Part shown: positions 1-39,736 of the stretch, piece after piece
Layout: the number at the start of each line of letters is the position of its first letter
Numbering within the stretch: the stretch's first letter is position 1
Assembly: GCA_045632025.1 (NCBI GenBank)
Contig: JAZQVW010000078.1
Location: 1 to 39,736, forward strand
Source of the DNA: Candidatus Avispirillum sp.
GTDB taxonomy: Bacteria > Bacillota > Clostridia > Oscillospirales > CAG-272
Direction of reading: 5' to 3'
DNA: 39,736 bases
Program-made: the position numbers and the translations under genes
The notes under the pieces: generated by a model
What the model was told of the DNA's origin: nothing
Seen by the model: only the letters and a program-made list of their open reading frames with translations
Database searches by the model: none

Positions 1-419
1 AGCAAGCGGTGTCATCCAAAGTGCGAGCGAGCAGAGCTGAGTACATCGAAGCGATGGCTCGCGACACACGACGATGACTGGAAGCAGCGGTGGATGAGGC
101 GTCCGGGCTTCGCTGCACGATGGTTAGAATTTGTAGGGCGGGGGTTTACTCCCGCCGTGCCAAAAGGTCAACATACATTAATAAAACATAAAATTTATGA
201 TTGTGTTGAATGCGGGACGTCGAAGGGGTTCCCCGAAACGAGGTTGACGAGTTTTGGGGGTTCCCGTCGAGGGTGCCGTCCCCTACCGTTATCAAATTTC
301 GCATAATCTAAGCCTAGACTCCTCACCCACCGCTGCTTCCAGTCATCGTCGTGTGTCGCGAGCCATCGCTTCGATGCACTCAGCTCTGCTCACTCGCACT
401 TTGGATGACACCGCTTGAT
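1..419. repeat. Large palindromic unit: ~91-bp near-perfect inverted-repeat arms (1-93 vs 327-419) around a 233-bp core
   Basis: The reverse complement of 1-93 matches 327-419 position for position (i pairs with 420-i), with 3 mismatches by hand count (positions 2, 28, 43). The left arm touches the window edge and may extend further. Confidence 0.9.
90..333 (+). repeat. Core repeat copy A (244 bp): GC-rich hairpins around an AT-rich centre
   Basis: Aligns without gaps to 3678-3921 (offset 3588) with 6 mismatches by hand count. Has inverted termini GTGGatGAGGcGTC / GACtCCTCacCCAC and internal hairpins such as ggcggggg-ttta-ctcccgcc. Confidence 0.9.
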
Positions 420-872
420 AAAACGATCATCAATCGTTTTAATAAGCATTGGAATGCAATAAGTGAATCTGAAAAATCGGGCGAAAAGTTCGTTGATATT
501 TGCAAGGATTTTTTGAACTTAGAGCTCTACTCTTTCGACGTTATGTGGAAATATGCTTTTTTTCACGATTTCAAAAAATCAAGAGCAAAGCACGGCACGA
601 TTATCGCTTGTGTTATATTGTTGTTATTGTGTGTCTTGCGCGGAATCGGAAAGGTTCTTTTTTGGAAAGAATCCTTTTGGACTGGTTTTCTCTATCCCTT
701 TGCTATTTCATTAGCAGCATCAGTCATTATTCTACCGCTGTTTTTATTAGGCAAAAAATCTCCCAAGGTTGCATCAATTATCGCAACAGTTCTTTTAGTA
801 TTGATAATTTTGTTTTTTATTGGTATATTTTTGCTCATCCTCTATGGAGCTGTCAACGCTATAATTGCATAA
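405..872 (+). CDS. Hypothetical multi-pass membrane protein (start uncertain)
   Basis: Uses ORF-track frame 351..872. The first ATG, at 405, lies inside the inverted-repeat arm and has no clear SD. The C-terminal two thirds are strongly hydrophobic (LLLLCVL, FAISLAASVIILPLFLL, VLLVLIILFFIGIFLLILYG). The stop is 27 nt before the next gene. The region is AT-rich relative to the housekeeping genes. Confidence 0.5.
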   Translation: MTPLDKTIINRFNKHWNAISESEKSGEKFVDICKDFLNLELYSFDVMWKYAFFHDFKKSRAKHGTIIACVILLLLCVLRGIGKVLFWKESFWTGFLYPFAISLAASVIILPLFLLGKKSPKVASIIATVLLVLIILFFIGIFLLILYGAVNAIIA

Positions 873-899
873 AAATGGCGATAATTAAGGAGAAAACAA

Positions 900-1184
900 A
901 TGAAAATAATAGAGCTTAATCTGAATGGTTGCAAATACCTTGAAGAAATACATATTAGAATACAGGACGCTTTGGACTTTCCTGATTATTACGGAAAAAA
1001 TTGGAGCGCTTTTTGGGACTGCATAAATCGTGACTGTGATGTAGATTTCGTAACAATTGTTGGGACCTCAAGTATTTCAAATGATTTAAAAGAATCAGTA
1101 AATAAGATGATTGAGATTCTTGAAAGAAACAAGCAATTTTGGAACGGTACGGATTGTCCATTTGACTATGAGATAATAGATTAA
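900..1184 (+). CDS. Barstar-family ribonuclease-inhibitor (immunity) protein
   Basis: 94 aa. The motif FPDYYGKNWSAFWDCI matches the barstar core LPEYYGENLDALWDCL (recalled). SD aaggagaa lies 8 nt upstream of the ATG, and a terminator follows. Confidence 0.8.
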   Translation: MKIIELNLNGCKYLEEIHIRIQDALDFPDYYGKNWSAFWDCINRDCDVDFVTIVGTSSISNDLKESVNKMIEILERNKQFWNGTDCPFDYEIID

Positions 1185-1200
1185 AAATGAAACAATGCAA

Positions 1201-1234
1201 AACGGGCGCACTCAGGCGCCCGTTATTATTTTTA
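1201..1234 (+). terminator. Rho-independent terminator after the barstar-like gene
   Basis: Stem aacgggcgc / gcgcccgtt with loop actcag, followed by attattttta. Confidence 0.8.
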
Positions 1235-1367
1235 TGATCCAATATATAACCCCATAAACTACCCCTGCGGCAGTGCCATAGAGGATAACGGGTCCTGCAA
1301 TAGTAAATATTTTTGCGCCGACGCCGAGGACAAACCCTACGGCTGCTGTCAATATAGGACACACCAT
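1212..1367 (-). pseudogene. Truncated duplicate of the spoVAC 3' end (51-codon remnant)
   Basis: Minus-strand frame reads MVCPILTAAVGFVLGVGAKIFTIAGPVILYGTAAGVVYGVIYWIIKIITGA*. Bases 1239-1338 align without gaps to spoVAC 2416-2515. There are 10 mismatches, all third-codon-position and synonymous, and the encoded 33 aa are identical. Confidence 0.85.
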
Positions 1368-1377
1368 CAAAAAAATA

Positions 1378-1406
1378 TTTACATCAAATCAACGGTGTGG
1401 TATAAT
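1378..1406 (+). promoter_or_regulatory. Sigma-A-type promoter for ORF 1428..2360
   Basis: -35 tttaca, 17-nt spacer, extended -10 tgg-tataat. Confidence 0.55.
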
Positions 1407-1427
1407 AATCTTAAAAGAGGTGAGCTT

Positions 1428-2360
1428 ATGCGGCGATTAACTAAGATATTGTTTTCTTTTTTCGTTTCTCTGTTTGTGTGTAGTATTGTCTTAGGATTAT
1501 TAGGTCGTGCGTTCTGCACTCGCAGCAATGACAACTATACATCAATTCAGCCGGAATCCTTTGTTCCCGACACAATAGAAACAGTTCTCCAAGATGATGA
1601 TTTAAAACAAATTTATGTATGCTATAATGATGCTAACTGTGTCAATGTGTATACCGAAGAAGGCAAATTTCTTTGGTGTGTAGCTACTCCGTATATGCGA
1701 AATTCCTACTTTGAGTTGCAAGATGATAAACTTATCATTTATAACGGGGATGCTTATATTTATGACTCCCAAAACGGTTCTTTTTTGGGAATTGAAAACG
1801 AAGAAAACCTAAATTTAAATTATGATTGGGAACAAAAATACGATGACCAATTCAAAAAAGGAAGCTTTTATTTTGACAGTTTTCAAGTTTATAAAGCAAA
1901 TGCAGATGGTACTTTGACTACCATCGTCAGCCGTCCTTGGTGGCATCACATATTTGATTACTCACTCTGTCTTGGTATAGCTTTCCTTGGTGCGATTGGT
2001 ATTGGCATAAGTATATTTTTAGAAAAGAAAAAAGATTATAACGCAGTAAAGAAAACTGTTGTTTTCGAAAATCGCAAAGCGAGAATTATCAAAGATTATT
2101 TCAAAATAACAACCATCATACACTCGACATATTTTGCCTTAAATATCATCTGCGCCTTTTTTACCGATTGGTTAATCATCGGCATTATCCCGCTGGCTCT
2201 CCATATGATTATTTCAAGCATTATACTGCGGAATATGAAAGATCGGTTATCGTGCAAATCAGAGGAAATGCAAGTAATTGACTTCTGGGAAACAACAGAA
2301 TTTGGTTCTTTTGTGATAGCATTCATTTCCGTCATCATTGTATCTTCAATAGCAGTTTAA
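1428..2360 (+). CDS. Hypothetical membrane protein: N-terminal anchor, ~170-aa extracytoplasmic domain, C-terminal multi-TM block
   Basis: ATG at 1428 follows SD agaggtga. The track start at 1395 is a GTG with no SD. Hydrophobic segments lie at the N-terminus and in the last ~130 aa. The gene is AT-rich, and I recognise no family. Confidence 0.6.
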   Translation: MRRLTKILFSFFVSLFVCSIVLGLLGRAFCTRSNDNYTSIQPESFVPDTIETVLQDDDLKQIYVCYNDANCVNVYTEEGKFLWCVATPYMRNSYFELQDDKLIIYNGDAYIYDSQNGSFLGIENEENLNLNYDWEQKYDDQFKKGSFYFDSFQVYKANADGTLTTIVSRPWWHHIFDYSLCLGIAFLGAIGIGISIFLEKKKDYNAVKKTVVFENRKARIIKDYFKITTIIHSTYFALNIICAFFTDWLIIGIIPLALHMIISSIILRNMKDRLSCKSEEMQVIDFWETTEFGSFVIAFISVIIVSSIAV

Positions 2361-2365
2361 GTGGT

Positions 2366-2396
2366 AAACCGCACCAAGAAATTGGTGCGGTTTTTG
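2366..2396 (+). terminator. Terminator hairpin between convergent ORF 1428..2360 and spoVAC
   Basis: Stem aaaccgcaccaa / ttggtgcggttt followed by tttttg. Confidence 0.8.
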
Positions 2397-2397
2397 T

Positions 2398-2838
2398 TTA
2401 AAACATTGTCGTAAACCAATATATAACCCCATAGACCACCCCTGCGGCAGTGCCGTATAGGATAACGGGACCGGCTATTGTGAATATCTTTGCGCCGACG
2501 CCGAGGACAAACCCTTCACCCTTTGAATCCACCGCGGGGGATGCAACCGCGTTTGCAAAGCCCGTGATTGGCACAAGGGTGCCTGCCCCCGCGTGCTTGG
2601 CTATGTTATCAAAAATGCCGATGCCCGTCAGCAGCGCAGTTATAAATATAAGAGTCACCGACACGAGAGTGGATGCCATTTTATCGGGCAGCCATATGCC
2701 GTAAAGCTGTGATAGCCCCTCGGCTATAAGACATATTGTGCCACCAATCAAAAACGCCTTTGTGCAGTTCTTTTTGGAATCCGTTTTCGTGGCAATCGCC
2801 TTGGCATATTTTTTGTAGTATTTCTTGTTTATTTTCAT
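2398..2838 (-). CDS. spoVAC: Stage V sporulation protein AC (SpoVAC)
   Basis: 146 aa. Shows the characteristic FDNIAKHAGAGTLVPITGFANAVASPAVDSKGEGFVLGVGAKIF segment and 4 TM helices. SD aaaaggagc lies upstream of the ATG at 2838. Confidence 0.85.
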   Translation of the reverse strand: MKINKKYYKKYAKAIATKTDSKKNCTKAFLIGGTICLIAEGLSQLYGIWLPDKMASTLVSVTLIFITALLTGIGIFDNIAKHAGAGTLVPITGFANAVASPAVDSKGEGFVLGVGAKIFTIAGPVILYGTAAGVVYGVIYWFTTMF

Positions 2839-2877
2839 ATTTGCTCCTTTTTTTCGTCAAAGAGAGATACATCACGC

Positions 2878-3035
2878 GGTAGGGGACGGCGCCCTCGACG
2901 TCCCGTCCTTACATACACAAAACAAATAAGATGTTTGAAACTTAGATATAATATTATTAATTACAAACACTTCTATCATACATAATAATTTCAAATCATT
3001 TCTTTATCGGGACGTCGAGGGCGCCGTCCCCTACC
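2878..3035. repeat. Perfect 28-bp inverted repeat (ggtaggggacggcgccctcgacgtcccg) around a 102-bp AT-rich spacer
   Basis: Arm 2878-2905 is the exact reverse complement of 3008-3035. The arm motif and the spacer start (acatacacaaaacaaataag) resemble parts of the 244-bp core (cgggacgtcga..gtcccctacc; acatacattaataaaacataaaa). Confidence 0.9.
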
Positions 3036-3117
3036 TATTCGGTTTGCGATCATTATAAAATGCTCTGTATAATCCTTTCCCAAGGCAATGTTTTTTAAAC
3101 TATTTACAATATATTTT

Positions 3118-3146
3118 TTGACTTTTTCATAAAAATATAATATACT
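3118..3146 (+). promoter_or_regulatory. Putative sigma-A promoter for the zinc-ribbon gene
   Basis: -35 ttgact, 17-nt spacer, -10 tatact. Confidence 0.45.
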
Positions 3147-3190
3147 ATAATCATCTAAGTGTTAAACTTAAGAAAGGTACGGTATACAAA

Positions 3191-3568
3191 ATGGCATTTT
3201 GGGACGAACTTACAAAAAGCGCAAAGGACGCGGCTGCGTTCACTAAAAAGAAGACTGAAGAGCTGACAGCTCTTGCAAAGCTGAAGCTTTCCCTCCACGG
3301 GGAGGAATCCAAGCTTGAAAAGTGCTACAGCGAGATCGGAGAGCACTACTACAATTTCCAGCGCAAGGAAGAGGATCACGCGGCTGAGATCGCGGCGCTT
3401 CTCCTTGAGGCAGACGATCTGAACGCTAAGATCGCAGAGCTGAAGGCTCAGCTTGCAACTCTTCAGAACGACGTTATCTGCAAGAAGTGCGGCGAGCAGA
3501 TCCCCGTTGAGGCATCCTTTTGCCCCATCTGCGGCCAGAAGCAGGACGAAGAAGAAATAAGCGAATAA
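3191..3568 (+). CDS. Zinc-ribbon domain protein with N-terminal coiled coil
   Basis: 125 aa. C-terminal CKKCGEQIPVEASFCPICG (CxxC-N11-CxxC), a heptad-like charged N-terminal region, SD aagaaagg, and a terminator downstream. Confidence 0.7.
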   Translation: MAFWDELTKSAKDAAAFTKKKTEELTALAKLKLSLHGEESKLEKCYSEIGEHYYNFQRKEEDHAAEIAALLLEADDLNAKIAELKAQLATLQNDVICKKCGEQIPVEASFCPICGQKQDEEEISE

Positions 3569-3570
3569 TA

Positions 3571-3598
3571 AAAAAGGAGGCAAAAGCCTCCTTTTTTT
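3571..3598 (+). terminator. Rho-independent terminator
   Basis: Stem ggaggc-aaaa-gcctcc followed by ttttttt. Confidence 0.85.
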
Positions 3599-3616
3599 AT
3601 TTCATAAGAAATGAGA

Positions 3617-3976
3617 TAAACGATAATTTAGCGTACTAAGCCTTCCCTGGGGGGAAAGGGGGCGAACCACTTCGTTAGTGGAAGAGGCGTCCGGGCTTCG
3701 CTGCACGATGGTTAGAATTTGTAGGGCGGGGGTTTACTCCCGCCGTGCCTAAAGGTCAACATACATTAATAAAACATAAAATTTATGATTGTGTTGAATG
3801 CGGGACGTCGAAGGGGTTCCCCGAAACGAGGTTGACGAGTTTTGGGGGTTCCCGTCGAGGGCAACCTCCCCTACCGTTATCAAATTTCGCATAATCTAAG
3901 CCTAGACTCCTCACCCACCGCAAGCGGTCCCCCCTCCCCCATGGGAGGGCTAAGGGGTTAAACGATAATTTAGCGT
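3617..3976. mobile_element. Nested MITE-like non-coding element flanked by perfect 18-bp direct repeats
   Basis: taaacgataatttagcgt occurs at 3617-3634 and again at 3959-3976. Between them are imperfect ~45-bp inverted termini (ctaagccttccctggggggaaaggggg.. / ..cccccctcccccatgggagggctaagg) enclosing core copy B. No ORF is conserved between the two core copies. Confidence 0.55.
3678..3921 (+). repeat. Core repeat copy B (244 bp)
   Basis: Gap-free match to 90-333. Four of the 6 mismatches cluster at 3862-3866, in one hairpin arm. Confidence 0.9.
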
Positions 3977-3977
3977 T

Positions 3978-4685
3978 TTATCCCTCGTACTCGTCCTCAG
4001 CAGAGTCGAAGCTTATATAGCTGCAGGGATCAACGTATTCTCCGTTTATCTTCATCTCAAAATGGACGTGGGGCTCTTCGGAAACCTCAACGAGCGCGCT
4101 TTCGCCTCCAACGGCAATAAACGTGCCCTCGGAAACAACAGCCCCAACGGCTATTCCTTCTGGAAGCTCGGGGGAGAGATTTTTATATATAGTCTCCGCC
4201 CCGCCTGAGTGGGCAATGCTGATACAAGTTCCCATCAAGGGGTCCTCCCAAACATTCGAGATAGTTCCGCCTGCCGCGGCAAGTATTCGCTCTCCGCTCT
4301 TAACGTATATATCAATTCCGTTATGTGTTCTGTAGTCCTCCATTGTTACGGAAAAAACGGGAACGTCCATGCTATAGTCCTTAACAAGCTTTCCGTTTGT
4401 GGGGTTTACAAAGCGTGAAGGCATTTTCTGATCTTCAGCCTCGGTCTCCGCCTCGCTATCCTTGCTATCTTCATTCTTTGAAGGGCTGAAAACATCCTCT
4501 GCCACGTCCTTATCCTCATTATTTTCAATAATGCTTTCGCCCGTTGTTTCAAGACTGAGACCGTCGCTTACGTTCTGTCCCATTCGGCTCATAGCCCCTG
4601 CAACTGCGGCAATTATTGCCACCGCCATCAGTATCACAATAAGGGCTACGTATAAATTTCCTTTTCTTTTTGCTCTGCTATTCAT
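3978..4685 (-). CDS. M23/LytM-family metallopeptidase with N-terminal membrane anchor
   Basis: HNGIDI (HxxxD) and HVHFEM (HxH) motifs, with N-terminal TM LYVALIVILMAVAIIAAVAGA. The ATG at 4685 with SD aaagga is preferred over the TTG at 4703. Confidence 0.8.
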   Translation of the reverse strand: MNSRAKRKGNLYVALIVILMAVAIIAAVAGAMSRMGQNVSDGLSLETTGESIIENNEDKDVAEDVFSPSKNEDSKDSEAETEAEDQKMPSRFVNPTNGKLVKDYSMDVPVFSVTMEDYRTHNGIDIYVKSGERILAAAGGTISNVWEDPLMGTCISIAHSGGAETIYKNLSPELPEGIAVGAVVSEGTFIAVGGESALVEVSEEPHVHFEMKINGEYVDPCSYISFDSAEDEYEG

Positions 4686-4752
4686 TTGACATATTCCTTT
4701 CAAGGTTTAGCTTTCTGTTTTATTTTTGCCACTGACAACAAAAATATTCACA

Positions 4753-4781
4753 TTGACAAGAGATTGGGAAAATGTTAAAAT
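4753..4781 (+). promoter_or_regulatory. Sigma-A promoter for the ThyX-like gene
   Basis: -35 ttgaca, 17-nt spacer, extended -10 tgt-taaaat. Confidence 0.6.
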
Positions 4782-4808
4782 GAAGAAAATGATACGTGCG
4801 AGGTAGTT

Positions 4809-5429
4809 ATGATCAAGCTTGAAAAAACTTCCGTTATGAATATAGACAACGCCATCCGCGGCGCAAGAAACCCTCTTAACAGCTGGGCGAAAAGCGACAG
4901 CTATTACGACGATGAAAACAATTTCGTTTTGGGCGCGGCTGACATGGGCCTCGGCCACCGCCTTGCTATTGCAGGCAACGACCACAGAAAGTTTCTGCGT
5001 ATGGTATTCGTTTCCGTTGACATTACTGCCCCTCTCTACTGGTGGAAGGAATACGACACCTACAAGGTTGGAACTGTTGCAAACTCCACAAGCACAATGC
5101 ACAAGATCCACTCAAAGCCCTTCGCTCGCGAAGACTTCTCCTGCGACAGAATGAGCGAAAAGGCGCTCTCCTGCCTTGACAACGTTATAAACGTTCTTGA
5201 GGAAACACGCCTTGAGTTTATTGAAACAAAGGAGAGAGCACATTGGGACGATCTTATTCAGCTTCTTCCCTCCTCCTACAATCAGACTCGCACATGCACA
5301 ATGAACTATGAAAATCTGATCAATATGTACTATGCAAGAAAAAATCACAAGCTCCCCGAATGGCACGAATTCTGCCATTGGATAGAGTCTCTCCCCTATG
5401 CAAAGGAATGGATCCTTATTAAGGAATAA
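4809..5429 (+). CDS. ThyX-fold (FAD-dependent thymidylate synthase-like) protein lacking the RHR..SxR signature
   Basis: 206 aa. Segments IRGARNPLNSW, DHRKFLRMVFVSVDITAPLYWW and TCTMNYENLINMYYARKNHKLPEWHEF align by eye with ThyX blocks (AARVS.., [47 protein letters not shown]). The RHRxxSxxxxSxR motif is replaced by YDTYKVGTVANSTSTMH. Confidence 0.55.
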   Translation: MIKLEKTSVMNIDNAIRGARNPLNSWAKSDSYYDDENNFVLGAADMGLGHRLAIAGNDHRKFLRMVFVSVDITAPLYWWKEYDTYKVGTVANSTSTMHKIHSKPFAREDFSCDRMSEKALSCLDNVINVLEETRLEFIETKERAHWDDLIQLLPSSYNQTRTCTMNYENLINMYYARKNHKLPEWHEFCHWIESLPYAKEWILIKE

Positions 5430-5433
5430 TATT

Positions 5434-5462
5434 AAAGCCCCCGAAAAAACGGGGGCTTTTAT
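5434..5462 (+). terminator. Rho-independent terminator
   Basis: Stem gcccccg-aaaaaa-cgggggc followed by ttttat. Confidence 0.85.
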
Positions 5463-5481
5463 TATTTATATAACGGAACAC

Positions 5482-5509
5482 AAAAAACCGCCTCGTTTGA
5501 GGCGGTTTT
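5482..5509 (-). terminator. Terminator downstream of ftsZ
   Basis: Stem aaaaccgcctc-gttt-gaggcggtttt. The U-run on the minus strand comes from the a-run at 5482-5487. Confidence 0.8.
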
Positions 5510-5523
5510 AATATGTTATTTAA

Positions 5524-6669
5524 TTAGAAGTAGCGCTTGAAGGCAGGAGCGGGAGCATCTTCCTTCTTATCCTTCTTCTGGAGCATACCGAGAAGCTCGT
5601 CGAGCTCATCATCTGTAATATCGTCGGATTCGATCTCGGGCTTTTCTTCCACAACTGCTGTTGCTGTCTTTCTTGCAATGGGAGTGGATGCCTTGGGAGC
5701 AACCTTCTCGTGGTTGTTTTCAAAGCCTGTAGCGATGATTGTAACCTTCATTGCATCTTCCATTTCAGGATCGAATGCTACACCCCAAATAACTGTTGCA
5801 TCTTCGTGAGCCTCGTTTGCGATCATTGTGCAAGCGATGTCGATCTCGTCCATGCTGATATCAGGGGATGCTGTGATGTTACCAAGGATACCCTTAGCGC
5901 CGGAAATAGATGTTTCAAGAAGGGGGCTGGAGATTGCAGCCTTTGCAGCGCACTCTGCCTTTTCCTTACCTGTTGCATAGCCTACGCCCATGTGAGCATA
6001 GCCTGCGTTCTGCATAACGCTTGTTACGTCTGCAAAGTCAAGGTTGATATATCCGGGAACGTTGATAAGCTCGGAAATGCTCTGTACGCCGTGGCTGAGA
6101 ACGTCGTGTGCGATCTCAAATGCGTTGATCATTGTGATGGGCTTATCGGAAACCTGCTTAAGACGCTCGTTGGGGATAATAACGAGAGAGTCTACGTACT
6201 GGCTGAGAGCAGCGATACCTGCTTCTGCCTGTGTGAGACGCTTCTTACCTTCAAATGCGAAGGGCTTTGTTACGATACCGATTGTGAGCATGCCCATTTC
6301 CTTTGCAACCTTTGCAACAACGGGAGCTGCACCTGTACCTGTACCACCACCCATACCGGTTGTGATAAATACCATATCAGCGCCTGTGAGAGAATCCTTG
6401 ATCTCCTCGATGCTCTCCTCAGCAGATTTTTCACCTACTGCAGGGTTGCTACCTGCGCCGTGACCCTTAGTGATCTTCTCACCAATGGAAATTTTATTTG
6501 TAGCTGCAGAATGGATAAGTGCCTGTCTGTCTGTGTTAATAGCGATGAAATCTACACCGCGAACATTGCTGGAAATCATACGGTTTACAGCATTGTTTCC
6601 GCCGCCGCCTACACCGATTACTTTTATGTTGACGCCGCTTTCAAAGTTATCATCAAGTTCAAAAGCCAT
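5524..6669 (-). CDS. ftsZ: Cell division GTPase FtsZ
   Basis: [17 protein letters not shown] and the tubulin signature [15 protein letters not shown] ggagga upstream. Confidence 0.97.
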
Positions 6670-6914
6670 TTTAAAAATCCTCCGTCATAATATGTTTCGC
6701 GTATGTTTCGCGGTTTTTTACCGCATTTCATACAAATACATACTAATAATATACTCTTTCTTTCAATTTTGCAAGATGTTTTTAAAAACTTTTTTAAAAA
6801 ATTTTATATTTTTGCAAAAAATCATATTTTTTAGGGGTTTTGGGCGCTTTTTTGTAAATTTATACACCCGCCTAAAACGCATTCTTTAGGCGGGTGTATA
6901 GTCTTTTTTTGTCT

Positions 6915-7913
6915 TTAATCTATTATAAGCTGGTTATCAATAACAACTCCCGTGCTTGAAAGCTCAGAAAGGTCTATGGTTGCCTTATTATCGTTATTAA
7001 ACAGCTCGTCTTCAAGGACCTTTGCGGCTATCTTAAGCTTCGCTTCGGCATCGCTATATTTCTCAAGCTTGAGAATATACTTACCGTCGCAGGTCATTTT
7101 TACGTCGTTTGGATTCTGAACGTCAACCGAACCAAGTCGGTTTACAAGGGCGGATTCGGATGCCGCAAGAGCAACCTCAAACACGTATTTACATTCGCCC
7201 TCCTTAAACACCACAAGCTCGCCTGCCACTGCTCTTCCCACCTCGGGAAGCTTCAGCTTGATGAGGCTTGCCGCCTCCTCCTCGGTTATCCCGCCAAGGA
7301 CTCTAAGGTCCTTTGTCAGCGCTCTTGTTTCTCCGTAGAAGTCGGCATAGTAATATGCCTCCTCCTCAACGATCTTAAGGATTATCTTTCCGGGAGGTGT
7401 TCTTTTCACCTTGATATCCTTTACGTTGGGGCAATACATCATAATATCCTCTTCGGCTATTCTTGAGCTGAAGGAATAAAGCTTGTCCCCCACGTTTATA
7501 TCTGCGGATGCTAAGATTTGCTCCGTCGTATATCTTTCGTTGCCCTCGACGGTTATACTGCGGACAACGAAGAAAAGATTATAAACACAAAATACTGCGA
7601 GAATGAAGGTTGCGCATCCGAGGATGGCGGAAACAATAATATCCTTTTTGGAATATTTTCTTCCCTTCTGCTCCGCCTTGGCCTTGGCCTCGGCCTCCTT
7701 TACCTGCGCTCTTTTTTCTTCGTAGTTTTTCGGACGGGACTTTTTGCTTGTCTCGTCAAAGGAGAAATCCTCCTCTATCTCATCAACAGCGGTTGTGCCC
7801 GTTGCGCCTGCCGCCGTTTTATTTGCATTATCTAATTTTACCGCATCGCGGCTCTCTTTCGTTTCAAGGAGCCGCCTCATTTTTTCGGCATAATATTCGT
7901 TATTATCGCTCAT
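6915..7913 (-). CDS. ftsQ: FtsQ/DivIB-type cell division protein (POTRA) with charged N-terminal extension
   Basis: Sits between murG and ftsZ. Single TM (IIVSAILGCATFILAVFCVYNLFF) followed by a POTRA-like VRSITVEGNERYT. SD aaaggagg. Confidence 0.75.
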   Translation of the reverse strand: MSDNNEYYAEKMRRLLETKESRDAVKLDNANKTAAGATGTTAVDEIEEDFSFDETSKKSRPKNYEEKRAQVKEAEAKAKAEQKGRKYSKKDIIVSAILGCATFILAVFCVYNLFFVVRSITVEGNERYTTEQILASADINVGDKLYSFSSRIAEEDIMMYCPNVKDIKVKRTPPGKIILKIVEEEAYYYADFYGETRALTKDLRVLGGITEEEAASLIKLKLPEVGRAVAGELVVFKEGECKYVFEVALAASESALVNRLGSVDVQNPNDVKMTCDGKYILKLEKYSDAEAKLKIAAKVLEDELFNNDNKATIDLSELSSTGVVIDNQLIID

Positions 7914-7939
7914 CGGCAGCCTCCTTTCTTATACGGCAA

Positions 7940-9049
7940 TTATTTCTCAATAAGCTTAAGAATATCGTTATAGATGACCTTATTTGCATCTTCCTTTGCA
8001 AATCTTTTGATCTTCTTTTCCATTTCCGCTCTCTTATCGGGATTATCAATAAGCTCAGAAACGATCTCGCAGAGGCGCTCGGGCATACCCTCGCCCTCGC
8101 GAAGCACGTACGCCGCGTGCTCAACGGAAAGAACAGATGCATTCTTGAACTGCTGATCGTCTGTTACGTTAGGAGAAGGAATAAACACTGCGCACTTGCC
8201 TGCCATTGCCAGCTCAGACACTGTCATTGCGCCTGCGCGGCAAATAACGATATCAGCGGCCGCAAGGCGAATGGGCATATCGTAGATATACTCAACAAGC
8301 TCAACGTTATTTACCTTATCAAAGCCCATTTCAATAGCCTTTGCAAAGCAGATATCCTTTTCGATCGCACCTGTTGCGTGAGTGTGCTTGATGCCGCTCT
8401 TGGCACCTGTTACGTTTTTCATAACCTCAAGGATGGCCTCGTTTACCTTCTCTGCTCCAAGGCTTCCGCCATAGGAAAGAACGTAAATAGCGTCCTGAGG
8501 GATTCCAAGCTGCTCTCTTGCCTCCGCCTTTGTGATATGCTCGGGAGGTGTAAGAAGGGGGCATCCGCAAAGAAGGAGCTTATCCTTCTGGGCAATGCCT
8601 GCGCCTGCAGCTTCGAAATTGAGATATATTCTGTTTACAGCGCCCTGGAGCATACGAACTGCCATTCCGGGAACTGCATTGGATTCGTGAAGGGCTGTGG
8701 GAATATCCATTGAAGCCGCCGCCTTGACAACGGGCCAGGAAACGTAGCCTCCTGTTCCGATAACGATATCGGGATTGAATTTTTTGATTATCTTCTTAGC
8801 CTTAAAGGGAGACGTGAGCGCAAGGTAAGCCGCCTTGATATTCTTCAGAGTCAGCTTACGGGAAAGGCCCATAACGTTTACGTGATAGAGCTCATAGCCT
8901 GCTTTTGCAACAAGCTTATTCTCTATTCCTCTGCTTGTGCCAACGAAGGCGATCTCAGAGGAAGGATCGTTTTCCTTGATAGTGTTTGCAATTGCAAGCG
9001 CAGGATTAACGTGACCTGCCGTGCCGCCGCCTGTCATTAATACTCTCAT
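7940..9049 (-). CDS. murG: UDP-N-acetylglucosamine--N-acetylmuramyl-(pentapeptide) pyrophosphoryl-undecaprenol GlcNAc transferase MurG
   Basis: N-terminal MRVLMTGGGTAGHVNPALA, plus GGYVSWP and GGSLGA motifs, in dcw context. Confidence 0.95.
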   Translation of the reverse strand: MRVLMTGGGTAGHVNPALAIANTIKENDPSSEIAFVGTSRGIENKLVAKAGYELYHVNVMGLSRKLTLKNIKAAYLALTSPFKAKKIIKKFNPDIVIGTGGYVSWPVVKAAASMDIPTALHESNAVPGMAVRMLQGAVNRIYLNFEAAGAGIAQKDKLLLCGCPLLTPPEHITKAEAREQLGIPQDAIYVLSYGGSLGAEKVNEAILEVMKNVTGAKSGIKHTHATGAIEKDICFAKAIEMGFDKVNNVELVEYIYDMPIRLAAADIVICRAGAMTVSELAMAGKCAVFIPSPNVTDDQQFKNASVLSVEHAAYVLREGEGMPERLCEIVSELIDNPDKRAEMEKKIKRFAKEDANKVIYNDILKLIEK

Positions 9050-9061
9050 ATGAACCTCCCG

Positions 9062-10351
9062 TTATTTCTTTTGATATGAATGTCTTGATATTGAAAGAAG
9101 CAATCCCATTTCCGCCAGAAGCACGATAAGCGCTGTGCCACCATAGGAAAAGAAGGGCAATGAAATACCTGTGTTGGGGATAAGGTCTGTTACAACCATC
9201 ATATTAAGGAACGCCTGGATACCAACCTGGCAGGTGATACCGAAGGCAACAAGGGATGAATACGTGTCGGGTGCTTTCTTTGCGATAACGAAGCCACGCC
9301 AGATAAACGCCGCATAGAGAAGCACGACTATAATGGCTCCCACAAATCCCATTTCCTCGCACCAGATAGTGAAGATAAAGTCGTTCTGAGGCTCAGAAAC
9401 GTAGTTGTACTTGAGACGGCTATCTCCAAGTCCGACGCCGAGAAGGCCGCCGCTGCCTATAGCATAAAGGCCCTGAGTTGTCTGCCAAGCCTCACCAAGC
9501 ACGTCTGCATTTTCATCGGCGTGAGTGAGGATTCGCTGAAGAGCATAGGGGTTAAGAGCAAGGAATGCTCCGATGGCCGCCGCGCCGCAGGCTCCGTAGA
9601 TGGAAACTGCCCATCCGATATGTACGCCTCCGAGGAATATTACACAAACTGAGATAAGCGCGATGATGATAGTTCCTGAAAGGTGTCTTTCAAGAAGAAC
9701 AAGTCCGCAGATGATAGCCATTATTATGCCGGGATGAACAACGCCGTCCATTATAATGGATCTTCTGTCTATCTTCTTCTGTATCCTATCGTAAAACTTA
9801 TCAAAATACCAGGCCAGCATCATTATTACGCCGACCTTTCCCGCCTCAGAGGGCTGGAAGGTGAATGAGCCTATCTGGATCCATCGCTTTGCAACACCCT
9901 CGCTGGTTCCGATTACGAGAACCACGAGAAGAAGGAATATTGCAACCACATATACTGCGGGAGTGAGCTTTTTATAGATATGGAGGGGTATAAAGGAAAA
10001 CAGAAGCATTACGAGGCCGCCGCCTCCAATGAATATAAGCTGTCTCTTAAGATAATGGGCGCTATCGCCTCTCTCAAGAAGAGCGCTGGGGAAACTGGCT
10101 GAGAAAACCATTATGGTTCCAAGAAGGAGGATTATTGCGATTATTGCAAGCATGGGACGGTCTACGCCGTGTCTCACTCGCTCAATCTTTTTATCCTCGC
10201 GCTTCCATTCCTCCTCGCGCTTTTTACGCATCAGGGCGCGTCCGCTGAGCTGAACAACTGCCCCTGCATTGTTTTTCGGTCTCACGGCTTGAGGCTTCTC
10301 TCTGACCGGCGCGCCTGGCTTTCTGTTTATATTATATTTTTGATCGTTCAT
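9062..10351 (-). CDS. ftsW: FtsW/SpoVE-family peptidoglycan glycosyltransferase (SEDS)
   Basis: Polytopic membrane protein with PSE..K, FIFTIWCEEMGFVG and LPFFSYGGTAL motifs. The ATG at 10351 with SD aaggaga is preferred over the GTG at 10357. Confidence 0.9.
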   Translation of the reverse strand: MNDQKYNINRKPGAPVREKPQAVRPKNNAGAVVQLSGRALMRKKREEEWKREDKKIERVRHGVDRPMLAIIAIILLLGTIMVFSASFPSALLERGDSAHYLKRQLIFIGGGGLVMLLFSFIPLHIYKKLTPAVYVVAIFLLLVVLVIGTSEGVAKRWIQIGSFTFQPSEAGKVGVIMMLAWYFDKFYDRIQKKIDRRSIIMDGVVHPGIIMAIICGLVLLERHLSGTIIIALISVCVIFLGGVHIGWAVSIYGACGAAAIGAFLALNPYALQRILTHADENADVLGEAWQTTQGLYAIGSGGLLGVGLGDSRLKYNYVSEPQNDFIFTIWCEEMGFVGAIIVVLLYAAFIWRGFVIAKKAPDTYSSLVAFGITCQVGIQAFLNMMVVTDLIPNTGISLPFFSYGGTALIVLLAEMGLLLSISRHSYQKK

Positions 10352-10378
10352 TTTCACCGGTCTCCTTTGCCGAAATTT

Positions 10379-11383
10379 TTATCTTACCAATCCAAACCAA
10401 GCAAGAACGCAGAACAGAAGAGTTACGAGAGAGAACACTGCAACTATCTTGATTTCTGTCCAGCCGCACTTTTCAAAATGGTGATGAATGGGGGCCATCT
10501 TGAAGAGGCGCTTGCCGTGTGTAAGCTTGAAATATCCCACCTGAAGCATAACTGATGCTGTTTCAATGATATACATAATACCGCAAACAACAACGATAAG
10601 GGGATTGCCCAAAAGGAATGCTCCGCCAACTACCAGACCGCCGAAGAAGAGGGAGCCTGTATCGCCCATAAAAACTCTTGCGGGATAGAAGTTATAAACA
10701 AGGAATCCGAGAGCGCTTCCTGCCATGATCGCGCCAACAACGCTGAGGGCTGCATTTTCGCCTGTTGCTGCAAGGAACGCCGCAACGGAATAGAAAACCG
10801 CAACAACTGCTGTGATGGAGCTTGCAAGGCCGTCGATGCCGTCTGTCAGGTTAACTGCATTTACAACACCTGTGAGAAGGAGCATTGCGATTATATAATA
10901 GAAAATACCAAAGTTGATCGTTACGTTAACGAAGGGGATGTAAAGCTCTGTTGTTACTCCACAGAAGAAGCACATTGCAAGCAGATAGAGGCCTGCAACG
11001 AGAACCTGCAAAATAAACTTCTGAGCCGCTGTGAGACCCTCGTTCTGTCGTCTCTTAAGCTTTGCCATATCGTCTACGATGCCGATGCATCCGTTAAGTA
11101 TTGCCATAATAAGAGTGAACATAAGAGGAAGAGCCGCATCCATGCCGCGCATCACCCATATAACTGCAGTTGCGATCGCTCCGCAAACTGCAGAGGCAAT
11201 GATAAATGCAAGGCCGCCCATTGTGGGTGTTCCCTCTTTGGACTTATGCCAGCGGGGACCTATATCAAGGATCTTCTGCCCCATCTTGCGGCTTGCAAGG
11301 ACGGGAATAAGCTTTTTTGAAATGCCTACCGTCAAAAGAAACGTCAAAACAAGAACTGCTGCAAAAATAATTTTAAGTGTCAT
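10379..11383 (-). CDS. mraY: Phospho-N-acetylmuramoyl-pentapeptide transferase MraY
   Basis: K.GTPTMGG, NAVNLTDGIDGLA, DTGSL and APIHHHFE motifs. Confidence 0.95.
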   Translation of the reverse strand: MTLKIIFAAVLVLTFLLTVGISKKLIPVLASRKMGQKILDIGPRWHKSKEGTPTMGGLAFIIASAVCGAIATAVIWVMRGMDAALPLMFTLIMAILNGCIGIVDDMAKLKRRQNEGLTAAQKFILQVLVAGLYLLAMCFFCGVTTELYIPFVNVTINFGIFYYIIAMLLLTGVVNAVNLTDGIDGLASSITAVVAVFYSVAAFLAATGENAALSVVGAIMAGSALGFLVYNFYPARVFMGDTGSLFFGGLVVGGAFLLGNPLIVVVCGIMYIIETASVMLQVGYFKLTHGKRLFKMAPIHHHFEKCGWTEIKIVAVFSLVTLLFCVLAWFGLVR

Positions 11384-11444
11384 TTTTCCTTACCGTTCCT
11401 AACTTTATTTATTGGTTATATAATACCACATTCCGCTTGTTCGG

Positions 11445-12890
11445 TCAACAATTACGGCTTCTGCCAAGGGCTGACAAAACTACATCCCTCTCGCTGAAGG
11501 GATGCCTGCCCGCGGCGTCCTGTTCATATTCCTCGTGTCCCTTTCCGCAAAGCAGAATGAACTCATTCTTTTTCGCCGTTGCCACTGCATATTCAATGGC
11601 ACTGCGCCTGTCTACTATTACTCTGATGTTTTTACTTCCGCCGACACCTGACAGAATATCGCGGATGATATCCTCCCTTTTTTCGCTTCTGGGATTGTCG
11701 CTGGTTATGACCACCTTATGGGCTCTTTCTGCCGCAATGCGTCCCATAGGGGCGCGCTTGGTCTTATCCCTGTCGCCTCCGCATCCGAAAAGCACCGTTA
11801 CGGGATTCTCTCCCGCAATGCTTCTGATGCAATCTATTGCGCCTGCAAGGGCATCGGGGGTGTGGGCATAATCAACGTACATATGGATGCCGTACGCCTC
11901 GGCCTCCTCGATCCTTTCCATCCTGCCGCTGACATACGGCACGGCGGATATTCCCTTTCCTATAGCATTTGGAGATATTCCAAGAAGATAAGCGGCCTTG
12001 GCGGCAAGCATCGTATTCTCAACCGTGAAAAAACCGGGGGATGCGGATGATATCTGAATAGCCAAATCTCCAAGGGTCAGCTCATAGGAAATGCCGCTCT
12101 CGCTCATACGAAGCCATTTGGCTTCCTCGTTTTCCGCTGTGCAGCATCGTTTTATTTCCGATGCCAGTCGGCGTCCATAGGATGAATTGCATCCGATAAC
12201 TGCCCTTTTACAGCATTTTATAAAGGATGCCTTGGTTTTGTAATATTCCTCCATTCCCGAATGGAAATCAAGATGCTCGGGGGATAAATTTGTGAAAACT
12301 CCCAGCTCAAATCTTACGGGGGCTACCCTGCACCGCGCGATGGCATGGCTGGACACCTCCATCACAACAGCCTCTGCACCTCTTTGTCTGAGTCTGTACA
12401 ACAGCCCATACAGCATCTCGGGATCGGGAGTTGTCATTGAGCACCCCTCTCCGAACACCGCAGCCTCACCCTCAAAGGAGCAACCGAGAGTTCCGATGGA
12501 TGCGGTTTTTATTCCGCCCTCATTCATAGCTGAGGACAGATATGCCACGGTTGAGGTCTTACCGTTCGTTCCCGTGACCGCGACCATAAGCATTTTTCTT
12601 GTTGGATTACCGTAAAAATTATCCCAAATAACAGAGTCTGCCAGCCTTGTGCTTTTTACAACGATACAGGGTATGCCGCATATATACCGCTCGCTGACCA
12701 CCGCAACCGCGCCGCGACGTATGGCATCCTCCGCAAACTGATGGCCATCGTATCTCGTGCCTCTTATGCATATGAAGAGACCGCCGAAGCCGATAGTCCG
12801 CGAATCTGACGAAATACCCTTGACGTGACAGCGAAGGTCCACCCCGAACGTATTGTATTTAAGTCCTGACAAAAGCTCTGCTAACTGCAT
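11445..12890 (-). CDS. murE: UDP-N-acetylmuramoyl-L-alanyl-D-glutamate--2,6-diaminopimelate ligase MurE
   Basis: VTGTNGKTST P-loop and DYAHTPDAL, with a DNPR motif (meso-DAP type). Lies downstream of the PBP gene. Confidence 0.9.
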   Translation of the reverse strand: MQLAELLSGLKYNTFGVDLRCHVKGISSDSRTIGFGGLFICIRGTRYDGHQFAEDAIRRGAVAVVSERYICGIPCIVVKSTRLADSVIWDNFYGNPTRKMLMVAVTGTNGKTSTVAYLSSAMNEGGIKTASIGTLGCSFEGEAAVFGEGCSMTTPDPEMLYGLLYRLRQRGAEAVVMEVSSHAIARCRVAPVRFELGVFTNLSPEHLDFHSGMEEYYKTKASFIKCCKRAVIGCNSSYGRRLASEIKRCCTAENEEAKWLRMSESGISYELTLGDLAIQISSASPGFFTVENTMLAAKAAYLLGISPNAIGKGISAVPYVSGRMERIEEAEAYGIHMYVDYAHTPDALAGAIDCIRSIAGENPVTVLFGCGGDRDKTKRAPMGRIAAERAHKVVITSDNPRSEKREDIIRDILSGVGGSKNIRVIVDRRSAIEYAVATAKKNEFILLCGKGHEEYEQDAAGRHPFSERDVVLSALGRSRNC

Positions 12891-12938
12891 ATATTCCTCC
12901 GGAAGCTAAAATTTATTTTCTTTTAACTTCCGAAGCTA

Positions 12939-15428
12939 TTAACCGTCTGTTATATCTGTGTGAACAATAGAAATTTCAACAACCGTACCGCGTGCAACCT
13001 TTGTTCCCGCCTCAATGGACTGAGAAATAACTGTTGCGCTGTCGCTGTCCTTTGCGCCTCTGATGCGAACGTTGAGGCCTGCGTTAACGAGGATCCTCAT
13101 AGCCGCCTCGCCTGTTTTGCCCTCTACGTCGGGAACTGTTACTGTTGCCTTAGCATTTTCCTCACCTGTGTATAGGATCACTCGGCCGTGCTGCTTTGTT
13201 ACTGTGCTGCCCTCTGCGGGAACTTGGCTGATAACTGTGTCGCCCTCGCCTACAACCTCACAAATAAGGCCTCTTGACTCAATATCGTCTCTTGCGCCCA
13301 TAACGGAATAGCCTGTGTAGTTGCGAACGTTGATATCAACTGTTGCAAGCTCTTCCTCTGTGTACTGAGGCTCGTAATCAAGATAAGGGAGAACGTTTGA
13401 TAAAAACTTTGAAACGTAGGGAGCGGCAACTCGGCTACCGTATACGACGCCGCCCATAGGCTCGTCGACCATAATAAGGATAGCGATCTCGGGGTCGTCG
13501 TAGGGAGCGTATGCCACAGTTGAAGAAACTCTGAGTGTTTCGTCTTTAATATCTCTCTTCTCGGAGGTACCTGTCTTTGCGGCGATCTTATAGCCCTTAA
13601 CGTATGCGTTCTTAGCACCGCCGTCGCCGGAAACACCGTCCTCAAGGATCTCAGAGATGGTCTTGCAGACCTCCTCACTTACTACCTGACGCTTAACGTC
13701 AGTTTCATATTCGCTGATGATATTTCCGTCGTCATCAACAACCTGACTGAGGAAGTGAGGTGTTACGTATTTACCTCCGTTTGCAACAGCCGCGATAGCC
13801 GCGATCTGCTGAATGGGTGTCGTTTTATATGTCTGACCGAAGGAATAAACCGCGAGAGAAACGTGACCGAAGTTGTTCCAGGAGCTGTAAAGGCCTGCCG
13901 CCTCGCCGGGGAGGTCAATGCCTGTAATGCTTGTGTAGCCGAATCTCTCGAAATAATTATAGAACTTCTCTTCACCAAGTCTGAATGCCGCCATCATAAG
14001 CGTAGGGTTACAGGACTGCTGAAGACCTCTTGCATAGGTTACTGTGCCGTGACCCTTATGGTCGTGACAGCTGATAGGGCTTGCATAGCCGTCTACCTTA
14101 AGAGCGCCCACACAGGTGAACATATCCGTGGGGCTGACTACGCCCTCCTCAAACACCATCGCCGTTGTAATGATCTTTGAGGTTGAGCCGGGCTCGTAAA
14201 GCTCTGTGATAGCCTTGTTCTTCCACATTGCATATATGAGCTCGTATTTCTTGTTTGTATATGCCTGAGTGATAAGATCACTCCGGTTATCCTTATAATA
14301 GCTGAGCGCCTTTGCCGCAAATTCGTCGCTTTCCTCGCTGAGATCCTTGTTTTCGCTCTTTACGGCATTTTCAGCAAGCTTCTTTGCGTCCTCTGTATGC
14401 TCCTCGCTTCCCTCGTACTTTTCAAGCTTTGCAAGGGAAAGCTCATCAAGCTCATAGGGCTGGTTACAGTCAAATCCCGGAGAGGTCGCCATTGCAAGAA
14501 TAGCGCCCGTTTTAACGTTCATAACGATACCTGTTGCACGGTTATTTGCGAGATTTTCCTTAACCGTAGCGTTAAGCTGATTTTCAAGCTCGTACTGGAT
14601 ATAAGTATCAATAGTTGTTACGATGTTATAGCCGTTTTCAGCCTCGATAAAGGTTTCGTATTCAAAGCCCATCTCGTGGTTGAGGGCGTCCTGAGCAGTT
14701 ACGTATCTGCCGCTTGTTCCCTCAAGCAGGTTGTTATAGTAAGCCTCAAGGCCATAGGTGCCGACGCCGTCGGAATTTGTGAGGCCGAGAACGTGGGATG
14801 CAAGCTCGTTATAGGGATAATATCTGATGCTTCCTGCACGGAGATAGATCATTCTTGTAAGGTCGTTTTCCTCAATAAACTCTCTTACCTTCTTTGCCGC
14901 ATCTTCGTCTATCTTGTTTTTGATTTCCTCGTATCTTCTGCCGTTTTTAGCAGTTTTCTCAAGGACGGTCTCATATTCAACGTCAAGCGTGTCGGAAAGG
15001 AAACGGGAGATGCCCTGAGCAATGGGCATTGCGGGATATTCGCCCTTATCCGTCTTAAAGGGCTTTGTCATTGTGGGGTCAACAAACTCCTCGCCGGATG
15101 CCGCCGCATCTGCCGCAAGCTCTGCCTTCTTGGCATTGGCCTCCTCAACGTAGTCTATAATATCCTGAGGTGAAATGAAGCAGAGATATACAGTTTTATT
15201 TGTTGCAAGAATATTTCCCGTGCTGTCGTAAATGGTGCCGCGCTCGGGATTAACCTCTGTTTCCATGGTTATCTCGTTTACAACAAGCTCTTTATAATAG
15301 TCGTAGTTCATTATCTGCAAATAAGCAAGCTTTGCAACTACAGCGCAAATAGCAAAGGCGAAGAATAACAGCAAAACGCCGCTTCTCGTCCATATCTGCC
15401 TGCTTACTCTCTTTCTTCTTTCAGCCAT
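12939..15428 (-). CDS. Class B penicillin-binding protein (FtsI/SpoVD type) with two C-terminal PASTA domains
   Basis: Has STSK (SxxK) and KTGT motifs, an N-terminal TM, and two PASTA-like repeats at the C-terminus. The ATG at 15428 (MAERRKR, SD aaagga) is preferred over the track start at 15539. Confidence 0.9.
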   Translation of the reverse strand: MAERRKRVSRQIWTRSGVLLLFFAFAICAVVAKLAYLQIMNYDYYKELVVNEITMETEVNPERGTIYDSTGNILATNKTVYLCFISPQDIIDYVEEANAKKAELAADAAASGEEFVDPTMTKPFKTDKGEYPAMPIAQGISRFLSDTLDVEYETVLEKTAKNGRRYEEIKNKIDEDAAKKVREFIEENDLTRMIYLRAGSIRYYPYNELASHVLGLTNSDGVGTYGLEAYYNNLLEGTSGRYVTAQDALNHEMGFEYETFIEAENGYNIVTTIDTYIQYELENQLNATVKENLANNRATGIVMNVKTGAILAMATSPGFDCNQPYELDELSLAKLEKYEGSEEHTEDAKKLAENAVKSENKDLSEESDEFAAKALSYYKDNRSDLITQAYTNKKYELIYAMWKNKAITELYEPGSTSKIITTAMVFEEGVVSPTDMFTCVGALKVDGYASPISCHDHKGHGTVTYARGLQQSCNPTLMMAAFRLGEEKFYNYFERFGYTSITGIDLPGEAAGLYSSWNNFGHVSLAVYSFGQTYKTTPIQQIAAIAAVANGGKYVTPHFLSQVVDDDGNIISEYETDVKRQVVSEEVCKTISEILEDGVSGDGGAKNAYVKGYKIAAKTGTSEKRDIKDETLRVSSTVAYAPYDDPEIAILIMVDEPMGGVVYGSRVAAPYVSKFLSNVLPYLDYEPQYTEEELATVDINVRNYTGYSVMGARDDIESRGLICEVVGEGDTVISQVPAEGSTVTKQHGRVILYTGEENAKATVTVPDVEGKTGEAAMRILVNAGLNVRIRGAKDSDSATVISQSIEAGTKVARGTVVEISIVHTDITDG

Positions 15429-15565
15429 TATAGGTGTTCCTTTCCGCACTTTTGCCCTTCTTTTATACATATATTCGCAAAAGCGCTTACATATGAGGGA
15501 CGTTTTTTCTGCTTTATAAATTCCAAACAAGGCGTGCACCTAATTGCACGCCTTGTAAAAGTCAT

Positions 15566-16465
15566 TTAGTTGATATATTCCATAATGTGGTCCCAGTTTG
15601 CTCCCATAACAGACATGAGAGATCCGAAAACACCGTATTCGCCGTCAGACTCCTCTGACGCATCTACAACCTCTACTCTTTCGCCGTCGGAGATGGAAAC
15701 GTACTTTGTTGCAACCTGATTGCTCTTAACCATACCGATACGGTTTGTTGCCTCGTCCTCGATAACGCGGATGTCGTTTTTCGCGTCGATGGCAACGTGG
15801 AGGTCGTCTATCTTTGTGAGAAGAGTTGTTCTCTCAGCCTCAAGCTGGGAGATCTCGCTCTTGAACTCGTTGATCTGCGCAATGCTGAAGAGCATAAGCA
15901 TAACGATGAGAGCTATAACGATAGCTGAAAGAACGAGGCCCTTTGAAATGGGGGTGCTCTTAACCTTCTTTTCGCCAATATCCTCACCGAATGCAAATTC
16001 CTTGATTCTTTCAATAAGGTTGATCTTTGCCTTTACCTTTGCCTTTGCCTTTGATGTTGTCTTTGTCGCCTTAACCTTGGGCATCTGGCGTGTTGCTGCG
16101 TTGAAATCAACAGCTGCGGCGCGAACGCCTGCCGCTCTTGCATACGCTGCAGCGAAGGTTGCGCGGTCAAATGTTGCTGTTTTTTCAAATGCCGAAGAAT
16201 TATAGACATTTGCATTTGTTGCTGTCTTAACAGTTGTCTTATAGGCAGCTGCAACAGTTCTTGTCTGTCCTGCGCGAACGAACTCGCCTGTTTCCTCAAA
16301 GGGATTGGCTGCAGCGGCGATCTTGGAGCTTGCAATCGTTTCAACTGCGCTCTTAACCGCCTTTGTACCCGCGCTGGCAGCACCTCTGCCTGCAAACTTC
16401 TTCTGGAGTCTGGTGCAGAGGGGATTTTCATTTATTGAGGTTGCATTCGCAATTAATTCCGCCAT
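15566..16465 (-). CDS. ftsL: FtsL-like septum-formation protein with ~170-aa Ala/Thr/Lys-rich N-terminal extension
   Basis: Sits between rsmH and the PBP gene. Single TM (LVLSAIVIALIVMLMLF) followed by a coiled coil (INEFKSEISQLEAERTTLLTKIDDL). Confidence 0.6.
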   Translation of the reverse strand: MAELIANATSINENPLCTRLQKKFAGRGAASAGTKAVKSAVETIASSKIAAAANPFEETGEFVRAGQTRTVAAAYKTTVKTATNANVYNSSAFEKTATFDRATFAAAYARAAGVRAAAVDFNAATRQMPKVKATKTTSKAKAKVKAKINLIERIKEFAFGEDIGEKKVKSTPISKGLVLSAIVIALIVMLMLFSIAQINEFKSEISQLEAERTTLLTKIDDLHVAIDAKNDIRVIEDEATNRIGMVKSNQVATKYVSISDGERVEVVDASEESDGEYGVFGSLMSVMGANWDHIMEYIN

Positions 16466-16506
16466 TGGTGGGTACCGCCTTTCATATATTTAAACGAACA
16501 TAATTA

Positions 16507-17445
16507 TTAAAGTTTTTCAGCCACCCTGAGTTTCGCGCTTCGTGAACGGGGGTTCACTTCAAGTTCCGCATCGGAGGGAACTATGGGCTTCTTTGTCAAA
16601 ACCTTTATCTGAGGCTTTTTGCCGCAGACACAAACGGGAAAATCATGGGGACAGGTGCAGGGGTTTTCAAGTCTCTTGAAGGTCTGCTTTGCGATCCTGT
16701 CTTCAAGAGAATGGAACGTTATCACAGCTGCGCGTCCGCCGCTTGCAAGGCGTCTCGCCGCTGCTTCAAGTGTGGGCTCAATAATACGAAGCTCGTCGTT
16801 CACCTCGATTCTTATTGCCTGGAAGGTTCTCTTTGCAGGATGCTGAGCTTCCTTCTTTCTTGCTCCTGCAGGGATCGCTGATGCGATGATATCTGCAAGG
16901 GCTGTTGTTGTTTCTATAGGAGCGATCTCTCTTGCACGCACAATAGCTGATGCCACTCTTGCGCTGAACTTTTCCTCGCCCCAATCGTTGATGATCCTGC
17001 GAAGCTCTGCTTCGCTATATCCGTTCACAACGTCGTAGGCTGTTTTACCGCAGCTTCTGTCCATTCTCATATCAAGAAACGCTTCCTGAGAATAGGAAAA
17101 TCCGCGCTCGGCTTCATCAAGCTGAACGGAGGACACGCCAAGGTCCCACATAATACCGTTTATCTTTTCAATGCCGAGCTCGTCAAGAACTCTTTCAAAA
17201 TCGCTATAGTTGCTTTTTACTACCATTGACTTAGAGCCGTATACGCTAAGACGCTCCTTGCAATGGTTGATTGCACGGTCGTCGCGGTCAAGGCTGATAA
17301 GCACTGACCCCTCGGGCAATCTCTTTATGATCTCTTCAGAATGTCCGCCGCCTCCAGCAGTTCCGTCCACAAACACGCCTCCGTTTTCGGGGCAAAGAGC
17401 GGAAACTGTTTCGTCAAGCATAACTGAATAATGTGAAAAACCCAA
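16507..17445 (-). CDS. rsmH: 16S rRNA (cytosine1402-N4)-methyltransferase RsmH
   Basis: HYSVMLDE, DGTAGGGGHS, DLGVSS and ITFHSLEDR motifs. TTG start with SD gaggag. Confidence 0.93.
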   Translation of the reverse strand: MGFSHYSVMLDETVSALCPENGGVFVDGTAGGGGHSEEIIKRLPEGSVLISLDRDDRAINHCKERLSVYGSKSMVVKSNYSDFERVLDELGIEKINGIMWDLGVSSVQLDEAERGFSYSQEAFLDMRMDRSCGKTAYDVVNGYSEAELRRIINDWGEEKFSARVASAIVRAREIAPIETTTALADIIASAIPAGARKKEAQHPAKRTFQAIRIEVNDELRIIEPTLEAAARRLASGGRAAVITFHSLEDRIAKQTFKRLENPCTCPHDFPVCVCGKKPQIKVLTKKPIVPSDAELEVNPRSRSAKLRVAEKL

Positions 17446-17465
17446 TTTTAAACTCCTCGGTTATA

Positions 17466-17894
17466 TCAGAGGCCGTATTCCAGCATAAGGTCTCTGATGT
17501 CGTTGACCTTGTCGGCATCGTAGCGTGAGGGAACGGGAGCCTTAACCTCATCCCAGATCTCAACTCTGTCGCCGCAGCCGATGAACGTTACTCCGCTTTC
17601 AATGGAGGCATACTCGATAAGCTCCTTTGAAAGACCTACTCTACCCTGGCTGTCAGGTGTTGCCTTCATTGCAAGACCGCAGATAAAACGAGTGATATCC
17701 TTAACCTGAGTTTTAGGAAGAGAATTTAACTTTGCTGTATACTTCTCCCATTCTTCAAGGGAGTATGCAGAAAGGCATTTGTCTACGTTTACAGTGATAA
17801 CGAAGGTCGCGCCCAGATCTTCTCTGAACTTCGCCGGGAATATTACTCTCTTTTTTGAGTCTAAAGTGTTAGTAAAGTTACCCAACAGCTCCAT
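17466..17894 (-). CDS. mraZ: Transcriptional regulator MraZ
   Basis: Two DxxxR-type repeats (LDSKKRVIFP, PDSQGRVGLS). It is the first gene of the dcw cluster. The ATG at 17894 is preferred over the GTG at 17903. Confidence 0.9.
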   Translation of the reverse strand: MELLGNFTNTLDSKKRVIFPAKFREDLGATFVITVNVDKCLSAYSLEEWEKYTAKLNSLPKTQVKDITRFICGLAMKATPDSQGRVGLSKELIEYASIESGVTFIGCGDRVEIWDEVKAPVPSRYDADKVNDIRDLMLEYGL

Positions 17895-18292
17895 TCGTTT
17901 CACCCCTTTCCACCATTTCGTGAGGAAAATACACCCTTTTCCACCACCTTGTTTCTATATTCTATCATAGTCATTTGCCGATTGCAATATCTTTTATAAA
18001 AAAATGTGATATTTTTTTCGCAATTTCGTCTTATTTTCCAAGCATTTTCAGCCTTTTTAGGCGAATATTTGTTCTATTCCTCCACACCCACCATTTCCTC
18101 GCTTTTTTTAGCCTTTTTTCGCATTTCCCAGCTCTTCCCTTCTTTTCTCTGCATTTGCGTAAAAGCGAACATATGTTTTAGCTGTGTGTCTATTATGCTT
18201 TTTGTTGTCTGCTGACGAGTCAAAATGTACAACAAAATCATATAGGAGGGATATGGTAATCGCCGTCACCTGCCGCAGTCCAATACTTAAAG

Positions 18293-18330
18293 CAAAAAAG
18301 AAAAAGCCCGAGAAGTCTTCTTCTCGGGCT
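18293..18330 (-). terminator. Rho-independent terminator downstream of ileS
   Basis: Stem agcccgagaag-tctt-cttctcgggct, followed on the minus strand by tttttctttttt. Confidence 0.85.
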
Positions 18331-18350
18331 CTACCTATTTAATTATATAC

Positions 18351-21300
18351 TCAGATCTTCTTTACTGTGATCTCAGCCTTTTCGCCGTTGATATTCCATT
18401 CCTTGGAGATACCGTCGATCTTTTCATATGTGAGGCTGTCACAAAGAACTGCTTCGCAGAAGGTTGCGCTGTCAGCGGAAAGGATCTCTGCGAGCTTTTC
18501 ACTTCCGCAAACGGAAACTGCGATATGGTCCATTACGTCAAAGCCGGAATCCTTACGCATTGTCTGAACCTTGGAGATAACCTCGCGAACGAAGCCCTCG
18601 CGAACAAGCTCATCTGTAAGGATAGTGCAAAGAGCAACTGTGATTCCGTTATCGGAAACGGAATAGTAGCCCTCCTTCTGCTGAACGTCAATGAGGAGGT
18701 CCTCACGGGCAAGCTCAACAGCTGTTCCGTCAAAGTCGAAGTGGATAGCACCTGTTGACTCAAGCTCTGCCATTGCAGCATTGCCGTCAACGTTTGCAAG
18801 CGCCTCTCTGATCTTGCCAAGCACCTTACCGTACTTAGGACCTACTGTCTTAAGCTGGGGCTTGAAGCTATAGGAGGAGATCGCAGAAACGTCGGGAACG
18901 AAATGCGCTTCCTTAACGTTAAGCTCATCACGAACGATCTCGTTATAGTATTCGCTAACCTCTCTGTCTGTCTTTACGTAGATAGCGGAAAGGGGCTGAC
19001 GGTTCTTGATATTAGCCGCATTTCTTGCGCTACGGCCAAGAACAACTGCCTCAAGGATGAATTCCATTTCGTCCTCAAGCTTTTCGTCGATCATAGCTTC
19101 ATCATACTCAGGGAAATCGCAGAAGTGAACGCTGATGGGAGCATCAGAGTCAACTGTGCAAACAAGGTTACGATATATATCCTCTGCCATGAAGGGGATC
19201 ATGGGAGCGCCTGCCTTAGCTGTTGTTACAAGGCAAGTATAGAGAGTCATATAAGCTGCGATCTTATCCTCTGTCATTTCTGTTCCCCAGAATCTTTCAC
19301 GAGAACGACGAACGTACCAGTTGGAAAGCTCATCAACAAAGGAGGAGAGGCACTTAGCCGCCTCGGGGATCTTATATGCGCCAAGGTTATTATCAACGCC
19401 GCGAACCATAGAATTGAGCTTGGAAAGGATGAACTTATCCATTACGGAAAGCTTGCAATCCTCAAGCTTATAATTCATAGGATTAAACTGGTCGATCTCT
19501 GCATAGAGTGTCCAGAATGCATACGTGTTCTGAAGTGTGCCCATGAACTTTCTCTGTCCCTCTGTTACAGCTCTGTCGCTGAAGCGTGAAGGAAGCCAAG
19601 GAGCAGAGTTAGTATAGAAATACCAACGGATAGCGTCTGCACCGTGAGTTTCAAGAGCCTTGAAGGGGTCAACTGCGTTACCCTTGGACTTGGACATCTT
19701 CTGTCCGTCCTCGTCCTGAACGAGGCCAAGAACGATAACGTTCTTATAGGGAGCGCGGTCAAAGAGGAGTGTTGAGATAGCAAGGAGAGAATAGAACCAG
19801 CCTCTTGTCTGGTCAACAGCCTCGGAGATGAAGTCTGCGGGGAACTGAGCCTCAAAGAGATCCTTGTTCTCAAAGGGATAGTGATGCTGAGCAAAGGGCA
19901 TTGCGCCGGAATCGAACCAGCAGTCGATAACCTCAGGAACTCTCTTCATTTCGCCGCCACACTCGGAGCACTTGATAGTTACTGCATCGATATAGGGACG
20001 GTGCAATTCGATCTGCTCAGGGCAGTTATCGGAGAGAGAACGAAGCTCTTCAACGGAGCCGATTGCGTGGAAATGTCCGCAGGAGCATTCCCAGATATTA
20101 AGGGGAGTTCCCCAATATCTGTTACGGCTGAGGCCCCAGTCCTGAACGTTTTCAAGCCAGTCGCCAAATCTACCCTTACCGATAGACTCGGGGATCCAGT
20201 TGATTGTGTTATTATTAGCGATGAGTCTGTCCTTAACAGCTGTCATCTTGATGAACCAGCTCTCACGAGCGTAGTAGATAAGGGGAGTATCACATCTCCA
20301 GCAGAAGGGATAGCTATGCTCAAACTGAGGTGCGCTGAAAAGAAGACCCTTTTCTTCAAGAGCGCGGAGAACGAGACGGTCTGCATCCTTAACGAACGTG
20401 CCTGCCCAATCTGTTTCCTCGGACATTTCGCCCTTGCCGTTTACAAGCTGAACGAAAGGAAGGTCGTACTTCATACCAACTCTGTTATCGTCTTCACCGA
20501 ATGCAGGAGCGATATGAACGATACCTGTACCGTCGCCCATTGTTACGTAGTCGTCGCAAGTAACGAACCAGCACTTCTTCTTGGGAGATACGAACTTAAA
20601 GAGGGGCTCGTATTCCTTATATTCAAGCGCAGCACCCACCATTCTCTCAAGAACCTCGTACTGGCCCTCTCCGAGAACAGTATCGCAAAGAGCTGCTGCC
20701 ATATAATATGTGTATTCACCGCTCTGAACCTTAACGTATTCCTCCTTGGGGTTTACACAAAGAGCAACGTTGGAAGGCAGAGTCCAGGGAGTTGTTGTCC
20801 AAGCAAGGAAATATGCATCCTCGCCTACAACCTTGAAGCGCGCAACTGCGGAGCGTTCACGAACGTCCTTATATCCCTGAGCAACCTCGTGGGAGGAAAG
20901 GGGTGTTCCGCAACGGGGGCACTAAGGACCGATCTTATGACCCTTATAAAGAAGACCCTTTTCCCAGATCTGCTTAAGCGCCCACCATTCACTTTCAATA
21001 TAGGAATCGTGGTATGTTACGTAAGGATCCTCCATATCAGCCCAGAAGCCAACTGTGTCTGAGAAGTCCTCCCACATTCCCTTGTACTTCCAAACGGATT
21101 CCTTACACTTATCGATAAAGGGAGCAATGCCGTACTGCTCGATCTGCTCCTTACCGTTGATGCCGAGAAGCTTTTCTACCTCAAGCTCAACAGGAAGACC
21201 GTGTGTATCCCAACCTGCCTTACGGGGCACGTCACAGCCCTTCATTGCGTGGTAACGGGGGATCATATCCTTAATAACTCTTGTGAGAACGTGGCCGATA

Positions 21301-21464
21301 TGGGGCTTACCGTTCGCTGTGGGAGGGCCGTCATAGAACGTGTAATTCTTCTGACCCTTACGTCTTTCAAGACTTGTTTCAAAAATTCTGTTTTCCTTCC
21401 AGAAAGCAAGAGTTTCAGCTTCTCTGGAAACAAAATTAAGGTCGGTCGGTACCTTCTTGTACAT
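18351..21464 (-). pseudogene. ileS: Type-2 isoleucine--tRNA ligase interrupted by a single in-frame TAG (codon at 20922-20924)
   Basis: Track ORFs 20922..21584 and 18351..20702 are in the same frame. Translation across the junction reads [33 protein letters not shown] ([11 protein letters not shown]) and KMSKS motifs are present. The ATG at 21464 has SD aggaga, and a T-box(Ile) leader lies upstream. Confidence 0.9.
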
Positions 21465-21513
21465 TTTATTTTCTCCTGTAAAAGTATATTTTCGATGTAT
21501 CAGGATAGCAGAA

Positions 21514-21541
21514 GAATGCAGAATGCAGAGTGCAGAATGCA
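21514..21541. repeat. Heptamer tandem repeat (gaatgca)x4 in the ileS 5' leader
   Basis: Units are gaatgca gaatgca gagtgca gaatgca, 50-77 nt upstream of the ileS ATG. Confidence 0.9.
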
Positions 21542-21580
21542 GGATTAATGAAGAAATTCGCCGCAGGCAAATTTCAACCT

Positions 21581-21617
<37 letters not shown>

Positions 21618-21632
21618 TTTCTTTAGAAAAAT

Positions 21633-21846
21633 AAAAAAATCCCGTCCGCGAGGACAGGAAAACCTGCTATACCACCTGCATACCATCATATGCGCCCATT
21701 ATAACGGTCGGGCTCCGGCAAGGACTACTATGGTTCGCCCCGCAACTCGGGAGTGATCTTCACGTTCATATCAAGCATCGGGCTCACACCGCCCCCGACT
21801 CGCTTTGGCTTTCCTTGAAGCTACTCTCTCCGTCAACGTTTTTGAC
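21633..21846 (-). promoter_or_regulatory. T-box riboswitch leader, Ile specifier (AUC)
   Basis: The minus strand shows the stem I AGAGAG/GUA elements and specifier context gaagAUCAc (ATC at 21755-21757). The T-box-like sequence is caGGUGGUAuaGCaGG (21664-21680). The terminator is cctgtcc-tcgc-ggacggg followed by attttttt (21633-21658). Confidence 0.75.
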
Positions 21847-21852
21847 CGTATA

Positions 21853-21881
21853 ATTTTATCACATTGCTCCATCCATGTCAA
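21853..21881 (-). promoter_or_regulatory. Sigma-A promoter for the ileS leader
   Basis: On the minus strand: ttgaca, 17-nt spacer, taaaat. Confidence 0.65.
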
Positions 21882-22003
21882 GCATAATTTATCCACCGTT
21901 GCACATTTTCTACAATAACAATATATATAATGGACAAAAATCACTATTTTGCCCTACTTTTTTTCAATATTGAAGCAAAAAAATAAAAAAAATCAAAAAA
22001 GAC

Positions 22004-22032
22004 TTGATTTTATTCTTACTGTTTGCTATAAT
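22004..22032 (+). promoter_or_regulatory. Sigma-A promoter for ptsH
   Basis: ttgatt, 17-nt spacer, tataat. Confidence 0.6.
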
Positions 22033-22096
22033 CTATGAGTAAATAAGCCACTTGTCCTTTTGAAGCGGCAAAATAATTTATTCGGGAGTATCTGAT

Positions 22097-22360
22097 ATGA
22101 TATCACGCGAAGTTACTATAAAGAATAGTGTTGGTCTCCACGCAAGACCTGCTACATTTTTTATTCAGAAAGCAAATTCCTTTAAGAGCTCTATTTGGGT
22201 AGAGAGAGAAGATCGCCGCATCAACGGCAAGAGCCTTCTCGGTGTTCTTTCCCTTGGCATCGTAAAGGGTATGTCTATCACTATCATCGCTGACGGTGCA
22301 GACGAAGAAGAAGCAATTGAGGGCCTCGCTGCTCTGATTGAAACAGGCTTCAACGAATAA
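22097..22360 (+). CDS. ptsH: Phosphocarrier protein HPr
   Basis: 87 aa, with His15 context GLHARPA and Ser46 context NGKSLLGVLSLG. Confidence 0.93.
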   Translation: MISREVTIKNSVGLHARPATFFIQKANSFKSSIWVEREDRRINGKSLLGVLSLGIVKGMSITIIADGADEEEAIEGLAALIETGFNE

Positions 22361-22377
22361 TTTTCAAAAATTGAAGC

Positions 22378-22401
22378 AGCCGCCTTTTTAGGCGGCTTTT
22401 T
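22378..22401 (+). terminator. Rho-independent terminator after ptsH
   Basis: Stem agccgcc-ttttta-ggcggct followed by ttttt. Confidence 0.8.
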
Positions 22402-22435
22402 GCTTATTTATAGAAAAATCTCAAGGAGGTCAGCC

Positions 22436-24277
22436 GTGCAGGACAAAAAAACTCTTAAATACCTTCGGGAAAAGGCTGCCCTTCTGCCTAAGTCTCCCGG
22501 AGTTTATATTATGGAAAACTCGGAGGGCAAGGTAATCTACGTTGGCAAATCCCGTGCGCTGAAGAATCGCGTCAGCCAATACTTCCACGGAAGCCATGAC
22601 CCGAAGACCACCCGTATGGCAGGGAGTGTGCGCGATTTCCGATATATCACCTGCGACACGGAGTTTGAGGCGCTTATTCTTGAAAACAATCTTATCAAGC
22701 AATACACGCCCAAATACAACATTCTTTTAAAGGACGCCAAAAGCTATCCCTATATCAAGATAACCGATGAGGAATACCCCCGAATCGTTATGACGAGGCG
22801 CAGAAGCGAGGACGGAACCTATTTCGGCCCATATTCAAGCACCTCTACTATAAACAATATTATAAAGACCATCGAACGAACCTTAGGTGTTCCCTCCTGC
22901 AAGCGCAGATTCCCCCGCGACATCGGAAAGGCTCGTCCCTGCGTTTACAAGCAGCTGGGCAGATGCTGCGGCGTTTGCGCGGGCGACGTTTCGCACAAGG
23001 ATTACAACGCTATCATCTCCTGCGCAAAGGAAATGCTCAAGGGCAACACATCCGAGGTCAAGCGTCAGCTCACAGAGCAGATGCTTACAGCAGCCGAAGA
23101 GGAGCGATTTGAGGAGGCGGCAAGGCTCCGCGACTCTATTCTCTCCCTTGAAAAGCTTGGGCAGAATCAGAAGACCGACCTTGGACTTGACACAGAATAC
23201 GACGTTATCGCCCTTTCAACTCACGAGGGATGCGACTGCGCCGCGGTTTTGTACATCAGAAACGGCACTATCTCCGACAGCGAGCATTTTATGTTCGGAG
23301 CAGACGAGATCACGGGCGCCGCAGGAAACGAGGAGGAATCCCCATTTCTTTCATTTATTATCAATCTTTACAGCCTTCGCGAATATATTCCAAGGGAGAT
23401 ACTGCTCTCCTTTGAAATGCCCGAGAACGACAAGGCTCTGGCAGGAGAATATCTCTCGCGCAAGGCAGGTCGCAAGGTCACCCTCAGAACTCCTCAGAGA
23501 GGCGAAACGCGAAAGCTTTGTCTTATGGCGGAAAAGGATGCTCAGCGCCACAGCGAGACCAGAAGAAAACGAGAGGACTCCGACGAGAGGGTTCTTATGT
23601 CACTTGCCTCCCTGCTCCACCTTGAGGTGCTTCCCGAGCGAATAGAGGCATACGACATTTCTAATCTCGGACGAGAGCATATAACCGCAGGTATGATAGT
23701 TATTGAAAAGGGCCGTTTCAAAAAGCGCCACTACCGTTCCTTTAAAATCAAGGGACAGGAGATGCCCGACGACTATTCTGCAATGACGGAGACTATACGC
23801 CGCCGTCTAATGAACTTAGAAGACGATGACGAGTCCTTCTCTCAGACGCCCGACCTTATTCTCCTTGACGGAGGACGAGGCCACGTTAGCGTTATCAGAG
23901 AGCTTATGCGCGAGCTTAACATGGACATACCCGTTTTCGGTATGGTCAAGGACAGCCACCACAAAACGAGAACTATTACGGACGAGCACGACGAGGTGAG
24001 CATTGCACGAGAGCCCGAGGTGTTCCGCTTCGTTTACAGAATACAGGAGGAGGTACACCGCTACACCGTTGGTAAAATGACAAACGCCAAGCTCAAAAGC
24101 CTTAAGACCTCCAGCCTCGAAAAAATAAGCGGCATCGGCCCTGCTAAAGCAAAAGCCCTTCTTCTTCATTTTGAAAGCCTTGAAGCCTTGAAAAATGCAA
24201 CAAAAGAGGATATAATAAAGGTTAAGGGCATCAGCGAAGCGAATGCTGATGAGATCGTGAAGTATTTTAGTAAATAG
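22436..24277 (+). CDS. uvrC: Excinuclease ABC subunit C (UvrC)
   Basis: GIY-YIG N-terminus (PGVYIM..GKVIYVGKS..L.NRV..Y) and a C-terminal HhH region (GIGPAKAKALL). GTG start at 22436 with SD aaggagg. Ends in TAG, the only TAG stop among the CDS called here. Confidence 0.93.
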   Translation: MQDKKTLKYLREKAALLPKSPGVYIMENSEGKVIYVGKSRALKNRVSQYFHGSHDPKTTRMAGSVRDFRYITCDTEFEALILENNLIKQYTPKYNILLKDAKSYPYIKITDEEYPRIVMTRRRSEDGTYFGPYSSTSTINNIIKTIERTLGVPSCKRRFPRDIGKARPCVYKQLGRCCGVCAGDVSHKDYNAIISCAKEMLKGNTSEVKRQLTEQMLTAAEEERFEEAARLRDSILSLEKLGQNQKTDLGLDTEYDVIALSTHEGCDCAAVLYIRNGTISDSEHFMFGADEITGAAGNEEESPFLSFIINLYSLREYIPREILLSFEMPENDKALAGEYLSRKAGRKVTLRTPQRGETRKLCLMAEKDAQRHSETRRKREDSDERVLMSLASLLHLEVLPERIEAYDISNLGREHITAGMIVIEKGRFKKRHYRSFKIKGQEMPDDYSAMTETIRRRLMNLEDDDESFSQTPDLILLDGGRGHVSVIRELMRELNMDIPVFGMVKDSHHKTRTITDEHDEVSIAREPEVFRFVYRIQEEVHRYTVGKMTNAKLKSLKTSSLEKISGIGPAKAKALLLHFESLEALKNATKEDIIKVKGISEANADEIVKYFSK

Positions 24278-24298
24278 TTTTAGGAATAATAATAGATT

Positions 24299-24500
24299 TC
24301 GCCCTCTGCGGAGGGCGACCAAGAAGCCCCGCCTACCAAGTAAGCGCAGCTTACTTGCGAACTCCTTTGGGCATTAGGTTTTCCGCTCTCTGCGGAGAGC
24401 GTCTCAGGGCGCCGCCCTAATAACCCGCGACCTTTTCAGAAAAGGTCGATAAAACTACACTTTGAGTTCAGCTTAAACAAGGGACTTTTCTAAAAGTCCC
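24299..24500. repeat. Cluster of six short GC-rich hairpins (REP-like) between uvrC and rsmD
   Basis: Hairpins at 24299-24318 (tcgccctc-tgcg-gagggcga), 24337-24357, 24384-24401 (cgctctc-tgcg-gagagcg), 24406-24418, 24428-24448 and 24481-24500. Confidence 0.8.
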
Positions 24501-24529
24501 TCCCCCCAATTCACCAAGGAGAACAAACT

Positions 24530-25147
24530 ATGAGAATTATCACAGGAAGCGCGAGAAACGCTATTATAGAAACACTTGAGGGCGAAAACACACGCCCCAC
24601 AGCCGAAAGAGCCAAGGAAGCCCTCTTTTCAATGATCCAGTTTGAGCTTGAAGGCAGAAGCATTCTTGACCTCTTTGCAGGCAGCGGACAGCTTGGTCTT
24701 GAAGCGCTTAGCCGCGGAGCTGCATCCTGCACCTTTATTGACAGCGCAAGAGAGGCTGTAGACGTGGTTATCAAAAACGCAAAGAACGCCAAGCTTTTTG
24801 ACCGCGCAAGAGTTTCCGCAGTTGACTACAAGGCATTCCTTAAGTCTGCCGCAGGCAAGGAGAAATACGACATTATTTTCCTTGATCCTCCCTATGCCTC
24901 CGACTTTGTTGCGCAGTCGCTCAAAATGATCCTTGAAGGCGATCTGCTTGCTCTTGGCGGAAAGATAATCTGCGAAACCGATAACGGCGAAGTTCCCTTC
25001 AAGCGCAAGAAGGTCAAGAAGAACGACGATCCCGAAAACGTTACAAATCAGGTGTTTGGCGGAGATGCAGAGCTTCAGAGCAATTTTAACATCGTGAAGA
25101 CCTCTCTTTACGGCAGAGTTCGCATCACTATTCTTGAAAAGGTTTGA
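24530..25147 (+). CDS. rsmD: 16S rRNA (guanine966-N2)-methyltransferase RsmD
   Basis: RPT..R.KEALF, DLFAGSGQLGLEALSRGA and the DPPY motif. Confidence 0.88.
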   Translation: MRIITGSARNAIIETLEGENTRPTAERAKEALFSMIQFELEGRSILDLFAGSGQLGLEALSRGAASCTFIDSAREAVDVVIKNAKNAKLFDRARVSAVDYKAFLKSAAGKEKYDIIFLDPPYASDFVAQSLKMILEGDLLALGGKIICETDNGEVPFKRKKVKKNDDPENVTNQVFGGDAELQSNFNIVKTSLYGRVRITILEKV

Positions 25148-25149
25148 TT

Positions 25150-25638
25150 ATGAAAAAGATTGCCATCGTCCCCGGCAGCTACGATCCTGCCACTCTGGGA
25201 CACATTGATATTATAAACCGCGCCGCTGACATATTTGACGAGGTTTACGCGGCGATTATGGTCAACAGCGAGAAAAATGGGCTTTTCACCCCCGAGGAGC
25301 GCCTTGAGATCCTCTCAACGGCTTGCAGAAAGCTTCCCAACGCCCACCCCGTTATATGGACCGCTCTCGCCTCTGATCTTATGACAGAGACAGGCGCCAA
25401 GTTTATCGTTAAGGGTGCAAGAAACGCCACGGATTTCGATTACGAGCACTCCCTCTCCGAAATTATGCGCCACTTTGCTCCGGGATGCGAAACCGTTATT
25501 CTCCCCTCACGCCCCGAATATTTTCACGTCAGCTCAACCTACGCCCGCGAGCTGCTCAAATACGGAAACGATCTCTCCAATATTGCAGACAGCGAAACGG
25601 CGGAGGTCATGAAGAAAATATACAGCTCAAAGAAATAA
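25150..25638 (+). CDS. coaD: Phosphopantetheine adenylyltransferase CoaD
   Basis: PGSYDPATLGHIDII (the (T/H)xGH nucleotidyltransferase motif). The ATG is 2 nt after the rsmD stop. Confidence 0.92.
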   Translation: MKKIAIVPGSYDPATLGHIDIINRAADIFDEVYAAIMVNSEKNGLFTPEERLEILSTACRKLPNAHPVIWTALASDLMTETGAKFIVKGARNATDFDYEHSLSEIMRHFAPGCETVILPSRPEYFHVSSTYARELLKYGNDLSNIADSETAEVMKKIYSSKK

Positions 25639-25668
25639 AAAAGCACCCTTTCGGGTGCTTTTCTTTTT
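25636..25668. terminator. Bidirectional terminator between coaD and the LTA-synthase-like gene
   Basis: Stem agcaccc-tttc-gggtgct, flanked by an a-run and a t-run. Confidence 0.85.
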
Positions 25669-25670
25669 AT

Positions 25671-27887
25671 TTATGCTGCAAGCTCAGTTTCGGGAGAGGT
25701 TGTATCAATGATAGCCTCTGTTGTTGTTTCGATCTGAGTATCTGTTACTACGTCTGTAGTTTCCTCTCCGGGAACAGTTTCGCCATCAACAGTTGTTTCA
25801 ATAGTTGTGTCCTCTGTTGTTGTTTCCTCTGTATCAGCCTCGTTCTTCGCTGTGTTGGAGAAAAGACCTGTCAGCTGGTTTTCAGCATCAAACAGCGCAT
25901 TGTACTGAAGCGAGCTGTAAAGCTGAAGCTGGTGAGGAAGGTTCTTGGAGGTATATGAAAGCTCTGTGAACTGCATACTGTTATCGATCCAGCCTGCTGC
26001 TGTGAGCACGGGGATCTCCTTATTGAGCTGATGAATAAGCTCCATAAAGTCTGTCTTTTCAAGGCCTGCAAGCTCAAGAAGATATCCGGAAAGGAAGTTG
26101 ATGCTTGTTACGATTCTAACGTCGCTTTCAATATCGTTATTTGACCAGTACATATAAGGAACTACGTACTGAGCAAGACGTTCGCCTTCGCTTGATTCAT
26201 CTGTAAGGTTGAAATAGCCTGTACCGATATATGAGATGGAGGGCTGGTGGTCACCGTAGAAGCAGATGATAACCTCTTCATCCTGATGCTCAAAATAGCT
26301 GAGGAGATACTGAAGAGCAATATCGGAATTGTTGATGCAGGAGAGATATTCGTTAACCTTGGGCTTGTTTCTGTCTGTGAGCTTTACTGTGGGCTCAAAG
26401 CCTTCTGTTGTATATCCGCCGTGGTTCTGCATTGTTACAGCAAACGTGAAGAGACTTTCGTCGTTTTCCTTGCACTCTTCGTAGAGGCTGATGATCTTTT
26501 CATAAACAGCCATATCACTTACGTGGCCTCTGTACCAGTCAGTGTCCTTTGTAAGCTCGCCGAAGTCGGGCTTGAAATACGTTTCGTCAAAGCCGTAGTA
26601 GCTGTAAATTGAGTTTCTCTTCCAGTTTGTGGGATCCTCGGGATGCATACCTACTGTCTTGTAGCCTGCCTCGTTGAAGATATCAACAATACTGAAGGAG
26701 TTGGTTTCGTTGAGATAGAAGTTGTATGCAACTGTGCTGCGGGGGAGGAATGCCATGGACATACCTGTCAAAAACTCAAACTCAGAGTTCGCTGTGTTAC
26801 CACCGTACACGGATGCGATAGCGTGTCCCTTAACGATATTTGTTGCCTCGTCTGTGAGAGAATCAAAATAAGGTGTTACAGGGATATTTGTCTGCATCTC
26901 GTTGCCGAAATACTTTGCAATGTTGTGAACGTCAGAGAAGGTCTCGTTCATAATAACGATTACGTGGGGCTTCTTCTCCTCAGGTTCAACCTCGGGCTCT
27001 GTTGCATCGGGAGTTTCAACCTCGGACTCGGGGGGATCCTTCTGAAGAACTGCCTCAAGAGTTACGTCGGAGCTATCAACGGAATCATAGCCCTCAGGAG
27101 CAACGATTCTTGTTGCAGATGCGGAATAGATAGTGCTTACCCAGAAGCCGTTAAGCTCACTGCCTCTGTACTTCCAGTACTTATCTGTGATACCGAGAGC
27201 GCCGGAGAACGCCTGGTTGAATACGATCATGCCGCAGATGAATGCAACCGCGATGGGGGCTACGGAATAGATAACGTGTCTGAGGCTTCTCTTTGCCTTG
27301 GGCATTTTTGTTGCAAATACGAATGCAACAAGAAGAATGCCGCAAAGAATACCGATCTTTGTTTCGTTATAAAGCACGAACTCGTACTTGCCTGCAACAG
27401 CCATAGCTGTTCCGAAGGATGCAAGGTCGGAGAACTGGATCTCAAAGCTGCGGGACTGTACAACGAAATGGTCAACGATCGCCACGAGATATGTAAAGCC
27501 GAGAACGGAAAGGATGCTGGCCTTCATGCTTGCTGTTGCAAACCAAAGAAGGGATACAAGGCCATACATAATGGTAATATTCATAAAGAGCAGAAGACCG
27601 GACAGATTGTGAATACCACAGCTGATAGTCTGCTGCATAAGAATAAACAAAAGTGTTGTTATGCCATAAAGAAGAATGGTGCGCACAAGAAAGGGGAAAT
27701 TGTCAGTTAAACCGATGGGGAAAAGAAGAACTGCAAGCATTGCTGCTCCCCAACCGATTGCGGACAAGGGGCTGCATCCGGAAAATACTGCAGAGCCGAT
27801 TGCAAATACTACTGCAAGAACACCGGAAATGATCAGACGACGGAGGCTATAGTTCTTTATTACGAACCAAGACTTAATATAATCCAT
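25671..27887 (-). CDS. LTA synthase-family (sulfatase-domain) membrane protein with Thr/Glu-rich C-terminal tail
   Basis: 738 aa with a multi-TM N-terminal half. The extracytoplasmic sulfatase-like domain carries VIVIMNETFSD, GGNTANSEFEFLTG and FYGDHQPS. The tail is low-complexity TEETTTEDTTIETT. Confidence 0.8.
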   Translation of the reverse strand: MDYIKSWFVIKNYSLRRLIISGVLAVVFAIGSAVFSGCSPLSAIGWGAAMLAVLLFPIGLTDNFPFLVRTILLYGITTLLFILMQQTISCGIHNLSGLLLFMNITIMYGLVSLLWFATASMKASILSVLGFTYLVAIVDHFVVQSRSFEIQFSDLASFGTAMAVAGKYEFVLYNETKIGILCGILLVAFVFATKMPKAKRSLRHVIYSVAPIAVAFICGMIVFNQAFSGALGITDKYWKYRGSELNGFWVSTIYSASATRIVAPEGYDSVDSSDVTLEAVLQKDPPESEVETPDATEPEVEPEEKKPHVIVIMNETFSDVHNIAKYFGNEMQTNIPVTPYFDSLTDEATNIVKGHAIASVYGGNTANSEFEFLTGMSMAFLPRSTVAYNFYLNETNSFSIVDIFNEAGYKTVGMHPEDPTNWKRNSIYSYYGFDETYFKPDFGELTKDTDWYRGHVSDMAVYEKIISLYEECKENDESLFTFAVTMQNHGGYTTEGFEPTVKLTDRNKPKVNEYLSCINNSDIALQYLLSYFEHQDEEVIICFYGDHQPSISYIGTGYFNLTDESSEGERLAQYVVPYMYWSNNDIESDVRIVTSINFLSGYLLELAGLEKTDFMELIHQLNKEIPVLTAAGWIDNSMQFTELSYTSKNLPHQLQLYSSLQYNALFDAENQLTGLFSNTAKNEADTEETTTEDTTIETTVDGETVPGEETTDVVTDTQIETTTEAIIDTTSPETELAA

Positions 27888-28084
27888 TTTCCACGTTTTC
27901 CTTTTACAAATTTAATGCCCAAACTCAGGCACTATACATTATATAATATAAATGTGAACATATCAATAACAAATTCCGAAATCAGCGCCGAATCTTCTAC
28001 CAATTTACATTAAAGAGACTGCGTTTTTTTGTGCATCTTTAACGTCTTTTAACCCCCATCAGCCCGGACGAAAGTTATTTAATA

Positions 28085-28113
28085 TTGCAAATCGGCTTGC
28101 TTTATGGTATAAT
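28085..28113 (+). promoter_or_regulatory. Sigma-A promoter for the PIG-L-family gene
   Basis: ttgcaa, 17-nt spacer, extended -10 tgg-tataat. Confidence 0.6.
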
Positions 28114-28150
28114 ATGAACGTAATTGATCACGTTTTAAAAGGATTGGATT

Positions 28151-29623
28151 ATGAAAAAACTTACTAAAGCGCTTATTGGTCTGCTGGCATCAGCTCTTAT
28201 TGCAGGCGCCATACCAATTTCCGCCACCGAAGCTTCAGGCGAGGCAAAGGATCTGACCCCATCCTCCTTTGGCTCTGCACTGCACGATCTCTCCGCTTCT
28301 ACATATGAAAGCCTCACAGAATTTACGATCACAGCAAACGAAAACGTAAGGTCCTTATATATCGTTTTCAGAAAAACTCCTCTCGGATTCACCGTTACCT
28401 GCGGTGAGGAAAGCGTTTACTTTGAGGGGAAATTCCTTCAGTACTATGCCGACCTGTCTGACAAGTTCAGCGGAGAAACAAAGGAGCTCACCGTCACTCT
28501 TGACGACGGAGTTTCAATCTCCGAAATATACGCCTTTGGAGAGGGCGAGCTGCCCGAATTCGTTCACAAATGGGATTCCCCTCACGAGAAGGCAGACCTG
28601 CTTCTTATGTCCACTCACGCGGACGACGAGCATCTCTTCTTCGCAGGTATCCTTCCCTATTACGCAGGCGAGCTTGGCTACAGAGTTCAGGTTGCATATT
28701 TCACCGACCATAAAAACGAGCCCGGCAGACGCCACGAGCTTCTCAACGGACTTTGGGAGGTTGGAATTCGCAATTATCCCGTTATAAGCGAATACAACGA
28801 CGTTCATTCAACAACTAAAGAGGACGCTCTTGCCAACGTTGAAAAAGAGGGCTTCACAGAGGATCATATCATTGCTTATCAGACAATGCTGCTTCGCCGA
28901 TTTAAGCCTCTCGTTGTTGTTGGCCACGATATTAACGGCGAATACGGACACGGCCAGCATATGCTCAATACAGATACTCTTATAAAGGCAATTACCGCCG
29001 CAGCTGACGAAAATGCTTATCCCGACACTGCCGCAGGTCTTGGCATCTGGGACACTCCCAAGCTTTATATCCATCTGTACGAGGAAAATCAAATAACCCT
29101 CAACTGGGATACACCCCTTGAAAAGTTTGATGGCAAAACAGCCTTTCAGATCTCTCAAAAGGGCTTTGATTGGCACAAGTCTCAGCATAACACCTGGTTT
29201 AAAACCTGGCTCAACGGCAAAAGCGGAGCAAACACCGCAGCTGCAAATATAAATCAGCACTCTCCCTGCCTCTTCGGCTTATACAGAACAACTGTTGGCG
29301 AGGACGTGGCAAAGAACGATTTCTTTGAAAACGTTACCATCTACGCCGAGCAGGAAAGAATAGCCGCCGAGGAGGAAGCAAAGCGCCAGGAGGAGGAAGA
29401 AAAACTCCGTCAGGAGGAGGAAAGCCGCAAGGCAGCCGAGGAGGAATCCAAAAAACTTGAAGCGGAATCCACAGAAGCCCCCGAAGCAACGGAAGAAACA
29501 AAGAAAGCTCCCAAGGTCCATCCCGATATTATTTTCGCTTTAGTCGTTGTGGTCGGCATCGCAATAACTGCTGTTCTCACAGTTGCTTTTATGAAAAAGC
29601 ACGCTAAGCCTAAAAAGAAATAA
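28151..29623 (+). CDS. Exported PIG-L/LmbE-family deacetylase with C-terminal E/K-rich region and TM anchor
   Basis: Signal peptide MKKLTKALIGLLASALIAGAIPISA, and LLLMSTHADDEHLFFAG (the AHPDDE-type motif). The C-terminus has EEEAKRQEEEEKLRQEEESRKAAEEE, then IIFALVVVVGIAITAVLTVAFM. Confidence 0.75.
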   Translation: MKKLTKALIGLLASALIAGAIPISATEASGEAKDLTPSSFGSALHDLSASTYESLTEFTITANENVRSLYIVFRKTPLGFTVTCGEESVYFEGKFLQYYADLSDKFSGETKELTVTLDDGVSISEIYAFGEGELPEFVHKWDSPHEKADLLLMSTHADDEHLFFAGILPYYAGELGYRVQVAYFTDHKNEPGRRHELLNGLWEVGIRNYPVISEYNDVHSTTKEDALANVEKEGFTEDHIIAYQTMLLRRFKPLVVVGHDINGEYGHGQHMLNTDTLIKAITAAADENAYPDTAAGLGIWDTPKLYIHLYEENQITLNWDTPLEKFDGKTAFQISQKGFDWHKSQHNTWFKTWLNGKSGANTAAANINQHSPCLFGLYRTTVGEDVAKNDFFENVTIYAEQERIAAEEEAKRQEEEEKLRQEEESRKAAEEESKKLEAESTEAPEATEETKKAPKVHPDIIFALVVVVGIAITAVLTVAFMKKHAKPKKK

Positions 29624-29657
29624 AAAAATCCTGCAACGCAAGTTGCAGGATTTTTAT
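29622..29657. terminator. Bidirectional terminator
   Basis: Stem atcctgcaac-gcaa-gttgcaggat, flanked by aaaaaaa and ttttta. Confidence 0.85.
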
Positions 29658-29668
29658 CTCTATTTAAC

Positions 29669-30625
29669 TTAGAACTGCTTAAGAAGATCAAGAACTGTTT
29701 CAAGCTCCTCGGGCTTAACAACGTCTGCCTTCTTATTCTCAAGAACGCAATTTGTGAAATAGCTGATTTCTTCAAAATATGCGTCTGTTGCAGGAAGGTT
29801 GATGCATTCGCCTTCAGCATCAGCTTCGCCGCTCTTAACCTCAAATGCCTGTCCGCCTACGGGGAAGATTGTCAGCTTGCCATCCTTGAATTCCACAACT
29901 GCCTTTTCAAAGGACATACGATAGTCTGCTGTGAAGGGGCAGGGACCGTTATACCAGCAAGAGTCTGCTGTGATAAAGAGGCCGCCGTCAAATTCATAGG
30001 TTGCATTGATGATATCGTGATCCTCAAAACGAGCACGGTGTGTAATGCAATTTGTGGGCTTGCCAAGTGTGTAAACAAGGTAGTCAAGATCGTGGATATG
30101 AAGGTCGAAGGGAACGAGACCGCTGCACTCTTCCTTCTTCATCCAGTTTTCCCAGCTCCAGCCGGGTGTGCCGCCAAGGCGGTTCATATGTCCGCAAAGG
30201 AGCTTGCCGTATGTTCCGTTATCAATAGCGTCCTTAAGAACTACGTATTCGGGCCAGAAACGAAGCACGTGAGCGATCATAAACTTAACGTTATTCTTCT
30301 CAGCTGTTTCGTATACTCTCTTAACGTCTTCCTTCTTAAGAGAAATGGGCTTCTCGCAAAGAACGTTGATTCCGCGCTCCATAGCCTTGATGGAATATTC
30401 TGCGTGAAGGAATGTGGGAAGGCAGATATCAAGAATATCGATCTCTTCCTTTTCAAACATTTCCTCTGCGTCTGTATACTGTCTTGCGCCTGTGCCTGCG
30501 AATCTTTCCATTCTGTCAGGCTGAACGTCACAAATCGCTACAAGCTCAACCTCGGGGAGTCTGAGCCATCCGGGAATATGCGCACCGCTTATTCCGCCTG
30601 TTCCAAGTACTGCAACTTTTAACAT
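29669..30625 (-). CDS. Gfo/Idh/MocA-family NAD(P)-dependent oxidoreductase
   Basis: N-terminal Rossmann segment MLKVAVLGTGGISGAH and the EKP motif (LCEKPISL). Confidence 0.85.
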   Translation of the reverse strand: MLKVAVLGTGGISGAHIPGWLRLPEVELVAICDVQPDRMERFAGTGARQYTDAEEMFEKEEIDILDICLPTFLHAEYSIKAMERGINVLCEKPISLKKEDVKRVYETAEKNNVKFMIAHVLRFWPEYVVLKDAIDNGTYGKLLCGHMNRLGGTPGWSWENWMKKEECSGLVPFDLHIHDLDYLVYTLGKPTNCITHRARFEDHDIINATYEFDGGLFITADSCWYNGPCPFTADYRMSFEKAVVEFKDGKLTIFPVGGQAFEVKSGEADAEGECINLPATDAYFEEISYFTNCVLENKKADVVKPEELETVLDLLKQF

Positions 30626-30636
30626 ATTATATCTCC

Positions 30637-31464
30637 TTAAAACTCGGCAATAACGCTCTCAAGAAGAGCCTTTGCCTCAAGAATGTCAATATTCTGCTGC
30701 TCACCAGAGATCTCGCGCTCGATGATAACAGGTCCGTCGTATCCGATAGAATGCATCTTACGGAGGAATTCGGGAAGATTTGCCTTACCTGTGCCGATCT
30801 TAACCTCTTCGCCAAGGTCGCGACCGTTTGTGGGGTAAAGACCGTCCTTTGCGTGGATATTCTTGATGTGCTTACCGATAACGTCGATCGCGTCAACGGG
30901 GTTTGCCTTACCGTAAAGGATAACGTTACCTGTATCGAAGTTTACGCCAAGGTTGTCCATTCCAACGTCCTCAAATGCACGAAGCATTGCAACGGGAGTT
31001 TCCTGACCTGTTTCGAAAAGAAGACCCTGTCCGTTTTCCTTACAGTGAACCGCAACAGCCTTAACCGCTTCAATAAAGCCTGCATAAAGAGGATCGTTGG
31101 GGTTTTCGGGGATGAAGCCCATATGTGTTACAACGTCCTTTACTCCAAGCTTGAGAGCAAAATCCGCGCCATCGCAAAGATTCTTGATTCTCATCTCGCG
31201 ATGCTCGGGGGGAACAAGACCGAGAGTCTGCTGGCCTTCATAGAAATTCCAAACGCAAGGACCTTCCCATCCGCACCAAAATGCTGTTATTTCAACATTC
31301 AGCTTCTCTGCTGCCGCCTTGATCTTTGCAGCCTCTTCATCTGTCCATTTCTGAGGGATCCAGGAAACAAGCTGGCAATGATGAAAACCGTTGTTCACGA
31401 TATCAGCAAACTGCTGCTCTATATCTCTGTCCCAGGAATGATTTACGCATACACCTACGTACAT
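30637..31464 (-). CDS. Sugar phosphate isomerase/epimerase (xylose-isomerase-like TIM barrel)
   Basis: 275 aa. Typical AP-endonuclease-2/TIM-barrel pattern (..THMGF.., LLFETGQE, NFDTGN, HAKD, IIERE). Confidence 0.8.
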   Translation of the reverse strand: MYVGVCVNHSWDRDIEQQFADIVNNGFHHCQLVSWIPQKWTDEEAAKIKAAAEKLNVEITAFWCGWEGPCVWNFYEGQQTLGLVPPEHREMRIKNLCDGADFALKLGVKDVVTHMGFIPENPNDPLYAGFIEAVKAVAVHCKENGQGLLFETGQETPVAMLRAFEDVGMDNLGVNFDTGNVILYGKANPVDAIDVIGKHIKNIHAKDGLYPTNGRDLGEEVKIGTGKANLPEFLRKMHSIGYDGPVIIEREISGEQQNIDILEAKALLESVIAEF

Positions 31465-31583
31465 AAACTTTTACCTCCGTTTGTATTGCATTGGTTATAG
31501 TTTTATGATACACTAAAATTATGATATTTCAATACCAAATAATGCTCTATTTTAGCATTATTTTGACTTTTCAAGGTGAAATT

Positions 31584-32423
31584 ATGCAAAACAGCTTTAA
31601 AGAACTTGAACCCGTTAATTACGACCGCGCAACTGCCGCCGTTCTGAAGTTTTACAAGCCCCCCTACGTTCACTGCTTCCCTCTTCATTGGCACGACAGA
31701 ATAGAGATACTCCGCGTGGACAAGGGCGAAATGACAGTTACCTGCGGAAGCAATGAATTTACAGTTAAAGAAAACGAAATTGCGCTTATAAACTCAAAAG
31801 AGATCCACACTGCCTCCACCTTTAATCGCGAAGTTCAATACACCTGCATCATGTTTGAGCTTGGACATTTGATGAACAACCGCTATTACGGTCAGAATTA
31901 TTTCAAGCCTCTGCTTTTCAGACAGCTGCACTTTAAAAACCACATCTGCGATGAAAGCATCAATATGATCCTTAACAAGCTGGTTGAGGCATATGAACTC
32001 AATAACACAACAACTGCACTCCGAGTTGACGCCGCCATCCTTATGCTGATGACGAGACTTATTGAGGACTACATCAACACCGAGCCCGAGCTATCTCCCA
32101 AACACTCTGACAACAGATTCACCGAGGTGCTTGACTTTCTTGACGTCCACTTCACTGAGAACATTTCCATCTCCGAGCTTGCCCAGAGATTCGGATACAA
32201 CAAGTCATACTTCTGCAGAAAGTTCAAGACGGAAACCGGCATCACCTGCATTGAATACATCAACGCCCTGCGCCTTGACTACGCCGCAATTATGCTTAAG
32301 GGTACCCCCTACTCCATCAGCGAGATCTCCGAAAAATGCGGATATCCCGACCCCAACTATTTCTCCCGCTGCTTTAAGGAGAAATACGGCATCAGCCCCG
32401 GAGAATACAAGAAAAGCAAATAA
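31584..32423 (+). CDS. AraC-family transcriptional regulator (cupin N-terminus, HTH C-terminus)
   Basis: C-terminal ISELAQRFGYNKSYFCRKFK...YPDPNYFSRCFKEKYGISPGEY. The ATG at 31584 has SD aaggtga. It is divergent from the isomerase/oxidoreductase pair. Confidence 0.88.
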   Translation: MQNSFKELEPVNYDRATAAVLKFYKPPYVHCFPLHWHDRIEILRVDKGEMTVTCGSNEFTVKENEIALINSKEIHTASTFNREVQYTCIMFELGHLMNNRYYGQNYFKPLLFRQLHFKNHICDESINMILNKLVEAYELNNTTTALRVDAAILMLMTRLIEDYINTEPELSPKHSDNRFTEVLDFLDVHFTENISISELAQRFGYNKSYFCRKFKTETGITCIEYINALRLDYAAIMLKGTPYSISEISEKCGYPDPNYFSRCFKEKYGISPGEYKKSK

Positions 32424-32426
32424 ATA

Positions 32427-32460
32427 AGAGCTTACCGAAAATCGGTAAGCTCTTTGTTTT
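32427..32460. terminator. Bidirectional terminator between the araC-family gene and marR
   Basis: Stem agagcttaccg-aaaat-cggtaagctct followed by ttgtttt. Confidence 0.85.
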
Positions 32461-32910
32461 TTATTTTACAAAAGGAAGTCCCTTATCGCTTGCGCCGCGA
32501 AGATTTTCCGCAATAACGTTCAGCGCGTAATACATAGTTTCCTTCTGCTCATCGGAAAGCCCCTTTCCGCCAACCTCAACTGCAACCTTTGCACGCTCAC
32601 CGATATAATCGGCAATCCTTCTGCCCTCATCGGTCAATCTGAGCTTAGCTCTGTAGGATGCGCCCTCGCGTACAACGAGACCGTGCTCCTCCATTGCAGA
32701 CATTGCACGGGAAACGTCCGCCTTGTTTCTGCTGGTTATCTCACAAAGCTCTGTTGAGGTGATTCCGTTGTCATAACGGTTCAGCGCCATAAGATAGATG
32801 GCATAGGGCCCCTTTAGGCCGCATTTTTCCATTTCATCTGCTGCAATTGAATGTAAATATTTATGTATTTCCGATATGGAATATGAAAGTCGTTCATATC
32901 TGGTGATCAT
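32461..32910 (-). CDS. MarR-family transcriptional regulator
   Basis: 149 aa with a winged-helix segment (ITSTELCEITSRNKADVSRAMSAMEEHGLVVRE). The ATG at 32910 with SD ggagg is preferred over the track start at 33009. Confidence 0.85.
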   Translation of the reverse strand: MITRYERLSYSISEIHKYLHSIAADEMEKCGLKGPYAIYLMALNRYDNGITSTELCEITSRNKADVSRAMSAMEEHGLVVREGASYRAKLRLTDEGRRIADYIGERAKVAVEVGGKGLSDEQKETMYYALNVIAENLRGASDKGLPFVK

Positions 32911-32944
32911 ATGCGCCTCCGGGATAATTGAGTTTAACGCATTG

Positions 32945-32973
32945 ATTATAACACCCGAATGTTGATTTGTCAA
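32945..32973 (-). promoter_or_regulatory. Consensus sigma-A promoter for marR, with a palindrome overlapping the -35
   Basis: On the minus strand: ttgaca, 17-nt spacer, tataat. The palindrome gttga-tttg-tcaac at 32961-32974 is a candidate autoregulatory operator. Confidence 0.65.
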
Positions 32974-33099
32974 CATCTCCGAGGCAAAAAAATAAGGCGC
33001 TCTTGGCACCCAACATAATTATTATACCAAAAAGCAATACAAAAAGTCAATTCGTAAATTGAATAAATTGTTTTTGTGAATTTTGTACAAAGTTCCGTC

Positions 33100-33128
33100 T
33101 TGCAAAAGCTATTTCTTTGTGCTATACT
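33100..33128 (+). promoter_or_regulatory. Sigma-A promoter divergent from marR, driving a unit with no long ORF
   Basis: ttgcaa, 17-nt spacer, tatact. Confidence 0.55.
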
Positions 33129-33138
33129 AAAGACACAG

Positions 33139-33218
33139 AAAGGAAGGTACAAACCAATGTACTAAAAAACACTTACCGATTTTAATTCTATAAAGGAAGG
33201 TACAATCCCATGTACTAA
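33139..33218 (+). repeat. Two 27-nt direct repeats, each SD + ATG-TAC-TAA with a GTACA-N6-TGTAC palindrome
   Basis: aaaggaaggtacaaaccaatgtactaa (33139-33165) and aaaggaaggtacaatcccatgtactaa (33192-33218). They differ at 2 positions and have a 53-nt period. Confidence 0.85.
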
Positions 33219-33453
33219 TTAAATCCAAGGTTTTGATTCAGTGATCATCCAAAAGCTTATTAATAATTAGCCGTTAATGTAGCATTAGAGAGTTGGATAG
33301 TCGAAGTCAGTAATTGAAGTTTTCACAAAAAAATTTATTTATATATATATTTGTAAACACGATAGATGAAAGCTTTTGTATGATGTATGAAGATCAAAAC
33401 AAAGTGTTAAAAGCCTCTGTAAAGTTTAATTTGGAGAAAGGTAGGATACTCAA

Positions 33454-33486
33454 ATGATGTTAGATACAAAGAGTGAACAGAGATAA
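33454..33486 (+). other. Candidate 10-codon small ORF (MMLDTKSEQR) abutting a terminator
   Basis: SD-like ggagaaaggtagg lies upstream, and the stop codon overlaps the terminator stem. No conservation evidence is available. Confidence 0.2.
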
Positions 33487-33540
33487 CCCTTGATCGTATC
33501 GGAAGAGAAACGGTATCGGTCAAGGGTTATTTCTTTTTTG
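33485..33540 (+). terminator. Strong rho-independent terminator ending the marR-divergent unit
   Basis: Long stem aacccttgatcg../..cggtcaagggtt followed by atttctttttt. A second weaker hairpin plus T-run lies at about 33550-33571. Confidence 0.8.
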
Positions 33541-33621
33541 TTCCCTTTTAGTCCCTCACGGGGCTTTTTTGTTTTCCGGAACAATTTATCGTATCTGACA
33601 TTTCAATTTTACGCTCAGCAT

Positions 33622-33651
33622 AAAAAAAGGCACCCGAAGGGTGCCTTTTTA
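33622..33651. terminator. Bidirectional terminator downstream of the zinc-ribbon gene pair
   Basis: Stem aaggcaccc-gaa-gggtgcctt, flanked by aaaaaaa and ttt. Confidence 0.85.
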
Positions 33652-33656
33652 TCTAA

Positions 33657-33971
33657 TCAATATGCGCTGAACATAAGAGCGGCGATCCATGCGCTGAAAG
33701 CTGTTCCGACAACAGACAGCACAATGTTGGTGATAAAGCCAACGAGAGCGCCAACGCCTGCTCTCTTTGCCTTTGCAGGCTCGTCATTCTTCCATACAAG
33801 CCAGAGAATGAGGCCTACGAGGGGGAAGAAGAATCCCAGAACTGCCCATCCGAAGCTTGCTTTCTTCTCTTCTGCCTTTACAGGAGAAGAATCCGCAACG
33901 CTTGTTCCGCAGGATGCGCAAACAACTGCTGTATCCTCAATCTGTGTTCCGCAATGCTTACAAAAAGCCAT
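33657..33971 (-). CDS. Zinc-ribbon membrane protein (paralog 2)
   Basis: N-terminal CKHCGTQIEDTAVVCASCG followed by two TM helices. It shares FGW.VLGFF.PLVGLIL.LVW with the upstream paralog. Confidence 0.75.
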   Translation of the reverse strand: MAFCKHCGTQIEDTAVVCASCGTSVADSSPVKAEEKKASFGWAVLGFFFPLVGLILWLVWKNDEPAKAKRAGVGALVGFITNIVLSVVGTAFSAWIAALMFSAY

Positions 33972-33993
33972 AATATACCTCCCTATTTATATT

Positions 33994-34326
33994 TTACCAC
34001 GCAAGAGCCGCGGCAGGTATACCTATCGCAAAAACGACCATAAGTATAATTGCAAATATGTACAACGCCACAGCCGAGGCAACGCTTACAAGCGCGCCGA
34101 TTCCTGCGCTCTTTGATCTCTTTGGATAGTCCTTCATCCAAACAAGATAGAGGATGAGGCCAACCAACGGGATGAAGAATCCGAGGACGCCCCAGCCAAA
34201 GGTCGGGCCCTCATCAGTGGGGATCGTTTTTAACTTGTTGATCTCAGATCCGACAGCCTCTCCGCAGCTTGCGCAAAAGGAAGCATTGTCCTGAAGCTGA
34301 GCTCCGCATTTAGTACAATATGCCAT
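33994..34326 (-). CDS. Zinc-ribbon membrane protein (paralog 1)
   Basis: N-terminal CTKCGAQLQDNASFCASCG followed by two TM helices. Tandem with 33657..33971. Confidence 0.75.
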   Translation of the reverse strand: MAYCTKCGAQLQDNASFCASCGEAVGSEINKLKTIPTDEGPTFGWGVLGFFIPLVGLILYLVWMKDYPKRSKSAGIGALVSVASAVALYIFAIILMVVFAIGIPAAALAW

Positions 34327-34357
34327 AGCGTCCTCCTTTTATAAATTTAAAATCAGT

Positions 34358-36904
34358 TTAGTCAATAACCTCAATTGTCATGCCGTCTGTAAGGTCTGCT
34401 GTTGCGATGAAGAGCTTTTCAGCCTCCATAAGCTCGTTATACTCGCCTGCTACAACGTTGCCGTTAACCTTATATGTTCTCTTTCCTGCGCCCTCGTTCT
34501 TATATGTAAGAGTTACGGGATGGCCCTTAACGATAACCTTGATAGAAGCGTTGTCGCAAGGCATTGTTGCAGGAGTATGAACTGTAAGACCGTCAAGATT
34601 AGGAGCGATACCGAAGCCGAACTTGATAAGCTCCTTAACAAGAACTGCACCACTACCTGTGTACCAGTCACCCATAGAGCCGCCGTCGATCTCATAATCG
34701 GGGTTGCAGCAATAGGAGTTGGGCATTGCAAATGTTGTCATTGTGCAGTTATCGTGAGAGATAACCATAGACTTTTCCATCTGGCGCCAAGCCTCAGCAG
34801 ATTCGCCGAGAATGAAGAGCGCCATAATGCTGAACATACTTGCGTGAACGTATGCACAGCAGTTTTCGTACGTACCGGGAGTGATGTTAGCAACGCGGCC
34901 TGCCTCCTGCATACCGTAGGGGAAAGCAACGTCAAATGTGAGAAGACCGTACTTGGAGTCAAGAGCCTTCAGAGTGTCAACAATAACAGCCTTAAGGGAG
35001 GGATCGCGCTCAACCATTCCGGAGATAGCCCAGAAGGAGTTTGCTGTACCACTGCGACGAGCCTTTCCGTCGGGGTCGTTCCAAGAGCCAAGCTTATAGC
35101 TTCTCTTGTCGCCGATACCGTGGATGATCTTTCTTTCACCTGCATCGTTTGTTTCGATTGCGTTTTCTGTAAGACCGCCTGCAAGCTCTTCCATAATAGC
35201 TGCATATTCAGCGATCTTTTCCTCGTAGCCGCCAACCTTTGTAAGGATCTCGATCATTTCGCGGCAGTTCTGGTAAAGCTGGAGTGTTGCCATAACTGTG
35301 ATACCGGAGCCATAGCGCTTATCCTTTTCATCAAAGCATCTGCCAAGTCCGTCAAGAGCATCGTTCCAGTCACCGTGGAGGATCTTAAGGCAATGAGTGT
35401 TATATTCGCGGTCAATATTGCGAGCCATATAGTCCATGATCTTGATCATATGGCAGAGAACGCTATCAACGATATCGCTCTTTCTTTCAACCCAGTTACG
35501 CTCACTATTGCCCTCTTCGTGAGCAACGTAGTAGGAGCAAAGCTCATCAAGGATGGACCAGTCCTCTGTATAGCAGAGGTATGTATAGATAGTGGAGATG
35601 ATCCAAACGCCCTGGTCGATAAATCTTCTCATGTCCATATCGGGATTTGCATCGGGATCGGAGGGAACGGAGAACTGACGGGGAGGTCTGCCGTCCTCAA
35701 GGATATAGTTAAGTGCAACGATGATCTTCTCGCGGCTCTTCTCAGGCTGCCAGATAAGGGAGCCCTCAAGCTGCTGGAATACGTCGCGGATACCGATGTG
35801 GGGACCTGCATAGTTCTTACCGAGAGCGCAGAAGGATGTCTGCTTCTGAACGTTGCGAATGAAGCGGTTGAGCACCTTATTATTGATGCCACCCTTCCAA
35901 TCTTCAAATGTAGCTGTCATCTTAGCGAGCTCTGCGTTTTCAGATGCATCCCACTCAACTGCAGCAGCATCAATTGCAGCCATATCAACTGCTTCCTTCG
36001 CTGCAGCCTCAGCATCGGGAATATTGTGATAATAGGAAAGATCGTATTCGATTCTTGTTTCCTCGCCAGCCTTGAGCTCATAGTGGAAGATATCACCGAG
36101 AGAAGCAATTTCTGTTGTTGTTGCTTCCTTTGCGCATCTCTTATATTCGCCTGTGCGGAGGGATTCAGCATTTGTGAGAGTTCTGCCTCTTGCACCGAGA
36201 ATGTCGCCACGGTCAACTGTATGGTATTCCTCTGTAACTGTGCCGCCAACGCGAGCAGAGTTGATCGTCATACAATCAAGGTCGCTTCTGAGGATAACGG
36301 AGCCGTTATCAAGTCTGGAGCCGAACTTGCTCATTCTGTGCCAGAAGGATTCTGTTTCCTCATAGCGGAGCTGAGCATTGATATAGGAAGAAAGATAGAA
36401 TGTGATATCCTCTTCTGTCTTATTCTGTGCATAAAGAGCAAGGTGGATATGCTTATCAGGGCTTACGTGGAGACGAACTGCAAATGTTGCGTTCTCTGTT
36501 TCTGTGATATAGTAAGCGCATCTGAGGCCGAATACGCAATAGCGCTCAACCTTGAGGGGCTCGAAGAGCTGACGGTTTACACCAAGGATGGAAATGGGAT
36601 AGAATTCGCCATTCTCCATAGGGATACCTGCAAAAAAGCTGATGGAGGGATCATCGGAGAAATGGTTGGGCTTGAAGATGGAGAAAAGGGATTCACACGC
36701 CTCAATATTACCGGAGGAGCGAGCCCAAACAACGAGACCGTCTGCATCATAGGGATGACGGGATTCGCCTACTTCTCTTTCAAAGCAAACAACCTTGCCG
36801 TCGGAAAGATAAAATGAGTTCTGAGGAAGCGCATTTTCGGCGGAGGGATTTGCCTTCAATTCTGCTACCTGGCTGAGAATATTTTTGATTTCTGCGTTCA
36901 GCAT
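34358..36904 (-). CDS. GH94-like cytoplasmic glycoside phosphorylase (cellobiose/chitobiose-phosphorylase-like (alpha/alpha)6 barrel)
   Basis: 848 aa with no signal peptide. HGDWNDALDGLG matches the GH94 RADWNDCL catalytic block. YENCCAYVHASMF and DWYTGSGA..GIAPNLDGLTVHTP align by eye with C. thermocellum Cbp (recalled). Confidence 0.65.
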   Translation of the reverse strand: MLNAEIKNILSQVAELKANPSAENALPQNSFYLSDGKVVCFEREVGESRHPYDADGLVVWARSSGNIEACESLFSIFKPNHFSDDPSISFFAGIPMENGEFYPISILGVNRQLFEPLKVERYCVFGLRCAYYITETENATFAVRLHVSPDKHIHLALYAQNKTEEDITFYLSSYINAQLRYEETESFWHRMSKFGSRLDNGSVILRSDLDCMTINSARVGGTVTEEYHTVDRGDILGARGRTLTNAESLRTGEYKRCAKEATTTEIASLGDIFHYELKAGEETRIEYDLSYYHNIPDAEAAAKEAVDMAAIDAAAVEWDASENAELAKMTATFEDWKGGINNKVLNRFIRNVQKQTSFCALGKNYAGPHIGIRDVFQQLEGSLIWQPEKSREKIIVALNYILEDGRPPRQFSVPSDPDANPDMDMRRFIDQGVWIISTIYTYLCYTEDWSILDELCSYYVAHEEGNSERNWVERKSDIVDSVLCHMIKIMDYMARNIDREYNTHCLKILHGDWNDALDGLGRCFDEKDKRYGSGITVMATLQLYQNCREMIEILTKVGGYEEKIAEYAAIMEELAGGLTENAIETNDAGERKIIHGIGDKRSYKLGSWNDPDGKARRSGTANSFWAISGMVERDPSLKAVIVDTLKALDSKYGLLTFDVAFPYGMQEAGRVANITPGTYENCCAYVHASMFSIMALFILGESAEAWRQMEKSMVISHDNCTMTTFAMPNSYCCNPDYEIDGGSMGDWYTGSGAVLVKELIKFGFGIAPNLDGLTVHTPATMPCDNASIKVIVKGHPVTLTYKNEGAGKRTYKVNGNVVAGEYNELMEAEKLFIATADLTDGMTIEVID

Positions 36905-36940
36905 AATTATATTCCTTTCGCTCTAATAGTTATTACTTTT

Positions 36941-36998
36941 ATTCTACCATACTTTTCATCTTTCTACAATAGTTAGATGATATTTATTTTTATCATCT
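36941..36998 (-). promoter_or_regulatory. Putative promoter for the phosphorylase gene with an upstream 8-bp palindrome
   Basis: On the minus strand: ttgtag, 17-nt spacer, tagaat (36941-36969). The palindrome agatgata-N8-tatcatct lies at 36975-36998. Confidence 0.4.
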
Positions 36999-37011
36999 GA
37001 CCAGTCTCCTG

Positions 37012-37050
37012 CCTAACAAAAATCCCCCTGCAGAAAAACTGCAGGGGGAT
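37012..37050 (-). terminator. Terminator downstream of the PPase-like gene
   Basis: Stem atccccctgcag-aaaaa-ctgcagggggat, followed on the minus strand by ttttgtt. Confidence 0.85.
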
Positions 37051-37058
37051 TCGAAATA

Positions 37059-37430
37059 TCAATATTCAAGAGGCTCAACGTAGGAATCGTAATATCTTTC
37101 CTGGAAATAGATACGCTGCTCCATATCCTCTTTGGTATAATGTCTTCCCTCGGGCGCTGCAACAAGCTTGTCCTCTACGTCGTCGCGACGATGAACGATT
37201 CCTATAACCTTAGCTGTATATCTTTCAACGGGCTCGTGTACACCGAGAAGATACACGTCCAGAAACTCTCCGTCACCACCGATAACACCCGGAATATATC
37301 CGTAGTTGATATCATATGAAAGGCTATAGCCCTGCTTCTGATAAACAAAACCAAGTGGACGGTCGATCTCAATATCGATAACCTTGCCAAGATAGGACTT
37401 AACCTGCGCTTTTCTCTCATCGTACGTCAT
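37059..37430 (-). CDS. Short inorganic-pyrophosphatase-family (family I-like) protein
   Basis: 123 aa. YDINYGYIPGV..GGDGEFLDVYLL..DDVEDKLVAAP resembles the PPase core Y.NYGFIP.T...DGDPLDVLV...D.GE.D.K..A. The N-terminal part is shorter than in canonical enzymes. Confidence 0.65.
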   Translation of the reverse strand: MTYDERKAQVKSYLGKVIDIEIDRPLGFVYQKQGYSLSYDINYGYIPGVIGGDGEFLDVYLLGVHEPVERYTAKVIGIVHRRDDVEDKLVAAPEGRHYTKEDMEQRIYFQERYYDSYVEPLEY

Positions 37431-37549
37431 ACGTGCTGACTCCTTTCAGGATTTACTAAACACAGTATAGCACAATCACAAACTCAATGCAATAATTTAG
37501 CAAGGTTTTTAAACATTTTTAACAAAAAACTTTGCTTTGCTAAACCAAA

Positions 37550-38179
37550 TCATTTTTTCATTGTCGCTTTAAGAATATTTATGTACTCCTCTGCATCAAA
37601 GCTATCAAGAACAGAATCCTTTTTGAGATACAAGGGGTGATGAGGATGGCCTGCCCTCTTTGAGCGGGCACCTGCCGTGAACCACTTGGCGCCGTATTTT
37701 TCACCAAGGCGGATCATATCAAGAACACATTCGGGAAGATATGCTCTTTTTTCAATAATAGTTCCCCAAGCCGCCCAAACGGAGGGCTGCTCCTTGGAAA
37801 TAGAAAGCACGTATTCAAAGGCCTTCATATTCTCCTCGTGCATACGGAGATTCAGCTCGCGCTCCATATGATCGGGATCCGTTGCTCTTTGGGCATACAC
37901 GTTGAACATTATAAAGCTGTCGTAATCGTTATAATGAGCGATTCGCTCAACGCTCTTTAAAGTGTTGTCAAGATTATCAGGCTCTGCGGTTGAAGGGTTG
38001 ATGCCGATGCAGATAAGGGGTCGGCTGCCGCGTGTGCCGAGAATATATCGGTACTCTGAATAGAAATCAGGGATGTATATCCACTTTTCGCGGTCGTAGT
38101 CCTCTCTGCCTGAGTTCACCTTGGCATCCTCAAAGGAAAGAACGTCTATATCTTTTGTCAAAGCTGAAGGAATATGCAT
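37550..38179 (-). CDS. DUF1643-family protein
   Basis: LICIGINPSTAEPDNLDNTLKSVERIA...FIMFNVYAQRATDP matches the DUF1643 pattern as I recall it. The ATG is 1 nt after the upstream HAD stop. Confidence 0.65.
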   Translation of the reverse strand: MHIPSALTKDIDVLSFEDAKVNSGREDYDREKWIYIPDFYSEYRYILGTRGSRPLICIGINPSTAEPDNLDNTLKSVERIAHYNDYDSFIMFNVYAQRATDPDHMERELNLRMHEENMKAFEYVLSISKEQPSVWAAWGTIIEKRAYLPECVLDMIRLGEKYGAKWFTAGARSKRAGHPHHPLYLKKDSVLDSFDAEEYINILKATMKK

Positions 38180-38180
38180 A

Positions 38181-38828
38181 TCATTCTCCTATAATAATTC
38201 TATATAGCTCTTCTGCTGTGTTGGCAAATACCTTTGCCCCCGCCGCCTCAAGCTCTTCCCTTGAGCGAAAGCCCCAGGTTACAAGCACAGCGTCAAGATC
38301 AGCATTTTGGGCTGTTTCAACATCCACCTCAGAATCACCAACGTATATAACCTTTTTCCCGTCTAAAATCTCAATAGCTTCAAAAACTCTGCGGGGATCC
38401 GGCTTACGGGGCGTTCCCTCAAGCTCGCCGAAGGCAACGTCAAATACGCCGTCAAAATAATGCTCCATTATGTCACTGACAGCAAACTGCGCCTTGTTTG
38501 AAACAACACCAAGCTTTATGCCTTCATCGCGAAGACGGACAACTAGCTCATTGATACCATCATAGGGGGCAGTTTTATCGTTTGAGTGATCCTTATAATA
38601 AGCCTTGAAGCATTCAAAAACAGATAGAGTGTCAGCTTCGCTCGTCCCCTCGGGTACAGCACGCTTTATAAGATTGAGTATCCCGTTTCCCACAAAGGCT
38701 CTAACCTCGTCAATGGTTCGCTTCGGGAATCCATTCTCCTCCAAAGCATAGTTCGCCGCCCCGTGAAGGTCGGGCAGAGTGTCAAGCAGAGTTCCATCTA
38801 AATCAAAAATTACCGTATCGTATATCAT
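38181..38828 (-). CDS. HAD-superfamily hydrolase (phosphoglycolate-phosphatase-like)
   Basis: Motif I VIFDLDGTLLDT, motif II VVSNK, motif III-IV K..GKKVIYVGDSEVD. The ATG at 38828 has SD ggagaag. Confidence 0.85.
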   Translation of the reverse strand: MIYDTVIFDLDGTLLDTLPDLHGAANYALEENGFPKRTIDEVRAFVGNGILNLIKRAVPEGTSEADTLSVFECFKAYYKDHSNDKTAPYDGINELVVRLRDEGIKLGVVSNKAQFAVSDIMEHYFDGVFDVAFGELEGTPRKPDPRRVFEAIEILDGKKVIYVGDSEVDVETAQNADLDAVLVTWGFRSREELEAAGAKVFANTAEELYRIIIGE

Positions 38829-38891
38829 ATACTTCTCCAATTTAAATTCTACCTCAGTTAAGTATATCAAATTCTACACCTCCTTTCAAGA

Positions 38892-38920
38892 TTGACTTTG
38901 CTTTAGTTTTAAGATATAAT
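38892..38920 (+). promoter_or_regulatory. Sigma-A promoter for tadA
   Basis: ttgact, 17-nt spacer, tataat. Confidence 0.6.
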
Positions 38921-39020
38921 TAAAAATGCTTAAATCATAAAATTCAGATCGCTTCTGCACATCTCATCCACCGCAAGCGGTCCCCCTTCCCTTCCTAAGG
39001 GAAGGCAAAAGGAGAACACT

Positions 39021-39482
39021 ATGGAAAAGTTTATGAGAGTTGCAATTGAAGAAGCGAAAAAATGCGCTGCGCTTGATGAAGTTCCCGTTGGAGCAGTTGT
39101 TGTTAAAAACGGGGAGATCATTGCCGCCTGCGGAAACGGACGAGAAACAGAAAAGGACGCAACTGCCCACGCGGAAACCTCTGCAATCAGAGAAGCCTGC
39201 AGAAAGCTTGGGGGCTGGCATCTGAAGGATTGCGAATTGTACGTTACCCTTGAACCCTGCCTTATGTGCGCAGGAGCTATCGTAAACGCAAGAATTGAAA
39301 AGGTGGTCTTCGGCGCATATGATAAAAAAGCGGGTGCAATGGGCTCAATGGTAAATATTACGGAGCTTTCCGTAAATCATAAGCCTGAAATTATTTCCGG
39401 AGTACTGGAAGAGGAATGCTCTTCCCTGCTCCGTGACTTTTTTAGGGCAAAACGCGAAAGAGGAACACGCTGGAATAAATAA
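39021..39482 (+). CDS. tadA: tRNA adenosine(34) deaminase TadA
   Basis: HAE (TAHAETSAI) and PCLMCAGA zinc-binding motifs; 153 aa. Confidence 0.92.
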   Translation: MEKFMRVAIEEAKKCAALDEVPVGAVVVKNGEIIAACGNGRETEKDATAHAETSAIREACRKLGGWHLKDCELYVTLEPCLMCAGAIVNARIEKVVFGAYDKKAGAMGSMVNITELSVNHKPEIISGVLEEECSSLLRDFFRAKRERGTRWNK

Positions 39483-39536
39483 TTTTGGGCATAATCACAA
39501 ACCTAAAAAAAGATTAAAAAAACTTTAAAAAATGTG

Positions 39537-39565
39537 TTGACAAATGAAAAGGGGTTTGCTATAAT
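39537..39565 (+). promoter_or_regulatory. Consensus sigma-A promoter for the tRNA array
   Basis: ttgaca, 17-nt spacer, tataat, 35 nt upstream of tRNA-Val. Confidence 0.7.
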
Positions 39566-39600
39566 AACAAAGCCGTGAGGGACACGGCAACAAACAAAAT

Positions 39601-39676
39601 GGAAGCATAGCTCAGTTGGGAGAGCATCTGCCTTACAAGCAGAGGGTCATAGGTTCGAGCCCTATTGTTTCCACCA
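39601..39676 (+). tRNA. tRNA-Val (anticodon TAC), CCA encoded
   Basis: Cloverleaf folded by hand: acceptor ggaagca/tgtttcc, D arm gctc..gagc, anticodon stem tctgc/gcaga with loop cTTACAa, T arm atagg-ttcgagc-cctat, then the discriminator a and CCA. Confidence 0.9.
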
Positions 39677-39679
39677 TAT

Positions 39680-39736
39680 GGCCCGGTAGCTCAGTTGGTT
39701 AGAGCGCTAGCCTGTCACGCTAGAGGTCAGGGGTTC
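39680..39736 (+). tRNA. tRNA-Asp (anticodon GTC), truncated by the window end
   Basis: ggcccgg-ta-gctc..gagc, anticodon stem ctagc/gctag with loop cTGTCAc. The T arm is cut at 39736. Confidence 0.85.

Follow-up and report, generated by a model that had tools for sequence, protein, structure and literature searches.

The first 440 nt of the window (the whole stretch of 39,736 nt analysed here), probably extended by a further ~21 nt to the left, are likely to be a non-coding composite of nested palindromic modules, MITE/REPIN-like in kind, that interrupts a gene of the MerR family. On the outside, a 102-nt module (here called T) that terminates in an AT-rich hairpin would be present twice, in inverted orientation. 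The middle layer would be a 244-nt core bounded by imperfect inverted repeats of its own, which belong to a ~140-nt family that is common in related gut Clostridia, and the inner layer would be formed by smaller hairpin units within this core. We propose that such modules, which would possess no transposase of their own, spread by inserting themselves within hairpin elements already present or beside them. The T pair may have come about by movement of T-core-T as one unit, as with REPIN doublets, or by a fold-back template switch at the inverted repeats of the core that mirrored the right flank onto the left. We infer that it acts as selfish or structural DNA, in the manner of MITEs and REPINs. 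An initial annotation of the region had described the same palindrome and suggested that two divergent genes share duplicated 5' ends around it. It is partly supported: its geometry held and its link to gene starts did not.

A long palindrome at the start of the window

Positions 1-93 are the reverse complement of 327-419. In an ungapped pairing (i with 420-i), 90 of 93 positions are identical and the mismatches fall at 2, 28 and 43, in agreement with the three mismatches counted by hand before. A repeat finder stretched the arms to 3-110 / 310-417 at an identity of 94%; all other inverted repeats that it reported in the 39.7 kb of the window were of 28 nt or less. Comparison of a single arm with the window by BLAST gave E = 2.6e-41, and window 1-445, folded as single-stranded DNA, has a predicted energy of -174 kcal/mol (z = -23 against shuffles). 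The 1-419 palindrome therefore exists and is well beyond chance expectation. Its arms have a G+C content of 58-59% compared to 46% for the window. Palindromy runs on weakly into the core because the core possesses imperfect terminal inverted repeats at 90-110 and 310-330. As described initially, the right arm contains an ATG at 405, mirrored on the minus strand at 15-13.

The left arm is visible only as far as position 1, the window edge, and its outer junction, together with any target-site duplication, lies beyond the window. On the right, the junction of the repeat with the adjoining gene maps to 439-441, and the right arm reaches 440 when judged by the other copies of T. By direct reading, an 8-nt linker at 82-89, AAGCAGCG, mirrors 331-338 (CGCTGCTT); between the part of the core shared with its second copy and the right T, the remaining linker is TGCTT (334-338). 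The unit is thus at least 440 nt long as observed and ~460 nt as predicted, and the ORFs within the repeat encode no transposase. Searches with window 1-445 by BLAST against plasmid and phage collections gave no match, and Rfam contains no family for the repeat, with sub-threshold matches only.

The arms are copies of a repeat module found elsewhere

We found that the right arm continues beyond the palindrome as part of a 102-nt module, T (339-440, plus strand), which starts at CCAGTC and stops at ...ATCGTTTT. T was delimited by matches in two other assemblies: L002, which is contig JAFXGC010000017 of the MAG 'Clostridia bacterium RGIG6384' (JAFXGC01) from sheep rectum, and L032, a 521-nt ENA contig. 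A BLAST search with the right arm and its flank matched L002 127-26 with 93% identity over window 339-440. This match passes the palindrome end (419) and stops exactly at the gene breakpoint. Concatenated six-frame peptides of the arm retrieved a single ORF, P0121, which led to L032, where positions 223-324 hold the 102-nt T at ~94% identity. P0121 itself is a spurious ORF that spans this further T copy, and the other ORFs inside the repeat are without relatives.

The inner and outer boundaries of T are the same in all three contexts (window, L002 and L032), while its neighbours differ on both sides. In each context T begins at CCAGTC and ends in a hairpin of the general form AAAACGAT-nnnnn-ATCGTTTT. 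In the right copy of the window this AT-rich terminal hairpin, H, occupies 420-440 on the plus strand as AAAACGAT-CATCA-ATCGTTTT. The left T copy (1-81, minus strand) was recognised by comparison of the arms and by an nhmmer profile of T (window 81-2, minus strand, model 1-80, E = 4.6e-26). It is clipped by the window edge, and the two copies disagree at 2, 28 and 43. If symmetric, the left T would run ~21 nt further to the left and take in the terminal hairpin. Run against the window and the retrieved loci, the profile detected four copies only, in three assemblies: T is single in L002 and in L032 and forms an inverted pair in the window. Neither of the single copies is linked to the start of a MerR-type gene. 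The arms are therefore dispersed repeats with no link to gene starts, which speaks against the reading as shared 5' ends.

In L002, T sits within a hairpin-rich module of which T-free versions exist in L010 and at window 24283-24450, suggesting that T is a discrete unit that can be inserted or deleted. Together, the alignments show a discrete dispersed repeat module recurring in other contexts. The complete T-core-T unit occurred once in the data searched. An arm 23-mer had no match in GTDB genome contigs or viral contigs, and a 22-mer common to all T copies had none in JGI metagenomes.

The T-free module of the window (24283-24450) is located just downstream of uvrC, includes the units GCCCTCTGCGGAGGGC, CCGCTCTCTGCGGAGAGCG and GACCTTTTCAGAAAAGGTC, has ~73% identity to L002 130-234 as the T-free counterpart of that module, and resembles the module in L010. 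We also considered an IS200/IS605-style insertion of T 3' of a fixed tetranucleotide and dropped the idea, as the three flanks have no motif in common. The likeness of the T hairpin to a 14-mer of the RGIG6384 genome described below, TAAACGATAATTTA, is limited to AAACGAT...ATCG, and we place no reliance on it.

The adjoining reading frame as a remnant of a MerR-family gene

The initial annotation had taken the ATG at 405 and its mirror as the starts of two divergent genes that both begin with MTPL. With ORF 405-872 as the query, a protein search gave 196 relatives, of which the 120 listed mostly measure 251-257 aa and carry MerR HTH domains (PF00376 / PF13411). Coverage of the query by these listed relatives is mostly 83-92% and never above 94%, and they align from ...HWNAIS onward, none of them to MTPLDKTIINRF. 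Pfam places the MerR HTH at residues 1-67 of the relative P0001 and finds nothing comparable in the window ORF. At the DNA level, the intact gene on L031 (JAZOIF010000063, 2262-3029) is 86% identical to the window, starting from window 439, which corresponds to L031 2596 and codon 112. Because protein and DNA homology both begin only at 439, the window up to ~440 is foreign to the gene. The alignments show a gene truncated at the outer boundary of T.

These results do not support a pair of genes with duplicated 5' ends: the homology that begins at 439 is to a MerR family of ~255 aa, whose members start with the MerR HTH ~112 codons upstream and do not share the proposed N-terminus. The MTPL codons belong to T and are present in two other assemblies away from such a gene. 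ATG 405 and its mirror at 15-13 would hence be fortuitous codons inside T. No ribosome-binding site was visible before 405 or 351 by direct reading. What is left of the gene at 441-872 (plus strand) corresponds to about residues 113-255 of 255 and comprises the C-terminal membrane domain; lacking promoter and HTH, this 3' part of the regulator is most likely a pseudogene. Automatic gene calling would yield a 155- or 173-aa 'membrane protein' with its start within the repeat, when the real locus is a disrupted MerR-type regulator.

Another relative, P0016 on an ENA gut metagenome contig (L033 1069-1626), is truncated elsewhere, at about residue 89, and is preceded by unrelated upstream sequence; no repeat modules were present at this upstream junction. 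In several assemblies, genes of the MerR type seem to lie in a region prone to rearrangement. Sequence similar to the 3' end of spoVAC (2398-2838, minus strand) recurs in fragments at window 1228-1338 and 2405-2515, which are 86% identical to each other. L031 has five such fragments, at 265-441, 2019-2161, 3164-3336, 3937-4087 and 5437-5635. The fragments separate AT-rich genes, namely the regulator of MerR type, a barstar-like gene (window 900-1184) and a gene for a membrane protein (window 1428-2360). The arrangement looks like repeated integration at the spoVAC 3' end or like a cassette array.

The core, its second copy and the ~140-nt palindromic family

The non-coding core between the arms (90-333, plus strand, 244 nt) has imperfect inverted repeats at its ends, namely GTGGATGAGGCGTCCGGGCTT (90-110) and AAGCCTAGACTCCTCACCCAC (310-330). 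As noted before, the same core sits inside a different palindrome at 3635-3958. We located this second copy at 3678-3921 (plus strand) with 98% identity to 90-333. It lies within an intergenic element at 3617-3976 whose arms (3635-3677 / 3922-3958) form a palindrome different from that at 1-419 and far less perfect, and a perfect 18-nt direct repeat, TAAACGATAATTTAGCGT, brackets the element at 3617-3634 and 3959-3976. The sequences just outside the shared core differ between left and right in this copy. The 98% identity of two cores 3.6 kb apart probably reflects recent copying or gene conversion.

Core ends of the GTGGRTGAGG type identify a palindromic repeat family of ~140 nt. The element at 3617-3976 is typical of this family and has an enlarged centre; its right arm shares 91% identity with the copies in L001 and L002. 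Searching GTDB genomes with a degenerate pattern for the core terminal repeat (GTGGRWGAGGMGTCYRGGCTT) gave 30 loci. Sixteen of these are in RGIG6384, others are in related Clostridia MAGs (RGIG8654, an Avispirillum and a Eubacteriales bin), and the rest are isolated matches in unrelated phyla, about as many as chance would give. Within RGIG6384, a ~140-nt palindromic element built of small local hairpins contains the motif as its inner part. Of the 11 matched contigs retrieved in full (9 of them from RGIG6384), 9 have the motif no more than 400 nt from an end, so the family breaks assemblies.

The similarity of the core to the loci found with the GTDB pattern is confined to its terminal 25-44 nt. 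The full 244-nt core was found in two copies only, both in the window, and core-specific patterns gave no match in viral and metagenome contigs. Six-frame and ORF peptides of the core had no relatives in the protein database. The composite reading has to be taken with these numbers, as the data searched contain four copies of T and two of the full core. A half-copy of the palindromic family (CATCTCATCCACCGCAAGCGGTCCCCCTTCCC...GGGAAGG) was also seen at 38955-39010, directly upstream of a tadA-like deaminase gene (39021-39482).

The comparison of the two core copies bears on the question of how the T pair arose. It could be a biological inverted duplication, akin to the inverted segmental duplication offered initially, in which a nascent strand folded back at the core repeats and copied a single right-hand T flank leftward. 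The mirror symmetry is indeed seamless, running from T through the 8-nt linker into the inverted repeats of the core, and the second core copy has differing outer flanks, unlike the symmetric 1-419. Elsewhere T is found only as a single copy. Of the differences between the arms, those at 28 and 43 are unique to the left copy, and at 2 the other T copies disagree among themselves. The left arm, however, has a G at 2, as does the L002 copy, and not the base of the right arm, so it is not a pristine copy. We regard such a duplication as unlikely, though worth keeping in mind. It predicts that the left continuation contains a mirrored hairpin H and a remnant of the gene with a leftward ORF starting MTPLA, and this mirrored remnant is the one form in which the notion of two divergent starts could survive.

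Nested elements and direct repeats

The composite of nested modules that we favour has further layers inside the core. A 28-nt repeat, CGGGACGTCGAGGGCGCCGTCCCCTACC, is present in split form at 213-287 (plus strand), as judged by the intact 28-mer at 3008-3035. It is interrupted by a 47-nt hairpin-rich insert (224-270), with a copy of the hexamer CGTCGA on either side (218-223 and 265-270). This arrangement is probably a nested insertion. The intact 28-mer belongs to a small element at 2877-3035, between spoVAC and a zinc-ribbon gene, where perfect inverted repeats of 28 nt at both ends enclose an AT-rich centre of 102 nt. Homologous units exist in L002 and L006, and the 28-nt repeat of this element is the one that recurs inside the core. 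Rfam gave two sub-threshold matches, whalefall-1 (3907-3952) and mir-2513 (hairpin of 2877-3035). Both were regarded as chance, the latter as an effect of the hairpin shape.

Nesting recurs at several scales. In RGIG6384, some copies of the family carry a 19-25-nt hairpin in the loop of another hairpin which is absent from others, as seen by comparing L008 with L015. In the same MAG the 14-mer TAAACGATAATTTA, in direct orientation, bounds at least four palindromic module families, at times in tandem, with clusters in L015 3240-3680, L025 4400-4800, L010 150-560, L023, L006 and L018. The window holds one counterpart of these bounding direct repeats, the 18-nt pair at 3617-3634 / 3959-3976. The target-site duplications of usual transposons are far shorter than 14-18 nt. 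An integron attC-like site at the 14-mer boundary was considered and dropped, since the GTTRRRY core fits one copy only.

One might tentatively, and with considerable doubt, see in this an undescribed modular system, carried by the window and by related gut Clostridia MAGs, whose hairpin elements enter others at their loops or centres, with bounds of 14-18-nt direct repeats in the related MAG. If so, mobilisation would be site-specific or guided by single-strand hairpins, for example HUH/RAYT-like or recombinase-driven, and the T-core-T unit would be one product of the system. No autonomous insertion sequence with matching ends was found beside copies in the retrieved loci. Next to the family copy in L016 there was no transposase, only a molybdopterin oxidoreductase-like gene, and literature text searches found no description of these elements.

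Comparison with invertible switches and known palindromic repeats

Invertons are invertible promoters of gut bacteria, and the window resembles them in having, next to a gene in a gut anaerobe, a segment of a few hundred bp between inverted repeats. The initial annotation had accordingly offered a DNA-inversion or regulatory switch as one of three explanations, in which recombination between the arms flips the core and changes the expression of flanking genes. The inverted repeats do flank a 233-nt segment with an AT-rich centre, and arms of ~100 nt could support RecA-dependent inversion. A simple consensus scan of both strands of 1-440, however, revealed no sigma-70-like promoter, and neither an invertase nor any other recombinase or transposase was encoded by the window ORFs scanned, including ~9 kb to the right of the repeat; these otherwise comprise a cell-division and wall-synthesis cluster, uvrC, a tRNA synthetase and similar housekeeping genes. 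In length the arms exceed typical inverton repeats several-fold, and they are dispersed repeat modules themselves; the adjoining downstream ORF is a truncated remnant, and the same core is found in an ordinary intergenic repeat (3617-3976). A switch is consequently very improbable. Flipping by RecA between the ~100-nt arms is possible and would have no evident consequence. The value of the analysis is mainly corrective here, as a palindrome at a contig edge could be mistaken for a switch.

A MITE-like element was the nearest of the three explanations. It holds in that dispersed, nested, non-coding modules make up the unit. Like MITEs, which measure tens to a few hundred bp and lack a transposase gene, the window element is smaller than 0.5 kb, non-coding and bounded by terminal inverted repeats (90 of 93 matches in 1-93 / 327-419) that form a long hairpin. 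Related copies are dispersed, can come to lie in or beside genes and break short-read assemblies. As to copy number, the core is present twice in the window, T four times in three assemblies and the end motif at least 16 times in RGIG6384. The window element differs from MITEs in its unusually long arms (at least 93 nt, probably ~114), which are themselves a module found alone elsewhere, and in being a mosaic of several nested repeat families.

The closest known small palindromic repeats are Correia/NEMIS, ERIC and RUP. NEMIS and ERIC are presented as short interspersed palindromic repeats in a passage of PMC3116915. REPINs are REP doublets that form hairpins and are thought to be mobilised by RAYT transposases, and REP singlets are read as remnants of doublets (Bertels and Rainey, 2011; PMC3116915). 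Likewise, the T pair of the window is an inverted doublet with a spacer that forms a hairpin, and T is single in L002 and L032. In contrast to the ~20-40 nt of REPs, T measures 102 nt, and its 257-nt spacer is itself another repeat. T also has a very low copy number (four found) and lies inside a coding sequence rather than being extragenic. The small dispersed repeats (SDR) of cyanobacteria, attributed to Elhai et al. (2008, in Genome Research), are reportedly tiny palindromic units nested in repeats or hairpins. They share with the window the nested palindromic units and are set apart by lineage, sequences and sizes. The window element is, in kind, a bacterial MITE-/REPIN-like palindromic repeat and, in detail, an undescribed family with long modular arms and pronounced nesting. 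These comparisons document nested palindromic repeats in uncultured ruminant and gut Clostridia, where they fragment metagenome assemblies.

The window ends and a possible assembly artefact

Since the window begins within an arm, we asked whether the palindrome might be an artefact of assembly or strain mixture, in which the contig ran through the repeat and back along a variant of the flank to give a false terminal hairpin. The left arm is clipped at position 1, which is probably a contig end. The right end of the window falls 57 nt into a second tRNA gene (39601-39736 region) directly after tRNA-Val, and this gene reads as a putative tRNA-Asp with anticodon GTC. The truncated tRNA gene and the odd length of the window imply that the window is probably a whole contig, and suggest that both of its ends lie in repeats, the right one in a repeated tRNA cluster. 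Contigs of the related MAG RGIG6384 also often end in the ~140-nt family. The arms, however, are not identical but differ by three mismatches, and, given the asymmetry of the 233-nt centre, real reads must contain k-mers in which the left arm is joined to the left end of the core. A fold-back artefact would be expected to have identical arms and a loop of zero or k-mer length at a contig end, and this is not the structure seen, although the location at a probable contig end would fit an artefact. None of the 33 other loci examined had a long inverted repeat at a contig end. We therefore hold an artefact to be improbable. Reasoning from the contig ends about k-mer size gave no consistent account of why the contig stops at position 1, and exact-protein look-ups for three window genes returned no match.

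Finally, a class I tRNA synthetase gene of the window, which we read as ileS-like, is split into two ORFs on the minus strand, 20922-21584 and 18351-20702. The split is due to one in-frame TAG (20922-20924) within the conserved stretch ...GHKIGP*CPRCGT..., at which neither an insertion nor an inverted repeat is present. The TAG could represent a sequencing or strain error, a pseudogene or recoding.

Follow-up and report, generated by a model that had tools for sequence, protein, structure and literature searches.

Truncated ends of the sporulation gene spoVAC appear to punctuate a widespread cassette array in gut Clostridia

Several described systems bear on the locus analysed here. Integrons (IntI, attI, attC), the sedentary chromosomal ones included, hold promoter-less cassettes that rely on a common Pc, and their attC sites are imperfect palindromes at cassette ends that recombine as folded single strands. 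The pilE and pilS loci of Neisseria are silent-cassette gene conversion loci, in which conversion diversifies the protein. Downstream of cdiA and rhs genes lie orphan toxin-immunity modules whose repeated 3' fragments are alternative toxic C-terminal domains, and in T4-type phages the promoter-stem-loop (PeSL) mobile regulatory cassettes shuffle genes. Integrative elements located at gene 3' ends, together with integrase-less derivatives that accrete in tandem, include streptococcal ICE/IME/CIME and SGI1 at trmE (see PMC8409611, PMC2297512). Here we examine a locus of Candidatus Avispirillum in which the 3' end of spoVAC is present twice, and this pair is apparently one unit of a widespread, undescribed cassette array in gut Clostridia. 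Our literature search found no paper describing spoVAC as an array anchor or insertion site and no precedent for one, and exact-sequence look-ups with the SpoVAC, ORF310 and barstar sequences of the window found no record. The window is the whole 39.7-kb stretch of DNA that was analysed, and its relevant features are the following.

1..420, no strand: hairpin element interrupting the MerR-type gene (108-nt inverted arms, 244-nt core)
438..872, plus: MerR-family membrane protein gene, 3' two-thirds, N-terminal HTH part missing (81% to aa 115-243 of the 254-aa protein of locus L002)
900..1184, plus: barstar-family immunity gene, second cassette (Pfam Barstar E = 1.7e-17)
1201..1224, plus: GC-rich hairpin terminator, common to the barstar operon and the remnant
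1212..1238, minus: remnant tail IIKIITGA and stop ('tail B'; same tail type in L002, L020 and L003)
1239..1340, minus: remnant, codons 108-141 (matches the expressed copy at 91/102; allele of the Avispirillum type)
1341..1366, no strand: conserved boundary (GGCTGCTGTCAATATAGGACACACC), with the near-palindrome TGTCAATATAGGACA at 1347-1361
1378..1406, plus: predicted cassette promoter TTTACA-17-TGgTATAAT (top promoter-like site in 300-3200; 11/12 matches plus TG)
1414-1423, plus: Shine-Dalgarno sequence (SD) AAAGAGGTG, 3' of the cassette promoter
1428..2360, plus: cassette 1 gene 'ORF310', membrane protein of unknown function (no Pfam match)
2366..2393, plus: ORF310 hairpin terminator, 4 nt past the spoVAC stop (12-bp stem, then a T run)
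2398..2415, minus: tail codons 142-146 (FTTMF) and stop, moving with cassette 1 (at least 97% identical in L021, L036 and L007)
2416..2517, minus: spoVAC codons 108-141, the functional repeat copy ('frag'), from alignment and repeat search; Avispirillum-type peptide
2398..2838, minus: intact spoVAC, 146 aa, the expressed copy (Pfam SpoVAC_SpoVAEB E = 1.6e-38, full model; protein 97% identical in L001, a Ca. Avispirillum MAG)

An earlier sequence-only reading had assigned ORF 1428-2360 a promoter and a terminator of its own and had placed a barstar in a second cassette; inspection of the two signals and the Pfam match bear this out. The hairpin element at 1..420 marks the limit of the visible array in the window. 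Its repeats comprise an inverted pair (I1, 3-110 / 310-417) and a direct pair (D1, 90-333 = 3678-3921, 98%).

How do the two gene ends differ? The computed alignment reproduces the hand count of the earlier reading: 1239-1338 and 2416-2515 are identical at 90 of 100 ungapped positions, and all 10 mismatches (remnant positions 1257, 1260, 1278, 1281, 1293, 1296, 1299, 1302, 1305 and 1311) are synonymous and fall on codon position 3 of the minus frames of ORFs 1212..1370 and 2398..2838. The same 33 residues, GFVLGVGAKIFTIAGPVILYGTAAGVVYGVIYW, are encoded by both copies. An independent repeat search recovers the pair as 1228-1338 / 2405-2515 (111 nt, 86%) and finds it to be the sole repeat of its kind in the window. 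Within the 100 nt there is no nonsynonymous or indel difference, either of which the earlier reading had named as evidence against itself; that part stands, and it gives way only at the edge, since the homology extends one codon past the 33 residues to codon 108, where the gene has GAA (E) and the remnant GTA (V). After W141 the tails diverge, to FTTMF and a stop in the gene and to IIKIITGA and a stop in the remnant. Identity is unbroken over two blocks, one of 27 nt (1312-1338 = 2489-2515) and one of 18 nt (1239-1256 = 2416-2433). A dN/dS-type check by the Nei-Gojobori method over codons 109-141 (26.8 synonymous and 72.2 nonsynonymous sites) gives 10 synonymous and 0 nonsynonymous differences (pS = 0.37), and none of 200,000 randomised sets of 10 substitutions was all-synonymous. 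Because every difference is synonymous, the remnant has not simply decayed in place, and the earlier reading is right on this point. It covers positions 84-117 of the 117 in Pfam SpoVAC_SpoVAEB (E = 2e-6) and has polymorphisms in common with other Avispirillum copies; gene end and remnant alike carry the type of the host genus, Avispirillum.

The same arrangement recurs in relatives. In Ca. Avispirillum and other animal-gut Oscillospirales, up to four tandem 5'-truncated spoVAC ends lie downstream of the intact gene. Remnants of codons ~105/108-146 follow spoVAC in L002, L003 (two plus one truncated), L007, L009 and L037, and 85 metagenome contigs contain them in a sample that was retrieved through the boundary pattern and is therefore biased to boundary-bearing structure; the loci are mostly MAG or short metagenome contigs. 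The fragment occurs ~130-150 times in the fetched loci, ~80-100 of these as 5'-truncated remnants, which supports the earlier proposal that recombination or insertion recurs at the 3' end of spoVAC. Two or more copies are present on at least 32 contigs, and the maximum per contig is four remnants, as in L123 and L124; in L123 spoVAD comes after the array. In the direction of spoVAC each unit presents codons 108-146 with the stop codon and a terminator, then one or more opposite-strand accessory genes, then the promoter, 5'UTR and SD, and finally the boundary. The array reads as spoVAC codons 1-107 followed by such repeating units; the first copy alone is fused to the gene body and predicted to be expressed, and the later copies are promoter-less, 5'-truncated spare ends. 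Complete cassettes (n = 42) have a period of 540-4058 nt with a median of ~1.1 kb, and their 75 ORFs fall into 63 clusters. The cassettes are diverse, co-oriented and mostly single-gene, with contents that include Barstar, Phage_Mu_F+Ribonuclease (MuF-barnase toxins), DMP19, TIR, MerR, GNAT and many unknowns; pairs of barstar and MuF-barnase are found again in other arrays. A 17-gene same-strand island, L127, has an ORF310 homologue and no spoVAC fragments, and was set aside as another kind of island.

Could contigs have been misjoined through the repeat? Many related contigs are indeed short and end at repeats. However, the order spoVAC, cassette 1, remnant was assembled independently in L084 and L109, multi-unit arrays were also assembled in L003, L079, L087, L123, L124 and L125, and the identical stretches between units (~18-35 nt) are shorter than k = 141, a value taken from the 'k141' contig names of some assemblies. 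We regard the chance of an assembly artefact as practically negligible.

A conserved TTTACA-17-TGGTATAAT promoter, predicted to be of the sigma-A type, and an SD precede each cassette, including those with unrelated genes. The module of boundary, promoter and SD is common to 64 aligned remnant flanks, and three homologous variants of the boundary adjoin codon 108 of essentially every remnant. Besides the near-palindrome, the boundary contains repeated TAGGAC motifs, as well as TGTCAAT, TGTCAAC and TGTCGAA, which we take to be putative Spo0A box-like motifs; if real, they would couple the expression of cassettes to sporulation. The boundary shows no significant similarity to spoVAC codons 100-107 over all lineages, and a suggestive one for 'AIDNKA'-type genes only, so that it may have arisen by decay of codons ~100-107 of a gene of this type. 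Because one homologous boundary is common to all remnants, the comparison favours one founding duplication with later exchange over separate integration events catalysed by an att-specific integrase.

Was that duplication the whole story? The end of spoVAC and a neighbouring gene might have been duplicated in tandem long ago and inherited vertically under concerted evolution, with no mobility. One boundary in all remnants fits a single founding junction, and copies from one genome are more alike than those from different genomes. Yet cassette bodies that are 93-98% identical stand beside spoVAC genes whose proteins share 53-57% identity, the 63 unrelated gene clusters occupy the same slot, and tails and cassettes occur in different arrangements in L002, L003 and L020. 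Homologues of the MerR-type gene lie directly downstream of spoVAC in L001 and L002, and in L001, the closest relative seen, no ORF310 is found there, on a contig that ends 343 nt past the gene. A history of this kind is very unlikely; plain tandem duplication is already contradicted as a complete explanation and survives solely as the founding event.

Cassette 1 provides the clearest view of mobility. Its ORF310 has 155 homologous clusters, many on ~1.1-1.5 kb contigs, a length equal to the cassette period, and it is found in spoVAC arrays at L007, L021, L036, L084, L109, L123 and L124. Nucleotide identity of cassette 1 to the window is 98% in L021, 93% in L084, 92% in L007 and 82% in L036, and the SpoVAC proteins encoded next to it in these relatives are 53-62% identical to that of the window. 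Between the window and L084, pS is 0.11 for ORF310 and 0.56 and 0.66 for the two flanking fragments; the 100-bp gene-end copies on either side are thus unlinked to the body of cassette 1. The sequence-only reading had supposed that incoming DNA brings its own copy of this 100-bp end, and here it fails: in five contexts of cassette 1, identity of at least 97% begins no earlier than the final 18 nt of that segment, in some only with the stop codon, and the cassette therefore supplies at most a 5-codon tail and the terminator. The FTTMF tail, the terminator and ORF310 are at least 97% identical in L021, L036 and L007, and the 84 nt before the tail ~75-80%; homology between cassette copies runs from the tail or stop codon through to the boundary. 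The ORF310 terminator is conserved along with the cassette in L007, L021, L036, L084 and L109, and in L007 the FTTMF-type tail is borne by a remnant. The GC-rich terminator is conserved jointly with tail B in L002, L003 and L020. In L002 and L020 the expressed gene ends in tail B (there VIKCITGA), in the window and L003 remnants do, and the L002 remnant carries an A-type tail (ISNLF); tail roles swap between the expressed gene and the remnants.

The left junctions of cassette 1 all lie in a narrow zone between the last 18 nt of the fragment and the stop codon, and their position varies among copies, being +84 in some and the stop codon in others. A fixed crossover at codon 108, with the whole 3' end in the cassette, was rejected, as the first 84 nt differ by 20-25% and the sequence from the last 18 nt onward by at most 3%. 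A model in which the crossover is fixed within those 18 nt and the remnant rides on the promoter side of the cassette also failed as a general rule, as distal fragments are unlinked too (window vs L084, pS 0.66 vs 0.11 for the ORF).

These junctions bear on a site-specific mechanism, in which small non-autonomous cassettes of CIME or integron type would accrete at an att site in the last spoVAC codons, the gene end being att homology and the recombinase residing elsewhere in the genome or on a helper. The inserted DNA does lie between direct repeats of a gene 3' end, in tandem accretions of up to four units; the cassette 1 junctions cluster at the conserved block TATGGGGTTATATATTGG or the stop codon; the boundary is sharp, and its near-palindrome and repeated TAGGAC form a candidate protein-binding site; and cassettes have spread between genera. 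But Pfam scans of every substantial ORF found no integrase or transposase in the entire window, as the sequence-only reading had noted, and three other annotated arrays likewise lack a recombinase (for the surroundings of L123 and L124, by precomputed Pfam hits). The 25 commonest Pfam families in a set of 60 cassette proteins include none either. The boundary pattern has 0 matches in viral contigs and the array unit 0 matches in plasmids. The junctions do not look invariant, tracts shared between copies range from ~26 to ~100 nt, and a crossover fixed at either fragment end predicts linkage to one neighbouring cassette, which is absent. Moreover, the sequence upstream of that core, 84 nt long, would escape translation altogether but nevertheless remains coding. 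We consider site-specific accretion the main rival of the reading preferred below, though rather unlikely. The lone 'phage' match, MT837074, was discarded because the record is unverified and resembles a bacterial contig whose spoVAC is ordinary and lacks an array, and an Rfam search over the region gave only weak chance matches.

Why, then, do the spare ends remain coding? Pairs of remnants differ with pS = 0.73 and pN = 0.13, an identical peptide is encoded by 11 remnants despite 10-28 nucleotide differences in 102, and among 80 ungapped remnants just 2 are interrupted by a stop. Such very strong coding conservation might mean that remnants are expressed as small two-helix membrane peptides, and the window remnant does lie inside an ORF (1212..1370, 52 aa) that has an ATG nine codons before codon 108. 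However, the start codon and Shine-Dalgarno sequence are not conserved, stops or the lack of a start are found just upstream in L002, L037_rem2 and L003, no promoter points in that direction and variation in the upstream boundary does not preserve a peptide. We give peptide expression scant credence, and remnants as independent small genes were rejected for lack of a conserved start or ribosome-binding site. Patches of identity suggest exchange between copies. In L003 the expressed copy (F) and remnant R1 are exactly alike over the first 35 nt, rare codons included; the copies of L079 and L087 are near-identical over ~the first 74 and ~50 nt, respectively, with a few mismatches near the start; and F of L123 is a mosaic with patches like R3 and R4. 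F of L124 matches the most distal remnant at 101 of 102 positions, whereas internal remnants reach 65-79%. In a polarity test, each of the 10 longest runs of identity between neighbouring copies begins inside the initial 30 nt (P about 0.004-0.008). The truncated, promoter-less copies appear to exchange patches with the expressed copy, in a direction that we infer. Near-identity of F and the most distal copy (L124, L073) could also stem from target duplication at insertion.

Based on these observations, we lean towards a model, which we hold to be probable though far from assured, of cassette exchange through the homology of repeated gene-end modules, combined with gene conversion with the expressed copy. 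Homologous recombination would be able to insert, delete and replace cassettes, within a genome or with DNA of other genera, because ~300 nt of common sequence brackets every cassette, gene end and terminator on one side and promoter and boundary on the other. A complete spoVAC would be retained after each outcome. Patchy gene conversion between expressed and spare copies, proceeding preferentially from the boundary side, would keep the spares translatable, and differences between copies would therefore be almost only synonymous. In the window, an Avispirillum ancestor may have possessed spoVAC with tail B, as in L002 and L020, and after it the MerR-type gene and barstar. Cassette 1, comprising the FTTMF tail, terminator, ORF310, promoter and boundary, would then have come from another lineage, and 1239-1340 would be the host-genus-type gene end that now lies behind it. 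Several observations count against the homology reading: the narrow junction zone of cassette 1 is also compatible with a fixed crossover site, identical blocks of 18-27 nt are short for efficient homologous recombination between genera, and the near-identity of F and the most distal copy has the alternative reading given above. More speculatively, and with considerable doubt, we can envisage an integron-like gene-capture platform of spore-forming gut Clostridia that has no resident integrase and recombines at the 3' end of an essential sporulation gene, an end that stays translatable. In such a platform each spare copy might take over as the functional gene end, and defence and toxin-immunity cassettes with promoters of their own might be loaded and shuffled by a polar step that starts at the boundary, possibly due to an unrecognised enzyme.

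What are the implications, if exchange between repeated gene ends is upheld? Uncultured gut and rumen Clostridia would harbour a large unnoticed reservoir of mobile accessory genes, including toxin-immunity pairs, TIR, DMP19, regulators and unknowns, organised on the principle that repetition of a core-gene end leaves the gene intact after any gain, loss or swap. It would be a natural case of integron-like cassette dynamics without an integrase, and one in which non-expressed gene fragments keep a perfect reading frame by exchange with an expressed copy. The boundary pattern together with spoVAC codons 108-146 provides a signature for finding arrays, and the repeat structure accounts for metagenome assemblies breaking into ~1.1 kb contigs at such loci.

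The model has points of contact with each of the described systems. Like integrons, spoVAC arrays consist of tandem, mostly single-gene cassettes in a single orientation, separated by a repeat, with very diverse contents rich in toxin, immunity and defence-like genes and with cassettes common to several taxa. Unlike in integrons, Pfam reveals no IntI tyrosine recombinase beside the array (window, L123, L124), each cassette has its own predicted promoter, and the repeat reads as a direct protein-coding gene end (codons 108-146 with terminator and promoter) rather than a palindromic attC, the only palindromic feature being the 15-nt near-palindrome in the boundary. With ICE/IME/CIME the arrays share an insert flanked by direct repeats of the target gene 3' end, an intact gene and tandem units without their own recombinase. 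They differ in that units are ~1 kb with one gene, no helper integrase is seen in the window, cassettes or annotated relatives, and the repeat is ~140 nt and synonymously diverged, with seemingly variable junctions, instead of an identical core. PeSL cassettes also place conserved promoter and terminator modules around unrelated small genes and are thought to drive modular exchange by homologous recombination, but in phage genomes and with no host gene end involved. As with cdiA/rhs orphans, a full-length gene is followed by its own 3' fragments, each with small immunity-type genes (here barstar and MuF-barnase); these fragments, however, encode a constant SpoVAC C-terminus (PF03862 positions 84-117), a membrane helix and not a variable toxin domain, and the cassette genes lie on the opposite strand with their own promoter. 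Finally, as at pilE/pilS, promoter-less, 5'-truncated part-copies near an expressed gene appear to trade patches with it. In contrast to pilin conversion, this exchange does not seem to diversify the protein, as peptides are often identical, pN is low and synonymous divergence is saturated, and the spoVAC copies act as spacers between unrelated genes.

The 3' end of spoVAC is duplicated in the window. Bases 1239-1338 align to 2416-2515 without gaps, with 90 of 100 identical, and all ten mismatches fall on third codon positions of the minus-strand frames, so that the 33 encoded residues are the same. An independent repeat finder returns this pair in extended form (111 nt, 86%) as the sole repeat of such kind in the window. 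The homology starts one codon before codon 109: codon 108, GAA in spoVAC, reads GTA in the remnant and is the one nonsynonymous difference, at the edge of an alignment that otherwise agrees with the sequence-only reading. The fully identical blocks, in gene orientation, measure 27 nt on the 5' side and 18 nt on the 3' side, and past W141 the tails diverge (FTTMF-stop in spoVAC, IIKIITGA-stop, or tail B, in the remnant). The intact ORF covers the whole Pfam model SpoVAC_SpoVAEB and the remnant its end. Ten synonymous and no nonsynonymous differences over 26.8 synonymous and 72.2 nonsynonymous sites, an all-synonymous outcome that 200,000 random draws of ten substitutions never gave, bear out the earlier proposal that the copies diverged under coding constraint. 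Both encode an Avispirillum-specific peptide, and the remnant has polymorphisms in common with other Avispirillum copies. The region between 420 and 2400 is about 35% G+C, against about 48-55% in the flanking core genes. The locus is arranged as follows.

2398-2838, minus strand: intact spoVAC, the expressed copy
2366-2393, plus strand: hairpin terminator, its end 4 nt from the spoVAC stop codon
1428-2360, plus strand: ORF310, 310 aa, without Pfam family
Between the promoter-like site and ORF310, plus strand: strong Shine-Dalgarno sequence
1378-1406, plus strand: promoter-like site TTTACA-17-TGgTATAAT, the best such site of the region
1239-1340, minus strand: spoVAC remnant, with its tail reaching 1212
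1201-1224: second hairpin, beyond the remnant
900-1184: barstar gene, beyond the remnant (Pfam E = 1.7e-17)
Beyond the remnant: gene for a MerR-family membrane protein, of which the last two-thirds are present and match residues 115-243 of a 254-aa homologue in the relative L002 at 81% identity
1-420: 420-nt hairpin element at the window edge, cutting off the N-terminal part of the MerR-type gene

The remaining window consists of core genes (mraZ to ftsZ, an IleRS-type synthetase, uvrC, sugar enzymes and tRNAs) and holds no integrase, recombinase or transposase; the analysis covered one window of this genome, and the distal end of the array lies beyond its position 1. The synthetase gene (18351-21584, minus strand) is read as two ORFs through a single in-frame TAG at about 20916-20918 (KGHKIGP, stop, CPRCGT), where a tryptophan would be expected. 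The TAG may be a sequencing error, the gene may be a pseudogene, or this essential gene may be read through a suppressed stop. At 3640-3951 lies a non-coding, structured element about 310 nt long (RNA fold z = -5.4, without Rfam family), flanked by an 18-nt direct repeat, TAAACGATAATTTAGCGT (3617-3634 and 3959-3976), that resembles a target duplication. Its 244-nt core recurs at 90-333, 98% identical, between quite different 108-nt inverted arms (3-110 and 310-417), and this copy interrupts the MerR-type gene; the two copies share the core and differ in their flanking stems. Just upstream of spoVAC, a perfect 28-nt GC-rich inverted repeat, GGTAGGGGACGGCGCCCTCGACGTCCCG (2878-2905 and 3008-3035), encloses about 100 nt of AT-rich DNA. 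In other loci many spoVAC copies have related CCCCTACG or CGTAGGGG hairpins behind their stop codons, and such hairpins are present in L011 and L062 too; the repeat and the hairpins look like a family of REP-like elements.

How widespread is the arrangement? In a one-genome-per-species collection, SpoVAC relatives that are 97% (L001) and 93% (L002 and L003) identical in protein place the window in or near Candidatus Avispirillum. Extra 5'-truncated spoVAC ends lie downstream of the gene in 5 of 37 loci: one in L002, two and a third, truncated one in L003, one in L007, one, decayed, in L009 and three in L037. The remnants always start at codon ~105-108 and are preceded by a conserved boundary sequence. 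The boundary with the first bases of codon 108, used as a query, retrieved 85 metagenome contigs, mostly short and from animal gut or rumen samples, and no viral contigs; a set fetched by this pattern gives no measure of the frequency of boundary-less variants. Two well-assembled arrays were added through the contexts of ORF310 homologues. Over all loci, mostly MAGs or short metagenome contigs in which a copy at the end of a contig may have been wrongly counted as a remnant, there are ~130-150 fragment copies, with two or more on at least 32 contigs and at most five on one (one expressed and four remnants). The spoVAC 3' end was rightly suspected of being a recurrent recombination site. Misassembly fails as an explanation, the structure having been assembled independently many times. 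These loci demonstrate a tandem cassette array whose inter-cassette repeat is the spoVAC end. In L123 (GCA_964310135.1) the order is spoVAC, four cassettes with four remnants, then spoVAD; L124 and L125 also carry four remnants, and recombinases are absent from the precomputed Pfam lists of these three neighbourhoods. In L123 (199-1939) the array, with about 550 nt from its last remnant to spoVAD, splits the usual spoVAC-spoVAD-spoVAEB operon, which remains unbroken in L004 and L005, relatives within Avispirillum. Partial modules mark the array ends in L002 (13555-13600; the boundary and merely the first ~18 nt of the fragment) and L003 (13672-13753; a remnant without boundary and 5' half that retains tail B and hairpin).

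The repeating unit, in spoVAC orientation, has four parts. Codons 108-146 with stop and terminator come first; the commonest tail is ITTLF, in many synonymous spellings, and a frequent terminator form is AAAGGCTTGACC...GGTCAAGCCTTT. One gene or a few follow on the strand opposite to spoVAC, then their promoter, 5'UTR and Shine-Dalgarno sequence (in cassette orientation TTTACATTAAATCnGCGGTGTGGTATAAT...AAAGTGAGGTG-N6-ATG), and finally the boundary, in three homologous variants built on GTCAAyWTAGGAC. The period across 42 complete units is 540-4058 nt (median near 1.1 kb), and the 75 ORFs in them that reach 90 aa or more form 63 clusters. Among the Pfam matches are Barstar, Phage_Mu_F with barnase-type Ribonuclease, DMP19, TIR, MerR, GNAT, M28 peptidase, EamA and a GH35 enzyme; the 25 families listed of 49 include no recombinase. 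Recombinase genes are absent nearby. The boundary abuts codon 108 without preserving the reading frame, and may have decayed from codons ~100-107 in a spoVAC of 'AIDNKA' type (TATTGACAACAAGGCA versus TATTGACAGCAGCA, each before GAG), a likeness that is only suggestive. Its variants contain TGTCAAT, TGTCAAC or TGTCGAA (for example window 1347-1361), which lie some 55-60 nt ahead of the transcription start of the cassette and look similar to Spo0A boxes (TGTCGAA). Homologues of ORF310 (P0026; L126, 5122-6933) are also found fused to a MerR HTH (453 aa) and, away from spoVAC, directly behind an AraC-type regulator, a hint that the family may serve transcription regulators as membrane partner or sensor module. 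A 49% identical homologue belongs to L127 (1-12957), where 17 or more small genes (DMP19, DUF1963, DUF4304, GNAT, ion channel, HTH) run on the same strand over 13 kb without spoVAC fragments, a different kind of immunity-like gene island.

What moves in such an array? The window's cassette recurs at 98, 93, 92 and 82% nucleotide identity in L021, L084, L007 and L036, whose SpoVAC proteins are only 53, 57, 62 and 60% identical to that of the window; in L007 it stands second in the array, behind a remnant. In a multiple alignment, identity among the cassette copies is 97% or more from block TATGGGGTTATATATTGG (codons 136-141) onward through tail, terminator and ORF, with high identity beginning only at the stop codon in L084 and L109; in the 84 nt ahead of the block 20-25% of bases differ, mostly third codon positions. 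Compared between window and L084, ORF310 has a pS of 0.11, the fragment before the cassette 0.56 and that behind it 0.66, and other cassette families behave alike. These limits of identity and the contrast in pS imply that the mobile piece runs from tail to boundary and that the 100-nt fragments on either side are unlinked to it; the idea that incoming DNA supplies the 100-bp segment was therefore mistaken. Sequence comparison documents horizontal transfer of cassette bodies between genera, and this mobility contradicts a purely vertical ancient duplication, which fails. Tail types change roles between relatives. The expressed gene of L002 and that of L020 end in tail B (IKxITGA with a GGGCGCC hairpin), which in the window and L003 belongs to remnants; the L002 remnant bears an A-type tail. 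Most simply, 1239-1340 with tail B would be a host-genus-type spoVAC end, now behind a recently imported cassette that completes the working gene with its own tail (FTTMF) and its terminator.

The spare copies remain coding and have patches in common with the expressed copy. Only 2 of 80 ungapped remnant fragments contain a stop codon (twelve further fragments align only with a gap), and remnant pairs show pN = 0.13 at a saturated pS of 0.73; eleven remnants encode identical 34 residues, yet differ at 10-28 of 102 nt. Expression of the remnants as peptides fails as an account, as they have no start signals. The L003 expressed copy equals the first remnant over the first 35 nt, genus-unusual codons included, and copies are near-identical across the first ~74 nt in L079 and ~50 nt in L087 and identical at 99 of 102 positions in L073. 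The L124 expressed copy matches the most distal remnant at 101 of 102 positions, against 65-79% for three internal ones, and that of L123 is a mosaic of patches matching two different remnants. Third-position identity is higher in same-contig than in inter-contig pairs over the entire fragment, and each of the ten longest stretches of identity between adjacent copies begins within the first 30 nt (P ~0.004-0.008 in a simulation allowing for uneven conservation).

We propose that cassettes are exchanged by homology-dependent recombination in the conserved flanks (tail plus terminator at one end, promoter plus boundary at the other), and that the gene-end copies would recombine among themselves as well. 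Gene conversion with the selected, expressed copy, tending to start at the boundary edge of homology, may keep the spare copies intact, and the common boundary would be the product of one founding duplication. We consider it unlikely that a recombinase works in trans at a core close to the stop codon: the junctions of cassette 1 (tail FTTMF to boundary) do cluster there and the boundary holds protein-site-like motifs, but no enzyme is visible, the positions of junctions and shared tracts vary, and the linkage that a fixed crossover predicts is not observed. Full-text literature searches found no paper in which spoVAC anchors an array or serves as a site of insertion. We place the array with recombination hotspots and cassette arrays, and give a minority chance to the underlying mechanism being new. 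It combines features of integrons, gene-3'-end accretion, silent-cassette conversion and orphan toxin-immunity arrays, and is a member of none of these.

Follow-up and report, generated by a model that had tools for sequence, protein, structure and literature searches.

A deeply nested palindromic repeat unit with REP-like hairpins and a shared boundary motif in an uncultured gut Oscillospiraceae genome

To our knowledge, work on REP, BIME and REPIN systems has been confined almost entirely to Proteobacteria, and both their construction and their movement are still debated. E. coli BIMEs of the RIP and RIB types contain an IHF site. Certain bacterial MITEs have a fixed or specific duplication, which is TA for Correia/NEMIS elements and TTTAT for bcr1 of Bacillus cereus. 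In the pdif (Xer) modules of Acinetobacter plasmids and in integron arrays, neighbouring units are separated by one copy of a short dyad site whose centre is asymmetric, and the PATEs derived from IS200/IS605, with their peel-and-paste single-strand mechanism, have target words of 4 to 5 nt. As main systems for comparison we used E. coli REP/BIME and the REPIN-RAYT system of Pseudomonas (TnpA-REP, PDB 4er8; PMC3116915, PMC3733652, PMC5581495).

Here we describe a 360-nt unit at positions 3617–3976 of a 39,736-nt window (the whole stretch of DNA analysed) from genome G000, a 1.4-Mb MAG that is 63% complete. The host is an uncultured Oscillospiraceae gut bacterium, with ruminant-gut MAGs and Ca. 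Avispirillum as its relatives. As originally predicted, TAAACGATAATTTAGCGT occurs exactly at both 3617–3634 and 3959–3976; the two copies enclose a palindromic 324-bp segment holding a 244-bp core, and a chance origin of the repeat is out of the question. The first 14 nt of the 18-mer, TAAACGATAATTTA, constitute a boundary motif that we call M. The unit is the most deeply nested copy found of its palindromic repeat family. We favour, with a little over even confidence, the view that it belongs to a REP/BIME/REPIN-like system of uncultured Oscillospiraceae equipped with an undescribed shared boundary motif.

Position and layered architecture of the unit

The left neighbour of the unit is a plus-strand gene for a 125-aa zinc-ribbon/coiled-coil protein (3191–3568, from its ORF and translation). 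It is followed by a rho-independent terminator hairpin (3570–3597; a 12-bp stem and then a T-run in the terminator scan), which lies 20 nt before the left M and can act both ways, as it is bordered by an A-tract at one end and a T-tract at the other. Many other arrays of M-bounded units lie 10–25 nt from such terminators. The zinc-ribbon ortholog in Ca. Avispirillum sp. (L182; 85% nucleotide identity) likewise has a terminator and an M-bounded array after it, and the orientation is reversed there. The right neighbour is a minus-strand ORF for an M23 peptidase (3978–4703). Its native stop codon occupies 3978–3980 and the repeat ends at 3976, in agreement with the predicted distance of 1 nt. All 31 of the 31 genomes of the genus have M23 orthologs with the same ..EG* end, and the element therefore leaves the protein unaltered. 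Given its position between this stop codon and the two-way terminator, the stack would form a long 3′-UTR hairpin of the M23 mRNA, which is probably neutral or stabilising. Rfam gave no match at gathering score for window positions 1–6000 or for 10 unit loci; the sub-threshold matches were all of the long-hairpin, miRNA-precursor type.

Each 18-mer consists of M on the plus strand (3617–3630 and 3959–3972) followed by GCGT. Immediately inside lies an outer shell palindrome, whose left arm (3635–3677, plus strand, family d1) pairs with the right arm (3922–3958, plus strand, family u3, ..GGTCCCCCCTCCCCCATGGGAGGGCTAAGG). The left arm is composed of a AAGCCTTCCC..GGGGAAAGG hairpin and GGGGGCGAACC.., with a variable 7-nt linker ahead. 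Family d1 was counted 14 times directly 3′ of M and family u3 10 times directly 5′ of it, and BLAST recovered copies of u3. The inverted ends that had been predicted for the segment were recovered as a 26-nt inverted repeat of 77% identity without gaps (3636–3661/3929–3954) and as pairing over approximately 40 nt with gaps in the single-strand fold (dG −61.1 kcal/mol, z −2.45). Within the shell, 3678–3720 (plus strand) contains stems C (GTGGAAGAGG) and D (CGTCCGGGCTTCGC) and the left linker to the REP hairpin. In the fold both stems pair with 3897–3919, part of the stretch 3875–3921 (plus strand) that holds the right linker; the strands pairing there are TAAGCCTAGACT for D and CCTCACCCACC for C.

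Two GTAG-tagged REP hairpins of different types form the inner layer, a doublet at 3721–3874. The left REP (3721–3744, plus strand) is the GC hairpin GTAGGGCGGGGGTTTACTCCCGCC, and the AT-rich spacer that follows (3745–3800) is conserved in the copies on contigs C120, C43 and C13. The right REP (3801–3874, CGGGACGTCGA..GGGCAACCTCCCCTAC) has its GTAG tag on the minus strand, ends ..CCCCTAC at 3874 and is interrupted in its loop by a 41-nt hairpin (3812–3852, plus strand, GGTTCCCCGAAAC..GTTTTGGGGGTTCC). This insert is flanked by a direct duplication of CGTCGA at 3806–3811 and 3853–3858. It is missing from the otherwise identical copies in C120, C43 and C13, which have the uninterrupted form CGGGACGTCGAGGGCAACCTCCCCTAC and represent empty sites. 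Independent copies of the 41-nt hairpin in other hairpin loops are flanked by other short repeats, for example GCGCGG at C93:6736. The innermost hairpin thus carries a true 6-bp duplication, unlike the 18-bp repeat at the outer ends.

The original prediction had placed the 244-bp core at the centre of the palindrome and treated it as one element. The core was borne out (3678–3921 is 98% identical to 90–333, plus strand), but it proved to be a composite of inner shell stems, REP doublet and hairpin insert. The second copy sits within the palindrome at the contig start, an inverted repeat with 108-nt arms of 94% identity (3–110/310–417). It does lie inside palindrome 1–419, as had been stated; the palindrome is not unrelated, however, since its arm belongs to the same repeat system as a further recurrent module, found again in C123, C13, C54, C85 and C70. 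A further REP doublet, formed by the right REP type with perfect 28-nt arms (GGTAGGGGACGGCGCCCTCGACGTCCCG), stands alone at 2877–3035. It has no M, so REP doublets do not need this motif.

The same genome holds less-nested forms of the unit, which together make up a series of 134, 172, 314 and 360 nt. The shortest (G000:C38:5902-6035) consists of the shell only. At 172 nt (G000:C140:39680-39851) the two inner stems are present and the REP doublet is not, a form that also occurs in G023 (L118). In the 314-nt copy on C120 the REP doublet has been added in the loop of the inner stem, and the window unit has 47 nt more in the loop of the right REP. Every added layer is at the apex of the earlier structure, in two of three cases in a defined hairpin loop. 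The nesting is therefore real, and the series shows layers being added, in support of the originally predicted layered insertion into hairpin or palindrome centres. No strain-level empty site was found for 3617–3976, and for this reason the order of events is inferred from paralogous copies; part of the size series could reflect deletion rather than insertion. Dispersed copies are 96–98% identical, which argues for recent spread.

REP hairpins and RAYT-like genes

Genome-wide we counted approximately 165 GTAGG-hairpins in about 10 subfamilies. They have the defining features of REPs, being GTAG-tagged, GC-rich, multi-copy and extragenic. Inverted (convergent) doublets of 71–305 nt were found 34 times, and they display the REPIN arrangement of two inverted REPs around a spacer; six of the 34 touch M. 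The left REP of the window unit belongs to the commonest subfamily (22 + 17 copies). The element family, which had been left unassigned, can thus be named for the inner part, which is REP/REPIN-like and has RAYT-like genes in its genome.

Two RAYT-like ORFs were identified in G000 (C99:18014-18538 and C7:4505-4990). The NCBIfam model of REP-associated tyrosine transposases (NF047646; E 3e-19) scored 69 bits, below the curated cut-off of 80, and Pfam Y1_Tnp (PF01797) reached 28 bits, exceeding its gathering threshold of 23 bits. Among PDB entries TnpA-REP (4er8) matched best, with the HUH motif and Y115 aligned. Candidate cognate RAYTs are therefore present in the genome, with this sub-cut-off NCBIfam score. 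In a REPtron the RAYT gene is flanked by REPs. Here, in a variant arrangement, the REPs lie inside the ORF: in-frame REP pairs were present in both G000 genes and in eight of 10 further paralogs scanned in the genus, approximately 40 aa before and 20–30 aa after the HUH motif. The left REP of the window unit is near-identical to the in-frame REP of the C7 gene (GTAGGGCGGGGGCTTGCTCCCGCC, encoding LVGRGLAPA), and the right REP type is in frame in a RAYT-like gene of the sister species G018.

REP abundance tracked the cognate gene in a small sample of four versus two genomes. The GTAGGGACCG-type REP had 19–38 copies in G024, G005, G014 and G010, which carry the orthologous RAYT, and one or two copies in G022 and G013, which do not. 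RAYT paralogs occur in many genus members without M, which counts against a tie between these genes and M. Y1 genes of the IS200 type in G016 and G012 were considered as partners of M and rejected, because they are not flanked by M and are also present in M-free species.

The boundary motif M

M occurs in 64 exact copies in the genome, compared with 0.02 expected, and in 120 copies when up to two mismatches are allowed. It forms the centre of a dyad of approximately 30 bp whose middle 6 nt are asymmetric (G-N-TAAA/CGATAA/TTTA-K-C; positions at ±8 are mirrored more weakly). Even where the adjoining DNA is unique, the bases that follow M agree with the consensus K-C-g-n-A-n-n-A and the flanks are mirror-symmetric. 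The motif stands about 36 times at the left edge of a unit, 35 times at the right edge and 17 times at a unit-to-unit junction. The units are non-coding, 24–360 nt long, belong to at least eight unrelated palindromic families and are spread over 55 arrays. Tandem units have a single M common to both neighbours, almost any family can follow any other across these junctions, and polarity is constant within an array (43 of 43 pairs; 55 arrays). M was never found inside an ORF, and about seven internal arrays had a good M on one side only.

These properties bear directly on the 18-bp repeat, which had been taken for a target-site duplication: a palindromic MITE would have duplicated 18 bp of local target, and a second element would later have landed in its centre. 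The repeat is indeed perfect over 18 bp, abuts the palindrome ends exactly and continues for 4 nt past the conserved 14-mer, all as a duplication would. However, a duplicated target differs from copy to copy, whereas here one and the same 14-mer borders units at more than 50 loci, and four other places in the genome carry the complete 18-mer. When the 43 M-flanked units were compared beyond M, left and right copies matched at 2.95 of 8 positions, versus 2.80 of 8 in random pairs. A 4-nt extension is expected by chance in about one of 43 pairs and was seen once, at 3617–3976. With identity past M no higher than random, the extra GCGT is explained by consensus and chance. M is also single between tandem units and absent from unoccupied orthologous sites of other arrays (G018:C29, G012:C20). 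The 18-bp direct repeat is two boundary modules plus 4 nt of consensus and chance, not duplicated target DNA, and we regard a duplication of local target as highly improbable.

M was found in five of 25 same-genus species sampled and in MAGs labelled Faecousia, SIG504/505, RGIG3893 and Flemingiibacterium; no copy was present in 20 same-genus genomes or in 16 same-order genomes of other families. Occupancy varied between species. At one orthologous locus G016 (C25) holds two units, G012 (C47) one different unit and G018 (C29) none, and at another G016 (C4) is occupied and G012 (C20) empty. A pre-existing host site was rejected on the basis of the M-free genomes and the M-free empty sites, and M would instead arrive with the units. 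For 3617–3976 no empty site was found among the nearest relatives, G018, G016, G012 and G023, in which the M23 peptidase has 67–71% amino-acid identity and a different downstream gene, with no M there. No identical protein is on record, and all that the metagenome scan returned was a 36% relative.

The organization of the arrays resembles that of site-specific recombination. M could be the core site of a recombinase, comparable to dif, lox or pdif, with an asymmetric 6-bp spacer between inverted arms of 6 to 12 bp, and the units would be cassettes excised and integrated at a site that neighbours share. The dyad arms with their asymmetric centre, exactly one M per junction, the near-free family order and the strict polarity are all consistent with this, as is an orthologous locus at which two species have a terminal M in common and carry different units. 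In other genera, moreover, units are flanked by inverted M, as pdif sites are around dif modules. Against this, no recombinase was identified or correlated with M, the arms of M are short, and a first insertion needs an M-like target, yet the empty sites show none. A gene-cassette array built by an integrase would be a single array of gene-carrying cassettes beside the integrase, whereas the present units are non-coding and occupy 55 arrays. We consider a recombinase unlikely.

The inverted arrangement was seen in SIG505, SIG504, JAZQIN and RGIG3893, where units are bounded by inverted copies TAAATTATCGTTTAGCG..CGCTAAACGATAATTTA in 53 pairs and by direct copies in three. This would also be expected if the units were ordinary MITEs of a DDE transposase, with the outer arm of M, (G)MTAAA...TTTAK(C), as the terminal inverted repeat. 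In the direct as in the inverted arrangement the outer arms form inverted repeats, and the autonomous element could be absent or unassembled in incomplete MAGs such as this one, at 63%. No duplication was visible outside M in 49 inverted-type or 43 direct-type units, however, although a TA duplication might possibly be hidden inside M. An autonomous partner with matching termini had been suggested as a check. Neither G000 nor approximately 600 kb of M-centred loci from 15 MAGs, all incomplete genomes, yielded an autonomous element or a transposase gene with M ends, and no multi-copy transposase turned up near M arrays. A single M between tandem units and strict direct polarity are also unexpected of elements with terminal inverted repeats, making a DDE origin distinctly unlikely. 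Genes enclosed by M arrays were discarded as cargo of a larger element, being housekeeping-type by inspection of their translations (for example phosphoglucosamine-mutase-like and ABC-transporter-like genes; an ORF in SIG504 looks like a sporulation-type sigma factor).

Finally, the units might not be currently mobile at all. They would then be BIME-like structural or regulatory mosaics that grow and shuffle by slippage and gene conversion, and M would be the site of a DNA- or RNA-binding host protein, comparable to the IHF site of BIMEs, kept by selection. Linkers next to M vary freely while M itself is identical across genera, the units are strictly intergenic and often adjacent to terminators, and no transposase is linked to M, in keeping with such a role. 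The zero copies in sister species of the same genus indicate, on the other hand, that no conserved host function needs M, and both the variable occupancy of orthologous loci and the 96–98% identity of dispersed copies argue against a static system, which we judge to be quite improbable. A promoter role was dismissed, as no promoter-like site was called at either M copy of 3617–3976. The orientation of M was not associated with GC skew (14:10 versus 5:5), nor significantly with gene direction; a single-strand mechanism acting on the lagging strand might have produced an orientation bias, and none was seen. Among the papers of the library searched, M turned up nowhere in a relevant context. M is most likely the recognition site of a protein.

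Proposed assembly and comparison with described systems

In the favoured REP/BIME/REPIN-like reading, 3617–3976 is one copy of a family of non-coding palindromic units that fill intergenic gaps, and units of at least eight families are bracketed by a boundary module with M as its core. The layers, from outside to inside, are shell hairpins, two inner stems, the GTAG-tagged REP doublet and the 41-nt hairpin. Such a stack may have grown as one hairpin element after another inserted into the apical loop of an existing hairpin; these loops are single-stranded whenever the palindrome folds. Loop targeting is the behaviour expected of a single-strand-specific HUH enzyme. The REP layer may have been moved by RAYT-type HUH/tyrosine single-strand DNA transposases, for which at least two complete RAYT-like genes of the genome, each with its own in-frame REP pair, are putative sources.

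A bolder extension, which we regard as possible though doubtful, is that M is the site of an undescribed DNA-insertion system of gut Oscillospiraceae, which assembles arrays of non-coding hairpin cassettes atop the REP/RAYT layer. Depending on the clade, such a system may use M either as direct repeats with common junctions or as inverted terminal repeats. If this holds, together with the unusual in-frame REP/RAYT organization, the REP doublets of the genome would be related to the transposase gene by internal deletion.

A single genome of an abundant but uncultured gut Clostridia lineage here displays all construction stages of a nested repeat. We know of no described counterpart for a 14-nt boundary word common to unrelated hairpin families, across genera and in two arrangements, nor for RAYT-like genes with cognate hairpins inside the reading frame. 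There is also a practical use. Many contigs of these MAGs end inside these repeats, indicating that the assemblies break there, and M can be used to recognise and scaffold such breaks.

Like Correia/NEMIS elements and bcr1, the units are small, non-coding, palindromic, intergenic and multi-copy, with the same short flanking sequence at each copy. They differ in that the flanking word is 14 to 18 nt long (approximately 30 nt with the weak positions), is absent from empty sites, is shared by tandem units, is direct or inverted according to lineage and comes without a known partner transposase. Discrete units, one dyad site between them and a combinatorial order recall pdif modules and integrons; in contrast to these, the units are non-coding hairpins dispersed over more than 50 places in the chromosome, and their site does not resemble dif and is far shorter than attC. 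With the PATEs of IS200/IS605 they have in common subterminal hairpins, the lack of a target duplication and the presence of the Y1 HUH enzyme family in the genome, and if a fixed word stood 5′ of the left end and also at the right end, direct flanks and words shared in tandem would result. Here, however, the word is 14 nt long, has no strand bias and is absent from empty sites.

The closest likeness is to REP/BIME and REPIN-RAYT systems, with which the units share GTAG-tagged, GC-rich, high-copy hairpins, inverted doublets and an extragenic position, often after gene ends. They also have in common that hairpins form mosaics in which they alternate with conserved linker motifs, that HUH/tyrosine RAYT-like genes are present in the genome and that REP copy number tracks the cognate gene. 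The differences are that the NCBIfam score is below its cut-off, that the host is of a Gram-positive Clostridia lineage, that the two REPs of a pair lie in frame to either side of the HUH motif and do not flank the gene, and that several RAYT/REP pairs per genome, deep nesting and a 14-nt boundary motif common to unrelated families occur together.

Layers of the element at 3617-3976

The element occupies the interval from the terminator of the zinc-ribbon gene (3570-3597) to the stop codon of the convergent M23 peptidase gene (3978-3980), whose C-terminal residues are the same as in its orthologs. The 18-mer TAAACGATAATTTAGCGT stands at either end (3617-3634 and 3959-3976), and the intervening 324 nt form a single long hairpin with imperfect pairing. 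Folded as single-stranded DNA, this segment reached −61.1 kcal/mol, and none of 100 shuffles folded as well (z −2.45). An ungapped comparison pairs its outer arms over 26 nt at 77% (3636-3661 with 3929-3954), and with gaps allowed the pairing extends to ~40 nt. The 244-nt core at 3678-3921 is 98% identical to 90-333, a copy enclosed by an inverted repeat with 108-nt arms at the contig start. The 18-mer pair, palindromic segment, core and nearby M23 stop codon of the original prediction were all confirmed.

Aligning four members from the source MAG (G000; 1.41 Mb, 154 contigs, 63% complete; the window is its contig C78), which have identical boundaries and the same shell, revealed a nested series. 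In the 134-nt member (C38:5902-6035) the shell is capped by a TAAAACGAT..ATCGTTTTA hairpin. The stems GGATGAGG/CCTCACCC and CGTCTGGGCTT/AAGCCTAGAC around a 13-nt loop are added in a 172-nt member (C140:39680-39851), a REP-less form also found in the relative G023. That loop holds a REP doublet with linkers in the 314-nt member (C120:2377-2690), a REP being a GTAG-tagged GC hairpin and a doublet two inverted REPs. The window's 360-nt member (3617-3976), whose left REP GTAGGGCGGGGGTTTACTCCCGCC (3721-3744) belongs to the commonest subfamily, has its right REP interrupted in the loop by a further 47 nt. These comprise a 41-nt hairpin (3812-3852), GGTTCCCCGAAAC..GTTTTGGGGGTTCC, and a second CGTCGA (3806-3811 and 3853-3858). 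The same hairpin occurs elsewhere in G000 (C93:6736, C55:4629, C59:237 and C147:581), lodged in loops of other hairpins. Because the short flanking repeats vary between independent copies (GCGCGG at C93:6736, for example), CGTCGA is a true 6-bp target duplication.

These intermediates of 134, 172, 314 and 360 nt in one genome support and extend the proposal that elements land in hairpin centres. The layering stands, with three layers in place of the two proposed. The core, previously regarded as one element, is a composite of inner stems, REP doublet and small hairpin, its modularity being evident from 50 partial matches in the genome. The palindrome at 1-419 had been called unrelated, but its arm is a recurrent module in contigs C123, C13, C54, C85 and C70; it lies at the very start of the contig, its outer context falling outside the assembled sequence. 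Layers were probably added by insertion into apical loops, since these would be single-stranded once the palindrome folds.

A boundary motif common to unrelated units

The first 14 nt of the 18-mer, TAAACGATAATTTA (motif M), occur in G000 in 64 exact copies and 120 at ≤2 mismatches, against ~0.02 expected; the full 18-mer is found at four further loci. When M copies were oriented by the motif and neighbouring DNA was sorted into families, at least eight repeat families adjoined M upstream and at least eight downstream. Around 36 copies have unique DNA upstream and a unit (a palindromic repeat bracketed by M) downstream, ~35 have the unit upstream and unique DNA downstream, ~17 lie between two units and essentially one is solitary. 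The palindromic units bracketed by M are thus diverse and unrelated in sequence, and those adjacent in tandem have a single M in common; recombination at M is one candidate for how such units move.

All 55 arrays are uniform in polarity, which corresponds neither to GC skew nor to gene direction, and none lies inside an ORF of at least 90 codons. The genes between arrays looked housekeeping-like by inspection. Unique DNA brackets both sides of 21 arrays, most others run into contig ends, and ~7 internal arrays lack a good M on one of their two sides. Contig ends of G000 lie in repeats (for example C123:1-170, C83:28-156, C53:1-114 and C65:1-36; also C49, C88, C43 and C13), and many contigs of G000 and its relatives G016 and G023 start or stop within them. 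The repeats are among the main reasons why these three assemblies are fragmented, and their copy numbers are underestimates.

The original prediction took the 18-bp repeat for a target-site duplication. In the 43 units with two Ms, the 8 nt beyond M agreed between left and right at 2.95 of 8 positions, compared with 2.80 for random M pairs. A 4-nt extension has a probability of ~0.03 per pair, that is about one in 43, and exactly one was observed, at the window locus. The bases immediately flanking M show a consensus that is weak but mirror-symmetric (T at −8, G at −2, K at +1, C at +2 and A at +8). As this consensus persists next to unique DNA, the real boundary module is a ~30-bp dyad, G-N-TAAA / CGATAA / TTTA-N-C, with an asymmetric 6-nt centre, and the GCG of the 18-mer is part of the extended M consensus. 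No target is duplicated beyond M. With 64 exact copies of M and no excess identity beyond it, the 18-mer is a boundary motif rather than a target duplication.

M is probably a protein recognition site. A palindromic module, TAAAACGAT-N5-ATCGTTTTA, found at hairpin apices (window 417-441; C38:5945-5970; C123:~250-275), has a half-site resembling the left half of M (TAAACGAT), and one protein might read both. A 200-310-nt multi-hairpin unit, d5, always starts directly after M (L239, L240 and L241, that is G000 C57:10944, C46:4470 and C137:3743; L105, L112, L116 and L122 in G016 and G023; L182:1379-1714). It contains tttttatcgaccttttttaaaaaaggtcgcgg, ttagggcagagccctaa, gctctccgcagagagc and ccaagggg..ccccttgg, and is the unit best conserved across species; no Rfam family matched d5 or any other unit. 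The unit may therefore be a structured RNA or a module of single-strand DNA.

Arrangement, distribution and empty sites

M pairs around units are direct in G000 (43 of 43 pairs), G016, G023 and the Ca. Avispirillum MAG, and the window's clade has direct pairs only. Inverted pairs, TAAATTATCGTTTAGCG ... CGCTAAACGATAATTTA, characterize SIG505, SIG504, JAZQIN, JAZQEP, RGIG3893 and Flemingiibacterium (53 inverted vs 3 direct), where each unit has two M copies of its own and palindromic units of 150-220 nt carry M as inverted terminal repeats (L128, L205, L216, L171, L172 and others, in SIG505, SIG504, JAZQIN and RGIG3893). Given that M has symmetric arms, the orientation of the left-end central hexamer is all that distinguishes the arrangements. 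A TIR-type transposase using these arms is a second candidate for movement of the units; neither an autonomous element with M ends nor a multi-copy transposase gene was found in G000 or in ~600 kb of M-centred loci. Outside M, neither arrangement shows a duplication, and peel-and-paste with M as the cleavage word is a third candidate. Inverted-type sites occupied in SIG505 have unoccupied orthologous counterparts in Faecousia JAZSEN and JAZQIN (L216:1291-1565 vs L192:885-968; L205:1131-1388 vs L141:1332-1425). The latter hold only M-like AT-rich fragments (tgaTTAATAATTTAcg; CAAATTATtca..tcATAATTTTg), which are either pseudo-targets or footprints.

G000 has 64 copies of M, and the four relatives closest to it by M23 peptidase identity have 17-88. 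No M was found in 20 of 25 sampled same-genus species or in 16 genomes from the order's other families. Across species-representative genomes, M was abundant only in Oscillospiraceae MAGs (labelled Faecousia sp., SIG504, SIG505, RGIG3893, RGIG6384, RGIG8654, Ca. Avispirillum and Ca. Flemingiibacterium), with no more than single chance matches elsewhere.

Orthologous loci differ in occupancy. G016:C25 has two units and three Ms; its ortholog G012:C47 has one different unit, the M beside the common terminator being common to both, and G018:C29 has no unit and no M. At G016:C4 a ~330-nt array has a small gene on one side and the gene's terminator on the other, and G012:C20 has ~15 nt in its place with no M-like sequence. 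In the Ca. Avispirillum MAG the ortholog of the window's zinc-ribbon gene (85% nt identity) is followed by a terminator and an M array of opposite polarity with other units. M is therefore absent from empty sites in sister species (G018:C29 and G012:C20, both at arrays other than the window's), contrary to a duplicated target. Given this variable occupancy and the patchy occurrence of M among species, M arrives with the units and is not a duplicated host site, and the arrays turn over. That M-bounded units do not move at all is a fourth candidate, to be set beside these differences; the differing occupancy, together with dispersed copies 96-98% identical, argues for recent activity of the system.

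REP doublets and RAYT-like genes

RAYT-like genes, related to REP-associated HUH/tyrosine transposases, are present, carry REPs in frame and co-occur with REPs. G000 has ~165 hairpins of the form GTAGG plus GC-rich stem-loop, in ~ten subfamilies, and 34 convergent REP doublets. A weak match in a Pfam Y1_Tnp search of G000 led to a 172-175-aa ORF at C99:18014-18538 (minus strand; L074:1501-2016) with a HUH motif (MPNHIHLL), a RAYT-type WQSRSYDHVIRN and a C-terminal tyrosine (KYIHENP). It scored 69 bits (E 3e-19) against the NCBIfam REP-associated tyrosine transposase, below the 80-bit cut-off, and 28 bits against Pfam, above the gathering threshold. Among solved structures E. coli TnpA-REP (4er8) matched best, and the alignment includes both the HUH motif and Tyr115. 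There is a paralog at C7:4505-4990 (L091:1501-1986), and C135 carries a fragment.

In both complete genes the reading frame runs through a GTAGGG-hairpin ~40 codons upstream of the HUH motif and through its reverse complement, ending CCCTAC, 20-30 codons downstream of that motif, the distance from GTAGGG to CCCTAC being 197 nt in each. The pair is GTAGGGACCGACGTCC.. (IVGTDVPGGPRT / NGPPRTSVPTR) in C99 and GTAGGGCGGGGGCTTGCTCCCGCC (LVGRGLAPA / AAGASPRPT) in C7, the latter nearly identical to the window's left REP. Eight of ten further genus paralogs have this arrangement, with a hairpin peculiar to each; the downstream REP forms an 11-residue insertion relative to E. coli TnpA-REP. The G018 gene (L079) carries GTAGGGGACGGCGCCCTCGACGTCCCG, the REP of the core's right half and of a stand-alone window doublet at 2877-3035. 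This doublet has perfect 28-nt arms (GGTAGGGGACGGCGCCCTCGACGTCCCG); its neighbours are the start of the ORF at 2398-2838 (minus strand) on one side and the zinc-ribbon gene promoter on the other. Copies of the GTAGGGACCG-type REP are more numerous where its RAYT is present, with 28, 38, 27 and 19 copies in G024, G005, G014 and G010, which have the gene, and 2 and 1 in the comparison genomes G022 and G013, which lack it. The REP layer is probably moved by RAYT-like HUH enzymes. A 129-nt doublet unit in G016 and G023 (L104, L105, L110, L114, L115, L118, L119 and L121), also present as a 77-nt single-hairpin form, has two forms whose central ~29 nt are mutually reverse-complementary (gagaacgtaattactaaactttatgaaac vs gtttcataaggcttagcaattacgttctc), which points to inversion across the REP stems.

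M directly bounds 6 of the 34 doublets, at fixed distances of 24 nt and 13-14 nt. M-free sister species have the same doublets in other palindromic shells with other recurrent words, such as TGTGCATCAAAT, and RAYT paralogs are wider in distribution than M; hence M is a separate, younger layer. In G024, G014 and G005 (L253-L266), GTAGGGACCGGCGTCC doublets of 94-143 nt have their own recurrent words, such as ATTTGATGCACA..TGTGCATCAAAT at 6 of 14 loci, and these may correspond to M in those species.

The element belongs to a REP/BIME/REPIN-like repeat system of an uncultured Oscillospiraceae lineage. Two of its features seem not to have been described before, namely a boundary motif that is common to different units and used in two arrangements, and RAYT-like genes with REPs in frame; a literature search did not find M in a relevant context. 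Published work mentions Group 1 RAYTs in Clostridia and describes RAYT genes with REPs or TIRs on their flanks, to some extent overlapping the gene ends, and the in-frame arrangement is not described there (PMC3733652; PMC5581495). Whereas REPs or TIRs flank the published genes, here the REP pair lies within the reading frame.

Follow-up and report, generated by a model that had tools for sequence, protein, structure and literature searches.

The window, by which we mean the whole stretch of 39,736 nucleotides analysed here, an entire NCBI contig from an uncultured, Candidatus Avispirillum-like gut Clostridia genome, carries on its minus strand a gene for a type-2 (IleRS2-like) isoleucyl-tRNA synthetase, ileS, which was identified by translation and homology and spans positions 18351..21464, with 1037 codons, a TGA stop and one interruption. 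The gene starts with an ATG at 21464 (MYKKVPTD...), preceded by an SD-like AGGAG 8 nt 5' of the ATG, and translation of the minus strand from 21650 to 18351 places the stop codon, TGA, at 18351-18353. Two mechanically called open reading frames, 20922..21584 and 18351..20702, are pieces of this single gene. With both halves read together, the product aligns without gaps to full-length IleRS proteins of 1037 aa, with 100% coverage and identities of up to 98% (the 98% match being P0001).

When the product was compared with solved structures, the best match was IleRS2 of Priestia megaterium (8c8u; 1072 bits), followed by the Thermus thermophilus enzyme (1ile; 889 bits), whereas an IleRS1 (1ffy) scored 357 bits; the far higher scores to 8c8u and 1ile assign the product to type 2. 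Type-2 bacterial IleRS is eukaryote-like and resistant to mupirocin. Both 8c8u and 1ile align with the product over its full length and have the HIGH and KMSKS signatures in common with it. These motifs, which the original prediction had described as intact, were located at residues 55-58 (HIGH; 21291..21302, minus strand) and 589-593 (KMSKS; 19686..19700, minus strand), the latter 3' of the interruption. A CPRC motif at residues 182-185 (20910..20921, minus strand) lies directly 3' of the interruption and pairs with CWRC at residues 388-391; by analogy with Thermus IleRS, the two probably form a zinc-binding knuckle where the chain enters the CP1/editing insertion. The CPRC motif is part of a longer PYCPxC motif, which is P-Y-C-P-S-C in 8c8u and PYCPRC in the product save for the interrupted Tyr. 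Unlike other type-2 enzymes, the ileS of the window has its frame broken at this Tyr and a Gly in place of the Val two residues earlier. None of the relatives is interrupted; they are 1037 aa long and contain the Pfam domains tRNA-synt_1, Anticodon_1 and DUF5915.

Promoter, leader and terminators of ileS

Upstream of ileS is a sigma-70-type promoter, TTGACA-17-TAAAAT with a TG extension (21853..21881, minus strand), which is conserved in relatives. It is followed by a T-box leader at 21647..21845 (minus strand) that matches Rfam RF00230 over model positions 1-219 with 80.6 bits and an E-value of 1.3e-17; this score lies under the Rfam gathering score of 93, so that a default scan misses the leader and a permissive scan recovers the full model. 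The specifier, read from the alignment, is GAAG-AUC-A on the 3' side of the Stem I internal loop, with the AUC (Ile) codon standing before the conserved purine. The leader ends in a terminator hairpin and a T run (21640..21659, minus strand), and a second intrinsic terminator with a 13-bp stem and a T run lies 3' of ileS (18303..18332, minus strand). An Ile specifier coupled to a terminator agrees with ileS being a regulated synthetase gene. The spacer between the leader terminator and the ileS start is unusually long, about 180 nt, and contains two 7-nt tandem arrays.

This arrangement resembles that of the T-box(Ile) synthetase operons of Bacillota, in which a promoter, a Stem I with an AUC specifier, the T-box sequence and a terminator likewise stand 5' of ileS; it differs from them in the leader score below the gathering threshold and in the long spacer. 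Alignment with relatives showed that the leader, with its specifier, and the promoter are kept. Each of the elements that had been proposed to be intact, namely the promoter, the T-box(Ile) leader, the SD sequence and the terminator, could thus be located.

An in-frame TAG at codon 181

The interruption is a TAG at codon 181 of ileS (20922..20924, minus strand; the plus strand reads CTA), and the minus-strand translation from 21650 to 18351 contains no other internal stop in the ileS frame. A type-2 IleRS gene is expected to have an uninterrupted frame; that of the window is broken at this one codon, and the two same-frame fragments separated by a single TAG, as originally proposed, belong to one continuous reading frame. 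The residue at this position is Tyr in every relative: in 120 of 120 full-length homologues and in all 118 partial homologues that bear the xxxC[PS]xC motif. At the DNA level, the nine closest relatives, Candidatus Avispirillum-like MAGs with 88-92% nucleotide identity in ileS, all have TAT at the site, reading ATC GTT CCT TAT TGC where the window reads ATC GGT CCT TAG TGC. The suggestion that a conserved Tyr was lost through a TAY-to-TAG change is therefore borne out by some 240 homologous proteins and by the codon of the nine closest genes.

We searched for the interrupted allele outside the window. In a cluster look-up, the 180-aa and 783-aa fragments of ileS were on record solely on the window's own contig, and a 220-aa version of the N-terminal fragment was absent from the collection; none of these three fragments had an exact match in the contig index. 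Among roughly 280 retrieved proteins, only that of the window ends at residue 180. A 226-aa query around the TAG site, directed at ileS of the same species, found a best partial protein match that was 94% identical, and a degenerate 44-nt pattern of the TAG-site DNA had 0 matches in JGI metagenomes. Look-ups with HPr and RsmD gave a similar picture: the former led to relatives at about 90% nucleotide identity only, and an exact look-up of the latter returned no match. Among the searches run, no second assembly of the species was found. The TAG at codon 181 is thus present in the deposited sequence, isolated and non-conserved.

A break at this position could in principle mark a naturally split enzyme, in which a 180-aa N-terminal piece and a C-terminal piece with a start of its own come together non-covalently. 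The break does fall at the entry of the CP1 insertion, and experiments have rebuilt class I synthetases from pieces split in this region. Against this, the first in-frame start after the TAG is the ATG at 20702, which lacks an SD-like sequence within the preceding 20 nt; a C-terminal piece initiated there would lose CPRC and about 70 conserved residues, and no relative is split. We rejected this reading, the least probable of those considered and one to which we attach next to no weight, for want of a usable restart codon.

A second private substitution at codon 179

Where relatives have GTT (Val) at codon 179 of ileS (20928..20930, minus strand), the window has GGT (Gly). This V179G replacement, which the original prediction had overlooked, results from a T>G change at 20929 that is private to the window and lies 7 nt upstream of the change that creates the TAG. 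Val occupies residue 179 in 20 of 20 close homologues and, within a VPY sequence, in 117 of 118 partial homologues. The whole 1037-codon gene has six residues that are unique to the window, four of which are conservative or at variable sites; residues 179 and 181 are the sole radical window-unique replacements at invariant positions. On the coding strand each is a T>G change, one at 20929 and the other at 20922, and they are two codons apart. Given the nonsense change, the chance that one of a handful of such replacements falls within two codons of it is about 1%, and the closeness of the two makes a single local event the economical reading. A templated origin for the double change was considered and discarded: a second copy of the mutated 14-mer, ATCGGTCCTTAGTG, was not found at up to 2 mismatches, nor does a quasi-palindrome or nearby repeat extend over the site.

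Gene context and selection on ileS

MAGs that bear the label Candidatus Avispirillum sp., Clostridia incertae sedis, are the nearest genomes, and they share with the window a gene order in which HPr and uvrC lie upstream of ileS and mraZ-rsmH-ftsL-PBP-murE-mraY-ftsW-murG downstream; in the window, FtsQ and FtsZ come after murG. In a metagenome contig of the same clade (L008), the uvrC gene carries a private nonsense codon, GAA>TAA, at a position where relatives have GAA. On the contig of the window, no broken gene other than ileS was found.

The ileS of the window differs from that of one relative (L001) by 251 synonymous and 25 non-synonymous codons, and of the 39 substitutions seen in the window alone, 31 fall on a third codon position. 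These patterns indicate that purifying selection acted on ileS during essentially the whole time since it diverged from its relatives. Combined with the conserved regulatory elements, this selection implies a lesion that is extremely recent, if it is real at all. A decaying pseudogene was rejected on the same counts, the leader and the terminators being intact as well, and the original argument against an old pseudogene stands, resting now on strong purifying selection in addition to intact regulatory and catalytic motifs.

TAG as a stop codon in the window

The only credible gene end at TAG in the window is that of uvrC (24275..24277, plus strand), where relatives have TAA: the codon aligns position for position with the TAA stops of three related loci (L092, L001 and L002), which shows that TAG acts as a stop in the window. 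The end of uvrC reads TAG TTT TAG GAA TAA, so that a TAA backup follows four codons on; the original prediction had singled out this gene and this sequence as the sole case, and it is the only credible one. A second TAG-ended open reading frame, 3155..3583 (minus strand), is probably spurious; the opposite strand holds an open reading frame at 3191..3568 with zinc-ribbon Pfam matches. TAG thus closes 1 of about 36 genes in the window. In four relatives it closes 1 of the 53 genes called, these being largely the same orthologues and too few to argue for reassignment.

Within genes, no other in-frame TAG was found in about 12,000 other codons of the window, and reading TAG as a sense codon neither merges nor extends any other credible gene. 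That ileS alone among the long open reading frames has one internal TAG agrees with what had been noted before. Two features expected of recoding were looked for. A stop conserved at the same site in orthologues was not observed, the site being TAT in 9 of 9 close relatives and Tyr in about 240 proteins; nor were recurrent in-frame TAGs seen together with disuse of TAG as a terminator. General reassignment of TAG is excluded by these data.

A narrower proposal is that UAG at ileS codon 181 alone is decoded, whether by a supF-like tRNA-Tyr(CUA) or other amber suppressor, as pyrrolysine, or through a lineage-specific reassignment. The scarcity of TAG gene ends in the window and in relatives, the TAA that backs up the TAG of uvrC and the single-base step from a Tyr codon to TAG all speak for it; a Tyr codon one base removed from TAG is the classic target of tyrosine-inserting amber suppressors. 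The resemblance extends to programmed UAG decoding as in pyrrolysine-containing methylamine methyltransferases, TAG-recoded phages and supF-type amber suppression, in which, as here, a gene that must be expressed contains an in-frame TAG and TAG stops are few. It ends there, however: the TAG in ileS is single and non-conserved, the nine close relatives having TAT; TAG is a stop in uvrC, at the position of the relatives' TAA; and suppressor tRNA or Pyl genes are missing from the window. The contig encodes no tRNAs other than Val(TAC) and a truncated Asp(GTC), and a search for a suppressor tRNA in the window and 12 related loci, a sample of very low power, found none. The TAG is also followed by T, which is a good termination context in bacteria, and recoding would leave the neighbouring V179G unexplained. 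We regard decoding of this codon as highly improbable, and its most specific form, in which an amber suppressor such as a supF-like tRNA-Tyr(CUA) reads the UAG as Tyr in the lineage's only IleRS and the gene would be functional, as more improbable still. The earlier caution that TAG decoding could not formally be excluded is weakened by the match between the TAG of uvrC and TAA; what survives of it is a private suppressor, to which we assign this low probability.

Origin of the paired substitutions

That the TAG is absent from relatives, occurs on one contig only and is paired with V179G favours either an error or a very recent private change. We think that the TAG probably stems from a local base-calling or consensus error that survived MAG assembly, and not from a change in the cell. 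Two private T>G errors (GTT>GGT at codon 179 and TAT>TAG at codon 181) would then have been introduced into an otherwise intact, T-box-regulated, housekeeping type-2 ileS. The organism itself would have TAT and GTT at these codons and make a normal 1037-aa IleRS, and its genetic code would be the standard one, in which it seldom uses TAG as a stop.

The substitution at 20929 has the trinucleotide context G[T>G]T, and that at 20922 has A[T>G]T. Illumina two-colour chemistry is reported to produce a recurrent T>G/A>C artefact that is enriched in A[T>G]T, G[T>G]T and T[T>G]T, typically with an alternate depth of 2-4 reads (Fu et al., Genome Biol 2026, PMC13218037). The changes in ileS are of the same type and in the same contexts, both sites having the N[T]T form of the N[T]T or N[T]G context that characterises the artefact. 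Two differences from the published case are that the artefact was described in low-allele-fraction variant calls from human samples, whereas the ileS changes are in an assembled consensus, and that the window shows no contig-wide excess of T>G. An N[T]T context at both sites would moreover arise by coincidence with a probability of roughly 1-in-4 to 1-in-16, which tempers the argument.

Biological expectation also bears on the choice. According to a preprint on the two IleRS types (bioRxiv 10.1101/2022.02.09.479832), the standalone housekeeping gene of bacteria is generally one of the two, ileS1 or ileS2. Since ileS2 is thus normally essential on its own, one would a priori hardly expect most of a natural population to carry a nonsense allele of it. 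The nonsense codon in the uvrC gene of L008 suggests that such codons are not rare in metagenome contigs of this clade, whatever their cause, and thereby supports an error in ileS.

Several observations count against an error. The contig is otherwise clean, with no other broken gene. Among T>G changes private to the window, the non-synonymous fraction is 0.37, a figure inflated by multi-step Ser and Arg codons and in line with other substitution classes, so that there is no general non-synonymous T>G excess and the assembly is not generally error-ridden. Assemblers based on k-mers, in addition, usually need an error to be present in at least two reads. The type of substitution does not discriminate, since A:T>C:G is also the signature of genuine mutation by 8-oxo-dGTP misincorporation.

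The main competitor of a sequencing or consensus error is a real and very recent private lesion, in which a double T>G, arising as one multi-nucleotide event or as two hits, inactivated ileS in the sequenced sub-population. Such a lesion may persist in non-viable or transient cells, through a second IleRS (ileS1 or another ileS2), or by low-level near-cognate readthrough. We consider it rather unlikely, but well worth weighing. Both changes are, after all, carried by the deposited sequence on an otherwise clean contig; a low ratio of non-synonymous to synonymous change with intact regulation means that ileS still worked until very recently, as would be the case with a fresh mutation no less than with an error; and the private nonsense codon in uvrC of L008 is as compatible with a lesion as with an error. 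Some Bacillota, according to two sources (PMC10485003; 10.1101/2022.02.09.479832), have both ileS1 and ileS2.

Other features make a real lesion harder to accept. According to 10.1101/2022.02.09.479832, ileS2 is generally the sole housekeeping copy, and the ileS of the window has the conserved T-box(Ile) control expected of a working copy, with no second ileS within the 39.7 kb of the window. The truncated 180-aa product would be without CP1, KMSKS and the anticodon-binding domain, and the next in-frame start lies 73 codons 3' of the TAG. Selection should remove a majority nonsense allele from an essential gene, and this one was found in no other assembly searched. The original prediction had offered three explanations without ranking them; error and recent private change have gained from the analysis, and amber suppression or TAG decoding has lost ground.

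Implications for annotation

The TAG in ileS does not look like an altered genetic code or a programmed feature. Amber suppression, if true, would be a natural, chromosomally tolerated case in a free-living gut bacterium and of wider interest. If the TAG is an artefact or a private lesion, the case is an ordinary one and matters only as a flag on annotation and quality. In the event of an artefact, paired T>G changes in NTT contexts can pass for nonsense mutations in a MAG consensus. For either an artefact or a private lesion, the fitting annotation is an ileS gene with a probable sequencing error instead of a pseudogene, and it would be wrong to count the MAG as one without an IleRS.

Leader and neighbourhood of ileS

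The T-box in the leader of ileS, the type-2 isoleucyl-tRNA synthetase gene, occupies 21647-21845 on the minus strand and scores 80.6 bits against an Rfam gathering score of 93; it lies under the threshold and goes unreported when the contig is scanned at the default Rfam gathering threshold. Between the T-box terminator and the ileS start codon are two 7-nt tandem arrays, at 21513-21542 and 21581-21613, with plus-strand units of AGAATGC (4.3 copies) and TCATTCA (4.7 copies), which on the ileS strand read as (GCATTCT)n and (TGAATGA)n. The ileS leader spacers of the relatives are shorter than that of the window, and the array units are absent from them or present in only one or two copies. The arrays may represent slippage-prone spacer DNA.

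In one related genome (L005; GCA_054271295.1), a gene for a 304-aa methyltransferase (5298-6212) is inserted between mraZ and ileS; the window and the other relatives lack it. At 39601-39736 of the window, on the plus strand, tRNA-Val(TAC) lies 4 nt upstream of tRNA-Asp(GTC), which is incomplete, being truncated by the contig end; the contig probably terminates within a tRNA cluster.

Nonsense codon in a related uvrC

A further lone in-frame stop in a conserved gene was observed in a metagenome contig from the clade of the window (L008; ENA ERZ27303017), where uvrC (1563-3404) is broken at codon 442 by a private GAA-to-TAA change; two related loci, L009 and L002, have GAA at this codon.

TAG as a terminator

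In the greedy ORF set, gene ends in the window comprised 25 TAA, 10 TGA, and 3 TAG, the last being the ileS break, a probably spurious ORF, and the end of one credible gene. The probably spurious ORF belongs to a pair overlapping on opposite strands at 3155-3583: the plus-strand ORF (3191-3568) has zinc-ribbon Pfam matches, and the minus-strand ORF, which is the longer of the two and ends in TAG, has none. Across four related loci (L001, L092, L002, and L006), one of 53 called genes ended in TAG. TAG is seldom used as a terminator in this clade, as observed in the window and these four loci, a small and non-independent sample.
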